64,000 nucleotides of DNA from positions 84,568,001 to 84,632,000 of the forward strand of contig NC_043001.1 of NCBI RefSeq assembly GCF_006345805.1. Direction: 5' to 3'. Below are positions 1 through 64,000 of this stretch, piece by piece. Made by a program: the position numbers and the translations under genes. A model generated the notes under the pieces. It had not been told where the DNA came from. It worked only from the letters and a program-made list of their open reading frames with translations, and did not search any database. The DNA comes from Octopus sinensis (taxonomy: Eukaryota). Each line of letters opens with the position of its first letter. Positions within the stretch are counted from its first letter, which is position 1.

Positions 1-202
1 GGGATCTAATGCGCTTGGCTTAGATTTCCCTTGGCGGGCTGGCCATATCGGAGCAATCTCAAGATTAATCAGCCGAAATTGCTAAGATGATCTGGTTCTT
101 GACTGATGACTGAGGGCTTCGAATGTCCCGTCCTGTGGTTCTTGTGTCGTCTCTGTGGTGTTTCATGTTCTTGTCCATGTCTGTAATCATTTTTACTGTT
201 TA

Positions 203-245
<43 letters not shown>

Positions 246-250
246 ATTAT

Positions 251-294
<44 letters not shown>

Positions 295-488
295 ATATAT
301 ATATATTCATACATATATATGCACATATATATATTCACACACACACACACACACACATATAATATATATATATTATATATATATATATATTATATAAAGG
401 GAAAGTTTACGAAAATAAACAAAAGACGAAGGTAGGTGGAGTACAAAGAAACAAATGTATTAGTATAGCGCTCAGGAATAGAAAAAGT

Positions 489-524
489 CTTTTACGTTTC
501 GAGCCTACGCTCTCCGACAGAAAG
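489..524 (-). ncRNA. Degenerate minimal type-I hammerhead in the PLE pLTR
   Basis: Minus strand reads cttt-CUGUCGG-a-gagc(gtag)gctc-GAAACGUA-aaag. Stems I and II are intact, but the core has two deviations from CUGANGA. Confidence 0.55.
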
Positions 525-1532
525 GTACACAGAAAAAAACAAGGAGAGAAACAAGGAGAGAAAAAAATGCGTGTAGTAGCTAACGATCTATCATGGCTTC
601 TTGACTTCCGACAATGGTCAGACGCGAAAGGACAGTAGGGGAGATAACAGAGTCAAGTGACTTCTAATACGAAGGTGCCACCAACACAAAGGTGCGTGTA
701 TGTATAAGAGAGTATGTATGTGCGTGTGAAAGAGGGCTGGTGGTCTGGACGTGCGTGTGTATGTATGTGTGGATGTGAGATGTGGAGATGGGTGTGCGGG
801 TGGTGTGTTGTGATGTGATATGTGTATGTATGTGTAGGCTTAAAGATGTGGGGAGGCATGTGATGTTGTAGGGTGTAGTGTAGTGTGGTATGATGTTGTG
901 GGAGGTGGGGGAGGTGGGGGAAAGCACAGGTGGGGTATGGGTTCGGCTAGAGGTTGGGGTAGAGTGGGGGTTGTGGGTAGGTAGAGCGTAGGGTTAGAGG
1001 TGAGGTATGTGGGGGAGGGGTATGAGATAGGGTTGAGGTATGTGGGGAGAGGTGTGGGATAGGGGTGACGTGTGTGGGATAGAGTGGGGAGAAAGGGTGG
1101 GAAGGATAGGGAAAGTGGAGTAGGGGTGGGTGGGTTTTTTGGGGGAGGGGAAGGTGGGTATATGAGGAGAGAGAGGAGGAAAGAAGGAGAGACGAGAAGA
1201 GAGGGCGGGGAGGGGGAGAGAGGGAGAAAGGGGAAAGAGGAGAGGGGGGGGGGAGGAGGAGGAGGAGGGGGGGAGAAGAGGAGGAGGGAGAAAAGTGGAG
1301 AGGGGAGAGAAGGAGAGTGAAGGAGCAGAGAAAAAGAGACAAGGGAGAAGAGAGTAGGAGAGAAGAGGGAAAGAGAGTAGAGGGGAAGAGGGAAGAAGAG
1401 GGAGAAGAAGGAAGAAGGGGGAAGAAGGGAAAGAAGGGAAGAAGAGGGAAGAAGGGAAAGAGGGAAGAAGAGGGAAAGAGAGTAGGGGTGAAAAGATGTA
1501 GGAGTGAAGATAAGTAGGAGTCGGGGAGGAGG

Positions 1533-1995
1533 TTAGATGAAAAGTGGGGGAGAGTTGAGCCCAAATGGCGTAAAAGAGCAAAGAGAGAAGATTAAACCCT
1601 GTTTACGGTGCAAGCGGGAATCAGGATGGCCTCTGTGCAAGGACAATCCGAACACAGACAGGTGTTGCAAGGAGTGACCGGTGGAGCGGAAATGGCGTGA
1701 GACTTGAGTGTCATTGGCGAGGCGGATGTCTCGGAGTTGTTCCGCGAACCGGTCAGCCAAGCGGCGTCCTGTTTGTCAGATGTACAGGGAATGGCAGAGA
1801 GAGCAGGAGATGAATAGATGATATTGCTGGAGGTGCAGGTGAAGGAGTCGATGATGCGATAGGGTCGATGATGGGTGCCGGTAGGAGGGTGGTGTTGGAG
1901 AGGTAAGGGCAAGTGCGGCAGCGTGGGCGGGAGCAGGAGAAGGAGCCAGGTTGGGAGGTAGGGTTGGGGAAGAAGCTGTGGACCAAGAGGTCTCA
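1533..1995 (-). pseudogene. Frameshifted PLE GIY-YIG endonuclease domain
   Basis: Three overlapping ORF pieces (1753-1986, 1592-1996, 1533-1760) join into a CxxC linker plus GIY-YIG domain ending in GLN. Confidence 0.8.
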
Positions 1996-2011
1996 TATAT
2001 ATATATATATA

Positions 2012-2763
2012 TTTAAAAATTAAGGGTAGAAATTGATATTAGTCAATTAAAACCAGTGGTCTAGCACATTAAAAAGAATCCGAAGATTAAAATATTTATA
2101 TATACCAATTAAGGACTGAACACGAAAAGGTGGACAGTCAACATGCTAGATATAGACGTCAAATCGCCATTCTCCACAAGGATTATGCTCTCAAATAAAA
2201 ATAAAATCAGCAAGCACGACCTAAAGCAATGGATGAGACAAAAGAAATATACTAAATGGAATAATTACCTACGTACTGCAGTTTCAGCTATTAATATCAC
2301 AAGGATATCTGTAGCTTCATCAGCGTAGTTTGTTATGAGCATAATATGCTGTACTAGATGAAAAACGGTACCGGAGTCCCGCATGCAAAAAGTACAACCT
2401 ATTACGTTCGGATGTATCTTCTCGAATGCCTCTACTTTTGGCGCGCTGATAATCGAAAAACTAGCTTGCAGCCAATAATTGCAGCAGTCAATTTATCGGT
2501 TTGAGAACATATATTTCATATTTAAAAATTAAGGGTAGAAATTGATATTAGTCAATTAAAACCAGTGGTCTAGCACATTAAAAAGAATCCGAAGATTAAA
2601 AAATTTATATATACCAATTAAGGACTGAACACGAAAAGGTGGACAGTCAACATGCTAGATATAGACGTCAAATCGCCATTCTCCACAAGGATTATGTTCT
2701 CAAATAAAAATAAAATTCAGCACGACCTAAAGCAATGGATGAGACAAAAGAAATATACTAAAT
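2012..2763 (-). mobile_element. Retrozyme-like non-coding element, ~1.5 units of a 509-nt repeat, (TA)n-flanked
   Basis: 2012-2257 is repeated at 2521-2763, and an intact HHR lies between the two copies. Confidence 0.8.
2269..2328 (-). ncRNA. Type-I hammerhead ribozyme, intact core
   Basis: Minus strand reads ctacg-CUGAUGA-agcta...tagct-GAAAC-ugca-GUA^cgtag. Predicted cleavage is between 2274 and 2273. Helix III ACUGCAGU is a palindrome. Confidence 0.92.
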
Positions 2764-2800
2764 ATATATATAATATATTATATATATATATATATATATA

Positions 2801-3497
2801 CTAGCAGCATAGCCCGGCGTTGCCCGGGTATGTAAGAACCCTTAGTAGGCAACGACTAATCCCAATCTAGTCCTTTCCCTCTAGGGAACGAAGGCGCATG
2901 TGTAGGTTGCAATGTCTTCTCTTCACTCCCAAATAACTATCAAACAGCTATCGATAATTCAACCCAACCAATTCCTACCAGGAAGAAATTACATTCGAGA
3001 CTTTACCCCCAACACCGCCATTTCTGCTAATAGCTGCTGCAGCCGCAAGTTATTCGAATACTTTTTTTGTTTACACTTTCTTTATAACTACACACCCACC
3101 AAACGTTTTACCTTAAATTTTTGACGTACCCTAAGGGTCCTCGGACGCTACTAGCAAACTCTTGGTTTATTATAAACCGCTTTGTCGTGTGCATCAAAAA
3201 ACCTTTTCCCTCTCGTTGTTCAGTTGTTTGGTCGAGTTGCTTCCCCTAGACAGTCTGTAGAAAATGTGTTGCATATAAAAAGCTTAGATTCTCGACCCAT
3301 GTCGAATTTATCGATTTTTTTTCAGAACTGGGGAAACTTTTCAAAATTTTCGCTGCGTTAGTTTTGAATTATGACATTGGGCTACGTGTGAGTCAAGTTT
3401 CATCAGAATCGGTTGAAAGCCGTGGTCAGGGTGAGGGTACAACCTGACAGACATACAGACACACAGACAGACAAACTGCCGTTTATATATAGAGAGA
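2801..3497 (-). mobile_element. Non-autonomous Helitron
   Basis: Minus strand starts TCTCTCTATATATAAACGGCAG, has a subterminal hairpin (cccgggcaacgccggg) and ends CTAG, inserted in a TA tract. Confidence 0.8.
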
Positions 3498-3499
3498 TA

Positions 3500-3541
<42 letters not shown>

Positions 3542-3624
3542 ATACATACATACATATATATATATGATAATATTATATATATATGTTATATAAAATATAT
3601 ATAATATTATATATATATTATAAT

Positions 3625-3677
<53 letters not shown>

Positions 3678-3678
3678 A

Positions 3679-3744
<66 letters not shown>

Positions 3745-3745
<1 letters not shown>

Positions 3746-4442
3746 GCATATATGGTCACAGGACGTCAACAACGATGCAAATAACATGAAGTATGTAAAT
3801 AAACGAGGGAAAATGAGTGAAATACGTAAACAACGTGTAAAAAGTGGAAAACAGGAGAAGCTAACTCAGAAAAGTAAGTTTTTCTTCAACGTTTTGATGC
3901 TACTCTCTACTCTGTACTGTTTTCTTCCTCCATCCTTCTCTAATTATCTTTTTCTCACCCTCTCACCTTCACCGTTTTCTATCTGTCTCTCTCTTTCTCT
4001 TTTACTCTCTCTCTCGTTAGTCACACGTGACCATCGTCCGTCTTTCTTTCCCTCACGTGGCCATCTTTCTTTTCCTGCAGGGAAAACGAGCGGACGGGTT
4101 GTTCCCTCTCTCTTCTATTATTTTTTCAAGACAAATATTTCTCCCAGCGTTTACTATTTCCTCTCATTCTGTCATTTTTTGGACCCTCCATAAATCCTAA
4201 GTTATCGTTTAGAATTTATGGGAGCAACTGTCTTTGAAGAATCATATCATATTGTCGTTGAATGCTCGAAATGAGGAGTAGATAGACAGTCGACAACTGA
4301 TGAAAGGTCCTTTCTCTGTGTAAACTTGTCTTGTGTTTAATTTTTTTCTCTCGTTGTTTACGTATATCACTCATTTTCCCCTCGTTTGTTTACGTATTTC
4401 ATGTCATTTGCACCGTTGGTGACGTCCTGTATCCATTTATGC

Positions 4443-4446
<4 letters not shown>
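3745..4446. repeat. (TA)n-embedded element bounded by ~90-bp imperfect inverted repeats
   Basis: 3745-3835 is approximately the reverse complement of 4352-4446 (caggacgtca..gatgcaaat..gaaaatgagtga..tacgtaaacaacg). Confidence 0.65.
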
Positions 4447-4497
<51 letters not shown>

Positions 4498-4675
4498 TTT
4501 AACTGAACGCGACGCATCCATTTCTATTAAGTATATATGTATGTATGCATGTATATGCATGTTTATATATATATATATATAATTTATTATTTAACTGAAC
4601 GCGACGCATCCATTTCTAATTAAGTATATATGTATGTATGCATGTATATGCATGTTTATATATATATATATATAG

Positions 4676-4706
<31 letters not shown>

Positions 4707-5240
4707 TATATTATATATATATATCTCTGTTCAGATATAGTTCTGTTGTACCTATATTTCAACGCTACACACACATACAAACACACACACATATATATCG
4801 GTGCACCACTATGCTCACAGCCTTTAGCCTGAAACATAAAACGAAATAAATACAGATTGATTGATAGTGAGATAGGTAGATATGGTTGAGTGTGTCTGTC
4901 TGTCTGTCTCTCTCTCTCTCTGTCTATAAATATATATCCATGTTAGCACAACATGTCACAGCACTTTGTCTAGCATATGGGAAACATCTGGTCTCTCCTT
5001 GTCATTTCTAAGCGCCTTCCTTTCCAATGTTCTATGTTGAAGAGGAGATAAGTACTCAGAAGTGAATGCATCGATCGATCGATGGACTTGGTATATTTGC
5101 CTGTTTTTGACTATAGCGAAAATGTTATTGAATAAAATGCAGTTACGGCTTCCTTACGAATTCGAATAAGTTGCAAACATGTTTGACCTGGCAACAAGCT
5201 GTGTATATCTGTAGCCTGTATGTGTGTGCTTGTGTGTGTA

Positions 5241-5273
<33 letters not shown>

Positions 5274-5835
5274 GTAAGTATATATTATGTATATATACAT
5301 ACATATGTAGACATATATCTACTTACGACTATATTCGAGTGTATGACATGAAATTATGTGAGATGAAGTTCATTCAGACCCCTGTATGTGTGCATGTACT
5401 GATTGTATGATGAGTTGAGGAGTGGAGAGTAGGTAATCTTATATATGTGTTTGTGAGGAGTAGTGTACAATACAGGGTGGTGAGTCTGTATGTGCTTATA
5501 TAAAGTGGTGTAAGTGAAATGGTCCGCGATAGGAGAGTACGTTGGATGGGTCAAAGCGTGTTGTTTGTGTGGACGTCATGGCATCTGTTGCAGCGGATCT
5601 GGGGGCGGGATAAAGATGTATTTGGTGTGAGAGTGTTTGATGAGCAACGGGAAAATGTCACGTAAATTAGGGGCCCGATTTAAGGAAAAGAGGACTCATT
5701 TATGTTATATAGGGAAAATAGTGGTGTCCTGAGGAAAAAATGTGCAAAATGTGCTGGTTGGACGCTGAAGAGGTTAAGTGTTAAGATGAAATATGAGAGG
5801 GGATTTCAAATGGACAAGGTTAGTACTAGTGCAGG

Positions 5836-6175
5836 TCATAATAGCTGAAGTATTATCAACAGTATAAGAACAGAGGCAAGGTTAGTAAGATTTTGTGGTG
5901 TAGACACAACGCATAATTGGAGGGGTATCATATAACTTTGGATGTTAGAGTTGTGATCGTGGCTAAGGCGTATCTGAAGGCGTAGGAATCGTGAGTAGGG
6001 AATGGAATGTTTGGCATGATTTGAGTGGAAAGAGGTGGAGTTCAGATATGTGTGGCGTATTATATATATGTAAAATAGAACAAACAGAGAGAGGTAGATT
6101 TCGGTACTCAACGATGACAGATGTGCCGAGAAAATTGAGAGTGGATGTGGGGGAAATCAATGGCTGAGTGAAATT
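5836..6175 (-). pseudogene. PLE reverse transcriptase C-terminal (thumb) remnant
   Basis: STLNFLGTSV and YLNSTSFHSNHAKHSIPYSRFLRL match the PLE motifs FLD and YL...S.HP.H.K.SIPYSQFLRL. Confidence 0.7.
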
Positions 6176-7339
6176 GCTCCCTTGGGAGCCAACCCCTTAT
6201 AACAGTAAATGTCTTAGAATATTTATTTTTAAATATCAGTCACTGCATAGGAACCCATTAAAACTGAGATGTGGTGATTGATATGTTGACTCTTAACATT
6301 GAGAGGAACATCAAATTATTTTTATTGCTGTTAAGTTGAAGAAATCGGGTTGGGCGGAGCCATAGCAATAAAATATTAATTACAAACTGGAGCACACATT
6401 TAACAATGCTGAAATTTAACATAAAATATTCGAATTACATTTCAGCTGCTAGCAAATTTTTTAAGCAATAGGACACGGGTATAGAATAAAGTGTACAAAT
6501 ATGAGTGTAGATGGAATTTGAACACGAAAATATGCCTGTAAATTGCAAATTCCACGTAGAACCGCTTTATATAACTTATAACTAGTGTAACCTGAATAAT
6601 TACATTTTAACCTTCTCTCGAACTTCTAAGATTTACAATGTAAAATGATAACACTAAAGACATTATCAATCGTCAATCTGCTGATAATGATTTTTTAAAA
6701 CAAGTACTAAGGAGCAAAACGCTCCATAGTGCAGCTATTGCAGAGAGAAGTGGATAAGTACATGTTTATAAAAGGCATACGAGAGGATGAGAGTCAAGCA
6801 GTGGTCCTCATTATTATGAGGTATTATTGGTATCATGTCTTCTAAAGGACGAGTCCAAAACTATAAGGTATTGTTCTGTAATCTGTTCAAGTTTGATGGA
6901 TGTCATAGCCCGAGATTAAACAACAACAAATAACAAATATTTACCCTCTTAATACGATCAGTATCAGAAATTAATTGCAAGATCAGCCTCTGTGTAAATG
7001 ATTGATATAGATTTAAAGAAAGTCCGAGAACTTTTCTATGGGTCGGTTCACATTAGCTCTTTAGAATGAGAATGATACTGGGCATTTAATCTATCTAAGT
7101 ATATGAAAGTGATGCTTTACTCAGACACAAAGATATATAATTATCGAAGCATTAATGGAGATACTAGGTGCATTCCCTAAGTGTTGAGGCATTTTAGAAG
7201 AAGCAGTTTAACTATCAATTATTATATATCTAATAAGCTGACCCGCCAACTTTTCTAAATTCCAAATTGAAAGAGACGGCTGTAACACCACTTTGAATAC
7301 ATAACTTTGAATACTAATCACTGATTGTCACAGCTGATT

Positions 7340-7918
7340 AGTTTCTAGAATGCAGTCAGAAAATTTGAAAGCACGCTATGCAATAAGTTTCGCTGCTTAA
7401 CTGAGAAGACATTTATGAAATGCTCCCGGCTTCATATATGTATTATCTTTCTTGCTGGCACAAGAGGTCAAATTCGCAATTTTTTGGATGAAGACCGTCG
7501 TGTATCTATAAAAACAATAAGAATACAATTTGAACATGGTGTGGCAACATGTGAAACATTTATGCAAAATTTGTTCTCAGGGTAGTCAGTGACGAGCAGG
7601 CTGGTAACCAATTACTTGACAGAGAAGAATATCAAAACTGTCCCTCACTCTTCCTACAGTCCATGCGACTTTTGGTTGTTCCTCAAGCCGAAGGAAATTA
7701 TCAGCGTGGAAGACATTCAAAAAATAAAGGAGGCCCTAACAAAGGTCTTGAACATTTTCACTTTGAAGGATTTCTTCTTGGCCATCACGGAGTGGCTGGA
7801 ACAATACAAGCGTATTGAAGTGAGGGGGCCATAATTTGAAGGCGATTAGTTTTTTTACTTCTTTGTAATTAATAAATGTCTCCCTTGAAAATGTCTGAAA
7901 AGCTCTTGAACGCACCTT
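7340..7918 (+). mobile_element. Deleted mariner relic
   Basis: IKTVPHSSYSPCDFWLF resembles HPPYSPDLAPCDFWLF. A TIR-like end ttgaacgcacct-TA is present. Confidence 0.65.
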
Positions 7919-9416
7919 ACATAAATACATGCATACATGCACATATACATGCGTGTGTATATGTATGTATGGATGAATGGATGCATGTATGTATGTATGT
8001 ATGTATGTATGTATGTATGTATGTATGTATGTATGTATGTATGTATGTATGCATGTATGCATGTATATATGTATGTGTGTGTATGTGTGTATGTGTGTGT
8101 GTGTCGGTGTCTGAGCTGGCATCATATGAAGGCCTGAATAATGCAAAGAAGCGTACTCTGACCACTGGTGCATAACTACATCCGATAGTCTGGTTGATGC
8201 AATGGTGCAATGTCACTCATGGAAAAATTTGAAAACCGCAAGAGTACGCGTCGTATATTCCCTAATATTTTCACATATCTTTACATTTCTAAATGCATTA
8301 ATATTTCCCCTACCTACCATGTGTAATTAGTGTTAAATGGATCACCTATATTGAGATCCGTCGGGTGGTAACGCGCATGAGTCACGATATTATTTATTTC
8401 ATTATGAATTTCTATGCGATATTCTGAATTGAATTTGTATCATATTTTGAAGTACAATTTAAAATACAAGTTTCAGACGCAAACTGGTTATTTAACTGGT
8501 TTTGATTTTCAAAAGAAATTTGCATATCAATGAAAAATATAAATGTCAATACGAAAGTTCGTTAATAATTTTTTTGCTACGCAACTCTTTGTTACATTTT
8601 TTTCTACTCGAGTGCATAAGTAATTACATGCTCTCAGTAAATTAAATACATAGCTTGTCAAGAAAGAATATGTAAGTAAAGTGCTTAAAATTGCTTTAGA
8701 CCTCATATATATGAGTGTGTGTGTATGCATTTGTGTGCGTGCGTGTGAGTGTGTGTATGTGTGTGTCTGTGTCTGTCTCTGTCTGTCTGCCGACCTTTTG
8801 CCTGTTTGCCTGTCTGTCTGTCTGTCTGTCTGTATGTATGTATGTATGTATATGTCCTTGTGTTGGTTGTCTCTCCACTCTTGAAAACCGGCGCTGGTGT
8901 GTTTATATCTTCGTTCCTTAGCTCAGTAAAAGAGCCGAATAGAGCAGCCTACAGGCTTAAAAAAAAGTAGTACAAAGGGCTATTTGAAACTTTCACGGCA
9001 GAGTTTGAACTTGACTGTACTCCAACGAGTGAATAAAAGGAAAAAATCCAAGAACAGAATTATTTATATAGTTAGTTTTTTCATTGTCTCTACTTTAATT
9101 CCATTGTCTATTTAGATTTGGTTTCAGCGGTTTTAGGATAAACTGAGACGTTTCAATTACAATAAAGAAAGCAATTCTTTTTAATATAGGTATAAGGTCT
9201 GAAATTTGGGGGAGTAGTAAGTCAGTTACATCGACTCAGTACTTGACTGGCACTTTATTTCATCAGCCCTCATGGGATAGAAATCAAAGTCGACCTCGGT
9301 GGAAGTTGGGATTAGAATTATCGCGTGAAGTGATGCCGCTAAACATTTTGTCCAACATGCTAACAATTCTCCAAGCTCTCCGCCTAAAAATAATAGTAGT
9401 AGTAGTAGTAGTAGTA

Positions 9417-9459
<43 letters not shown>

Positions 9460-9589
9460 TGATGATTTCTTTCGTTGGCTACAAGGGTCTAAAACATGGA
9501 GGATAATATCGAAGGGCGAGTTACAGCATAAAAAACATTTACAAAAACATGTGGCGTTAACATCAATCAAGGAGAAGTACTTTTCTAAT

Positions 9590-9967
9590 CTAGGCACCAT
9601 GCCCGAAATTTTGGATGGGGAGACCAGTCGATTAGATCGACTCCAGTATACAACTAGTACTTAATTTATCGAACCCGAAAGGATGAAAAGCAAAGTCGAT
9701 CTCGACGGAATTTGAACTCAGAACGTAAAGAGAGACGAAATACCTATTTCTTTACTGCCCACAAGGGGCTACACACAGAAGGGACAAACAAACGGATTAA
9801 GTCGATTATATCGACCGCAGTGCGTAACTGGTACTTAATTTATCGACCCCGAAGGGATGAAAGGCAAAGTCAACCTCGGCGGAATTTGAACTCAGAACGT
9901 AAAGACAGACGGAATACCGCTAAGCAATTCCCCCGGGGTGCTAATGTTTCTGCCAGCTTGCCGCCTT
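9590..9967 (-). mobile_element. tRNA-derived SINE with Meta/MESC-like central domain (family A), dimeric
   Basis: A-box-like head ggcggcaagctggcagaa, B-box gagttcaaattcc, and a core like gtcgactttgcctttcatcctttcggggtcgataaattaagtacc present twice. Confidence 0.7.
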
Positions 9968-10494
9968 AATCAAGGAGAGATACTACCATATTAAAGGATA
10001 TAACAGAGAATATATAATAGAAAGTAGAGATATAAATAAATAATAAATAGAATCCCCAATAGCAGAGCAGTCCATTTAGTGTAATTCGGGGTAAACCCCC
10101 AACAAAATTCCCGGATTAGTTTGCCATTCACGAGGCCAAATATCTCGGAAAGTTTCATCCGAATCCATCCCGCGGTTCTTGAGATATCTTGTCCATAGAC
10201 AAACAAACAAACACTACTGAAAAACAATATCTCCGCCTTAGCGAAGCCAGAGATAATTAACAAAAACTCGAACAATAATATTTCCTAAAAGGCGAGATAC
10301 TTCCCCCAGAGGCAACCAAGAAACTCCACTCTTCCTGAACACCTTGACAGCCAAAGGCACCTCGAGCGGGCGCCCCTCGCTACTCCAATCCCTCCGGCTT
10401 ACAGGTGCATGCTTAAAGTCGACCCTTTCCCACAGGTCATCCTCGCCACTTTCACCCACCTTTCAACAAAATTGCTAGGAGCAGCATTTTCCTC

Positions 10495-10529
<35 letters not shown>

Positions 10530-10539
10530 TCTCTCTCTC

Positions 10540-11410
10540 AAATAGAACTTGAAGACGTCAAACTTTGCCGAAGAGGAATGTATCTGTCTTCAGTCCTTTC
10601 AACCAAACTACATCTTTCACCGCATCCACGAGACAAGAAACTGCTTTCTTTTCCCAACCAAAAGAAGATGGGAGGCGCGATCTTCACGATGGACTCGGTC
10701 AATAATCGGACCCGTCCTACATGTAACGACAGCTGTTCCACCAACCTTCATAGGCCAGCAATGCCCGGACAGTGGACAAGTGCATGCAGAACGCCTTCAT
10801 GACCCCCACGCGCATCTCAGACAGATCCGTCTGACAGTTTTGTGCCTGTAAAACTTGTCTCTAACTGACAGACCCCCATCAACCCGGTAGTACTGCCAAT
10901 ACAGTGATTTCTGAAAATTATCCATAGGGCCAGACTCGAAAATCCTCGGGAAAAGACCAGCCAATTGATCTCTCCCGACGCCCAGAGATTCCCCGAGGAC
11001 GTCATCGCTTCTGCGCGACACTAATCTCCTACAGAACTCCAAAGTGGAACTTCCACAGATTGCGTTGCCCACTGGTTGAAGGCAGTGAACGCTTGCTGGC
11101 ACTTCAGGTACTAGGCACCCATTCACAGTCTATGCTTGATCCAGGACTGCAGTTCCTTTAATGAGGCGAGCTGCGGAAAATCCTGTCTGATAAACGATCA
11201 CTACACTTGCTCACCGTCAAGGAAATGCTGGAAATGTCGCTGCCTCAGCGCATATCTGCGCATCATTAGCCACGCCATGCTCAGTCCTCCACTCAGCGGC
11301 TGCTGATAGTAGCTGAACCGTCTGATGAGCGGAACACGTCCCTCGCAATGAAAGCGGAAGAGAAAGCGCTCCGGCTTGATTAGCCACAAAGCAGGGCAAA
11401 ATAATACCAC
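10540..11410 (-). mobile_element. Decayed Tx1/L1-clade LINE ORF2 3' fragment (diverged relative of 27130-32916)
   Basis: GPMDNFQKSLYWQ..VRDKFYRH and QQPLSGGLSMAWLMMRRYALR align with the 31137-32525 ORF. Confidence 0.85.
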
Positions 11411-11649
11411 CCTTGATCATCACGTCTGGTTTTGCTGAGGTTGTGTATTCAACACCATAATTTTTACAGTGTCCTTCATTATTCACGACGATAAGAAGTA
11501 CTAGATTGCCAAATATATTTCTTCGTTTCTTTCTAATGTTTTTGAAATTACACAGAAAACATTTTTATCGTTGTTTCATGCTTTCTTATTTATTTTTTAC
11601 TTTTATTTTGTTCCTAAGACTTGTAGCAATTAAGTGTTAATTAGAACAA

Positions 11650-12632
11650 AAATGAGATTTTTCTATACTTGTTTCTCTTCACTTTCAATCAATGTTCCAA
11701 AACTTCCAAAGCCGCGCGATTTTTTTGGCGTTATTTGTAAAAGAACTGCAAAGAAATGGATATCTTACGTTTCAGATGAGGGAAATTTAAACTCATAGAC
11801 CCCAAATTCTGGTTGGCCCTTTCAATTCAATGAGGATCGATTAAACAAGCTCATCTACGAAAATCCACGCGAATCCATTAGAAATTTGGCTCAGCAGATG
11901 GGATGCTCTCACAAACTCCGACATTCTTCTATTACCACCAGTTTGCTTGCTCGACTCGAAGCTATTCGTGTATTCAGATATTTCTTTATTGTATCGCCGC
12001 TGGTAATGAAAGATGGTATTTTACATCAATAAGAAGCAGAAGAAAGAATGCCAACCAAGCAAGCAACAACTCGAGCCGAGCCGAGCCAGAGCTGTTTGAT
12101 CTGCGTTTGATGGGATTGGGAAAGGGTTAATTCATTATGAAATCTTTCAAACAATCACGCGGTCAATGCAGAGTTTTACTTTCAGTAAATGCATGGCTCA
12201 TCGAGAAGATCCAGCTGAAACGACGCGGCCGGTGTCTCAGCGAGATTCATCAACATGAAACGCTCGCCCTCCTCGTCGTTAATTTGACCACCAGACACTC
12301 TATTCAAGAGCTTGGTTGTGAAGGACTACCGCTCCCACCGTATTTTCCCGATATAGTGCCTTCAGATTACCTTTTTCTGTCGCTCTCCAACAATCTGCAA
12401 GGTGTTCCGTTCAAAACGATGTGGAGGTGAGAATGTGGCAAGGTGAACTCTTCGACTCAGGACTTGGGTGGTTTCTACAGCCAAAGCACTGACAAGCTGG
12501 TGGAACGTTTGCAAGAAGTCGTGAGCAATGAAGGAGAATATATTATTGACTGATTTCGTAATATTGTTGATGAAAAAATAAGGATAAAAATAAATGGAAT
12601 TGAAAAAGTACGAACGAATTTATTTGACAACA
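11650..12632 (+). mobile_element. Degenerate mariner relic
   Basis: GNERWYF, LPPYFPDIVPSDYLFLSLSNNLQG and a C-terminus resembling EVVSNEGEYIID. Confidence 0.7.
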
Positions 12633-12926
12633 CATTAATTTTATAGATGTTTAGCTGCTATTTCAAGCAACTCGACCTAATATATAGAGATCCCTACACC
12701 TGCAATTGCTACTGTTGCTTAGCTCTAGGTCAACTCAGAGAGTACGAGAAAATCCGTGACAAAAGATATTTCAACCGTGACCTCTTCATCTTGTATTTTA
12801 AAAACACTGAATGTAGAAATGTAGAACTGTCTTATTTAATTTACCCTCTTTAAAAGAGAGTAGCCGGCGCTTTGAGGTTGACTTGGTTGCTATTTCTAGC
12901 AGGTTGAGCAACCGACTAGAGACCTA

Positions 12927-14216
12927 CGAGGGGCGTTCAATAAGTAATGCCTCTGACCCACTTGCAGTTGTTTGATCTAGCTGGAATTTTGCATGTGCAA
13001 TTATTTATATCTCTATAGATTAAGTGGCAAATTACAGCTCTGAACTATTTGTGGTTTCTGATTTACAGGTGTTTGAACTGAGTCAAGTGTGAAATGGAGC
13101 ATGTTGAGTGTCGAGCAGTGATCCGGTTTTTGTATTTGAAAGGACGCACACCACGAGAGACTTTTGATGAAATGAAAGTAACTTATGGTGATGATGCCCC
13201 ATCATATGACCTTGTAAAACGCTGGCCTCGTGAATTCAAACATGGTCGGAACTCTGTGGAAACAGCTCCCAGATCTGGTCGCCCCCTTCTGCCATTGATG
13301 AGGCATCTGTCTGTCAAGTTGAGGCTGCCATTTTGGAAGATCGACGCATAATTATTCGCCAAATAGCCAATGAGGTCAAGATTAGTACCGGGTCTGTGGA
13401 AACTATCATTCATGACCATTTGCATATGCAAAAGGTGTCTGCCAGATGGATTCCCAGATTGCTCACACCTTTCCAGAAGCAAGAACGCGTCGATTGCTCG
13501 AGGATGAATTTGGAGATGTGCCAAGAAGATGAGTCAAAATTTTTCAAAAGACTGATTGCATAGGATAAAACCTGGGTCCATCACTATGATCCAGAGACCA
13601 AAGCCCAGTCAATGCAGTGGAAGCACCATGACTCACCTCCTCCAAAGAAGGCAAGGGTGCTGCCCTCCGCTGGCAAGGTCATGCTTACAGTCTTCTGGGA
13701 CCAGGACGGAGTAGTGAAGACAGATTTCCTGGCAAAGGGTGCCACAATTACAGGAGTCTATTATGCTTCACTTTTGAGGAAATTAAGAGAAGCTATAAAA
13801 ATCAAGAGGCGGGGCAAGATCAGCAAAGGCATCCTCCTCCTGCAGGACAACACTCCGATCCACAACTCGCGTGTTGCCAGATCAGAAGCACAGGCGTGCG
13901 GCTATGAACTCATCCCCCATCCCCCAACTCTCCTGACCTTGCACCTCTGATTTTCACCTCTTCCCAGCCATGAAGTTGTTTTTGAAAAGAAAACGTTTCC
14001 CAGATGATGCAGCCTTGATTTCTGAAGTCACGTCGTGGTTGGAGGACCAAGCTGGGGTCTTCTACAAAAACGGTCTTCAGAGCTGCATCAAACGATGGGA
14101 GAAATGCGTAACTCTGGGTGGTTCCTATGTAGAAAAAGACTAATAACTGTTCCAAGTTTCGTTGCTCTACTGCTATGGGAAGTGTGTCAGGGGCATTACT
14201 TATTGAACGCCCCTCG
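12927..14216 (+). mobile_element. Full-length mariner (D,D34D; irritans/Himar-like) with TIRs and TA target-site duplication
   Basis: TA-cgaggggcgttcaataagtaatgcc at the left end and ggcattacttattgaacgcccctcg-TA at the right end; 1290 bp. Confidence 0.95.
13094..14143 (+). pseudogene. Mariner transposase pseudogene
   Basis: RAVIRFLYLKG, ARWIPRLL, DKTWVHHYDPE, LLQDNTPIH and SPDLAPSDFHLFP motifs. Frameshifts near 13290 and 13925, and an in-frame TAG at 13561. Confidence 0.92.
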
Positions 14217-14613
14217 TACTAGCCGGTTTTGTCGTTGCTGGGGTCTTCTTTAAAAATGATTCAGTTGACTTACAGTCAAATTTATTCCAGTCAATGAAAT
14301 TCTTTACAAGGCTGTTAGAACATTTTTTATGCGAACTTAGAACTTCACTGTTTTTAAAGACAATAGCTCGAAAGAGATTTGGCTGCTATTTCAGGTAAAT
14401 TGAGCGACCTCAAAGAAGTCCCGTACATTAGTTAATGTTTTTGGTGGTGGTGTTTTTTTATGATGATGATGATGGTATTGATGATGATGATCATCATCAT
14501 CATGGTTGCATTTGCAATAGTGGTATTGGTGTTTATGGTGACAGTAGCAGCACTGCCATGGCTGGTGGCTACAGTGGTAGAAGACAAAGTGAAAGAGAGG
14601 GAGAGAAAGAAGA

Positions 14614-14648
<35 letters not shown>

Positions 14649-15169
14649 AAGAAAGAGAAAGAAAGAACGAAAGAAAGAAAGAAAGAAAGAGAGAAAGAAA
14701 GAAAGAAATAAAGAAAGAAAGAAAGGAGAGCGGTCTATATTCGGTTACCTGAACACTTTTAATCAAAGATGGCGTGAGTTTGTCGCTCTTCATTGTATTG
14801 TCAAAACTGGGGCAAGGACTTGTTTTATGAGTTAGAGAAGCATGAAAAAGATTTAAAACACACACACAAATACACTCACGCAGACAAGTAAACACATAAA
14901 GTAAACAAATAAAGACACCCACTCACACACATATATATGTAGACAGATTCATAGATATATGTATGTATATGCAGAAGTATGCATGCATAATACATACAAA
15001 AGCACGGGACGAAGTTTGTATCTCAACCACATTGTCCAAGGTTCAGTCCCACTGCGTGGCACCTTGAGCAAATGATTTCTACTGTAGCCTCGGGCCAACC
15101 AAAGCCTTGTGGGTTGATTTGTTAGACGGAAACTGAAAGAAGCCCGTCGAATATATTTATATATATATA

Positions 15170-15375
15170 GTTAATCCAAATATGAAAACACAAAGAGAAA
15201 ACACAACAACGCGAGGGCGTGGAACAAGTATAGTGTTATTGGACGCTCAGGAAAGGAAAGAAAGAAGGAGGATTTAACGTTTCGAGCGGAGCTCTTCGTC
15301 AGAAACATAGGGAAAGAAAAGATCCAAGGAAGGGAAGACGGAGGCAAAAAATCGCAAACGATACACATGCGGTCA
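15170..15375 (-). mobile_element. Short ~200-bp pLTR-like HHR element nested in the internal microsatellite of a family B SINE
   Basis: Homologous copies at 20455-20632, 35140-35355 and 49900-50105. It carries a minimal HHR. Confidence 0.75.
15273..15305 (-). ncRNA. Minimal type-I hammerhead, intact core
   Basis: ttt-CUGACGA-a-gagc(tcc)gctc-GAAACGUU^aaa. Helix III is reduced to the ACGU palindrome. Confidence 0.8.
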
Positions 15376-15541
15376 CACACACACACACACATACACACAC
15401 ACACATATATATATATATTATACATATATATATATTATATATATATATATATTAGATATATACATTACATATATATCAATTATATATATATATTATATAA
15501 ATATATATTTTATATATATATATCGGGAGAGATACATAGAT

Positions 15542-15604
<63 letters not shown>

Positions 15605-16683
15605 TGTGCGTGTCTCTTAATGCTTGTCCCCAATGACAGCTTGACAACCGGTGTTAGTTTGTTTACATTTCCGTAACTTAGCTGTTCTCTCAAAGTAGAC
15701 CGATAGAATATGTACCAGGCTTTTGAAAAATAGGTACGGGGGTCGATGTGTTTGACTAAACCCTTCAAAAGCAATACCTCTTCATGGTCGCAGTCTAATG
15801 AATGAAACAAGTAAAAGATAAAAGATATGTAATTATCTGTTCCTTTATTGGGAGAATCAACAAAAAAAAAGGGATCCATCCAGTGAGAGGCAAGGCGCGC
15901 TGTATAAGGTTGTATAAGGTGCCATATATTTTCAGGTTGAATGATTGCCTTAAAATACACGTCACACTACACAACATAAATACAATATAAATTTGCATTT
16001 GTAGATCCTTCATATAGATACTCGTTTGTGTTCATTATACACTTCAATTACAAGCTGAAACATATGACATATAAATGGAAATTATTAGTATTTCGAGACC
16101 GGCTTGATAATAAGAGCTACTGAATTACTAAATGATGCTAAAAGTCTTTTAGTATAAGCAATGTAAATTTAATAGAAAATAATGAACCTTTGTTTAATGA
16201 ATTTATTCAAATAAGAAAAGGTGTTACTGTAATAAAGTTAATGATAATTAACATTATAACTGACATTCGAGGGTTCCAGTTGCTCCAATTAATGTGAAAT
16301 TAACGTGCAAGTAACAGAGCACAACAGAGATACGCCTACCCTTAACGTAGTTCTCAGGGCGATTCATAGTGACACAAAATGTGAAACGGCTGGGCCTTTG
16401 AAATACGGGAATTACTCCCTTTTGCCTGTTGAGTAGACTGGAGCAACGTGAAATAAGATGTCTTGCTCAAGGATACAGTACGCTGCCAGATATCGAATGC
16501 ACGCCCTTACGATCGTTAGCCGATTACCCTAACCACTTAGCCACGCGTCTGTATTACCATCAGAGAGATAAAGTAATCACTAGCGCAAACATACGGAAAA
16601 TATAAAGTGCTGACTATATATTTCAGTATCCGATTAGTATTTGCGAGGGGAGGTCATCGCTCCCATTTCTAGCCTTACGTGAT

Positions 16684-16730
16684 ACACACAGACTCGAGTT
16701 TCTGGGTGGTTACCCGTCCTCAGCGTGTGT
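16684..16730 (-). ncRNA. Type-I hammerhead, intact core
   Basis: acacacg-CUGAGGA-cgggt(aacc)accca-GAAAC-ucga-GUC^tgtgtgt. Helix III ACUCGAGU is a palindrome. Confidence 0.85.
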
Positions 16731-17041
16731 TAATCATAAGCTAGTGATGAAAATTCATTCCACTCGCAAAATACTATATGCTTTTTTCCAGTGACAAACT
16801 ATCGCTGATCTCGAAAAAGCAGAAATAAGCTATATAAAATCTCAGAGCCAGATGTAAGCAGTAGCAGTACGGAATCGTAACATATAATTGCCAACCAAGT
16901 GTGGCGTCCCATACTGGACAGTGCTACTGACGTTTATAGCCCCAGGAAGGCATCTCCCCCAGCTGGCTAACGACACACATTCTGTGTCCGATTTGTATTT
17001 GCAAGGGGAGGTCATCACTCCCATATTTAGCCTTACGTAAT

Positions 17042-17088
17042 ACACACGGACTCGAGTTTCTGGGTAGTTGCCCGTCATCATCGTGTGT
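17042..17088 (-). ncRNA. Hammerhead copy with C3A core mutation
   Basis: acacacg-AUGAUGA-cgggc..accca-GAAACUCGAGUC-cgtgtgt. Confidence 0.65.
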
Positions 17089-17176
17089 TAACCACAAGCT
17101 TGAGATGAAAACTCATTCCACCCGCAAAATACTATCTGCTTTTTCCAGCGACAAACTGTCACTGATCTCGATTAAG

Positions 17177-17220
17177 ACACGCTGAGGACGGGTAACCACC
17201 CAGAGACTCGAGCCCGTGTG
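17177..17220 (+). ncRNA. Hammerhead copy (inverted arm), mutated
   Basis: acacg-CTGAGGA-cgggtaaccaccca-GAGAC-tcga-GCC-cgtgt. Both GAAA and the GUC site are altered. Confidence 0.6.
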
Positions 17221-17621
17221 TATCACTTAAGGCTAGAGATGGGAGCGATGACCTCCCCTCGCAAATATTAATCGGATACAGAATGTGCGTCGTTAGACAG
17301 CTGGAGGTGATGTCTTCCTGGGGTTATAAACGTCAGTAGAACTGTCCTGTACAGGACGCCACAGTTGATTGGCAATTATATGTTACGATTCTCCGTACTG
17401 CTACTGTTCATATCTCGCTCAGAGATTTAATATAGCTTATTTCTCCATAAATTTCAACTTCTTATTCTCATAACCGACTCGAACAAGGTTCTTATAGAGA
17501 ATTTAGAATATAATTCAAAGAAGTTCTTTACTTCAACAATCGCATATATACAATCATTTTAGTAGCTGGATTTTACATAAACACCCACACAAGCACAAAC
17601 ACACGCACACAGAAATCTCAT

Positions 17622-17657
<36 letters not shown>

Positions 17658-18153
17658 GCACACAAGTTCACATGCATGCGCGCATGCACACATACACATT
17701 TGTTTTCGGAGATACCATTCACATGATATCACAGGTGCACACACCCATACCACAGTCATACGCATTGTTTTGTTAGAAAGTTCAATAGTTTCTCCATAAA
17801 AATTCCAAGTAAAACTGACATTTTTAAAATGAAAACATAGTAAATGTCATTTATAAAATACACTAGACTATGCTACGCTATTGTTTTCACTTCGAATTTA
17901 AATCAACCTATACCCTATAAACTTACTTATCCTTTTTTTCTTCCTTCCTTCCTAATCTTCTCTTTCAACAACCCTTCAAGTAACATATCTGTTTAATGTG
18001 TCCCTTGGTTGTTAAACGTTTATCTAGTTTATTATCTCGAAATGTTCCATTTTACTGAAATTTTCAACAAATTATAAAATCTCATATAATTCGCATTACT
18101 TTCTGGTTCATATAATTATTTAATTGAACGACACGCATTCATTCCAAAGTATC

Positions 18154-18188
<35 letters not shown>

Positions 18189-18308
18189 ACAATCAAGGAA
18201 CGGCCATAATAGGCCATTCACCCACTAGAAATAACAGCCAAAGCTTCAACCGCAAATAAAAATCAATTCCGTAAACAGGAGAAAATTTAAAAAAACATTT
18301 ACCCTGTA

Positions 18309-18415
18309 ATTTCTTATACGATGCACCGTTTCATCTGCTGTTTAATGGTAAACTAACCTGATTAAATTAAATCAGGCCAATCTTCCATAGGCCCTCAGAT
18401 TCTTCAGTAAGAAAT
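18309..18415 (-). ncRNA. Type-I hammerhead with expanded helix II (inverted copy)
   Basis: Reverse complement of 18856-18962. Confidence 0.88.
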
Positions 18416-18855
18416 AGCCACAAGTCGGAACAGATATTTTCACGAGGCATTTCCGACCCTGCCGACAGGGTAAATGTTTTTTAAAATTTTCTCCTGTTTA
18501 CGGAATTGATTTTTATTTGCGGTTGAAGCTTTGGCTGTTATTTCTAGTGGGTGAATGGCCTATTATGGCCGTTCCTTGATTGTTGATGTTGAACTTAAAA
18601 ATGGTCTATGACTATTTAATTTTTTCCCACTAGGCCGCTGGTGGCAAAAGAATTCTACAAAATTTTTTTTTTGCCACCCTATATTGATTAATTATGAATT
18701 TTCTGGTTAATTCCGTAATGGAATCGACGGCTTATATATATTTATTTGCTGCCGATAAATTTGGCGCGAGTGCGATGATTTGAAAATTTTAGGTCAGATA
18801 TTACCTTGGCAGGGTCGGAAATGCCTCGTGAAAATATCTGTTCCGACTTGTGGCT

Positions 18856-18962
18856 ATTTCTTACTGAAGAATCTGAGGGCCTATGGAAGATTGGCCTGAT
18901 TTAATTTAATCAGGTTAGTTTACCATTAAACAGCAGATGAAACGGTGCATCGTATAAGAAAT
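18856..18962 (+). ncRNA. Type-I hammerhead with 68-nt branched helix II
   Basis: atttctta-CTGAAGA-atctg...cagat-GAAAC-ggtgcatc-GTA^taagaaat, with an 8-bp stem I. Predicted cut at 18954/18955. Confidence 0.9.
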
Positions 18963-19353
18963 TACAGGGTAAATGTTTTTTTAAATTTTCTCCTGTTTAC
19001 GGAATTGATTTTTATTTGCGGTTGAAGCTTTGGCTGTTATTTCTAGTGGGTGAATGGCCTATTATGGCCGTTCCTTGATTGTTGATGTTGAACTTAAAAA
19101 TGGTCTATGACTATTTAATTTTTTCCCACTAGGCCGCTGGTGGCAAAAGAATTCTACAAAATTTTTTTTTTGCCACCCTATATTGATTAATTATGAATTT
19201 TCTGGTTAATTCCGTAATGGAATCGACGGCTTATATATATTTATTTGCTGCCGATAAATTGGCGCGAGTGCGATGATTTGAAAATTTTAGGTCAGATATT
19301 ACCTTGGCAGGGTCGGAAATGCCTCGTGAAAATATCTGTTCCGACTTGTGGCT

Positions 19354-19460
19354 ATTTCTTACTGAAGAATCTGAGGGCCTATGGAAGATTGGCCTGATTT
19401 AATTTAATCAGGTTAGTTTACCATTAAACAGCAGATGAAACGGTGCATCGTATAAGAAAT
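19354..19460 (+). ncRNA. Type-I hammerhead with 68-nt branched helix II (second tandem copy)
   Basis: Same sequence as 18856-18962, 498 nt downstream. Predicted cut at 19452/19453. Confidence 0.9.
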
Positions 19461-19685
19461 TACAGGGTAAATGTTTTTTTAAATTTTCTCTGTTTACGGA
19501 ATTGATTTTTATTTGCGGTTGAAGCTTTGGCTGTTATTTCTAGTGGGTGAATGGCCTATTATGGCCGTTCCTTGATTGTTGATGTTGAACTTAAAAATGG
19601 TCTATGACTATTTAATTTTTTCCCACTAGACCGCTGGTGGCAAAAGAATTCTACAAAATTTTTTTTTTTGCCACCCTATATTGAT

Positions 19686-19736
<51 letters not shown>

Positions 19737-19919
19737 TCTTTTCTCTTACTCTGTTTTACTTGTTTCAGTCACTTGACTGCGGCCATACTGGAGCACCGCT
19801 TTTAGTCGAGCAAATCGACCTCAGGACTTATTCTTTGTCAACCTAGTACTTATTATATCGGTTTCTTTTTCCAACCGCTAAGTTACAGGGATGTAAACAC
19901 ACCACCATCGGCTGTCAAG

Positions 19920-19957
<38 letters not shown>

Positions 19958-20006
19958 ATATATATATATATATATATGTATATATATGTATACTCTTACC
20001 ATGAAT

Positions 20007-20101
20007 GATAGGTCACCTGGTGTAATCGGTATCACATTTAGTCGCGTAATAAAGAGATGTGAGTTCGAATCCCACGTGTCCGGGTAACCTATCTTTTTTT
20101 T
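20007..20101 (+). other. tRNA-like Pol III unit (A box, B box, oligo-T terminator); tRNA pseudogene or SINE head
   Basis: TGGTGTAATCGG (A box), GAGTTCGAATCC (B box) and a T-run at 20094-20101. Confidence 0.55.
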
Positions 20102-20499
20102 CTGTCGAGGGTTTATATGCCCTATTATTAAACTATTTTCTTGTGTCATTGCGTGGTAATCGCTTTAGGCTTTAGGCCTATAAAATACTATTATTATGAT
20201 TTACACACACACACACACACACACATACATACATACATATATTTATATATGCACATATATATTGGAGATGTACTTTCTTAGCAAGTGACTTGACCTGAGA
20301 TCGTGTGCTGAAGCAAAAACAATTGCAGCGTGGAAGATATTTGTAAGCCGTTTAAGAACACACAAAAACCGTTAGTTTCACTTGAACATTTAAGTTTGAT
20401 TTGTGTCAGAATATTTTCGTCGCATTAAAACTGCGTTCTTTGACAAAACTTCGTCCTCTTTTTTTTCCTCCGACTTCCTTTTCTATTGGACTTTTCTCT

Positions 20500-20534
20500 G
20501 TTTCTGAAGAAAAGCTTTGCTCGAAACGTTAAAC
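20500..20534 (+). ncRNA. Minimal type-I hammerhead (short pLTR family)
   Basis: gttt-CTGAAGA-aaagc(ttt)gctc-GAAACGTT^aaac. Confidence 0.7.
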
Positions 20535-20891
20535 CAACTTTGTTCCTTCCCTGAGCGTCTGCTAATACTTTACATGTACCACGTCCTCACGTTGTTATTT
20601 TTTGTGTCTTTTCTCCGTTTTTTATTCAATTAAATATATATATGTGTTTTGTGTGTGTGTGTGTGTGTGTGATTATTGAGCGAAAACACCTAAAAGCTCC
20701 ATAAGGCTGCGGCAGGGGGTGGTGGCGACCCCTGCTGTACTCTTTCGCCCCAGATTTCTGTCACTCTCTCTTCCTGTTTTTTAAGTAACGCTGCAATGGA
20801 CTGGCGTCCCGTCCAGCTGGGGGGAACACATACGCCATAGAAACCGGGAAACCGGGCCCATGAGCCTCGCTAGGCTTGAAAAGGGTGCATA

Positions 20892-20990
<99 letters not shown>

Positions 20991-21234
20991 CTTGAGATGC
21001 CTCAGAGAAGGCTCACATTATACGGCATTATATGGTGTATTATTTGCTGGGAGTGTACAAAGGAATGTTCGTCAGGATGCGGGCTGAGACGTCATATAAA
21101 ATTTCACCGAAATAATCTTGTCATTTGTCTTATCTATTCTTTCAAAAGAATAAAAAAGAAAGACGTAATACACAAAACATAAAAGTCATTTCCTATTATT
21201 TCTTCGTATCTCGTGCATAGAAACCCTCTTTCTG

Positions 21235-21283
<49 letters not shown>

Positions 21284-21877
21284 CATTTTACCAGGTAATT
21301 TTAATTATAACTTTATTACCAGTTTTATTTACTTTACTTACTACTCCTAAACTGAAGTCGTCTTATGTCTATGCAAAGCACTGTCAGGTCAAGCTGATGG
21401 GATGTGTGCCTCACCTTGGTAAACACTATTAAACAGACTGGTGACCATTGTAGACGGAATTGGACGTTGAAGTGATTCTCTGAAATAAGAATGTCTATAA
21501 TATGTAAACACATATATAATTAAGTATATAGCAGCACACACAAACGTTTTGACACAAGCTACAAAGAAGAAAGCACTTTTCTGAGAATATTTCTATAGGA
21601 GAGATTAGGCGAAGAAAAAAAACACTAGGTTGGGGTGGGGTAATATGTGTCAATGTACACGCGCTCACAACAGATATCTCCCTAAGTTTTAAGTTTGAGA
21701 AACGTGTGAAGGAAGTGTTAAGAAGGATTCGGTAATCTGGAAGAGTAGGTGTATGCACATGTGTGTGTATATGTGTATGTGTGTGTGTGTGTGATTGTGT
21801 AGGCAGATAGATAGATATAAATTTAGATATAGACATTTCTATGTATGTATGTGCATGTATATTTATATGTATGTGAG

Positions 21878-21950
<73 letters not shown>

Positions 21951-21975
21951 GTGTGTGCGTGTGTGTGTGTGTGTA

Positions 21976-22337
21976 TCTCTATATATAAACGGCAAAATGT
22001 CTGTGTGTGTGTCCTTTGTACAAATCCACAATTTTTCAGTTAGAGGGCTCACACTTTCTATGGTCATTCAAAACCGTCCTAGGGTGGTCGAGCACATCTT
22101 TACATTACCCCAGTCACCCCGCAAAGCCATTAAAAAATCCACAGAATTGACTTTTTTGTGAATTTTCTATCCAAAACCCAATCAAAATACCCGAAACTTG
22201 ATACGCCAATTGAATGCCAGCTAGCTGTATGTGGTTGGTCGAAGATTTGGACATTACTCGCGTGTAGGTGCGCACACGCGCAGCTGTATATGCATGCACT
22301 AGCAGTATGACCCGGCGTTGCCGGGTCATAGTGCTAG
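21976..22337 (+). mobile_element. Non-autonomous Helitron
   Basis: A|TCTCTATATATAAACGGC start, tatgacccggc-gtt-gccgggtcata hairpin and CTAG|T end. Confidence 0.85.
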
Positions 22338-22554
22338 TAAATATATATTTTGATTCGAGTTGTATGAATGTGTATAGAATAAAATATTAGTTGAATAAAT
22401 TTAAAACAGTCTGGCATTCAGGTTTTTTTATTAGGGTTTTTTAACAAAGCTAGCTCTTTCATATATAATGTACTCATCAGATTTCAAAATATGTTCAACC
22501 TCTGTGTGTGCTTGTATGTGTGAGTGTGTGTGTATGTGTATATATATATATGTA

Positions 22555-22623
<69 letters not shown>

Positions 22624-22737
22624 GCACCTATATATGTGCATGTATGTATACATTTGTGTGTATGCATTTGTATGTATACATTTGTATGTGTGTATGCATA
22701 TATATATATATATATATATATATCTGCATACACACAA

Positions 22738-22781
<44 letters not shown>

Positions 22782-23506
22782 ATATCAGTATGTATGTATG
22801 TGTGTATGTATGCATCTTTATATATCAAAGGTGAAGAGAAAGAGGAAGATATAGAAATAGAAATCTAGATATAGATATAGAAGACAAAGAAATCTATTCA
22901 TAAAATGCTGAATAATTGAAGTATTTCTGCGTATGTTATATTTGAATGTGTGTGTGTGTGTGTGTGTAGAGGCATTGTTGTATGTTTTTGTGTGCATATG
23001 TGGGTGTGTGCATGTTTAAATGTGTGTGTGTGTGTTTATGTGCGAAAACAGAAGGCGTGCAGCGATTACGAGACAATCACATGTATAGAGATTCATACAC
23101 ACACACACACACACTGAAGGATATAAGTAAGCTTCATTTACAATATGTAATTGTGCGTGTGTGTGTGTATGGGTGTGTGCGTATGTGTGTGTGTATGTGC
23201 GCGCATGTTTGGTTGAGCAGAGCGTGCGGTTGTGTGTGTGTGTGTTTTTCTACCTGCATGTAAATTGAGAAATATGAGATTATAATTAGAAACAAGAAAA
23301 ATATAAGGAGATAAAAGAAAGGGGAGTTAGTAGTGAAAGATAAGAGACGCGCAATTGGTCGCCATTACCTCATTGAGAAAGATAGTCTTACATCTTTCTA
23401 TGTTTTTGTCTGAGTAACAATACAAAAAACACCATGAACTTATATATATATAGGTGAGCACATAAGTACAAGACAAGGTGGAAAATACCAAGGGTAGAGT
23501 AATATC

Positions 23507-23649
23507 CTTTTATTAAGCCTGCAAAACTATTCACAAACTGTTACTCAAATTTTCACATTCCCGTTCGTCGGACAATTGTGATGTCCGACGAACGGGAACG
23601 TGAAACACTGAGTAACAGTTTTGTGATAATTTTTCTGCTTTAATAAAAG
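23507..23649. repeat. Head-to-head palindrome with a compact HHR-like motif in each arm
   Basis: The + arm at 23582-23617 reads tgt-CCGACGA-acg(ggaa)cgt-GAAAC-actga-GTA-aca. A mirror copy is at 23539-23574. Confidence 0.65.
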
Positions 23650-23723
23650 TATATACATGAGTGACCTCCATATACATATGTATACGTAAGTATATTATAT
23701 ATATATACACACACACACATATA

Positions 23724-24126
23724 TCTATCTTTATATATAAAAGTCAAGTTGTGTGTCTGTCTCCTACGATTTAGATTCCTAACTACTCCCACATTTTGCG
23801 GTGCAGTGTAACCAAAAGCGGGTATCTTATAGTCGTGATTCATATCGAGCCCTTCTGGGTATTAGCGCGCGTCTACGATGAGTCTACGATTTAAAAAATA
23901 ATTTACCCTCATTTTATTTCCATTTTAATGCATTTTTTCGCTATTATATAAGGGAAGTAACTCTCTAAAAATGTCTACGATGAGTCAACGATTTTTAAAG
24001 ATATTAGCATCATTTTTTTTTCCATTTTTAATGCATTTTTTTGCTATTTTTTGGCTATAACTCTCTAAAAATGCTTATATAGTTATTTCCCTTACAAACC
24101 CGAGCAACGCCGGACGATACTGCTAG
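23724..24126 (+). mobile_element. Non-autonomous Helitron (same family as 59313-60330)
   Basis: TC start, cccgagcaacgccgga hairpin region and tgCTAG|T end. Confidence 0.85.
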
Positions 24127-24374
24127 TATATATATATATATATACATACATATAAAGTATGAAAGGTCTTGATATCCAGAAGATCCAAGGTGGCAGGTAA
24201 CGCTATGTAAGTGCTATGGAAGGACCGTAGTTAAACTCCCTAATATCCCAGAAACAGCTGTAAGACTAACTTTCTCTTTATAAATGTCCTGAAAATTCCA
24301 TACGGCTTTGTTGTCTCATTTTATTTTATTTAACACACACACACACACACACACGCACGCACACACACACACGC

Positions 24375-24424
<50 letters not shown>

Positions 24425-25781
24425 TTGGAGATCACTCCCTATGCAGAACTTATATGCTTAGCATAACAGGGGCCAGTAGGTAGAAGACTCTCAGGTTGGC
24501 TAAGAAAGCATAACAAGAGCCAGCAAGTAGAAGACCATCATGTGACATCTTGAGGCTGGAGTGTATCTGTGTGGCTTTAATTCCATTAGTTGGCTGGATC
24601 CTTTCTGGATGCGGCCAATGATGTCTGCACGTACAAGAAATAATATTCTGTACGTTTTAGAGTATCGATAAGTGTTGGAACCTGGAGTAACTTCTGACCC
24701 TGAAGAGAAGGTCAAGTCGTTATGATGCAGCTCTAGTTATGTCAAAGATGTGCTTTTGACAGACAGAAATTCTCAATGATAGTAAGATTCAATAGCTGAA
24801 GCGATTTGGAGGACCCAAGCTGAGTGTTATTCTTGATTAAAGAGGTATGGTAGGATGATACTTTTTTTCTTTTGATACGAGCAGCGATAGTGTTTTATTG
24901 CTGTTGAATGAAGCAAAACTGAAATATCGTCACTGAATAATGCTTTCAAGGTATCTGTCGACAGAGCTATATTCTTACTTTAGTAAACCTGGGAACTGTG
25001 ACCACTTTCCTTTGTCTCAACAATAATTGCTACATATTGTTTTATTTTGTTTTATCATTTGGAGCTACTTTACTTCGTCTATAGTAGATCACTGGCAATT
25101 GAATCTCAGATTATTGCAAATTTTAGATTGGCTTATTTATAGTTTCTGCCTTAAAAAATTTCTATTCTAAATTATTCTTCATACTCAATTTTACTCATAT
25201 CTTTGACGTGTTGTTCCCCCATGGTAGATATTGTTCTGACTTCGAAAATTTGGTCTTGTTTCATAATTTAATTAATTATGCACCTGATAAATCTATCTTC
25301 TTTCTTTAAATTCTTGATATTTTAAATTTTCTTGCTTATTTTGTGCTCAATACACGTGCTTTCGTTACGCATTCTTCCTTTTAAACAATAGCCTTCAATT
25401 TCTGATATACTTTGGGATTTGGGGATGTATCCTCTTAACTTAGCTACTTTTTTGGAATTTCAACGTTGCATCTCGATCCAGGTGATTTTCCTTCCAAAAT
25501 TCTTACGATTGTATTGTTGTGGTTCAATTTTGATGGTAGAGTATATATGCACATGCTTGTAACATGGAAACATATTTCTCTCTTATACTTTTATGCTGGT
25601 TTTCTTTTATTTGCGAGATGCAACAGCTAAAATCATACCCTTTATTGAGACTGATTATTTTCGGAAAATTATTCAAAATTTGTTTATATCCCTCTCAAGA
25701 CCTTTATTTTGCTATATTCCTCTGATTTTATGCATCAAAACAAACTTGTTTCTGAGCAGAATCGTTTGAGTGTTGTAAATA

Positions 25782-26400
25782 TGGACATGGAGCAACCGCA
25801 TGGACCGTATCTTCATAGAATCTTCACTAGATTATAGGAGGGGTGATAGAATAGGAAGTCCACAGTTTGTGGTCGGCAACATAGACCTCATATTTGTGAT
25901 CTGCACTGTCGATTTTCATAGCACACTCAAACAGTGTCTCGACTGAAATTTGATAGCCTTTTCCCCAGCGCCTTGCATTATTTATTCCGTCTCTTCATGT
26001 GTGGAGTTGAAACCCCGCCAAGTTCAACTTTACTTTTCTTCATTTCGTACTTGATAAAATAAAGTACCAATCTAGTATTGCGATCGATGTTATTGACTAG
26101 TCCCTTCTCCTTGAAATTGCTGCCTGAATTACAAATCATTTGCTCAGAAAAGCCAACTGTTTCGTTAGTAGCGACTTAATTTCCCAAATGTGTAAGTGTG
26201 GACGTGGAGTAACCGCAATAGTTTATCCAGACCACATATTGATAGAGTCTTCATTACATTATCGGAGAGCGATAGAATAGGAAAGCTACAATTTATTGTG
26301 GTCGGCAACGCATACCTTATATTTGTGATCTGTTCAGTTGGTTTTCATAGCATACACAGACAGGGTCTCGACTGAAATTTGAAAACCTTTTTCCCAGCGC
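25782..26400. repeat. Diverged ~190-bp direct repeat pair about 415 bp apart
   Basis: tggacatggagcaaccgca...ttttccccagcgc at 25782-25971 resembles 26198-26400. Confidence 0.6.
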
Positions 26401-26853
26401 AAAAAGATTGCAGAAACTAGATTGGCTAGCTTGACATGCAGAAGTTGTCGCAGTAGGGCATTCTACAAAGGGCGATTAAAACCGAACAGATAGCGTAAGT
26501 CATGAAATATCTAGTACTGTCCCAAAATGTTCCTGTAAATTCCATTAACCTCGTATCTCATGTATTGTCCTTTGTATCTAAGTAGCAACAACTGGTGTAT
26601 AGTTTAAAATTATATAAATCACATTTTCAGATAATAACCAGTATTATGTCAACACCAACACAAACAGCAATAAATTCACTCGGAAGATAAGACTCTGAAA
26701 TTTACAAACGCTAATGGATCTGAGAACTTTACTGTTCGAAATAAAATGTAAATAAAAGAAAATAAAACAAAGACGTAATAAAAATAAAAAGTAAGATATA
26801 ACAAGAACTCAGTCGTGTTTTCAATATACGTAAAAGAAGAATAGCTTCACATA

Positions 26854-26954
<101 letters not shown>

Positions 26955-27173
26955 CTGGACAGACAGACGCAAGTCAAATGGGCTCCACGTAAGTTGGTAA
27001 TTTTGTACGTTCAAAAGTGTATATTGACAAATATTTTGTGTTTAAAAGTTGTGCAACAACATCCACTGCAAACCTTTGATAAATATCTACACAAAATTTT
27101 GCCCCTTGTGGGCAAAATTTTAAAAAAATTCTCATAGCCTTCGTGGTTTCATTTAGCCATTTTATTTTCAAAA

Positions 27174-29164
27174 ATGGCCACTGGTCACCACGATGCTGAG
27201 GTACAAGTCAAGCGTGACGCAGAGACAAAAAAACAGGATGCCCTGTTAGCATACGCTGAACCTGACAACAACACCACCACACCACCATCAGCATCGACAA
27301 CAGCAACAACTATAAAACAAAGGTCGTAAGGCCAAGCACCGTCACCACCATCAACACCGACACCACCACCATAGCAGCTTCTGCTACGACAACTGCTTCC
27401 TCTACCAACAACAACAAAACCAAGGTCACCGACACCCTCCTTGACAACGCTTACGACGTTGAGTTCCCCACACTGCTTTTACCACAATTTCATAAAGCAG
27501 GGGAAATGGGGGAAAACAACACGAACGCAAATGTGAGCATGAACGCTAACATCGCGACCTCCACTCAAAAACTGGTAAACAACCCGACTTCACAGTTTAC
27601 TACTACTACATCACCACCACAAACATCACCACCACCACCACCACCTCCACAAAAAACAATTTCGCGGAAGCCATACGACCGAAAAGAAGAATCTTAAAAT
27701 TTACTCACCAACAAATACAAGACATAAAGTCCTTGCTCACCAAAGAAGGCGACACAATACATTTAAATATTCCACGGAACATCATAGAAGAAACACAAAA
27801 GAAGACCATCATTTACAGAATACTCAACACCAAAACAAAAAGACCAGAAAGCCTACCTAAAGAAAAATTGAAAAGTGCCTCTCTTCCTGTGGAAATTCCG
27901 AAATTATGTGAATTGGGGAAGTAAATTTGCTACCGTGCAAGTTCGCTTCCATACGGAAGAACTAGCAAAAAGTTTTCAACCCTTACTCTGCGCACAGACC
28001 AGGTAACAATGGTACCTAGCTACCTGGGCGCAGAATTACGAAAGTCACAATAAATAATGTGCCGCCAATGGTGAATACCCAGTGGCTGGTATCGGCCATC
28101 TGCTTCGATATAGAAGAAGCAGATATTTTAGAAACAGCTGACATTCCAGAGGAAAGCTGGACTGGTAAAAAACTCGAAATATTGCTTCAAATTTCCCAAG
28201 AAGCAATAAACAATTTACCAGCCTGTGTTCAACTGGCAAAAGACCAAAAATTGTATGTAGTGGTGGAGGGCAGGAGACCAAGATGCTATTTATGCAACAG
28301 TGAGGCACACCTTAGATACGAGTGCCCAACTGCTGTTTCAGAAATAGGCAACAGCAACCACTCCCCAAACCTGGAAGGAAATCCCTGCTACCCACACCTC
28401 CTTCAACCCAAAAGACAGGAAAAGCAGCGGACGATACAAAAACTGTTTCCCCCTCACCAACCACATCACCAAAAAGAAAATTACCTCTGACATCGCAACC
28501 AACAAAAGAAGCAACATCACCACCAACATCAAAAGACAGACCAACACCAACACCAGCACCAAGAACAACAACCAAAAAAACAAATAACAATGACGAAAAG
28601 ACAAATTCTGCCCCTAACACCCCAACAACACAAACACCACACAAAACAACAACACCTTCTACAAACACACATATAGATCCAAACGCATTGCCATTACCCT
28701 CTTCTGATTCGGACTCGTCGTCCAACGACGAAAGTTCGGCGGAATGGTAAATAGCCACAGGGGGTAAAAGGAAAAGACCCAAAAAAAACAAAGAAAACGC
28801 AACCAAAGCAGGGAGATACCTGAACCCTGAAAGCTCCATACACAACCAAACAAGCACCAACGCCACAAAAACACACACAATGCTATCAGCGATAGACACA
28901 AAAGACTCCAAACTAATGGAGTACATCACAGTCTACACAAACATCTGTGAAGATGACTTCAAAACTAACAACCATCCACGCACTACACCACCCAAACACA
29001 TCAAAATACTACACATCACACAAACACAACACCACAAACTCAAAGCCCTCTTCCCAAATGCTGTAGGGGGTTTCCAAAAATATCTCCCCCCAAAACTTTA
29101 TAAAAACCTCCTCCAAGACACATCAAAGAACGAGGAAGCCAAAACTTTCGACACAAGTAAGTAA
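27174..29164 (+). pseudogene. LINE ORF1 (gag-like) pseudogene
   Basis: RCYLCNSEAHLRYEC (CX2CX4HX4C) at ~28284-28325, a Thr/Pro-rich low-complexity tail, and multiple frameshifts and stops. Confidence 0.75.
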
Positions 29165-29214
29165 CTCTCTGTACTTTCCTTTTTGTGTTTTAAAGCACAC
29201 ACCCCAATAGAATC

Positions 29215-32200
29215 ATGGTCGAGATTGGTTGTGTGAATGCGCGTGGCTTGGGGTCTCCTTGGAAACAAGGATACCTCCTAAATGACATCAAGTCACACGA
29301 TTTGGGAATCATAGCCATAAGTGAGACCAGACTCCACGAGCCACGGGCCCTAAATTCCATGTTTGGCGGACAGTTTAATATTTATTTTGCTCCCTGTCTG
29401 CCGAGGATGGGCGGTAGTGGCACCACGGTACTTTTTTACAAGAGCCTGGATCTGGAAGTCAAGACGATATTCGTAGACCCGGAGGGTAGACTGGTCGTTC
29501 TGGATGTCGACGGCAGCAATGGGTGCGCTTTTCGACTCGTATCAGTCTACGCACCGCCTTTAACAGGTCGGCCGGATTTCTTTCGACGTCTAGAAGTATT
29601 CCTGGGAACGTCTCGTCCTTTACTTTTAGTGGGGGATTGGAATGCTACCTTGGACACGCATCTAGACTCTGTGGGGAGAGACAAAAACAGAAGGGGATGC
29701 AAATGCCTCAGAGACCTGCTCAGACGATTTCAACTGTCTGACAGGTACCGACTCGACCACCCAAATGCACCAACATGGACATGGAGCAACCGCAGTGGGT
29801 CGTCGAGATCGTATCTAGATAGGATACTGTGTAGGACAGTAGACAAGGATAACTTAGGATGTCCACAATTCCATACAGTCGTCTACACGGATCACAAATT
29901 CGTGACGTGTACGCTAGACTTAGATAAGGCACATAGACAGGGTCCTGGTTACTGGAAACTGAATGCATCATTCCCGTACAGACAAGTTTTCAGAGACAGA
30001 ATCAACACGTTAGTAAAAAGGGCTTTAACGGGAGTCATTGTCAACAACAAATGGTGGTTCGCCCTCAAGAGAGCAGTAAAAGCGGAAGCAATAAGATATA
30101 GCAAGGCACTAGCCGTAGATAGAAGTAGAGTAGAGGGTGAGTTAGTTAAGAAGTTAGAAGAGGCAATAAGAAGCGGCATCACACCCGACGTTTTGGCAGC
30201 AAGGTTGGCCCTTGACCAACACTTCAACGCCAAACACGAAGGGTGTGCTGTCAGGGCTAGGATGCGGGCTCTAAGGATGGAAGGTGTTGGAGCCGTGAGG
30301 GAGGCCCGGGTGGCGGAGGCGCAACAGGGCAACAAAGCCACCATTCGGTCTCTGGTAGATTAACAAGGGCGCGAATTGCTCGAGCCCAGCAAGATGTGCG
30401 AGGCATTTCAGCGGCACTTTGCCCGACTGTACGGGACGAGTGGTGAGCGTGAACGCAGGGTGGACTTCAGTGCCTACCTGCACAGCCTACCACGACTCTC
30501 GGCAAGAGAGGCAGAGTGCTGCGAAGGTGCCATCACGGCGGCGGATGTGCAGGACGCGATGGCAGAATGCTCGAGAGACAAATCGCCGGGTTTGGATGGT
30601 CTGCCCTACGAGTTTTACAATTGTATGCCAGACTTGTTTGGAGACGTCTTGGCAGCGGTATACTGCACCAATCACTCTGCTCAATGTAGACCTGAAAATT
30701 TTGACAAAGGTGTTAGTCAAGAGGTTGGCGCTTGTCATCGAGAAACTGGTCGATAACGCACAAACGTGCGCCGTGCCGGGCCGGAGCATCCATGACAACC
30801 TCCATCTGATGCGCTACATCATAGACAGGGTAGTTAACGAACCTGGCATGGGTGGGGCCCTGATCAACTTGTATCAATCGAAAGCCTTCGATAGGGTAGA
30901 CCATCGATACTTGGAGGCAGTCCTGAGAGCGGCTGGTTTCGGTCCCGTCTTCCGCGGCTGGATAGCTGCCTTGTACAGAGGTGTCCGTTCGGTAATTCGC
31001 GTAAATGGACATCTATCGAGACCTTTCGACATTGCACGTTCGGTCCGTCAGGGATGCCCCCTCTCGGCGCTTCTATACGTATTGACTTGAGCCACTACTG
31101 CGGAAGCTGGCGACTCTGAGGGGCATCCCGCGAGAATTGGGATGCGGGACGAGCGTGTCTGCATACGCGGACGACGCCACCGTCATAGTGTCAAGCCACG
31201 AGCACGAAGACTACGAAGCGGTGACAGGAGCAAAAATCAACCGGGAAAAGTCAGTGGGCTTGCGGCTAGGCACCTGGAGAAGCAAGCCCATGCCGTCCAC
31301 CAGTACCTCCGTCGTGGGACGCTGGACAGACGGCCAGGTTGAGTTGCTCGGGGTCTGGTTCGGTCCGGACCTCCAAATGGAGAAGAACTGGAACGAGATA
31401 ACGAGTAGGGTGGTCACTCTCGCCCAGCAATGGGCCGAGAGGAAACTGTCCCTAAAAGGTCGGGCGGAGGTGGCGAACGCGTACATCGCGTCCATCATCT
31501 ACTACCGCCTGACCGTCGTGCCTTGTCCCGACCCTACCATCACCAAACTAGAACGCATCCTCTTCCGCTTCTTGTGGAAAGGATGCGTCCCGATGGTCAG
31601 GCGATCCATTTGCTGTCAACACCCGTTAAAAGGAGGGCTGGGCATGCCGTGGTTGATGATGCGCAGGCACGCGCTGAGACTGCGACATCTCCGGCTCTAT
31701 GTAGACGACGGTAAACAGGTGTGGTCGCCGTTTGTGAGGCACGCATTCCCGCAACTCGTCTCCATGACCGAACTGCAGTCGTGGATCAAAAAGAGGCCGA
31801 GGAAGGGCGAATGGCACCGCGAGTGTCGCGTTGCTCTCAAGCAACTCTGCCGTCCCGGGTCGACCTTGAGTGACTTCAACACAACCAAAGCATTCTATAG
31901 GGGATTAGCGGAGGGGAGGTACGACGACGATCGCGGGGCGAACCTGGGCGTCGACGAGGAATACCTGACCCGCCTGTTTCAAACGACTTTCGGCCCGGGA
32001 CCTATGGACAACTTTCAGAGATCCCTGGCCTGGCAGTGCTACCGAGAAGCGCTACTCGTTCGGGATAAGCTCTATAGGCATGGCTCGAGAAACACGGGGC
32101 CGACCTGCCCGAGATGCGGGCAGAGCGACGAAACCGCTCTGCACGCAATCGTGCAGTGTCCAGCAATTTCCCACCTGTGGGCTTATGTCGAACGACTGCT

Positions 32201-32525
32201 GTCACGTGTGGGACGTGTCGGTTTATCAGCCGAGTCTATCGTTAATATCGTCACGCCTCCTTCCTTCAAACGGGAAGGAAGAGCTATTTTTATCATACTT
32301 GTGGCTATGGCGAAAGAATGTATCTGGTGGACGCGCCTGAAAGGATTAGAGACAAACACTTTCCTCTCTGGTCAATCTCTCATCAACTTCTTCAAGTATC
32401 ACTTGAAGAGGAAAGTGAGAGTAGAGAGGCAAGTTTTGTCTAGTGAATGTTTTAAAAAAAGATGGGTGAATGTAGCAAGGATGGCACGTATGAATGACGA
32501 AGCCACCTTGACTATGATTCTATGA
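29215..32525 (+). pseudogene. LINE ORF2 (APE endonuclease, reverse transcriptase, C-terminal Zn finger), disrupted
   Basis: NARGL, SETRL, YAP, GDWNA, YLDRI, TDHK, KSPGLDG, KAFDRVDH, VRQGCPLS, AYADD and CPRC..ETALHAIVQC motifs. Stops at 30361 and 31088, and an internal deletion or frameshift near 30665. Confidence 0.93.
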
Positions 32526-32917
32526 ACCGTAAAAAGTAATACAGAGAGTTGCTTATTTGCAAAAAAAAAATAAAAGAAAGAAATATAACATGTGACTTCA
32601 TTGACCGAGGTTACCGTGGTCTTTTCCGTAGGCTTTTCTTTCCACGGGTAAACCTCACCTGTCCTCCCCTTTACACTTCATATTGACATTTCTGTGATTA
32701 CGATCCCTATTGATCAACTTTTTTTCCTCTCCCCTTTTCTTTTTTTTCCTCTCCCCCACCTTTTTTTTTAAATCCTCCCCTTTTTTTGTCCTCTTTCTTT
32801 CCTTTTACGATCCCTTTTGATCGAAAACCGCCCCCCCTTTTTTTACCCCCAAAAGAAAAGCTCTACCTTGTAATTTGTTCTGTCTGTGTGCAGCCCTGTG
32901 TGGCTAATAAAGAAACA

Positions 32918-32990
<73 letters not shown>

Positions 32991-33629
32991 GTGTGTGTGT
33001 GTGTGTGTGTGTCTGTGCTGTCTATTTGTTTATCAATCTCGAGTTTTATGTATTTTTATATATACACATAATATATCGGTGCACACGCGCAACGAGTTTT
33101 CGTGTTTTTTTTTATTTTTGCATCTCACATACATACATACATACATACATACATACATACATACATACATACATACATACACCCGCGTGCACACACACAT
33201 ATACATACATAATTACAATTATAGGTCCAAACCAGTGCGTGTGATGTGCGTGTATTGTTTGCGTGTTTGTGCATGGGTACATATAACTGTGTGTGAGTAT
33301 ATACTAGACATATTTCTCATCGTCAGTTTCTCCGCCGTATTATGACTGATAAGAACTATGACGTACATTGTAAGTTCAAATCCTGCTGTGGTGTGCCTTG
33401 CTTTTTTAAACCTTTCAAAATTTATAAAATACACTATAACTGGTCCTACGGTTCAATGGTAACGAATACATCTATACTCTTCACTCTTTTACTCTTTTAC
33501 TTGTTTCAGCCATTTGACTGTGGCCATGATGGAGCACCGCCTTTCATCGAGCAAATCGACCACAGGACTTATTCTTTGTAAGCCTAGTACTTATTCTATC
33601 GGTCTCACAAACATACACACATACATATG

Positions 33630-33660
<31 letters not shown>

Positions 33661-33705
33661 ATATATATATATATATATATACATACATATACATACATAT
33701 ATATA

Positions 33706-33832
<127 letters not shown>

Positions 33833-35139
33833 GTGAAATTGCTGTGAAATTGGAAACAAACAGAAATGCTGCTGCAAGCCAAAACATTTCTCCTATAAGT
33901 GACTGAGAATCCCGTAAAGATTAGTATTGATATAACCTTTACACTGAGCCATACACTGTAATACTATATTTGGTTGGCGTCAAACGAATTTAAAATGGAG
34001 TCTGCAGAACATTATTTCACAAATGAAAATATACAGACAAAAAAAAAATGCTATGAGCTGTAATGGAATTCAAGTAGGTGGTGAAAAGTCGGTGGTGACA
34101 ATATCCTGACTTTAAGGATGTCGCGAAAGGTCTGGTTGGAGACCTAGCCTTCCGAGATCTCTCACAGGGCTTAGAAAAACTGAATGACCATTGCCATAAT
34201 TGTGTGAATCTGATAGGGAAATATGTTAAATAGAATCATAATTAACTGATCCTCATGTATTTTCTTTTACCCAAAGCCAAGGACATATCCGAACTCCCTC
34301 GAACTGATGGTTCAGACTTTCTTATAATGGACACTAATTTATGCTTAGTGCAGTTACCTGTATTTCATTTAACTTTCATATTTTTAATTTAGAGAGTGTT
34401 GACTCATATCAAGAACCCTGGTACGAAAAATATCAATTACCAAGGAGAGCTTTTGGACCGAATGTTCCCGATAGTCAATAAAGTACCCATAATAATTCAA
34501 CAAGACAAAGGGAGATAACTATATACTGGAAATTTAAAAAATAAATAAACGTTAGGCAATCAAATCACTGGTAGAATCCATTCAGAGGACTCACACAAAA
34601 TTTTCGTCACCCTTTTCCCTGATCATATTGTATTTGAGATAATTTAGGATCATGGTGGGTAACACAGTTTTTATGTTCCTGTTGGTGTTATCCGTTCACA
34701 ATTTTCTAACGGAGAGTATACCTCTTTTACTGATATAGTGAACCTATTATGTTTTCCACGTTTTTCACTGTCGTGAATATGATTTGAAGGAGATTTTGGC
34801 TGCTATTTTTGCACATTCAGAGACCACATATAAATTGGTGCAGCATAATATAAAACAGTTGATCGTGATGACGAACCGATCATATTTCCAATATACAACA
34901 CTTTAACCATAAAAAAATATTTCAAGGGAGACAATTCTCATAAACAAAACAAAGAGTTATTTCCCGTATATCATACGTAAACTAAAGTAAAAAGACGGAA
35001 GCGAGTGAGTCGAATTTGCATTGATCAACTAAGATGACTTGTAATTTTTCTTGTGTAATCTCACTTGCTTTTAAATTTAAGAATGCAACCTTATCTTTAA
35101 TCTCAGATATCTATATACACATACGCGTGTATGTATGTA

Positions 35140-35355
35140 TATGTGAATGTGTGACCGCGTTGTACCGTTGGCGATTTTTTTCCCTCTGTCTTCCCTTATC
35201 TGGATCTTTCCTTCTCCTATGTCTCCGACGAAGAGCTCCACTCGAAACGTTATAACCTCCTTCTTTCCTTCTTTTCTGACCGTCCAATAATACTATATTT
35301 GTTCCACATCCTCGCGTTGTTGTGTTTTTTGGTGCTTTCATGTTTGGATTAACTT
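35140..35355 (+). mobile_element. Short pLTR-like element with HHR variant (CCGACGA core) at 35221-35255
   Basis: gtct-CCGACGA-agagctccactc-GAAACGTT. Homologous to 15170-15375. Confidence 0.7.
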
Positions 35356-35379
35356 TATGTATGTATGTATGTATGTATG

Positions 35380-35410
<31 letters not shown>

Positions 35411-35648
35411 GTCTTCAGTTTATTTCAAGATTTCTTGTCATTAGAGAAAGAACCCAGTGTTTATGCATAAGCAAACTTTAGGTTAATTAAAATGTTTGTG
35501 CCATATTTCAAGTGCTGAAAGGCAAATTCACTGAAGCTACTGTGAACTTGACTTCTAGAAGTTGAAATATGACGTGTGTGTGTGTATACACACACGCAAA
35601 AACACATACATACACACATGCATATATGTATATAAGTGTGCGTGTGTT

Positions 35649-35725
<77 letters not shown>

Positions 35726-36036
35726 TTACCTGTATATCTTTCTCCATTTCTCATCTCTCTCCTTCCCTTCTCACTCTCCCTCTCCCTCTTTCTCTTTATA
35801 TATATATATATATATATACATATATATGACGTAACTTTGTGGTAAGAAGCTTTTTCCCGACCATATAGTTCCGGGTTCAGTCCTACTGCGTAGCACCTTG
35901 GTCAAGTGCCTTCTACTATAGCCTCGGGCTGACCAAAGCCTTGTGAGTGGATTTGGAGGATGGAAACTGAAAAAATGCCGTCGTATATATGTGTGTGTAC
36001 ATGTGCGTATGTATACGTAAGTATATTATATATACA

Positions 36037-36089
<53 letters not shown>

Positions 36090-36960
36090 GCCGGTGTTGG
36101 CGTATTCATGTACCCGTAAGCTAGCGCTTCATAAGCAAAGACCGATAGAATAGGTACTAGGCTTTAAAACATTAAGCCTTGTGGTCTACTTGTTCGACTA
36201 GAAGCCCTCAAGGTGGTACTCCAGTATGGCCGCAATCAAATGTCTACTATAAGCAAAAAAATAAAAGGCAAATTATACATATATATACGTGTGTGTGTGT
36301 GTTTGTGTGTGTTTGTGTGTGTATTGCATATCATATCATACATTCACTCATTCACATATCATACAATCATCTAACTTGTTTCAGTCATTTGACTGCGGCA
36401 GTACTGGGGCACCACCCAAAGGGTTCTTAGTCGAAGAAATCAAACTCAGAACTTAATCTTTGTAAGCCTAGTACTCGCTCTCTTTTGCTGAACTGCTAAG
36501 TTATAGGGACATAAACTCTCACCAACATCGGTTGTCATGCGATGGTGCGAGGCAAACACAGACACACACACACACACACACACACATAAACATATACATA
36601 CATATATAAACCTGCAACCCTTGCAGAGGTAAGACATAGATTCCTATCTTGCCTGTATTTATTTAATGATTCTTCTCTGGCTTCGGGATTTTTAACTCCT
36701 ATCTTTAGCAAAGCGGGTGCTCATTAGTACCCAGTTATATTATATTCTTTTACGTATTTCAGCCATTTGACTGCAACCATGCTGGAGCACCGCCTTTAGT
36801 CGACAAATCGACCCCAGGACTTATTCTTTGTAAGTCTAGTACATATTTTCTCGGTTCTTTGTCGAACCGCTACTTCAGAAGGACGTAAACACACCAGCAT
36901 CGGTTGTCAAGCGATGGTGGGTCAACACAGACGCACAAACATACACACACATATACATAC

Positions 36961-37044
<84 letters not shown>

Positions 37045-37885
37045 ATAAACATACATACATACACACAAACATACATATATATATATACAAATCTAATCAG
37101 AAGGTTTCAGTCGACCAGCGGCTCTAGTAAAAGACACTCACCCAAGGTGCCATTCAGTGGGAATGAACTCGTGACCATGTGGCAGGGAAGTAATCTTCTT
37201 ACCATACAGTTACGCCTGCACCCTTATCATCATCACTGTTTTACGACCGTTTTACATGGTGGCATTGACTCGTCATTTTATGGGACTGAGTACATAACAG
37301 GGACTTACTCTTCGTTACATGTTTTAGTTAGTAAGAAAGGCCCATTTATTCAAGACGTTTTTAAGCTGATGGTGGGGAGATTAGGAGCTATGATTATGCA
37401 GGATACCTGGCCCTAGTGCTTCCAGTGCAGCAGGGCTTGATAAAGATATTCTTGATGGTACCGCCAAGCAAAATAATGGACTGATGTAGTGGCAGAAACG
37501 TGAATTTGAGAAAAGGCGCCGAGCTGGCAGAAACGTTAGCACGCTGGGTGAATTGCTTAGCGGTATTTCGTCTGCCGCTACGTTCTGAGTTCAAATTCCG
37601 CCGAGGTCGACTTTGCCTTTGATCCTTTCGGGGTCGATTAAATAAGTACTAGTGAACTGATAAACACAAGCACAAAGACATGCGCGCGCTCGCGCACACA
37701 CGCACGCACACACATTACATACACAACCACCCACGCACACAAACGCATATATTAAGAAGCTTCCTTTCCAACCACATTATTCCTGGTTCAATCCCTCTGC
37801 GTGACACCTTGGGCAAGTGTCTTCTACTATAGCCTTGGACCGACCAAAATCTTGTGAGTGGATTTTGTAGACGGAAATTGGATCT

Positions 37886-37944
<59 letters not shown>

Positions 37945-37951
37945 GTATATC

Positions 37952-38606
37952 TCAGATCATCCCATAAGTTCTGTCCGAATTTTGAATAAAGAAAACAAGT
38001 GACTAAATGTTATATTTAATTGAAATATAATCATCAATGTATTTTCCCTGATTATCTATGACTTCCTTTCATCTATGTACAAGCTTTTTAATCCCAACTC
38101 TTTTGGTTTGAAAGCGAAGCCTCCTGGCTGGCGAAAGTTATGTCCCCCAAATGATTTTGTAAACTACGACGCAAATGGTAGTCTGAAGGAGCAAGGTCGG
38201 GAGAATAAGGTGGATGAGGAATTCTTTCCCAACCAAGCTCTTCGATCTTCTCTGATGTGATCTTTGTAGTGTGGTGTTGCGCATTGTTCTGATGAAACAA
38301 CACTCCTTTTCGATTCACTAAAGAGGGTCTTTTTTACATCAAAGCTTGGTTCAAACGCTCTAATTGCTGACAGTAGACTTGAGCATTGATTGTTGCATTA
38401 GGTGGTAGCAATTCAAAGTGAATTACTCCTTTGCTATCCCACCAGATAGAGAAAAGAATATGTTTTCCATGAAGTTCCCTTGTCGGTTGTGGTTGAGCTT
38501 TTTCCCTTTTACCAAGCACTGTTTACGACGTTTAACATTTCGATAGGAGATCCATTTTTCGCCACCAGTCACAAGTCTATCCAAAAAGGGTGAAATGAGT
38601 TTGCCG
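37952..38606 (-). mobile_element. Mariner relic (catalytic half plus one TIR)
   Basis: FLDRLVTGGEKW, IWWDSKGVIHFELL, FHQNNAQHH and PHPPYSPDLAPSDYHL motifs. Confidence 0.85.
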
Positions 38607-39050
38607 ATATAGACCATTGCTTGGTGGGAGCGTGGTGTTATAACACGGCATTTGTAGACTACCATTTTACATAGACTGACGCTCCCAAAAGGGCATTGTT
38701 GAGAAACTCGACAACTGCAAGTTGTCCTGCCTGATCTGCGGTTGGAGTTTACTGCTGGGGAGGTCAAACTCTGTTGGTCCATCATTAGTGAGGAGAACAC
38801 GAAGTGCAATCTGTGTATTGGATTGGGAGGTGGTATCAATGCTAGTATATGTTGTCAGGTGGGTAGAATTGTGGAAAGATGCCTTGAGTTTCGTATTGTT
38901 TAATCGAGGTAGTTTACTGAGGGTTGCTACTAGGTGGATTAATTTGGGGGTGCTTATAAAGAACGAGTCCTGCGGTCAATTTCTTCAATTAAAAAATCCT
39001 GGCGTCTTATTTTGATTATATCGTAACTTTTGTAAATTTTCATAAGAACT
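38607..39050 (-). pseudogene. Second-lineage PLE fragment (Naiad-like Zn-linker and start of GIY-YIG)
   Basis: TTCSCRVSQQCPFGSVSLCKMVVYKCRV...MVYIG resembles CNCRxxxxCPLxGxC..VVYxCxV..YIG. Confidence 0.65.
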
Positions 39051-41559
39051 TTTGGGGTGGGGAGAAGACGATGAATCTCGAAGAAAATAATGCAATAAAT
39101 AAGAGCGTCTAAATATTGGGTTAAAATCTTAAGAAAAAGTCGCAGACCGCTCGATTTACATGCTATTATTTAAAGCTTTATATTCTTCGGGATCCACTGT
39201 TCCAAAAGAAGAATTAATTAATTAGTATCTGCTTATATTAATGAATGTGTATATCTGCTTTCAATTCTTAATTCTAAAACATTCAGTAGACAACCGTCCA
39301 CCTAAAAGCTAACCCATGCAATACACACTCACTTTGTCCCTCTCTTTCTTTGCCTTCCCTCTCTCTTTTCATCTGTTTTCTCTTTCTCATTTTTTTCTCT
39401 CTCTCTCTCTCTCTCTCACCCCTTTTCCCTTCTTTCCTTAACTACCAATCTTTTGCCTCCCTCTTTAATCTCGCCTTTTCCACCCCACCCTGTTTCTTGT
39501 TTCTGTATCTCTCTTTCTCCCCTGTCCAACTTCAAGCATTTGATCTGTATAACATAATGCAATAAAGTGCTCCCTTGATGATCGGCTCTGGTTCAGCATC
39601 CAATTGTACTTAAAACATCTGATGTGGGCTATGCAAATATCTACAATTATGGAATGTAGAGAAGAAATAACTATAAACTTGTGTTTATCATAATTTCTCC
39701 TACATGTGCTCTGTATATCATAACCCTTAATATGCCTAAGTATAGTAGTGACCTCGCTACTACACTGGGGGTAAAGTTGATGATGATACCTTATGTGAAA
39801 CTCTATACTCACCAGTAGCAGTTCACTATACACACAAGATTTTTGTATTAGAGTAAAGACCCCTTCGGTCATGAATGACCATCAGATTGCACCTACAAAT
39901 TTACCGGGCAAGGTTGTTTATGAAAGACCAGCAGTCACCCATGCATACCAGCCTCACTCTCTACGGCACCGATGTTATCCAAGGGAAGGGCAAATGCCAA
40001 TACAGCTCGACACCGGTGTCGTCGTAACTCATTTCTACAGCTGAGTGAACTGGAGCAAAAAGATTTGTGCATATATTACCAAGAAATGAGAAGGTTTGTC
40101 CATGGCTGGAATGCCATTGATCATAAATTTGCTTTACTGAAGCTGACCTAGAGCTGAGAAGCAATATTATGGTGGGACGTTCACGGTTAAAATGTCTTTG
40201 AAAATAACGTTTCTCGATCAAGGTTGGTCTGGAGTTAAAAATGACAATAAGACTTTGAGAATAAACCTACGGGAAGAAACATTTGAGCTGCGGAAAATAG
40301 TCACTTTAACTGCAAAAATTAGTACCCAAATCTCTTTCAAATCAAGCTCGACAACATCAAAAAGGACGGTATTGTTATATTAAACAATCTAGGATGCAGT
40401 ATATCTGAATAAAATGCTATTTAAGGTAAGTCTTTAATCATAGGTCAGCTCAATCAGGACCGCTACTGGAATTGAATAAACAGCAATGCAAAATGCTGTT
40501 GTCTCTGTGGTAGTTCGACTTCCTAAAAGTAGCAACTAGTTTTACTCAAATTTCACCCTACTGTAATAAATTTTAAAAAGTAGTAATAGGACAATGAAGT
40601 TGTTGAGACACACAAAGACGGGATGGTCACAAATGGAAAGCCTTTGATCATAGGTCCGCTTCGTCTAAGCTTACTAAGAGCTAACTACAACAACAACAAC
40701 AATAACAACATCCGTAACAACACCATATCACTTCACCCAAGGAATATTATCTCCAAAACCACAGCCACCGTTACCGTCACCACCCCCATCACCCTCACCA
40801 CCACCAACAACAACGACATCCTCACCCGCACCATCACAGCAACAGCAATAACAGAACCATCAACACAACCATCACCACCAGAACGAGAAGAGTATAATCA
40901 CTACCACCCACGCACTACCACCTTCACTACAATTAGAAAAGCTGCACTACTACTACCATCCCCACTACCGATATTACGACTACTTCTACCACCACCACCA
41001 CCATCACCACTACCACCACCATAAGAACAACAACGACAACAATAAGAACAATAACAGCACCACTATGACTGCAACGACACTGTCAACCATAAGCTCCATA
41101 CAGTGTTCGCCTAATGACATCTCCAGCTGATTGAAAAAAGCCCTAATTTTACAGTTGTACTCAGTCTTACCATTAATTAAATGCAACAAGCTAAAAAGAA
41201 AAAAAAAACACCAAGAACAAACAGAAGCAACGACAACAAACAAAAAAACAAACAAACAAACAAACAAACAAACAAACAGACAAACAATAAGCAACAATAA
41301 CAAAAAAAGAATAATGACTATTAACTTTAATGAATTCCAGTAATCGGTACATAATGTCTCAGAGCTAACATTTTTTGATGGACAATTGTTCCCAGTTAGA
41401 GACCTTCATAGGGTGAGTAAGACAGTAAGAACACCGAGCGGTTGAGTGGAAACCTTTACTAGCTGAGGGAACATTAGTTGCTGTTGTTTTTGTTGCCGTT
41501 GTTTTCGTTGCTGAACCTGTTTTGCTGCTGTCGACGTCTTTATTAAAGTTGAGAGGCAA

Positions 41560-41972
41560 TTTTGTCCAGCGAATGATTCAAAAAAAGATGGGTGAGTGTA
41601 GCAAGGATGGCACGTATGAATGACGAAGCCACTTTAGCATAATCCTATGAACCCGGAAAAATTTAAAACAGAGAGTTACTTACTTGCGAATTGATGTGTT
41701 AAAATGTGACATTAATGACCGAGGTTACCGTGGTCTTTTCCGTAGGTTTTTCTTTCCATGGATAAACCTTATCTACTTCCCCCTTTACACTTTACATCAT
41801 GACATTTCTCTGATACACGATCCCTATTGATCGTTTTTTCTTTTCTTTTTTTTCCTTTCTACGATCCCTTTTGATCGAAAACTTACCCACTTTTTTTTTC
41901 TCCGCCAAGAGAAACGCTCTACTTTGTAATTTGTCCCGTCTGTGTCCAGCCCTGTGTGGCTAATAAAGAAAT
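41560..41972 (+). mobile_element. 5'-truncated copy of the Tx1 LINE 3' end
   Basis: Matches 32435-32915 (gatgggtga.tgtagcaaggatggcacg...gctaataaagaaa). Confidence 0.9.
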
Positions 41973-43815
41973 ATATTAAAGTTGATATTGTTGCTTGGGT
42001 CCCAGCTAGAAGCTAACCAAACAGGCATATCATCATAACCTTTTCATCGTATCTTTTATTCTAAATGAAATTATTTTGACGTTTCAATTCAGGTCGCAAG
42101 GATGCGATTAAAGGGAGATCTGGTTGTTATTTCTAGATGACTGCACGACTATATGAAGCAGTTATTCATGAGCAACCTGCGGCTCGCACGATTTTCTGAA
42201 TGGCATTCCTAACGAAAAATTACCGGCAGACGACAAATCCTGTTTCGTGCGGCCTGCTTCTCGAAAAAAGTCACCCATGAGGCTGTAGCTTAATGGTTTC
42301 TCAATCATTTCTAATCTATGGACCCCTTTGATTACTATTTTATTCTGGTGGACCCCCATAGCAATTCGTTATTTAAAAATTAGTTTTATAGATGTCTCTG
42401 TCAAAATTACTAGTTTGTTTTTCGCACATCAACTTGTGTACAATGGCTATGTAAAACGTTTAAGAAATAAATGTAGTTGTTTCTTGCAGTAAAAATATCT
42501 AAAACAAACTTAATACATCGTGTACCCAATTTGCTATTTTGCTTCCACGGATCCCTAAAAACCGTATAAGGGATCCTTAGAGTCATATGGACCCTGTTTG
42601 ATAACCACTGCTGTAGAGGTTCACAGGATGCCACGGCGAATTTGTTTTTCTTTTTCTTTATTATTAATTTGCCAGAGTAACAGTTATATATACAACTTGA
42701 ACAGACGCACATAGCACATAAACATACGTTTACTTGTACATACACATATACACACACGCGGACACATCTACACACTTACATACGTAAATACTCACATACA
42801 TACATACATGCGTATATGCATTCATACGCATGTACACATGCATACGTACATGCATACATGCACACATACATACATACATACATACATACATACATACATA
42901 CATAATACATACATACATACATACATACATACATACCTATCAGGAACTACTGTTACTTTCTGAGATGCAGCACAAAGGCTTTTCAATGAACCGGTTGCGG
43001 TTTCAAAGCGACCAATATATTTTGTCGCAAATCAAATTTAGATGTTGAAGTGAAACTAAGGGATTTTGTGTGTTCTTGAATGGCTTACAAGCACTTTCCA
43101 CGCTGCAATTTTTTTTGTTTCATCACACGATCTCATATCAAGTCACTTGCTCTACAACTACATCTCCCTAATTTATTTATTTGATTGACTTGATTTGATT
43201 TGATTTACGTAGCTAGTGGGAAATATCGTAGCCTTGGGCTCAGACTAATAACGCAGTCTAACGAAGCAAACATCGCTCAATCAATTAATTTTCTTAAAGA
43301 CTTTACCTATCATTCGGTGTGTTATAGCTATCAAATGCCGCTCAGATCTTCGTTTGCAAGATTTGAGATTATTATATCTGCGAGGCAACTATCTGTGGGA
43401 AACGGAAAATCATTTCATTTTCTCCGAGTAATTTAAACCTGTTAAATATAAAGCCTTTGCCAATGACAACTGTCAAAGTGCCTGAGTGGAATCTTTTATC
43501 TTTCATTTGTTTTAACCACTGGACTGCAGTCCGGCTGGAGCATCGCCTTGAAAGGTTTACTCAAACATATCTACATTAGTATATGTTTTCTTTATTAAAC
43601 TTGCTTCTTATTCTATCATCACATTTTGACAAACTGTCAAGAGATGAGGAAGCGGGACAAACACAAGCGCACGCACGCACGCATACACACACAGCAATTT
43701 ATATATCCAACTTAACGTGAATGTATTCACTGACTACCGTGAGATTTACCGCGAGAGAAACTCTCATATACACCCAAAGTGCATAAAAACACACAATATT
43801 CATATCGTTGGTAGA

Positions 43816-43864
<49 letters not shown>

Positions 43865-43866
<2 letters not shown>

Positions 43867-44235
43867 CGTAGGAGTGGCTGTGTGGTAAGTAACTTGCTTA
43901 CCAACCACATGGTTCCGGGTTCAGTCCCACTGCGTGACACCTTGCACAAGTGTCCTATGCTATAGTCTCGGGCCGACCAAAGCCTTGTGAGTGGATTTGG
44001 TTGACGGAAACTGAAAGAAGCCCATCGTATATATGTATATATATATATATATGTATGTGTGTATATATGTTTGTGTGTTTGTGTTTGACCCCCAACATCG
44101 CTCGACAACCGTAACTTAGCGGTTCGGCAAAAAAGACCAATAGAATAAGTACTACGCTTATCCTGGGGTCGATGTTCTCGACTAAAGGTGGTGATCCAGC
44201 ATGGAGACAGTCTAATGACTGAAACAAGTAAAAGA

Positions 44236-44236
<1 letters not shown>
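43865..44236 (+). mobile_element. tRNA-derived SINE family B with CORE-like box and internal microsatellite (other copies at ~15000-15820, 35830-36265, 36745-37220, 45460-45877, 52430-52842, 58000-58421)
   Basis: A box gtggctgtgtggtaag, B box gggttcagtccc, a ccttg.caagtg box and a conserved 3' tail gactgaaacaagtaaaagag. Confidence 0.75.
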
Positions 44237-44296
<60 letters not shown>

Positions 44297-44431
44297 ATAC
44301 AATTGCAGCGTGCGAACGGCTTTTGTGTGTTTCTTAAATGGCTTATATTATAAACACCTTCCACGCTGCAATTGTTTTCGTTTCAGCACACGATCTCAGA
44401 TCAAATTACTTGCTATGCGAGTACATTTCCG

Positions 44432-44468
<37 letters not shown>

Positions 44469-45877
44469 TGTATGTAAACGACGGGCTTCTACACGTCAAC
44501 TTCTTACAAGATGTTCTATGATAGAAAACACAACTACATGTTGTTGCACAGTAACACATTGGATAATGTATACTCGCGCACACAATACTCCAAAAAATAA
44601 TGGATGGGGTGTTCACACCTAGAATTCTTTTGAATGTCTGTTCAGTCTGTTGATACTTGAGACTAGACAACAAGAACAATTTGATGAAAGAATTTATCCA
44701 AAATAGAACTTAACGTAGTTAAATTAAACACGAGAATTACCTAAAAAAATGTTCAATCAAATGAATTTAGAAACAGCCTTTAAGACTCTAAGACACTTGA
44801 TATCTGGGTGTTATCAATTACTTTCCTAATTTATTGCATAAAGCTGTTGCAATAAAGCAATTTACAGATCAAAAAAATACTATGGCCGACGTAGTTTTGT
44901 AAAATTTTCAGATATAATGTTATTTCTAAGAAGAAGTATTTCACAGTTTCTCTTAGTTATATGATGTGCAACATAAATAAAGCTGTCGCTAACCGTCAGG
45001 GAGAAAATGAAACAAAAATCAGGAAAAATAAAAGCAGTTTGGTGACAAAACATTTGAAACATTAAATCATAAACTTCTCAAAACTGAAAAAAAAAAAAAA
45101 AAAAACTAAGACGGAAACTATTGTATTATAGTAAGAAATTTCTGAAAAGATGTTTGACAAAGAACTTAAATCAAGACAAGCTACATAAACAGCACAATGA
45201 CTATAAATCAAAAGGATAAGCTGAATGGTGTTATTTGATGGAGAAAAGAAATAATTATTTAAAAAAAACTAAACTGGCTGGTTGGGAGTAAGTTATACAA
45301 CGGTAAATATGTTAAAGAGAAAGATCACTACAGGGAAGAGTTGTAAAGGAAGACTTGACTTGAAAATATCTCCACTTCATATATTGTATACTTATACAGG
45401 AACACACATATGTCTACACGTGTGTATATATATATATTCTTTCTTTTTTCTTTTCTTTCTTTTATTTGTTTCAGTCATTTGACTGTGGCCATGCTGGAGC
45501 AACGCCTTTTAGTCGAGCAAATCGACCCCAGGACTTAGTCTTTGTAAGCCTACTACTTATTCTATCGGTCTCTTTTGCCGAACTGCAAAGTTGCGGGGAC
45601 GTAAGAGCACCAGCATCGGTTGTCAAACGATGTTGGGGGGACAAACACAGACGCACAAACATATACGCACACATACACACTCACACACACACACACACAC
45701 ACACATATACATATATATATACGACGGGCTTCTTTCAGTTTCCGTCTACCAAATCCACTCACAAGGCTTTGGTCGGCCCTAGGCTATAGTAGAAGACACT
45801 TGCCCAGAGTGCCAAGCAGTGGGACTGAACCCAGAACCATGTGGTTCATAAGCCAGCTACTTACCACACAGCCACTC

Positions 45878-45920
<43 letters not shown>

Positions 45921-45925
<5 letters not shown>

Positions 45926-46160
45926 AAATGGAAAGATGAATTATCTTGTTACGGATTACTCAAAAGTTTAACCGATACCTGCGCCTTTGTTTTGTTTTGT
46001 TCTGACAACGTAATTCCTGGTTTTTCCTGAAGAGAAAGCTGCAATATGGTATCCTTATTTAATCAGAATTTGGAAAATTGTGGCCTTTGAAACATGTGTA
46101 GAATGTAATAAAAAGAATTCTGTACAATCTTCGTTCAACTCCATTTCTTCCATTCACTAA
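45921..46160 (+). mobile_element. (TA)n-flanked HHR element, diverged relative of the 47025-47640 family
   Basis: The HHR and downstream sequence align with 47331-47470. Confidence 0.7.
46024..46103 (+). ncRNA. Type-I hammerhead with long helix II
   Basis: ttc-CTGAAGA-gaaagctgcaa...ttgtggccttt-GAAAC-atgt-GTA^gaa. Confidence 0.75.
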
Positions 46161-46394
46161 ATATATATATATATAATATATATATATTATATATGTATAT
46201 GACCAACAATATTTTATAAACAAACTCTTGAAGCACCGAATGTGTTTCGTATTTATATACAATCTTTCTGCTGTTTACACAGCTATACAGAGTTCGAAAT
46301 ATTAGTTTCTTGTTTGTAAAACACGAAACACATTGGACGCTTCCAAAGTTTGTTTACAAAATGTTGCACTCCAAAAGCTAATAATAAAAAATAA

Positions 46395-46637
46395 TAAATG
46401 CGCCCTTTTTTTTAAAGCCTAGCCAGGTTCATGGGCCCGGTTTCCCGCTTTCTATGGCGTATGTGTTCCGCAGCTGGACGGGACGCTAGCCCATCGCAGC
46501 GTTACTCATTTTTGCCTGCTGAGTGGACTGGAGCAAAGTGAAATGATGAACACAACGCGTCGCTCGGTCCTGGAATCGAAACCACAATCTTAAGATCATG
46601 ATGCTGACATCCTAACCACTAAGCCACGCGCCTCCAC
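46395..46637 (-). mobile_element. tRNA-derived SINE family C (CORE-like and V-domain-like)
   Basis: Head gcgcgtggcttagtggttagg, B box ggtttcgattcc and gcgatgggctagcgtcccgtccag V-like motif. Confidence 0.7.
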
Positions 46638-47024
46638 AAAAAAGATATAATATTTAGCGTTTAATTTGAGAGATATTGTTGTCTGCGGGCCGTTTAGCTT
46701 AGTGGAGAGTTCCGTAGTTTTCTGCTGGCAACATTCCCCCTCTTATAAGGGTAAAATACCCAATGTTTCTGCTGTTTTCACTGCTATACTGGGTCCAAAA
46801 TTGTTTCTTTCTTGTACTCGAGTAAACGAAAATACAGGAGGATCAGTTAATTATGAATTTATTCAACATATTTCCCTCTCATATTCACATACATTTTGCA
46901 GCGGTCCTTCAATTCTTCTAAGCCTTTAAAAGAACTCGGAAGGTTGAGCCGTCAACCAAACCTTTCACGACATCCTTAATGTCAGGAACATTTAACCACA
47001 CCATCGTATATATATATTATATAT

Positions 47025-47640
47025 AACATTATTGGTGAATGAAGAAATGGAGCTGAACGCAGATTGAACAGAAATCGTTTTATTTCATTCTACACGTGTT
47101 CGAAAGGCACAAATTACCAAAATCCGAATGAATAATGGGCCATAGTGTGTCTTCGTCAGGAAGAAAAAAGGAATCCGTTGGAAAAAACAAAAACAGAACA
47201 GAGCAGAGCAAAAAACAATCGAACTGTGCTCCTAAGAGCCCATGGCGAAACTTCGCCATGGGCTCTTAGGAGCACAGTTCGATTTGTTTTGCTCTGCCTT
47301 GTTCTGTTGTTGTTTTTCCAACGGATTTCCTTTTTTCTTCTGAAGAGAAAGACACAATATGGTCCCATTATTCATTCGGATTTTGTAATTTGTGCCTTTC
47401 GAAACACGTGTAGAATGAAATAAAACGATTTCTGTTCAATCTGCGTTCAGCTCCATTTCTTCAATTCACCAATAATGTTTTAATTTCAATTATCCGCACC
47501 AACGCACGGTTGCAACGCCAGATGGTGTACCTCCAACCGTGCTGTTCATGCTGTGATTTTTGCTACTAAGTATCGGTTAAACTTTTGATTAATCTACTAC
47601 AAGATTATTCATCTTTCTATTTCACATAATATAATATATA
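47025..47640. mobile_element. 455-bp near-perfect palindrome (47025-47479, centre 47250/51) with an HHR in each arm, plus a unique 3' extension; (TA)n-flanked
   Basis: Centre reads gagcccatggcgaa-ac-ttcgccatgggctc. HHR motifs at 47083-47166 (-) and 47334-47420 (+). Confidence 0.85.
47334..47420 (+). ncRNA. Type-I hammerhead, intact core
   Basis: tt-CTGAAGA-gaaagacaca...tgtgcctttc-GAAAC-acgt-GTA^gaatgaaa. Helix III ACACGUGU is a palindrome, and stem I is weak. Confidence 0.78.
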
Positions 47641-47667
47641 TAATATTATATAGATATATATACATAT

Positions 47668-48580
47668 GATCATCCCATAAATAATTCAGTTCTTTTATAC
47701 TTCTTTTATTTTTCAAAATTAAGATAAACAAAGTTCATTTTTTATTCTAAAAATTATGCGCTCCTTAATTTTCTACAACGCACCTCCATCTATCTGATGG
47801 ACTTGCAAGGCCCCTCTTCCAAAAGTCACTTGACCGTGACGAAAATTACTCCTCCAGTGCTGTCGTGACCTCGTCTACAGAATTCATATATTTTCTGTCC
47901 AAATGATTTTGGAAGATTGCGGAATAAATGATGATCAGAGGGGGCAATATACGACGAATGTGATGGCTGGGGCATTGTTTCCCATTCAAACTGCTCCAGC
48001 CTTTGGAACGTCATCCTCGTTGTATGTGGCCGAGCAATATTCTGATGGAAGAACTTTCGTGTTGAAACCAAAGATGACTGTTTTTCTTCTAACACTGACT
48101 TGAATGACTGGTTGAATGACCAAATCCAAGCTTATTTGCTAGCTCCTCAACGGTTACATTGAGATTTTGTTCCACTGAGGTTTGCAGGACGTCCTCGTCG
48201 AGCTCTACAGATCTTTTCAGGACAAGGCTAGTCTTCTAGGCTGTAGTTTCCGACTCGGAATTTCTGGAACCACTCTTGACACTGGCTTACGCTTATTGTC
48301 CGTATACTGTATTAATGAAGCTCGCACTTACCGTTGCCTTGTTGCTTTTATTGATCTCATAAAGCAAAATATGCCGAATATGCTCCTTTGTCCCTTTCAT
48401 TATAGCTTCGAAAAAATAACTGTAAGAACGGAACGGCACTCTTCAAAATTTACACTAAGAATAAGTGCAAAATAAATTACTAGCTGCTTTTATAGCTAGT
48501 TGATGCAGATAGTTTATCCCGTCTCACTCCGACTTTTGGTTCAAGCAACTGAAAAAACCGCATTATTTATGGGATGACAC
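47668..48580 (-). mobile_element. Mariner relic with both TIRs
   Basis: tcatcccataaataat and attatttatgggatga TIRs. FHQNIARPH and HSSYIAPSDHHLFR motifs. Confidence 0.8.
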
Positions 48581-48585
48581 AATGC

Positions 48586-48626
<41 letters not shown>

Positions 48627-48892
48627 TCACTCTCCCCCTTCATCCTTTCCTAGTCGATAAAATAAGTACAGGTTTTAACATTTCGATCGATGTAATTGAT
48701 TTAACCACTTCCCTAATATTGCTGGGCTTCTGCCAAAATTTGAAACCATTATTCCTATTAAGGCGGCGAACTAGCAAAATCGTTAGTACTTCGGATATAA
48801 TACCAGGCGCTTTACGTTCTGAGTTCAAATATCACCGAGGTCGACATTGCTTTTCAACCTTTCGGAGACTATTGCAGCAGTTGAGCACTGGA

Positions 48893-49142
48893 GTACTTGT
48901 ACTTGTGGCGACATTCACCCTGGGCGGGTTGAGTCGGCTTCTTCTATCCCCCTCGAGGCATCTCGAACCATGGCAGCCCACACACGACGGTCCTGCGCCA
49001 GTTCACTGGAGATAGCGAGCCAGTCACGGTTCCATCGGCGCAGGCCGACCACCTGCTGTCCCGTGAGCACAGCGATGTCCTCCTTGATCGTCGTAACCCA
49101 GGTCTTCAGCTGCCCGCCCGCGCGTTTCTGCCAGTTGGGAGA
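48893..49142 (-). mobile_element. RTE-clade LINE 3' fragment inserted in a family A SINE
   Basis: Minus frame reads WQKRAGGQLKTWVTTIKED...WLAISSELAQDRRVWAAMV. Short-repeat tail caagtacaagta. Confidence 0.75.
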
Positions 49143-49899
49143 AGGACATCACGACTCAGTTCACCCACTGGAGTCGCTGTAAGAAACTTACCCCTCCCCT
49201 AAAATTTCTGGCCTTGTGCCAAAATTTGAAACCGTTATGTTAAGTCGATTTTAAGAAAATTTAACTGAGTATTTACCGTTGGTGTAATTGTTCCACATTG
49301 AAAATGTTCAACTTCACGAAGTAAAAGAAAATATTTATACTTCACTTAACGATGTGAGTTATTTACAGATTTACTGACTAAGTCAAAAGTATTTCTTGTT
49401 TTATTGCCCACAATCAGACTGTCTAATTATATAAGGTAATTAATCTGCGAAGCCAACAAATATACTGATATGTAAAAGAAAATTTTAGAAATTATAATTG
49501 GTAAAATAATTAGTTTATAGAAGTTGTTGTGAGATGTTGAGATATGTGTGAGAAGAAGAAATATAACCATTCTTTCTCCAAACATGTCTGAGTCAGGAAG
49601 ATAGAGATATTGATAATTTTAAAATCAACCGGTCAGTCGTTGTAATTATATTTTCATACCTTCGCGTAAATATGAGGAATATGCAGTTGCTGAGTTATTG
49701 AAATCAGACTAGAAATCGGTTTCCTCTTGCTCACATCACAGAAAATTTATCTGATGGAAGCAAAGGAATTAGATTTCCATCTTGCAAGCTCTGTAAACAT
49801 ATGCGTTTAGTAGAAGTGACTGTGTTTTATGCATGTATGTGGATCCTTAATACGAATAATTTGGCTCTGCCTATGTCTTGTACGCAAGAATATATATAT

Positions 49900-50105
49900 A
49901 GTTAATCCAAACATGAAAGCACATAAAAACACAACAACGCGAGGACGTGGAACAAATATAGTATTATTGGACGCTCAGGAAAGAAGGAAAGACGGAGGGT
50001 TTAGCGTTTTGAGCGGAGCTCTTCGTCGGAAACATAGGAGAAGGAAAGATCCAGAGAAGGGAAGACAGAGGAAAAAAAATCGCCAACGGTACATACGCGG
50101 TCACA
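49900..50105 (-). mobile_element. Short pLTR-like element with mutated HHR (CCGACGA core, GAAA lost)
   Basis: Homologous to 15170-15375. Confidence 0.7.
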
Positions 50106-50143
50106 CACACATATATATATATATATGTATGTATGTATGTATG

Positions 50144-50175
<32 letters not shown>

Positions 50176-50177
50176 AA

Positions 50178-50755
<578 letters not shown>

Positions 50756-52378
50756 CTGCATGTATGAACTGCGTGGCCTAGTGGTTAGGTTGTCGCACTT
50801 TCGATCACGGGATCATGGTTTCGATTCTCGGCCGGATGGTGCGTTGTGTTCTTGAACAAAATGCTTCATTACTCATTGCTTTGCGACCATTCCGACTACT
50901 GGCCTAAAGCACTCCGTGCACCTGTACAAACAATGTCAGTTTGATGGAGAGAGTGAGCTAATGTACAGCATAAACATAATCATTACATAAAAAAATCGTC
51001 TGTGCAGCTTGTTCAGATAGAATTGCAATAGTTGTTGTTGACAAACAACGGCAGTAATTTTATTCAGCTGAATACACGTCATTGATAGGTTGAAATTACC
51101 GAAATACGACTACTTTAACGTGAAATAACTTCCTAAGTATGTTTTTCTCAAAAACGCTAAGGTAAAAGATGTTTTATATGATACATTCTACCAGTGTTCG
51201 AAGTTTGAAAGTGTTTATTTACAAAAATTATCTTTTAAATCTGTCGGTCAAAAGGTAAAGATCCACACTTTATGTTAAAATCCTGCCGAGGTCACCTTTG
51301 CCATCTAAATTTAAGTGCCAGTTATATAGTGGATTTAATAATATCGACTTGCCTCCTTCCCTCAAAACTGCTGGCCTTGTGCTTAAATTTGCGAACATTA
51401 TTAGTCACGAGCTGGTTGACTCTATACTAAGTCGGACAAAATGCCGCTAAGCACTTTATCTATATGTTCTGAGTTCAGTTTTCACCGAGGTCAACTTTGC
51501 TTTTTATCATTTCGGGGTCGATGAAATAAATATTAATCAAACACTGAGGTGAGTGTAAACGACTACTCCCAACTCCAAAATTTCAAGCCTTTTGCTTATA
51601 GCAGAGGCTAGTGTATTGATTATGTTACTACAGTAATCGCTCGCCATATGGCGGTTCACCTATTGCAGTTTATTATTTAAGCTTACGTCGATTCCCCCGT
51701 GGTGTTGTTTTGCATTTATAATAAAATAAATCAATACAAATAGATTTTCACCTATTGCGGGGAGTTTTGGAACGTACCACCTACGATAATCAAGGGATTA
51801 CTCAATCGAAAAAAAACCTAAAAAACAAAAAAAAAAACAGAACGTTTGTTCTTACAAGCGAAAGAAAGAAAACTCAGTACATAAATACGACAATATATAT
51901 TTTTCTTTAGCTGCAAATGTTATAGGGTTACTCGAAATGTTAGAATTTCTTATGAAAGCATTTATCGAATTGAAAGTAACCAAAAAATAAACCCAGAACG
52001 TATGAACTAGCAAAAATATCGAATATTTCCAATCACACCAGTATACTTTGAGGTTCTAGTGTATAAATTTGTAAAGCTCACTGAAGAAATAGAATTTCAT
52101 TGATTGGCAGAATATACGTCTAGAAAAGTAACATACCTACTTAACTAAGTACTCACATTCTCACTTTCTTCCCACCTGTGTGTGTGTGTGTGTGTGTCGA
52201 GAGTCAACACTATTGTAAAGGTTGCAAGACGCAACGAAAATTTTAAAAAATAAGTGGAAATTTTACCGTGTGTTAAATTATAAGGCACAAAAAGAAAATG
52301 ACTCTCCCCAGACACAACAGAATATGTTTCGACACACGAACTCACAGAAAGAATCTTGCGAACCAAATACAAAACCGA

Positions 52379-52430
<52 letters not shown>

Positions 52431-52839
52431 CTTTTACTCGTTCCAGTCACTAGACTGCGTGCGGCCATGGTGGGGCCATTTTGGGCCATGCTGGGCCATG
52501 AAATTTTAGTCGAACGAATCGACCCCAGTACTTAATTTTTAAGCCTGGTACTTATTCTGTCGGTTGCTTTTGTAAACCTCTAAGTTACAGAGACACAAAC
52601 ACACCAACACCGGTTGTGAAGCAGTGATGGGGACAAAGACAGACATAATGACCAACATACATAGACGTATATATGCTTATATATATACCACGGGCTTCTT
52701 TCTGTTTCCCTCTAGCAAATCCACTCAAGGTTTTAGACGGCCCGAGGCTACAGCGGGAGACACTTGCTCAAGATGCCACGCAGTGGAATGAACCCGGAAC
52801 AATGTGGTTGGGAAGCAAGCTTCTTACCACACAGCCACG

Positions 52840-52931
<92 letters not shown>

Positions 52932-52981
52932 ATATATATATATAATATATATATATATATTATATATATATATAAATAAAT

Positions 52982-53377
52982 AAACTTTATCAATAATTTA
53001 TAATTATAATAGGGCACAAGCGGCGCCAGCATTGTTGTGAAAATCAGTCGAAAAGTCGGATCTTTGTGGTTTTCACCAGTTTATATGTTCCAATTGTTTT
53101 CAAATTTGGTATATGGATTAAGTTTTGTATACTAAGTATGAAAATTAAATTCAGTGGCAAAGAATTCTGTTTCCATAGTAACCAAAGATACTGTGCATGC
53201 GCAGAAGGAGGAGAAGGAGATACGAGAAAGGAAGGGGTGATAGATGAATAAGGAAGGAAGAGGTGATGGCAAACTGGTAGTGGAAGCGTTACAACTCTGT
53301 GTGAGTATATGTGTGTCTGTATGAAAGGGAAGTATGTGAATCTTTGTGTGTTTGTGTGTGTATGTGTGTGTGTGTGC

Positions 53378-53431
<54 letters not shown>

Positions 53432-54156
53432 GTGCTCAATGGATGTGGGATGGTGAACATTCAACGCTGAAAAGAGAAATCAAACAGCGTTTCAACTTTG
53501 TGCGAATATATGTGTGTGTGTGTGTGCGCGTGATTGCCCGGGACAAGCTAGTTTATTTTATAAAATCCTAGGGTGTATTGCAAACGTTTGTTCTTGAATT
53601 TTTCTAATAAATGTCAGTTTTAAACAATGCTTTGACTGTTATTTCTAGCAACTCCTATTGGCTTGTTTGTTCGTAGCTTTCAAATATTTAATTTGCTCGC
53701 AAATGTTTTAAGGTTAACTTCATTTTGTATATTTTAATGTTTTGACTGTTATTTCTAGCAATGTTTTGACAAGCCGATACCTCGATCCGTCCCCCGATTA
53801 TGGAAAAGGCAGCGAACACTGATTGGCTGAAAATTCTGAAAATTAGCCAACTTTGAACACCTGTAACAATTTTGCAAAATTTTTCTGGTACGAACGAATA
53901 ACAAATTCGGATTCAGCGTAAAAAAAATTACATCTGATTGATTCTAGTTTCAGCTTATGAGCTGTGGCCATGCTGGGGCACCGCCATTTCTATATGATAT
54001 TTTAGAAAAATTTTTTCAAAGATTATTGTAAACAGAAACGAGAACCACAAAGATCCGAAAAATCCTCTAAGAAAACCACAAGACTTTTCGATTCTGATTT
54101 TCACAATACTGGCACTGCATGTACCCTATTATAATTATAAATTAATTATAAAGTTT
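52982..54156. repeat. Segment bounded by diverged ~90-115-bp inverted repeats (possible non-autonomous element)
   Basis: 52982-53074 is approximately the reverse complement of 54042-54156. Confidence 0.55.
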
Positions 54157-54501
54157 TGGATTTACCATTTATCGGCTTTTGCTTGTTGGCCACCCATATT
54201 GTTGTTACTATTCAGTTTACTAACGATAACAATTGATAATATCTACATAAATATTTTCGAATACTTATTCATTTAATCTATGTGCATATATATATATATA
54301 TATATATACACTTAAGCCTATATATGCACATATATGCACAGACACGTATATTCCATATATATATATATGTGTGTGTATGTGTGTGTGTGTGTGTAAATGT
54401 GCGTATACGCAACCGAATATGTGTATGCATGCATATAAGGATGCAAACGCATGCAAGCATGTATTCACATACATACGCACATATATACGCATACATGCAC
54501 G

Positions 54502-54611
<110 letters not shown>

Positions 54612-54654
54612 GACTGTCTGTCTGTCTGTCCATGTATCCATGTATCTAGTTAGC

Positions 54655-54687
<33 letters not shown>

Positions 54688-54806
54688 TTATGTATAAATA
54701 TATATTGTTACATATGCTAAATCTGATCACTTGCTGCGAAAATATACCCTTCAGACACATACATATATCACGCATATACACTTACATATCCGATAAATAC
54801 GTAATA

Positions 54807-54848
<42 letters not shown>

Positions 54849-55448
54849 TACACACACACATACATACATACATACATACATGCATACATACATACATACA
54901 TACATACATACATACATACATACATACATACATACATACATACATACATACAATTATGCACAATCGCATACTTATTCATTTTCCAGGTACACATTCACTT
55001 ACGATATCCACATGTAAATTCATTTTCATATACACATACGTACTCACACATATTCACATGCTCCCCCTGTGTGTATATGAGAAAACCTATTAGCGTCGCT
55101 AAATTATTGATACAAAGAAATGATGTATCCATTTAATAATGTTTTTTAATCAAAAGCCATGCATAAGAGATATGAAAAATGAACATAAAAACGCACTGAA
55201 TGAATAATACTGACAAGAAAAGTTTATAAGACTTATTGAGGTGAAGGAGCAGTTAATGGAAAGGAATGGCAGGAAGGTAATGGATTGATACTGTGTTGAT
55301 AGAAATGAACAGGTATTGCTGTGGGGGTAAGAAGCTCGTTTTACAACCACGAGGTTTTGAGTTCAGTACCACAGCGCAGCAACTTGAGTGTCTTCTACTA
55401 TAGCCCCGGATGACCAATGCTTTGTGAGTGAATTAGATAGACAGAAAC

Positions 55449-55815
55449 ATTTCGGCTGCCGCTACGTTCTGAGTTCAAATTCCGCCGAGGTCGACTTTGC
55501 CTTTCATCCTTTCGGGGTCGATCAAATAAGTACCAGTCACGCACTGGGGTCGATATAAGCGACTTAATACGTTTGTCTGTCCTTGTTTGTCCTCTCTGCG
55601 TTTAACCCCTTGTGGGTAGTAAAGAAATGTGTATTTCGTCTGCCGCTACGTTCTGAGTTCAAATTCCGCCGAGGTCGACTTTGCCTTTCATCCTTTCGGG
55701 TCGATAAATTAAGTACCAGTTACGCACTGGGGTTGATGTAATCGACTTAATCCGTTTGTCTGTCCTTGCTTGTCCCCTCTATGTTTAGCCCCTTGTGGGT
55801 AATAAAGAAATAAGA
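55449..55815 (+). mobile_element. Family A SINE tandem dimer
   Basis: Two near-identical bodies joined tail-to-body at gtaaagaaat-gtgtatttcgtctg. Confidence 0.8.
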
Positions 55816-56147
55816 AACACTGTCATGTGTGTGTCTTTGTGTTTGTCACCCTATCATCATCACCACTTAATATGCGTTAGATAAGACATTGGGATCAGTC
55901 GAAGAGAAAATAAAATTAAAGATTAGCGATTGCTTTTCGTAAGCATCGTCGATTTTTACAATCCTGTAAGGAATAATAATACTTTATAAGCTTAAAGCTT
56001 ATAAGCGATCTCCGTGATAATAGTTTAATAATGGAGCATATAAGCCCTCGACGGAAAGAAGTAGGTTTTCTCGTACGCGTGTATATATATATACACACAC
56101 ACACGCGCGCACACACACAAACACAAACTTTCATAACACATGAAAAG

Positions 56148-56192
56148 TGTCGCTGAAGAGGTCACAGATGTATGACGAAAGATTTTCGGACA
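56148..56192 (+). ncRNA. Type-I hammerhead candidate
   Basis: tgtcg-CTGAAGA-g-gtca(cagatgta)tgac-GAAA-gatt-TTC-ggaca. Confidence 0.6.
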
Positions 56193-56373
56193 ATGGACAT
56201 GAGTTAAAATAATAAAATAAGAACAGTAACGAACGAGTGAAGGAAAAAATGTATAGTGCGTGCGTTTATTTGGCAAAAAGAAAAAAAGAGACCCTCCTGA
56301 AATACAACAATATCTATTTCAACACACGATTTCACATTAGGAATATTGCAAAATGAAATGATAAATGTATATG

Positions 56374-56418
<45 letters not shown>

Positions 56419-56549
56419 GTATATATATATACATATATACATATAATTTACAGAAAACAAAATTCGAAGACAGGTGAAGTACCAACAATCAGGTGTTTTA
56501 GTTTAATAAATTTGTTTATATATGTATATCTAATTCTCTCTCTCTCTCT

Positions 56550-56591
<42 letters not shown>

Positions 56592-56744
56592 ATGTATGTG
56601 TCCCCGCGTATGTGTATGTGCGATTGTCTGCATGTGTGTGTAGATGATTTATGTGTTTATGTGAGTCCGTGTGTAATTTAGACTAACAAAACAATACTGA
56701 ATAACTACAAATGAACGTTACCTCCACCACGAACAAGAACAACA

Positions 56745-56822
56745 ACAACAACAAATACGACAACAACAACAAATACGACAACAACAACAAATACGACAAC
56801 AACAACAAATACGACAACAACA
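56745..56822. repeat. 18-bp minisatellite (aacaacaaatacgacaac) x4
   Basis: Directly visible tandem repeat. Confidence 0.85.
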
Positions 56823-57057
56823 ACAAGAACAATAACAGTCTCATCTCCAGAAGTTGCAGAAAGAAACACACTAACACAAGCACCCTGCTTCACAATCGTC
56901 CAATACTTCACTTAAATATATGTACTACTACTACTACTACCATTGCTACGACCAACACATTCCAGCACTCACTGCTACCCTCACACATCAGCTATATATT
57001 GTTGTACCGTCACAATACCAACACCACCATTAATCACCACTATCGACATCCCTCACT

Positions 57058-57089
<32 letters not shown>

Positions 57090-58191
57090 CATCGCCTACA
57101 CACTACATACCACAGCTCATCAACAGTAGTAGATTAACTTGAAAGTACAGTGTAATTTAAAAGTCTTCAACATTTGAATTCTTCTGTAAGTTGTTCGGTC
57201 GAATGGTATTAGCAAAAGACAGCAATTAGAGGCCGCTTATAACCTCATCCGTTTGATCAATTCTTCGGAGTTGTCCTGTTGAATGACTCGAAAAGTGGAC
57301 AGTACTGATAAACCACTTGTAACCTCAGACTTTCGGTCAGTTCTTTGTAGTTGTTCGAATGACGCAGTAAGTAGACAATACTTTGAGGCCGCTTCTAACA
57401 TCATACGTTTGGTAATTTCTTTGGAGATATTCTTCTAAATGATAGTAGAAAGAGGTAGTACTAAGAGGCCACTTACCCAATCTTTCGGCCGTTGTTGCTG
57501 TTTTATAACCACAGATCAATTCTGAGCGAGCTGACCAACTATAAAGTTAATTGTAGCTGACTGAACTATATTCTTACTACATTATCTAACGAAGTGTTTC
57601 TCAAATATTTTAAACTATCATCCCTTTCTTGTATTAATACTTTTTCAATAGCCACCCCTCGTTAAGATTCAACACTCCAACAAAAATTGCTGCCGACAGT
57701 TTGATCGTCATTAAAAGGTTACTGGAACATACATAAGGCATTTCATCAATATGTGAAATGTCAATACTACATTTCGACCTCCAAATGTCAATAGAATATT
57801 TCGACCTCCAATGTTACCAGATAATTTGGACTCAGAATAAGAATTGAAAATAATTTCGTAAATTAGAGCAATTAAGAGGAGCATCAAATTCCCCCAGTAT
57901 CCATATAAATTTTCCCACAGCTCCCCAGGTAGTAGTGTCACCCACATTGCGACGCATTTACCTAATGTGTCTTTCCTGTGGTTTTAGACGGTATTTTTTT
58001 CTTTTACTTGTTTTAGTCATTTGACTCCGGTCATGCTGGAGCACCGCTTTTAGTCGAGCAAATCGACCCCAGGACTTATTCTTTGTAAGCCTAGTACTTG
58101 TTCTATCGGTCTCTTTTGCCGAACCGCTAAGTTACGGAGACGTAAAACATCGGTTGTCAAGTGATGTTGTGGTGGGGGACAAACAGCCATA

Positions 58192-58243
<52 letters not shown>

Positions 58244-58719
58244 CATATACATATATACGACGGGCTTCTTTTCAGTTTCCGTCGAACAAATCCACTCACA
58301 AAGCTTTGGTCGACCCTAGGCTATAGTAGAACACACTTGCCCAAAGTACCACGCAGTGGGACTCAACCCGGAACCATGTGGTTGGTAAGCAATCTACTTA
58401 CCACACATCTACTCCTGCGCCTATACAAGGTATGATGAATTTTGAATGATTTAGTTGCTAGTGTTTGTAGGTACAACGACAACGCAGCGGCTCCCTGATC
58501 AAATCATTTTGGTGTTGTAGTGGAGAAGATTTTGTGAGGGCATCGCAGCGATTTCCCTACTCAGTTTTAGGGAAGACTGTTTTAAAGTTTTCAAGCGATG
58601 CTGTGTGCGCCAAGGCATACGCACACATACACTCACTGCGAGTGTGTATGCATGCGAGAGTGAGTGTGCATGTGTATAAGCGTGTTGGTGTCCCCATTTG
58701 AGTCACTCTACTATCACCC

Positions 58720-59100
58720 ACTCACTGGTGGAATATTCCAGTGAAAAATTCAATAAAATGTAAACACAATAGACCTGATATAATGATTTAGGAAGGAGAA
58801 GAGAATTTGCGTACAGTTGTGGAAATCAACTGCCCAGCGGATGTTAACGTAAAACCCAACGTCAGTGAAAATGAAAATACCTACGCTGAACTATTGAGAC
58901 ATCTACAGTTACTCTATCCAGATTACAATTTCAGGTTTATGCCTGTAACAATCGGGGCACTGGGAAATGTAACACTGCCTAAATACTAATCTTGAGAAAT
59001 TAGTCTTCTCGAAATCAGAAAGGAGGGAGCTGATTCAAAGACGACAGATCCAATTCCATCGCTGGAACTGAAAAATTCTGTAAAACTTGCCAGAAGTTTA
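58720..59100 (+). pseudogene. R4/Dong-type non-LTR restriction-like endonuclease remnant
   Basis: KHNRPDI...VVEINCPADVNV...ENTYAEL...PVTIGALG fits the RLE PD..D..K..Y motif. Confidence 0.7.
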
Positions 59101-59241
59101 TCATTTAAGTATATATGAGCTTGTTTAGATATGCAACTATATGCATGAAAATACATATATAAAGCAAAACATGCAAAACTGCACGCATACATACACACAT
59201 TTATAGAGATCCACCATCAGTAAATGTCTGAAAATACATAT

Positions 59242-59283
<42 letters not shown>

Positions 59284-59312
59284 GCGCGCACACACACACA
59301 CACATATACATA

Positions 59313-60330
59313 CTAGCAGTATCGTCCGGCGTTGCTCGTGTTTGTAAGGGAAATAACTATATAAGCATTTTTAGAGAGTTTCTTCCCTTATAGATGCCAA
59401 TTCGGGCTTTCTTAGCCATTTCTGTTTTGGTGTCTTCAAGCCATGAAGTCGTTGTTCTAAAAGAACGCTGGTCTCCTTGACAACGCATTACGACGTTGAG
59501 TTCCTTAAACTCCCTTCCCCACAGCTTCACGAGGGAGGGAAGAAGGGGGAGAAGCAAACACAGGTGCAGGTGTTTGAGCGTGGACGCCAACTCCGCCGCC
59601 ATCGACACACGAAATATTATGCATTAAAATGGAATAAAAAATGATGTTAAATTATTTTTAAAATCGTAGACTCATCGTAGACGCGCGCTAATACTCAGAC
59701 GGGCACGATATGAATCACGACTATAAGATACCCGAATTTGGTTAAACTGCACCGCAAAATGTGGGAGGAGTTAGGAATCTAAATCGAAGGGGACAGACAC
59801 TCACACAACTACAGTTTTATATATAAAGACTAGCAGTATCGCCCGGCGTTGCTCGGATTTGTAAGGGAAATAACTATATAAGCATTTTTAGAGAGTTACT
59901 TCCCTTGTAAATTCGGGCTTTCTTAGCCATTTTTGTTTTGGTGTCTTCAAGCCATGAAGTCGTTGTTCTAAAAGAACGCTGGTTTCCTTCACAACGCATT
60001 ACGACGTTGATTTCTTTACACTCCCTTCCCCACAGCTTCACGAGGGAGGGAAGAAGGGGGAGAAGCAAACAGGTGCAGGTGTGACCATGGACGCCAACTC
60101 CGCCGCCATCGACATACGATGCATTTTATGCATTAAAATGAAATAAAAAATGATGTTAAATTATTTTTAAAATCGTAGACTCATCGTTGACGCGCGCTAA
60201 TAGTCAGACGGGCTCGATATGAATCACGACTATAAGATACCCGAATTTGGTTAAACTGCACCGCAAAATGTGGGAGGAGTTAGGAATATAAATCGAAGGG
60301 GACAGACACTCACACAACTAGAGTTTTATA
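59313..60330 (-). mobile_element. Head-to-tail dimer of a non-autonomous Helitron
   Basis: Units 59313-59829 and 59830-60330. The minus-strand junction reads CTAG|TCTTTATATATAAAAC. Confidence 0.9.
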
Positions 60331-60981
60331 TATATATATATATATTATATATATATATATATATTATATATATATATATATATATACATATGCACGCGCG
60401 TGTGTGTGTGTATGTGTTTATTCCACCATCTCTTGACAACCGGTGTTGGCTTGCTTATGTCTCCTTAACTTAACAGTTCTGCCACAGAGATCGATAGAAT
60501 AAGTACCAGGTATATAATTAAAAAAAAAGTACTAGAGTCTATTGGTTTGACTAAAATTCTTCAAGGTGATGATCCAGCACGGCCACAATCTAAAGACTGA
60601 AATAAGTAAAAGCATATACACAAACACACATACATACATATACAAGTGTGTGTGTGTGTGTGAAAGAGAGAGAGAGAGAGGGAGAGAGAGAGTGAGTTTG
60701 CATTTCTAAGCAAAGAACAATTATTTCCCTATTAAAAGAATATTGGCAGAGATTCTTTCATTCAGATCAACATTTTGGCAGTGGCTAATGTCAATTACAC
60801 GGCATTTGTGAAGTTTTCCTTGACAAACACCGGATGCTTGTAGTGACTATCGCCTACGCTACTTATATACTTTTACACAAATGATCAACGGTACCTCTAT
60901 GTGGTCTCTCGGGCTGCTAGAAACCACTGTCGAAAATGACTGATACTCACACGTTACCATTGTGCAGATACAAAGAAAACA

Positions 60982-61246
60982 TAAAATAATAATAAATGCA
61001 CCCTTTTAAAGCCTAGCAAGGCTCATGGGCCCGGTTTTCCGGTTTCAATGGCGTATATGTTCTCCAGCTGGACGGGACGCCAGTCCAACGCAACGTTACT
61101 CATTTTTGCCAGCTGAGTAGACTGGAGCAACGTGAAATGAAGTGGTTTGCTCAAGAACATAACGCGTCGCCCGGTCCAGGAATCGAAACCATAATCTTAC
61201 AGTCATGATGCTGACACCCTAACCACTAAGCCACGCGCCCCCACAC
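60982..61246 (-). mobile_element. SINE family C with a 12-bp TSD (acaaagaaaaca)
   Basis: TSD at 60970-60981 and 61247-61258, tRNA head and V-like motif. Confidence 0.8.
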
Positions 61247-61706
61247 ACAAAGAAAACACAGCTAATGTAATCTTGCATGCCCTAAAAAGACAAGATGGCC
61301 ACGGCTGAAATGCTTTAGGCTATAGATTTATAAAATGGCTTAGTCTAAAATATTCAATATCCCATGATGTAGAGTAGCTCGAAAAAAGGATTCTTCATCG
61401 GCGGAAAATCTTACATAAGTATGATTTCGTTAAATCAGAACTTTTACCGAAGTCGCCATTATATGACGTTCAGAAATAGGATTTAGAATATAAAGTATTT
61501 GTAGAAATGCTCTAATCTAGTCACAGGCAAACAAAAAATTACCTTCATTTTTTTTTTTAATTATGAGATCAGCCTATATGCGAACCATTTATCATGCGGC
61601 CCACTTCTAGGAAAATGTTGCCCATACGTTGGATTAGAATGTAATCTAACTTGTATCTGGATTAGGACTATTTTTAGTGGATATATTGAGGTTTATCCCA
61701 TTTGTA

Positions 61707-62029
61707 GTGGCGGCGCAATGGCCCAGTGGCTAGGACAGTGGACTCGCGGTCGGAGGATCGCGGTTTTGATTCCCAGGCCGGGCGTTGTGTGTGTTTATTG
61801 AGCGAAAACACCTAAAAGCTCCACGAGGCTCCGGCAGTGGGGTGATGGCGACCCCTGTTGTACTCTTTCGTCCCAACTTTCTCTCACTCTTTCTTCCTGT
61901 TTCTTGAGTAACGCTGCGATGGACTGGCGTCCCATCCAGCTGGGAGGAACACATACGCCATAGAAAGCGGGAAACCGGGCCCATGAGCCTGGCTAGGCTT
62001 GAAAAGGGCACATAAATAAATAAATACAA
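61707..62029 (+). mobile_element. tRNA(Arg)-like SINE with V-domain-like motif and imperfect TSD
   Basis: Head tggcccagtggctagg..gactcgcgg..ggttttgattccc, gcgatggactggcgtcccatccag, and TSD atcccatttgta/atcctatttgta. Relatives at 20670-20897 and 62448-62752. Confidence 0.8.
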
Positions 62030-62984
62030 ATCCTATTTGTAAAAGAGATGCTGATGGAAGAGGAAATAAATTAATAATAACAACAATAAAATAGTTGATA
62101 AAATTCGATACTTTTGAATTGTAAATGAATTATATTAAGCCAGCAGTTAAACCATCTTGAACGTGAAATTCGTTAAGCATCGCCCAGTTGTCCATACAAT
62201 AAATTACCAGTGATGTAGTGGGGATTCATGTAGTTGAATAACTCCTTCTCTCCAAATTGTTAGCCCTACGAATAAATGAGAACAATTTTAAAATTACTTC
62301 TAATTAGTATCGAAGCAAATAAAATTTTCAGGGATGATTTTAAGTATCAAAATAGTCCCCACTATGCTTTCACTTTAATCTATTTCAAGAAGATTAAACA
62401 TACACTAGACTCCTCCATTATTTGAATTGCGTACTATTAAGTAAGAAGGAGTCACATGGCCTAGTCGTCAGAGCAGCGGACTCGCGGTCGAGGGATCGCG
62501 GGTTCGAATCTCAGACCGGGTGATGTGTGTGTTTATGAGCGAAACACCTAAGCTCCACGCGGCTCCGTCAGAAGGTAATAGCGAACTTCTGACTCTTTCG
62601 CCACAACTTTCTCTCACTCTTTCCTCCTGCATCTTGTAGCTCACCTGCGACGGACCAGCGTTCCATCCAGGTGGGGAGCCTATACGCCAAGGAAACCGGA
62701 AAAGCAGCCCTATGAGCCAAGCGTGGCTCGAGAAGGAACAAACAAACAAAAACAAGTAAGAACACAAGAACTAATCATACAACAGACCTCCCTAAATCCT
62801 CATGTTACTGACAGTACCGAGGACATCAGGGACTCTGGGTATCTGGTGATACTACAAGAGTTGAAATTGGTCAGTGAGCAAAACGTGCAACATTTTCTCT
62901 CCGTCACTAAACCCTTTGTTTAAGTACGGCGCTCCAGGTTTATATAGTGAAACTATGATCACTTGATGGTGATATGCTGGTTTC

Positions 62985-63594
62985 AAATTGGTTTCAAATT
63001 TTGGCACAAGGCCAGTAATTTCGGGGAAGGTGGTAAGCAAAATATATCGTCCTCAGAGCTCAACTGGTATTTATTTCATCGGCCCCGAAAGAATAAAAGG
63101 CAAAGTCGACCTGGGTGGAATTTGAACTCAGAACATAAAGACAGATGAAATGATGCTAAGCATTGTGCCCGGCGTGCTAACATTACTTATTTCTATATTG
63201 CCCACAAGGGGCTAAACATGGAGGAGACAAACAAGGACAAAGGGATTAAGTCGATTACATCAACCCTAGTGCGTAACTGGTACTTAATTTATCGACCCGA
63301 AAGAATGAAAGGCAAAGTCGACCTCGGCGGAATTTGATCTCAGAATGTAATGGCAGACAAAATACCTATTTCTTTACTACCCACAAGGGGCTAAACATAG
63401 AGAGAACATGCAAGGAAAGACAAACGGATTAAGTCGATTATATCGACGACAGTCCCTAACTGGTACTTATTTAATCGACCAGGAAAGGACGAACGGCAAA
63501 GTCGACCTCGGCGGAATTTGAACTCAGAACGTAACGGCAGACGAAATACGGCATTTCGCCCGGCGTGTTAACGTTTCTGCCAGCTCGCCGCCTT
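62985..63594 (-). mobile_element. Family A SINE trimer
   Basis: Three successive bodies with the Meta-like core. Full tRNA head at ~63594. Confidence 0.8.
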
Positions 63595-64000
63595 TCCACG
63601 ATGCTGATATATTGCAACAGGGAATATAAGAGAAGTTATCATCCACCACCTACTAACATATAATGCAAAAATATTACTTGGCAAGTAAGATTTCGGGTTA
63701 TTGGGGCCTTGCAAGAAAACATCATCTGCATGTGGTGCATCTAAGCTAAATTATTTCAGCTGAATCCACATCTATTCGAGATATATTGATGAGTAAAATT
63801 AAAATCAAAACATAATATAAAGTAGGACGGGTGGGGTGCCGAGGGATTCATTAGAGTGTCTGAAAAAATGCCTTGCAGATAAAATAAAATACCAATCAAA
63901 TACTACTGTTGAATGTATCGTCTATCACCTACATTCAAAATTGATGGCTTAGTACCTAAACTATAAATTGATTGCTAATCAGGAAAAGTGGGAGCTGGCA

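Follow-up and report, generated by a model that had tools for sequence, protein, structure and literature searches.

In the 64-kb stretch of Octopus sinensis DNA analysed here (the window), a repeated hammerhead element spans positions 18185-19692 with a (TA)n tract on either side (Table 1). A descriptor scan over both strands of the 64 kb returned four type I hammerhead-like matches, three of which fall inside the element. The scan confirmed the preliminary description of these hammerhead ribozymes (HHRs) as identical, with an 8-bp helix I (ATTTCTTA/TAAGAAAT) and a perfect core (CUGAAGA...GAAA...UA); all three also have a 5-bp basal helix II and a helix II of 68 nt in total. The core CUGANGA / GAAA / UH is arranged around three helices with helix I open, as in type I hammerheads. 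Three copies in a tandem element had been described. Three copies there are, but only two lie in tandem, on the plus strand, where the predicted cuts are separated by the 498 nt originally measured, and the third is inverted, on the minus strand. The direct arm has a truncated 5' end that meets the inverted arm head-to-head, with a single nucleotide (18464) in between, and neighbouring units at the locus differ by one substitution and one indel across 499 nt. Neither the element nor the 64-kb window contains an ORF with reverse transcriptase (RT) and GIY-YIG domains, and the element is not an autonomous Penelope-like element (PLE).

Table 1. Features of the hammerhead element and of the surrounding window (position, coordinates in the window; nt, position in the monomer).
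Feature	Position	Strand	Remarks
Second hammerhead repeat	2007..2790	-	In (TA)n; type I, C3 at 2323, predicted cut 2274; 31-nt helix II, ~506-nt period, 1.5 units
Mariner-type transposase relic	13234..13950	+	
Other head-to-head inverted repeat	16622..17391		220-nt arms, 87% complementary; also a 358-nt direct repeat
(TA)n target, left flank	18150..18186	.	(TA)n runs on both sides in 36/39 loci by eye
Inverted arm	18185..18463	-	279 nt; monomer nt 352-498 + 1-132; 3' end at putative start site S1 (nt 132), 5' end truncated
Type I hammerhead copy 3	18309..18419	-	Same sequence as copies 1 and 2; C3 at 18407, predicted cut after 18317
Direct arm	18465..19692	+	2.5 units: nt 10-498, full monomer (nt 1-498), nt 1-~237/240; 3' end at putative start site S2
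Type I hammerhead copy 1	18852..18962	+	C3 at 18864, predicted cut 18954/18955; helix III with palindromic UGCA loop
Copy 1 helix I bulge GGCU	18852..18855	+	
Copy 1 helix I	18856-18863/18955-18962	+	
Copy 1 core	18864-18870 and 18939-18942	+	
Copy 1 helix II, 68 nt	18871..18938	+	5-bp base, 7x7 internal loop, 44-nt unbranched apical hairpin 18883-18926
Copy 1 GGCC in helix II internal loop	18878..18881	+	
Cut-to-cut monomer, 498 nt	18955..19452	+	36% GC
S1 module	19052..19086	+	GC-rich hairpin (nt 98-119), 13 nt, then fixed end S1 (nt 132)
Type I hammerhead copy 2	19350..19460	+	C3 at 19362, predicted cut 19452/19453
S2 module	19635..19692	+	Hairpin GGUGGC...GCCACC, ~15 nt, then fixed end S2 (nt ~237)
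(TA)n target, right flank	19689..19735	.	
tRNA-like stretch	20011..20082	+	Barely above Rfam cut-off; probably a SINE head
Broken L1/Tx1-type LINE	27300..32525	+	AP endonuclease and zf-RVT domains

The locus is a single insertion from a non-coding family of hammerhead repeats that has hundreds of copies in the genome. When the 2.72-Gb host assembly was searched with the monomer, 39 of 1044 candidate regions were scored and yielded 257 matches, the full-length matches listed being 92-100% identical, and a 30-nt HHR piece had 644 exact matches in the host genome against 0 for the control. The loci are scattered over many chromosomes, in (TA)n, and pieces of the family are visible in four public contig-type sequencing runs; the runs listed as containing it include no RNA data set. 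Full family units have a median length of 492 nt (range 480-511, 121 units), 498 nt being the length of the window copy only. Sister families at ~70-80% identity (L116, L146 and others) have cut-to-cut monomers of 456-492 nt; the group of sister families spans 456-500 nt and is inserted in (TA)n, and a 15-nt motif common to them has 3825 exact matches (control, 0). Tandem units with one type I HHR each, at least two of them consecutive, in a non-coding, low-GC, dispersed and multi-copy repeat are the features of a non-LTR retrozyme, and the original assignment to a young tandem hammerhead retrozyme is supported. Its recent origin had been read from the near identity of the units. Within an array this near identity is set at insertion, so youth is better judged from the mean substitution between loci, which at 1.3% also points to a young family. 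The belief that 498 nt exceeds the monomers of known animal retrozymes was rejected, since the size lies inside the ranges in the literature (repeat sizes of 150-450 bp in the accessible text of PMC7229834; consensus lengths of 51-972 bp in that of bioRxiv 10.64898/2026.07.22.740005). A literature search, with Repbase/Dfam, supplements and subscription journals outside its scope, found no description of the family or of a 60-70-nt helix II in animal retrozymes; the family consensus may sit under another name in repeat libraries or supplements.

Other hammerhead repeats were seen in the host genome. The second one in the window has short motifs in common with the main family, and its alignment to that family scores 41 against a shuffle maximum of 48. 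HHR families outside the main group, with helix II spans of 29-58 nt, were found at L103:5765-6860, L104:351, L106:6916 and L043:2227, with more at L138:2280, L072:2621 and L114:915, and a long helix II is recurrent in the genome; the L103 family has the same inverted two-arm plan. At L146, L172 and L116, elements from different families are neighbours within a single (TA)n tract, as would be expected if all target the same microsatellite. Locus L116 was considered as an autonomous parent and rejected, its HHR element being a separate sister-family insertion beyond the TA run.

The 68-nt helix II had been drawn as branched and interpreted as a possible multibranched protein-binding or regulatory module. 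The complementary words of the branched model are present in the window copy, and one of them, cctgatt/aatcagg, is indeed paired, at the tip of a 14+4-bp stem; gttta/taaac and ggcc/ggcc are not, each having a pair probability of 0.000 in the window copy. When this copy is folded, the unbranched helix II reaches -25.6 kcal/mol vs -11.8 and -13.2 kcal/mol for two branched models, which were rejected as 12-14 kcal/mol worse. A single-hairpin helix II, with an insert of 58-74 nt, is the minimum free energy (MFE) structure in 25/25 representative HHRs, with a branched share of the ensemble of at most 0.004 in every one; the 25 were hand-picked from 139 distinct sequences plus further copies, with near-duplicates and indel-rich copies left out, and two indel-rich family copies outside the 25 folded branched. 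Across the representatives ggcc/ggcc is fully formable in 2/25 and a hairpin of at least 5 bp occupies the gttta/taaac slot in 4/25. In an alignment of eight whole monomers, four pairs of the unbranched stem are changed on both sides. We accordingly give hardly any credence to a multibranched module, although the insert length and AU-rich tip retained across families allow for some role of the hairpin itself.

Covariation among copies, which had been suggested as a check, is found in helices I-III and in the unbranched stem, and the branched insert is not kept. Helices I, II and III covary across the 25 representatives, the core is conserved with the exception of U4C in some, and the 11-nt core is intact in 164/171 family units; helix covariation together with the retained core suggests that the ribozyme is under selection. 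For these comparisons anchored counts were used, as MAFFT/RNAalifold misaligned the gapped stems of the 25 HHRs and recovered 13 pairs. Two observations count against the predicted active ribozyme: the first helix II pair is mismatched in 7/25 relatives (and is A-U rather than G-C in the window copy), and the active fold lies 1.5 kcal/mol above the local MFE and is not fully formed in global folds. The palindromic helix III permits double-hammerhead pairing, which the two-copy MFE structure adopts and for which the dimeric hammerhead concept offers a precedent (PMC4209133, accessible text). At the Rfam gathering score the element has no hammerhead match, and in a search at E<=5 no hammerhead stood among the best 150 of 194 matches, where microsatellite-driven miRNA noise appeared. 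Such a miss is expected because helix II is long, and the earlier suspicion that this HHR could evade standard searches has proved right.

The helix I bulge GGCU and the GGCC of the helix II internal loop are complementary sequences. Among the 25 HHRs the free position has C-G in 14 cases, U-A in 9, U-G in 2 and a mismatch in 0; the counting was anchored on GG and CC, and those two G-C pairs are not independent. A fourth pair holds in 19/25 and fails in 6/25. On a tree built with the two positions masked there are five state changes, at least three of them forced by well-supported branches. In the RNAalifold alternative the same helix II loop pairs with a downstream GGGU, with one-sided changes only, and in the local fold part of this GGGU region lengthens helix I. 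These sequence comparisons make a pseudoknot-like pairing between the helix II internal loop and the helix I bulge likely, and the ribozyme would be a canonical type I motif in which loop 2 is opened to an internal loop with a hairpin stacked above it.

The whole monomer is highly structured relative to shuffles (z -6.19) and contains no ORF of at least 100 aa. In the consensus structure of eight whole monomers, 10/72 pairs are changed on both sides, four of them in the apical stem, and 0/500 shuffles reached 10 two-sided changes; the counted structure came from the consensus of the same alignment, and the test leans toward that structure. Two further monomer hairpins had been pointed out, of which ggtggcaaaa/ttttgccacc is conserved with compensatory change and gtcggaa/ttccgac is present in the window copy and absent from the sister families. 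The idea that transcription through the array releases a 498-nt monomer is weakened at this locus. In the predicted fold of a transcript begun upstream of 18185 the inverted arm, which is antisense to the first plus-strand hammerhead, traps it by pairing, so that one cut and no monomer are predicted from read-through; release of a monomer would need an internal start or another locus.

Two features had escaped the preliminary description, namely the likely bulge/loop pairing and a two-armed architecture, with two apparent start sites, resembling that of PLEs. In a sample of 39 loci (the window and its 38 best matches), 30 are two-armed and head-to-head and nine are single-armed. Among the two-armed loci, 29/30 combine an arm that stops at nt ~132 (S1) with one that stops at nt 235-244 (S2); ends are paired like with like in 0/30, and one locus has a cut-off end. 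Had the arms chosen independently, the chance of 29 S1+S2 pairings would be 0.5^29. S1 and S2 lie ~105 nt apart, an interval that forms a 'tail', and the 5' ends of the arms are random. The same two ends recur in the sister families, ~126-137 and 213-239 nt past the cut. Each of the two is 13-15 nt 3' of a GC-rich hairpin and is preceded by a similar CCU..AUUG..AU word, and S1 and S2 may well be two RT start sites. At 14 further junctions taken in positional order, 5' ends are scattered, and in 13 of them the arms meet with an offset of -5 to +3 nt. In the best-match loci 5' ends seemed to accumulate at the HHR cut site (11/66 ends), a potential footprint of in vivo cleavage, but at the positional-order junctions 0/28 ends did so, and the pattern was dismissed as selection bias; a second accumulation at nt 207-221 was not replicated (11/66 vs 1/28 ends). 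At L228 the inversion junction has captured 158 nt of unrelated sequence, and L045 is a duplicated two-armed insertion. The insertions have an inverted 5'-truncated copy, a tail at one end and a microsatellite target, as expected of a non-autonomous PLE; truncated copies in inverted orientation, one-ended tails and a preference for (TA)n are PLE hallmarks (accessible text of PMC8557442 and PMC3846280). According to the accessible text of PMC11167929, purified PLE protein starts reverse transcription in vitro at two internal positions, which delimit the tail, and elongates both strands of the target; the start sites of the anole PLE are alike between strands, which counts against the model proposed below.

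The host genome has 5029 GIY-YIG candidates, of which 147 were listed and 50 loci examined. Several copies carry an intact RT and GIY-YIG ORF of 775-781 aa with a CX4CxxC linker, which PMC8557442 (accessible text) assigns to Neptune/Nematis types. In the larger PLE family, copies are 99% alike and run into (TA)n at two sites separated by 33-36 nt. When the 3' UTRs of the 50 GIY-YIG loci were compared with the monomer by BLAST and local alignment, no sequence in common was found; this result and the PLE tail of 33-36 nt, rather than ~105 nt, count against the model proposed below. This young (TA)n-targeting PLE family is the best candidate for a helper, by timing and target only. The young PLE family at L101-L105 and L116:2850-9117 has an upstream 479-aa ORF1 with no Pfam match and a 781-aa RT-GIY-YIG ORF, and its 3' region contains a hammerhead-like motif with a degenerate core (UUGAUAA). 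A second PLE family (L106:2560-5569, minus strand; 775 aa, 47% identical to the first) has a short-helix-II hammerhead, read by eye, in its 3' UTR. For Octopus vulgaris a published study reports PLE families with recent activity, and its accessible text mentions no retrozyme class (PMC13282606).

We consider it probable, with considerable room for doubt, that the element is a non-autonomous PLE, or non-LTR retrozyme, whose circular monomer is copied from two sites. Family RNA would be cut by the hammerhead to a monomer of ~490 nt, as the predicted cut sites imply. Judging from the covariation, the ribozyme should cut as a monomer or, via its palindromic helix III, as a dimer, and the monomers would then probably be ligated into circles, as in other animal retrozymes, for which circular monomers have been demonstrated (PMC7229834, accessible text). 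A Penelope-type RT/GIY-YIG protein supplied in trans would nick both (TA)n strands, each nicked 3' end would be extended on the same RNA, one from S1 and the other from S2, and both cDNAs would circle the template for a variable number of turns before joining head-to-head. In this scheme mobilisation by a helper is very probable, and if it is granted, the circular-template step is in turn likely. Ten variants, each fixed in a single locus, are present in both its arms (8 loci); substitution is 0.77% between opposite arms (88 pairs) vs 1.32% between loci (8175 pairs), and the longest arms have 14.6, 10.3 and 9.8 units. The shared private variants fit a single template copied over and over from the two sites, as would happen on a circle. 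Some variants are confined to subsets of units, and a single circle accounts for these only with the help of mutation or conversion at a later stage, or of errors in the assembly.

The same helper and start sites might instead have used an uncut or partly cut linear multimer of the donor array, with the ribozyme acting late or rarely and circles as a side product. Published results on the anole PLE lend weight to this alternative and count against a cleavage and circle model: HHR cleavage is dispensable for insertion, mutation of the HHR leaves insertion in vitro normal, and uncut RNA serves as the principal substrate (PMC11167929, accessible text). A further point against the cleavage and circle model is that 8/9 Xenopus retrozyme dimers were uncleaved in vitro (10.64898/2026.07.22.740005, accessible text). 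A homogeneous donor array would likewise yield shared variants, and three cross-arm variants are in register (L041, L037, L058). However, in-register sharing between arms is no more than expected (3/18 pairs vs 2.5, with L045 and L055 excluded as complex), and random 5' truncation would shrink the arrays in each generation, yet arms of 10-14 units exist. Each sister family moreover has homogeneous arrays of its own, and diverged families have preserved the catalytic fold through compensatory changes. We regard a linear multimer as a possible but unlikely template.

Expansion in place by unequal crossover of a minisatellite derived from a PLE terminal repeat, a route discussed in 10.64898/2026.07.22.740005 (accessible text), would suit the homogeneity of units within loci and the recurrence of some variants in subsets of units. 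It accords poorly with dispersed loci that each lie in (TA)n, have an individual inversion junction and share one pair of 3' ends, and both arms can be multi-unit with shared private variants. At the loci examined no PLE ORF adjoins an arm, ORF matches lying only across the TA run or elsewhere in the flank, and this origin seems very improbable. It is also barely conceivable that tandem and inversion are assembly artefacts, even though the public contigs listed include none spanning the inversion junction and the units contain homopolymer indels typical of long-read consensus, since the same two-armed plan recurs across the sampled loci with differing junction positions, the further junctions are nearly all tight, and the S1/S2 rule extends to the sister families and agrees with the published PLE signature. 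Returning to the circular template, a more detailed version is possible, though less likely than not: the circle could carry a pair of hairpin-plus-AU start modules, each serving one of the two subunits of a dimeric Penelope protein, and both nicked target strands could be extended at once by rolling-circle reverse transcription of a single circle.

The family resembles animal non-LTR retrozymes (PMC7229834; 10.64898/2026.07.22.740005) in its non-coding tandems with one type I HHR per unit, a GC content below 45-50%, arrays from dimers to multimers, a size within the 51-972 bp range and co-occurrence with PLEs. It differs from them in a helix II of 58-74 nt vs ~4 bp plus loop, in a helix III of 4 bp, and in two-armed insertions with two fixed ends, which the accessible text of those sources does not describe; among the 50 GIY-YIG loci no sequence link to a helper pLTR was found. 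With EN+ PLEs (Neptune/Naiad, PMC8557442 and PMC3846280; Poseidon PAc, PMC11167929; accessible text in each case) it has in common partial tandems, an inverted 5'-truncated copy, an optional tail at one end, (TA)n targeting and an HHR upstream of two internal 3' ends. Unlike these elements it has no ORF, a tail of ~100-105 nt that is three times longer than their 30-40 bp, arms of up to 14 whole units and a canonical rather than minimal HHR; its strict one-site-per-arm rule (29/30) also sets it apart from PAc, which has no strand difference in vitro. The likely bulge/loop contact is comparable to that of pseudoknotted hammerheads, in which Watson-Crick pairing between stem I and stem II, present in ~40% of the set of Perreault et al. 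(2011; PMC3088659, accessible text), replaces non-canonical contacts. Unlike that set, the ribozyme here is a repetitive animal type I HHR with a likely contact of 3-4 bp between a helix I bulge and the internal loop of a long helix II, and the accessible text does not describe a 40-50-nt helix II hairpin; PMC13725137 (accessible text) terms 6-8 bp a long helix II.

The retrozyme class and the monomer size are thus known, and what is new is the long unbranched helix II with its likely pseudoknot and the apparent architecture of two start sites on one template. Retrozyme mobilisation and the origin of PLE tails and inversions are stated as open in the accessible text of 10.64898/2026.07.22.740005 and PMC8557442. 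With hundreds of young insertions, a strict one-site-per-arm rule and a small covarying template, questions of mobilisation become testable, using a 490-nt RNA and an intact endogenous PLE protein. Long-helix-II hammerheads are common in the host genome and missed by Rfam, and counts of animal retrozymes obtained with standard descriptors are likely too low. If the two-module circle is true, hammerhead loop 2 would tolerate a 20-50-nt hairpin through a bulge-loop pseudoknot, the arrays would be a genome-wide fossil record of double-ended rolling-circle TPRT, and retrozyme tandems, PLE inversions and PLE tails would share one mechanism.
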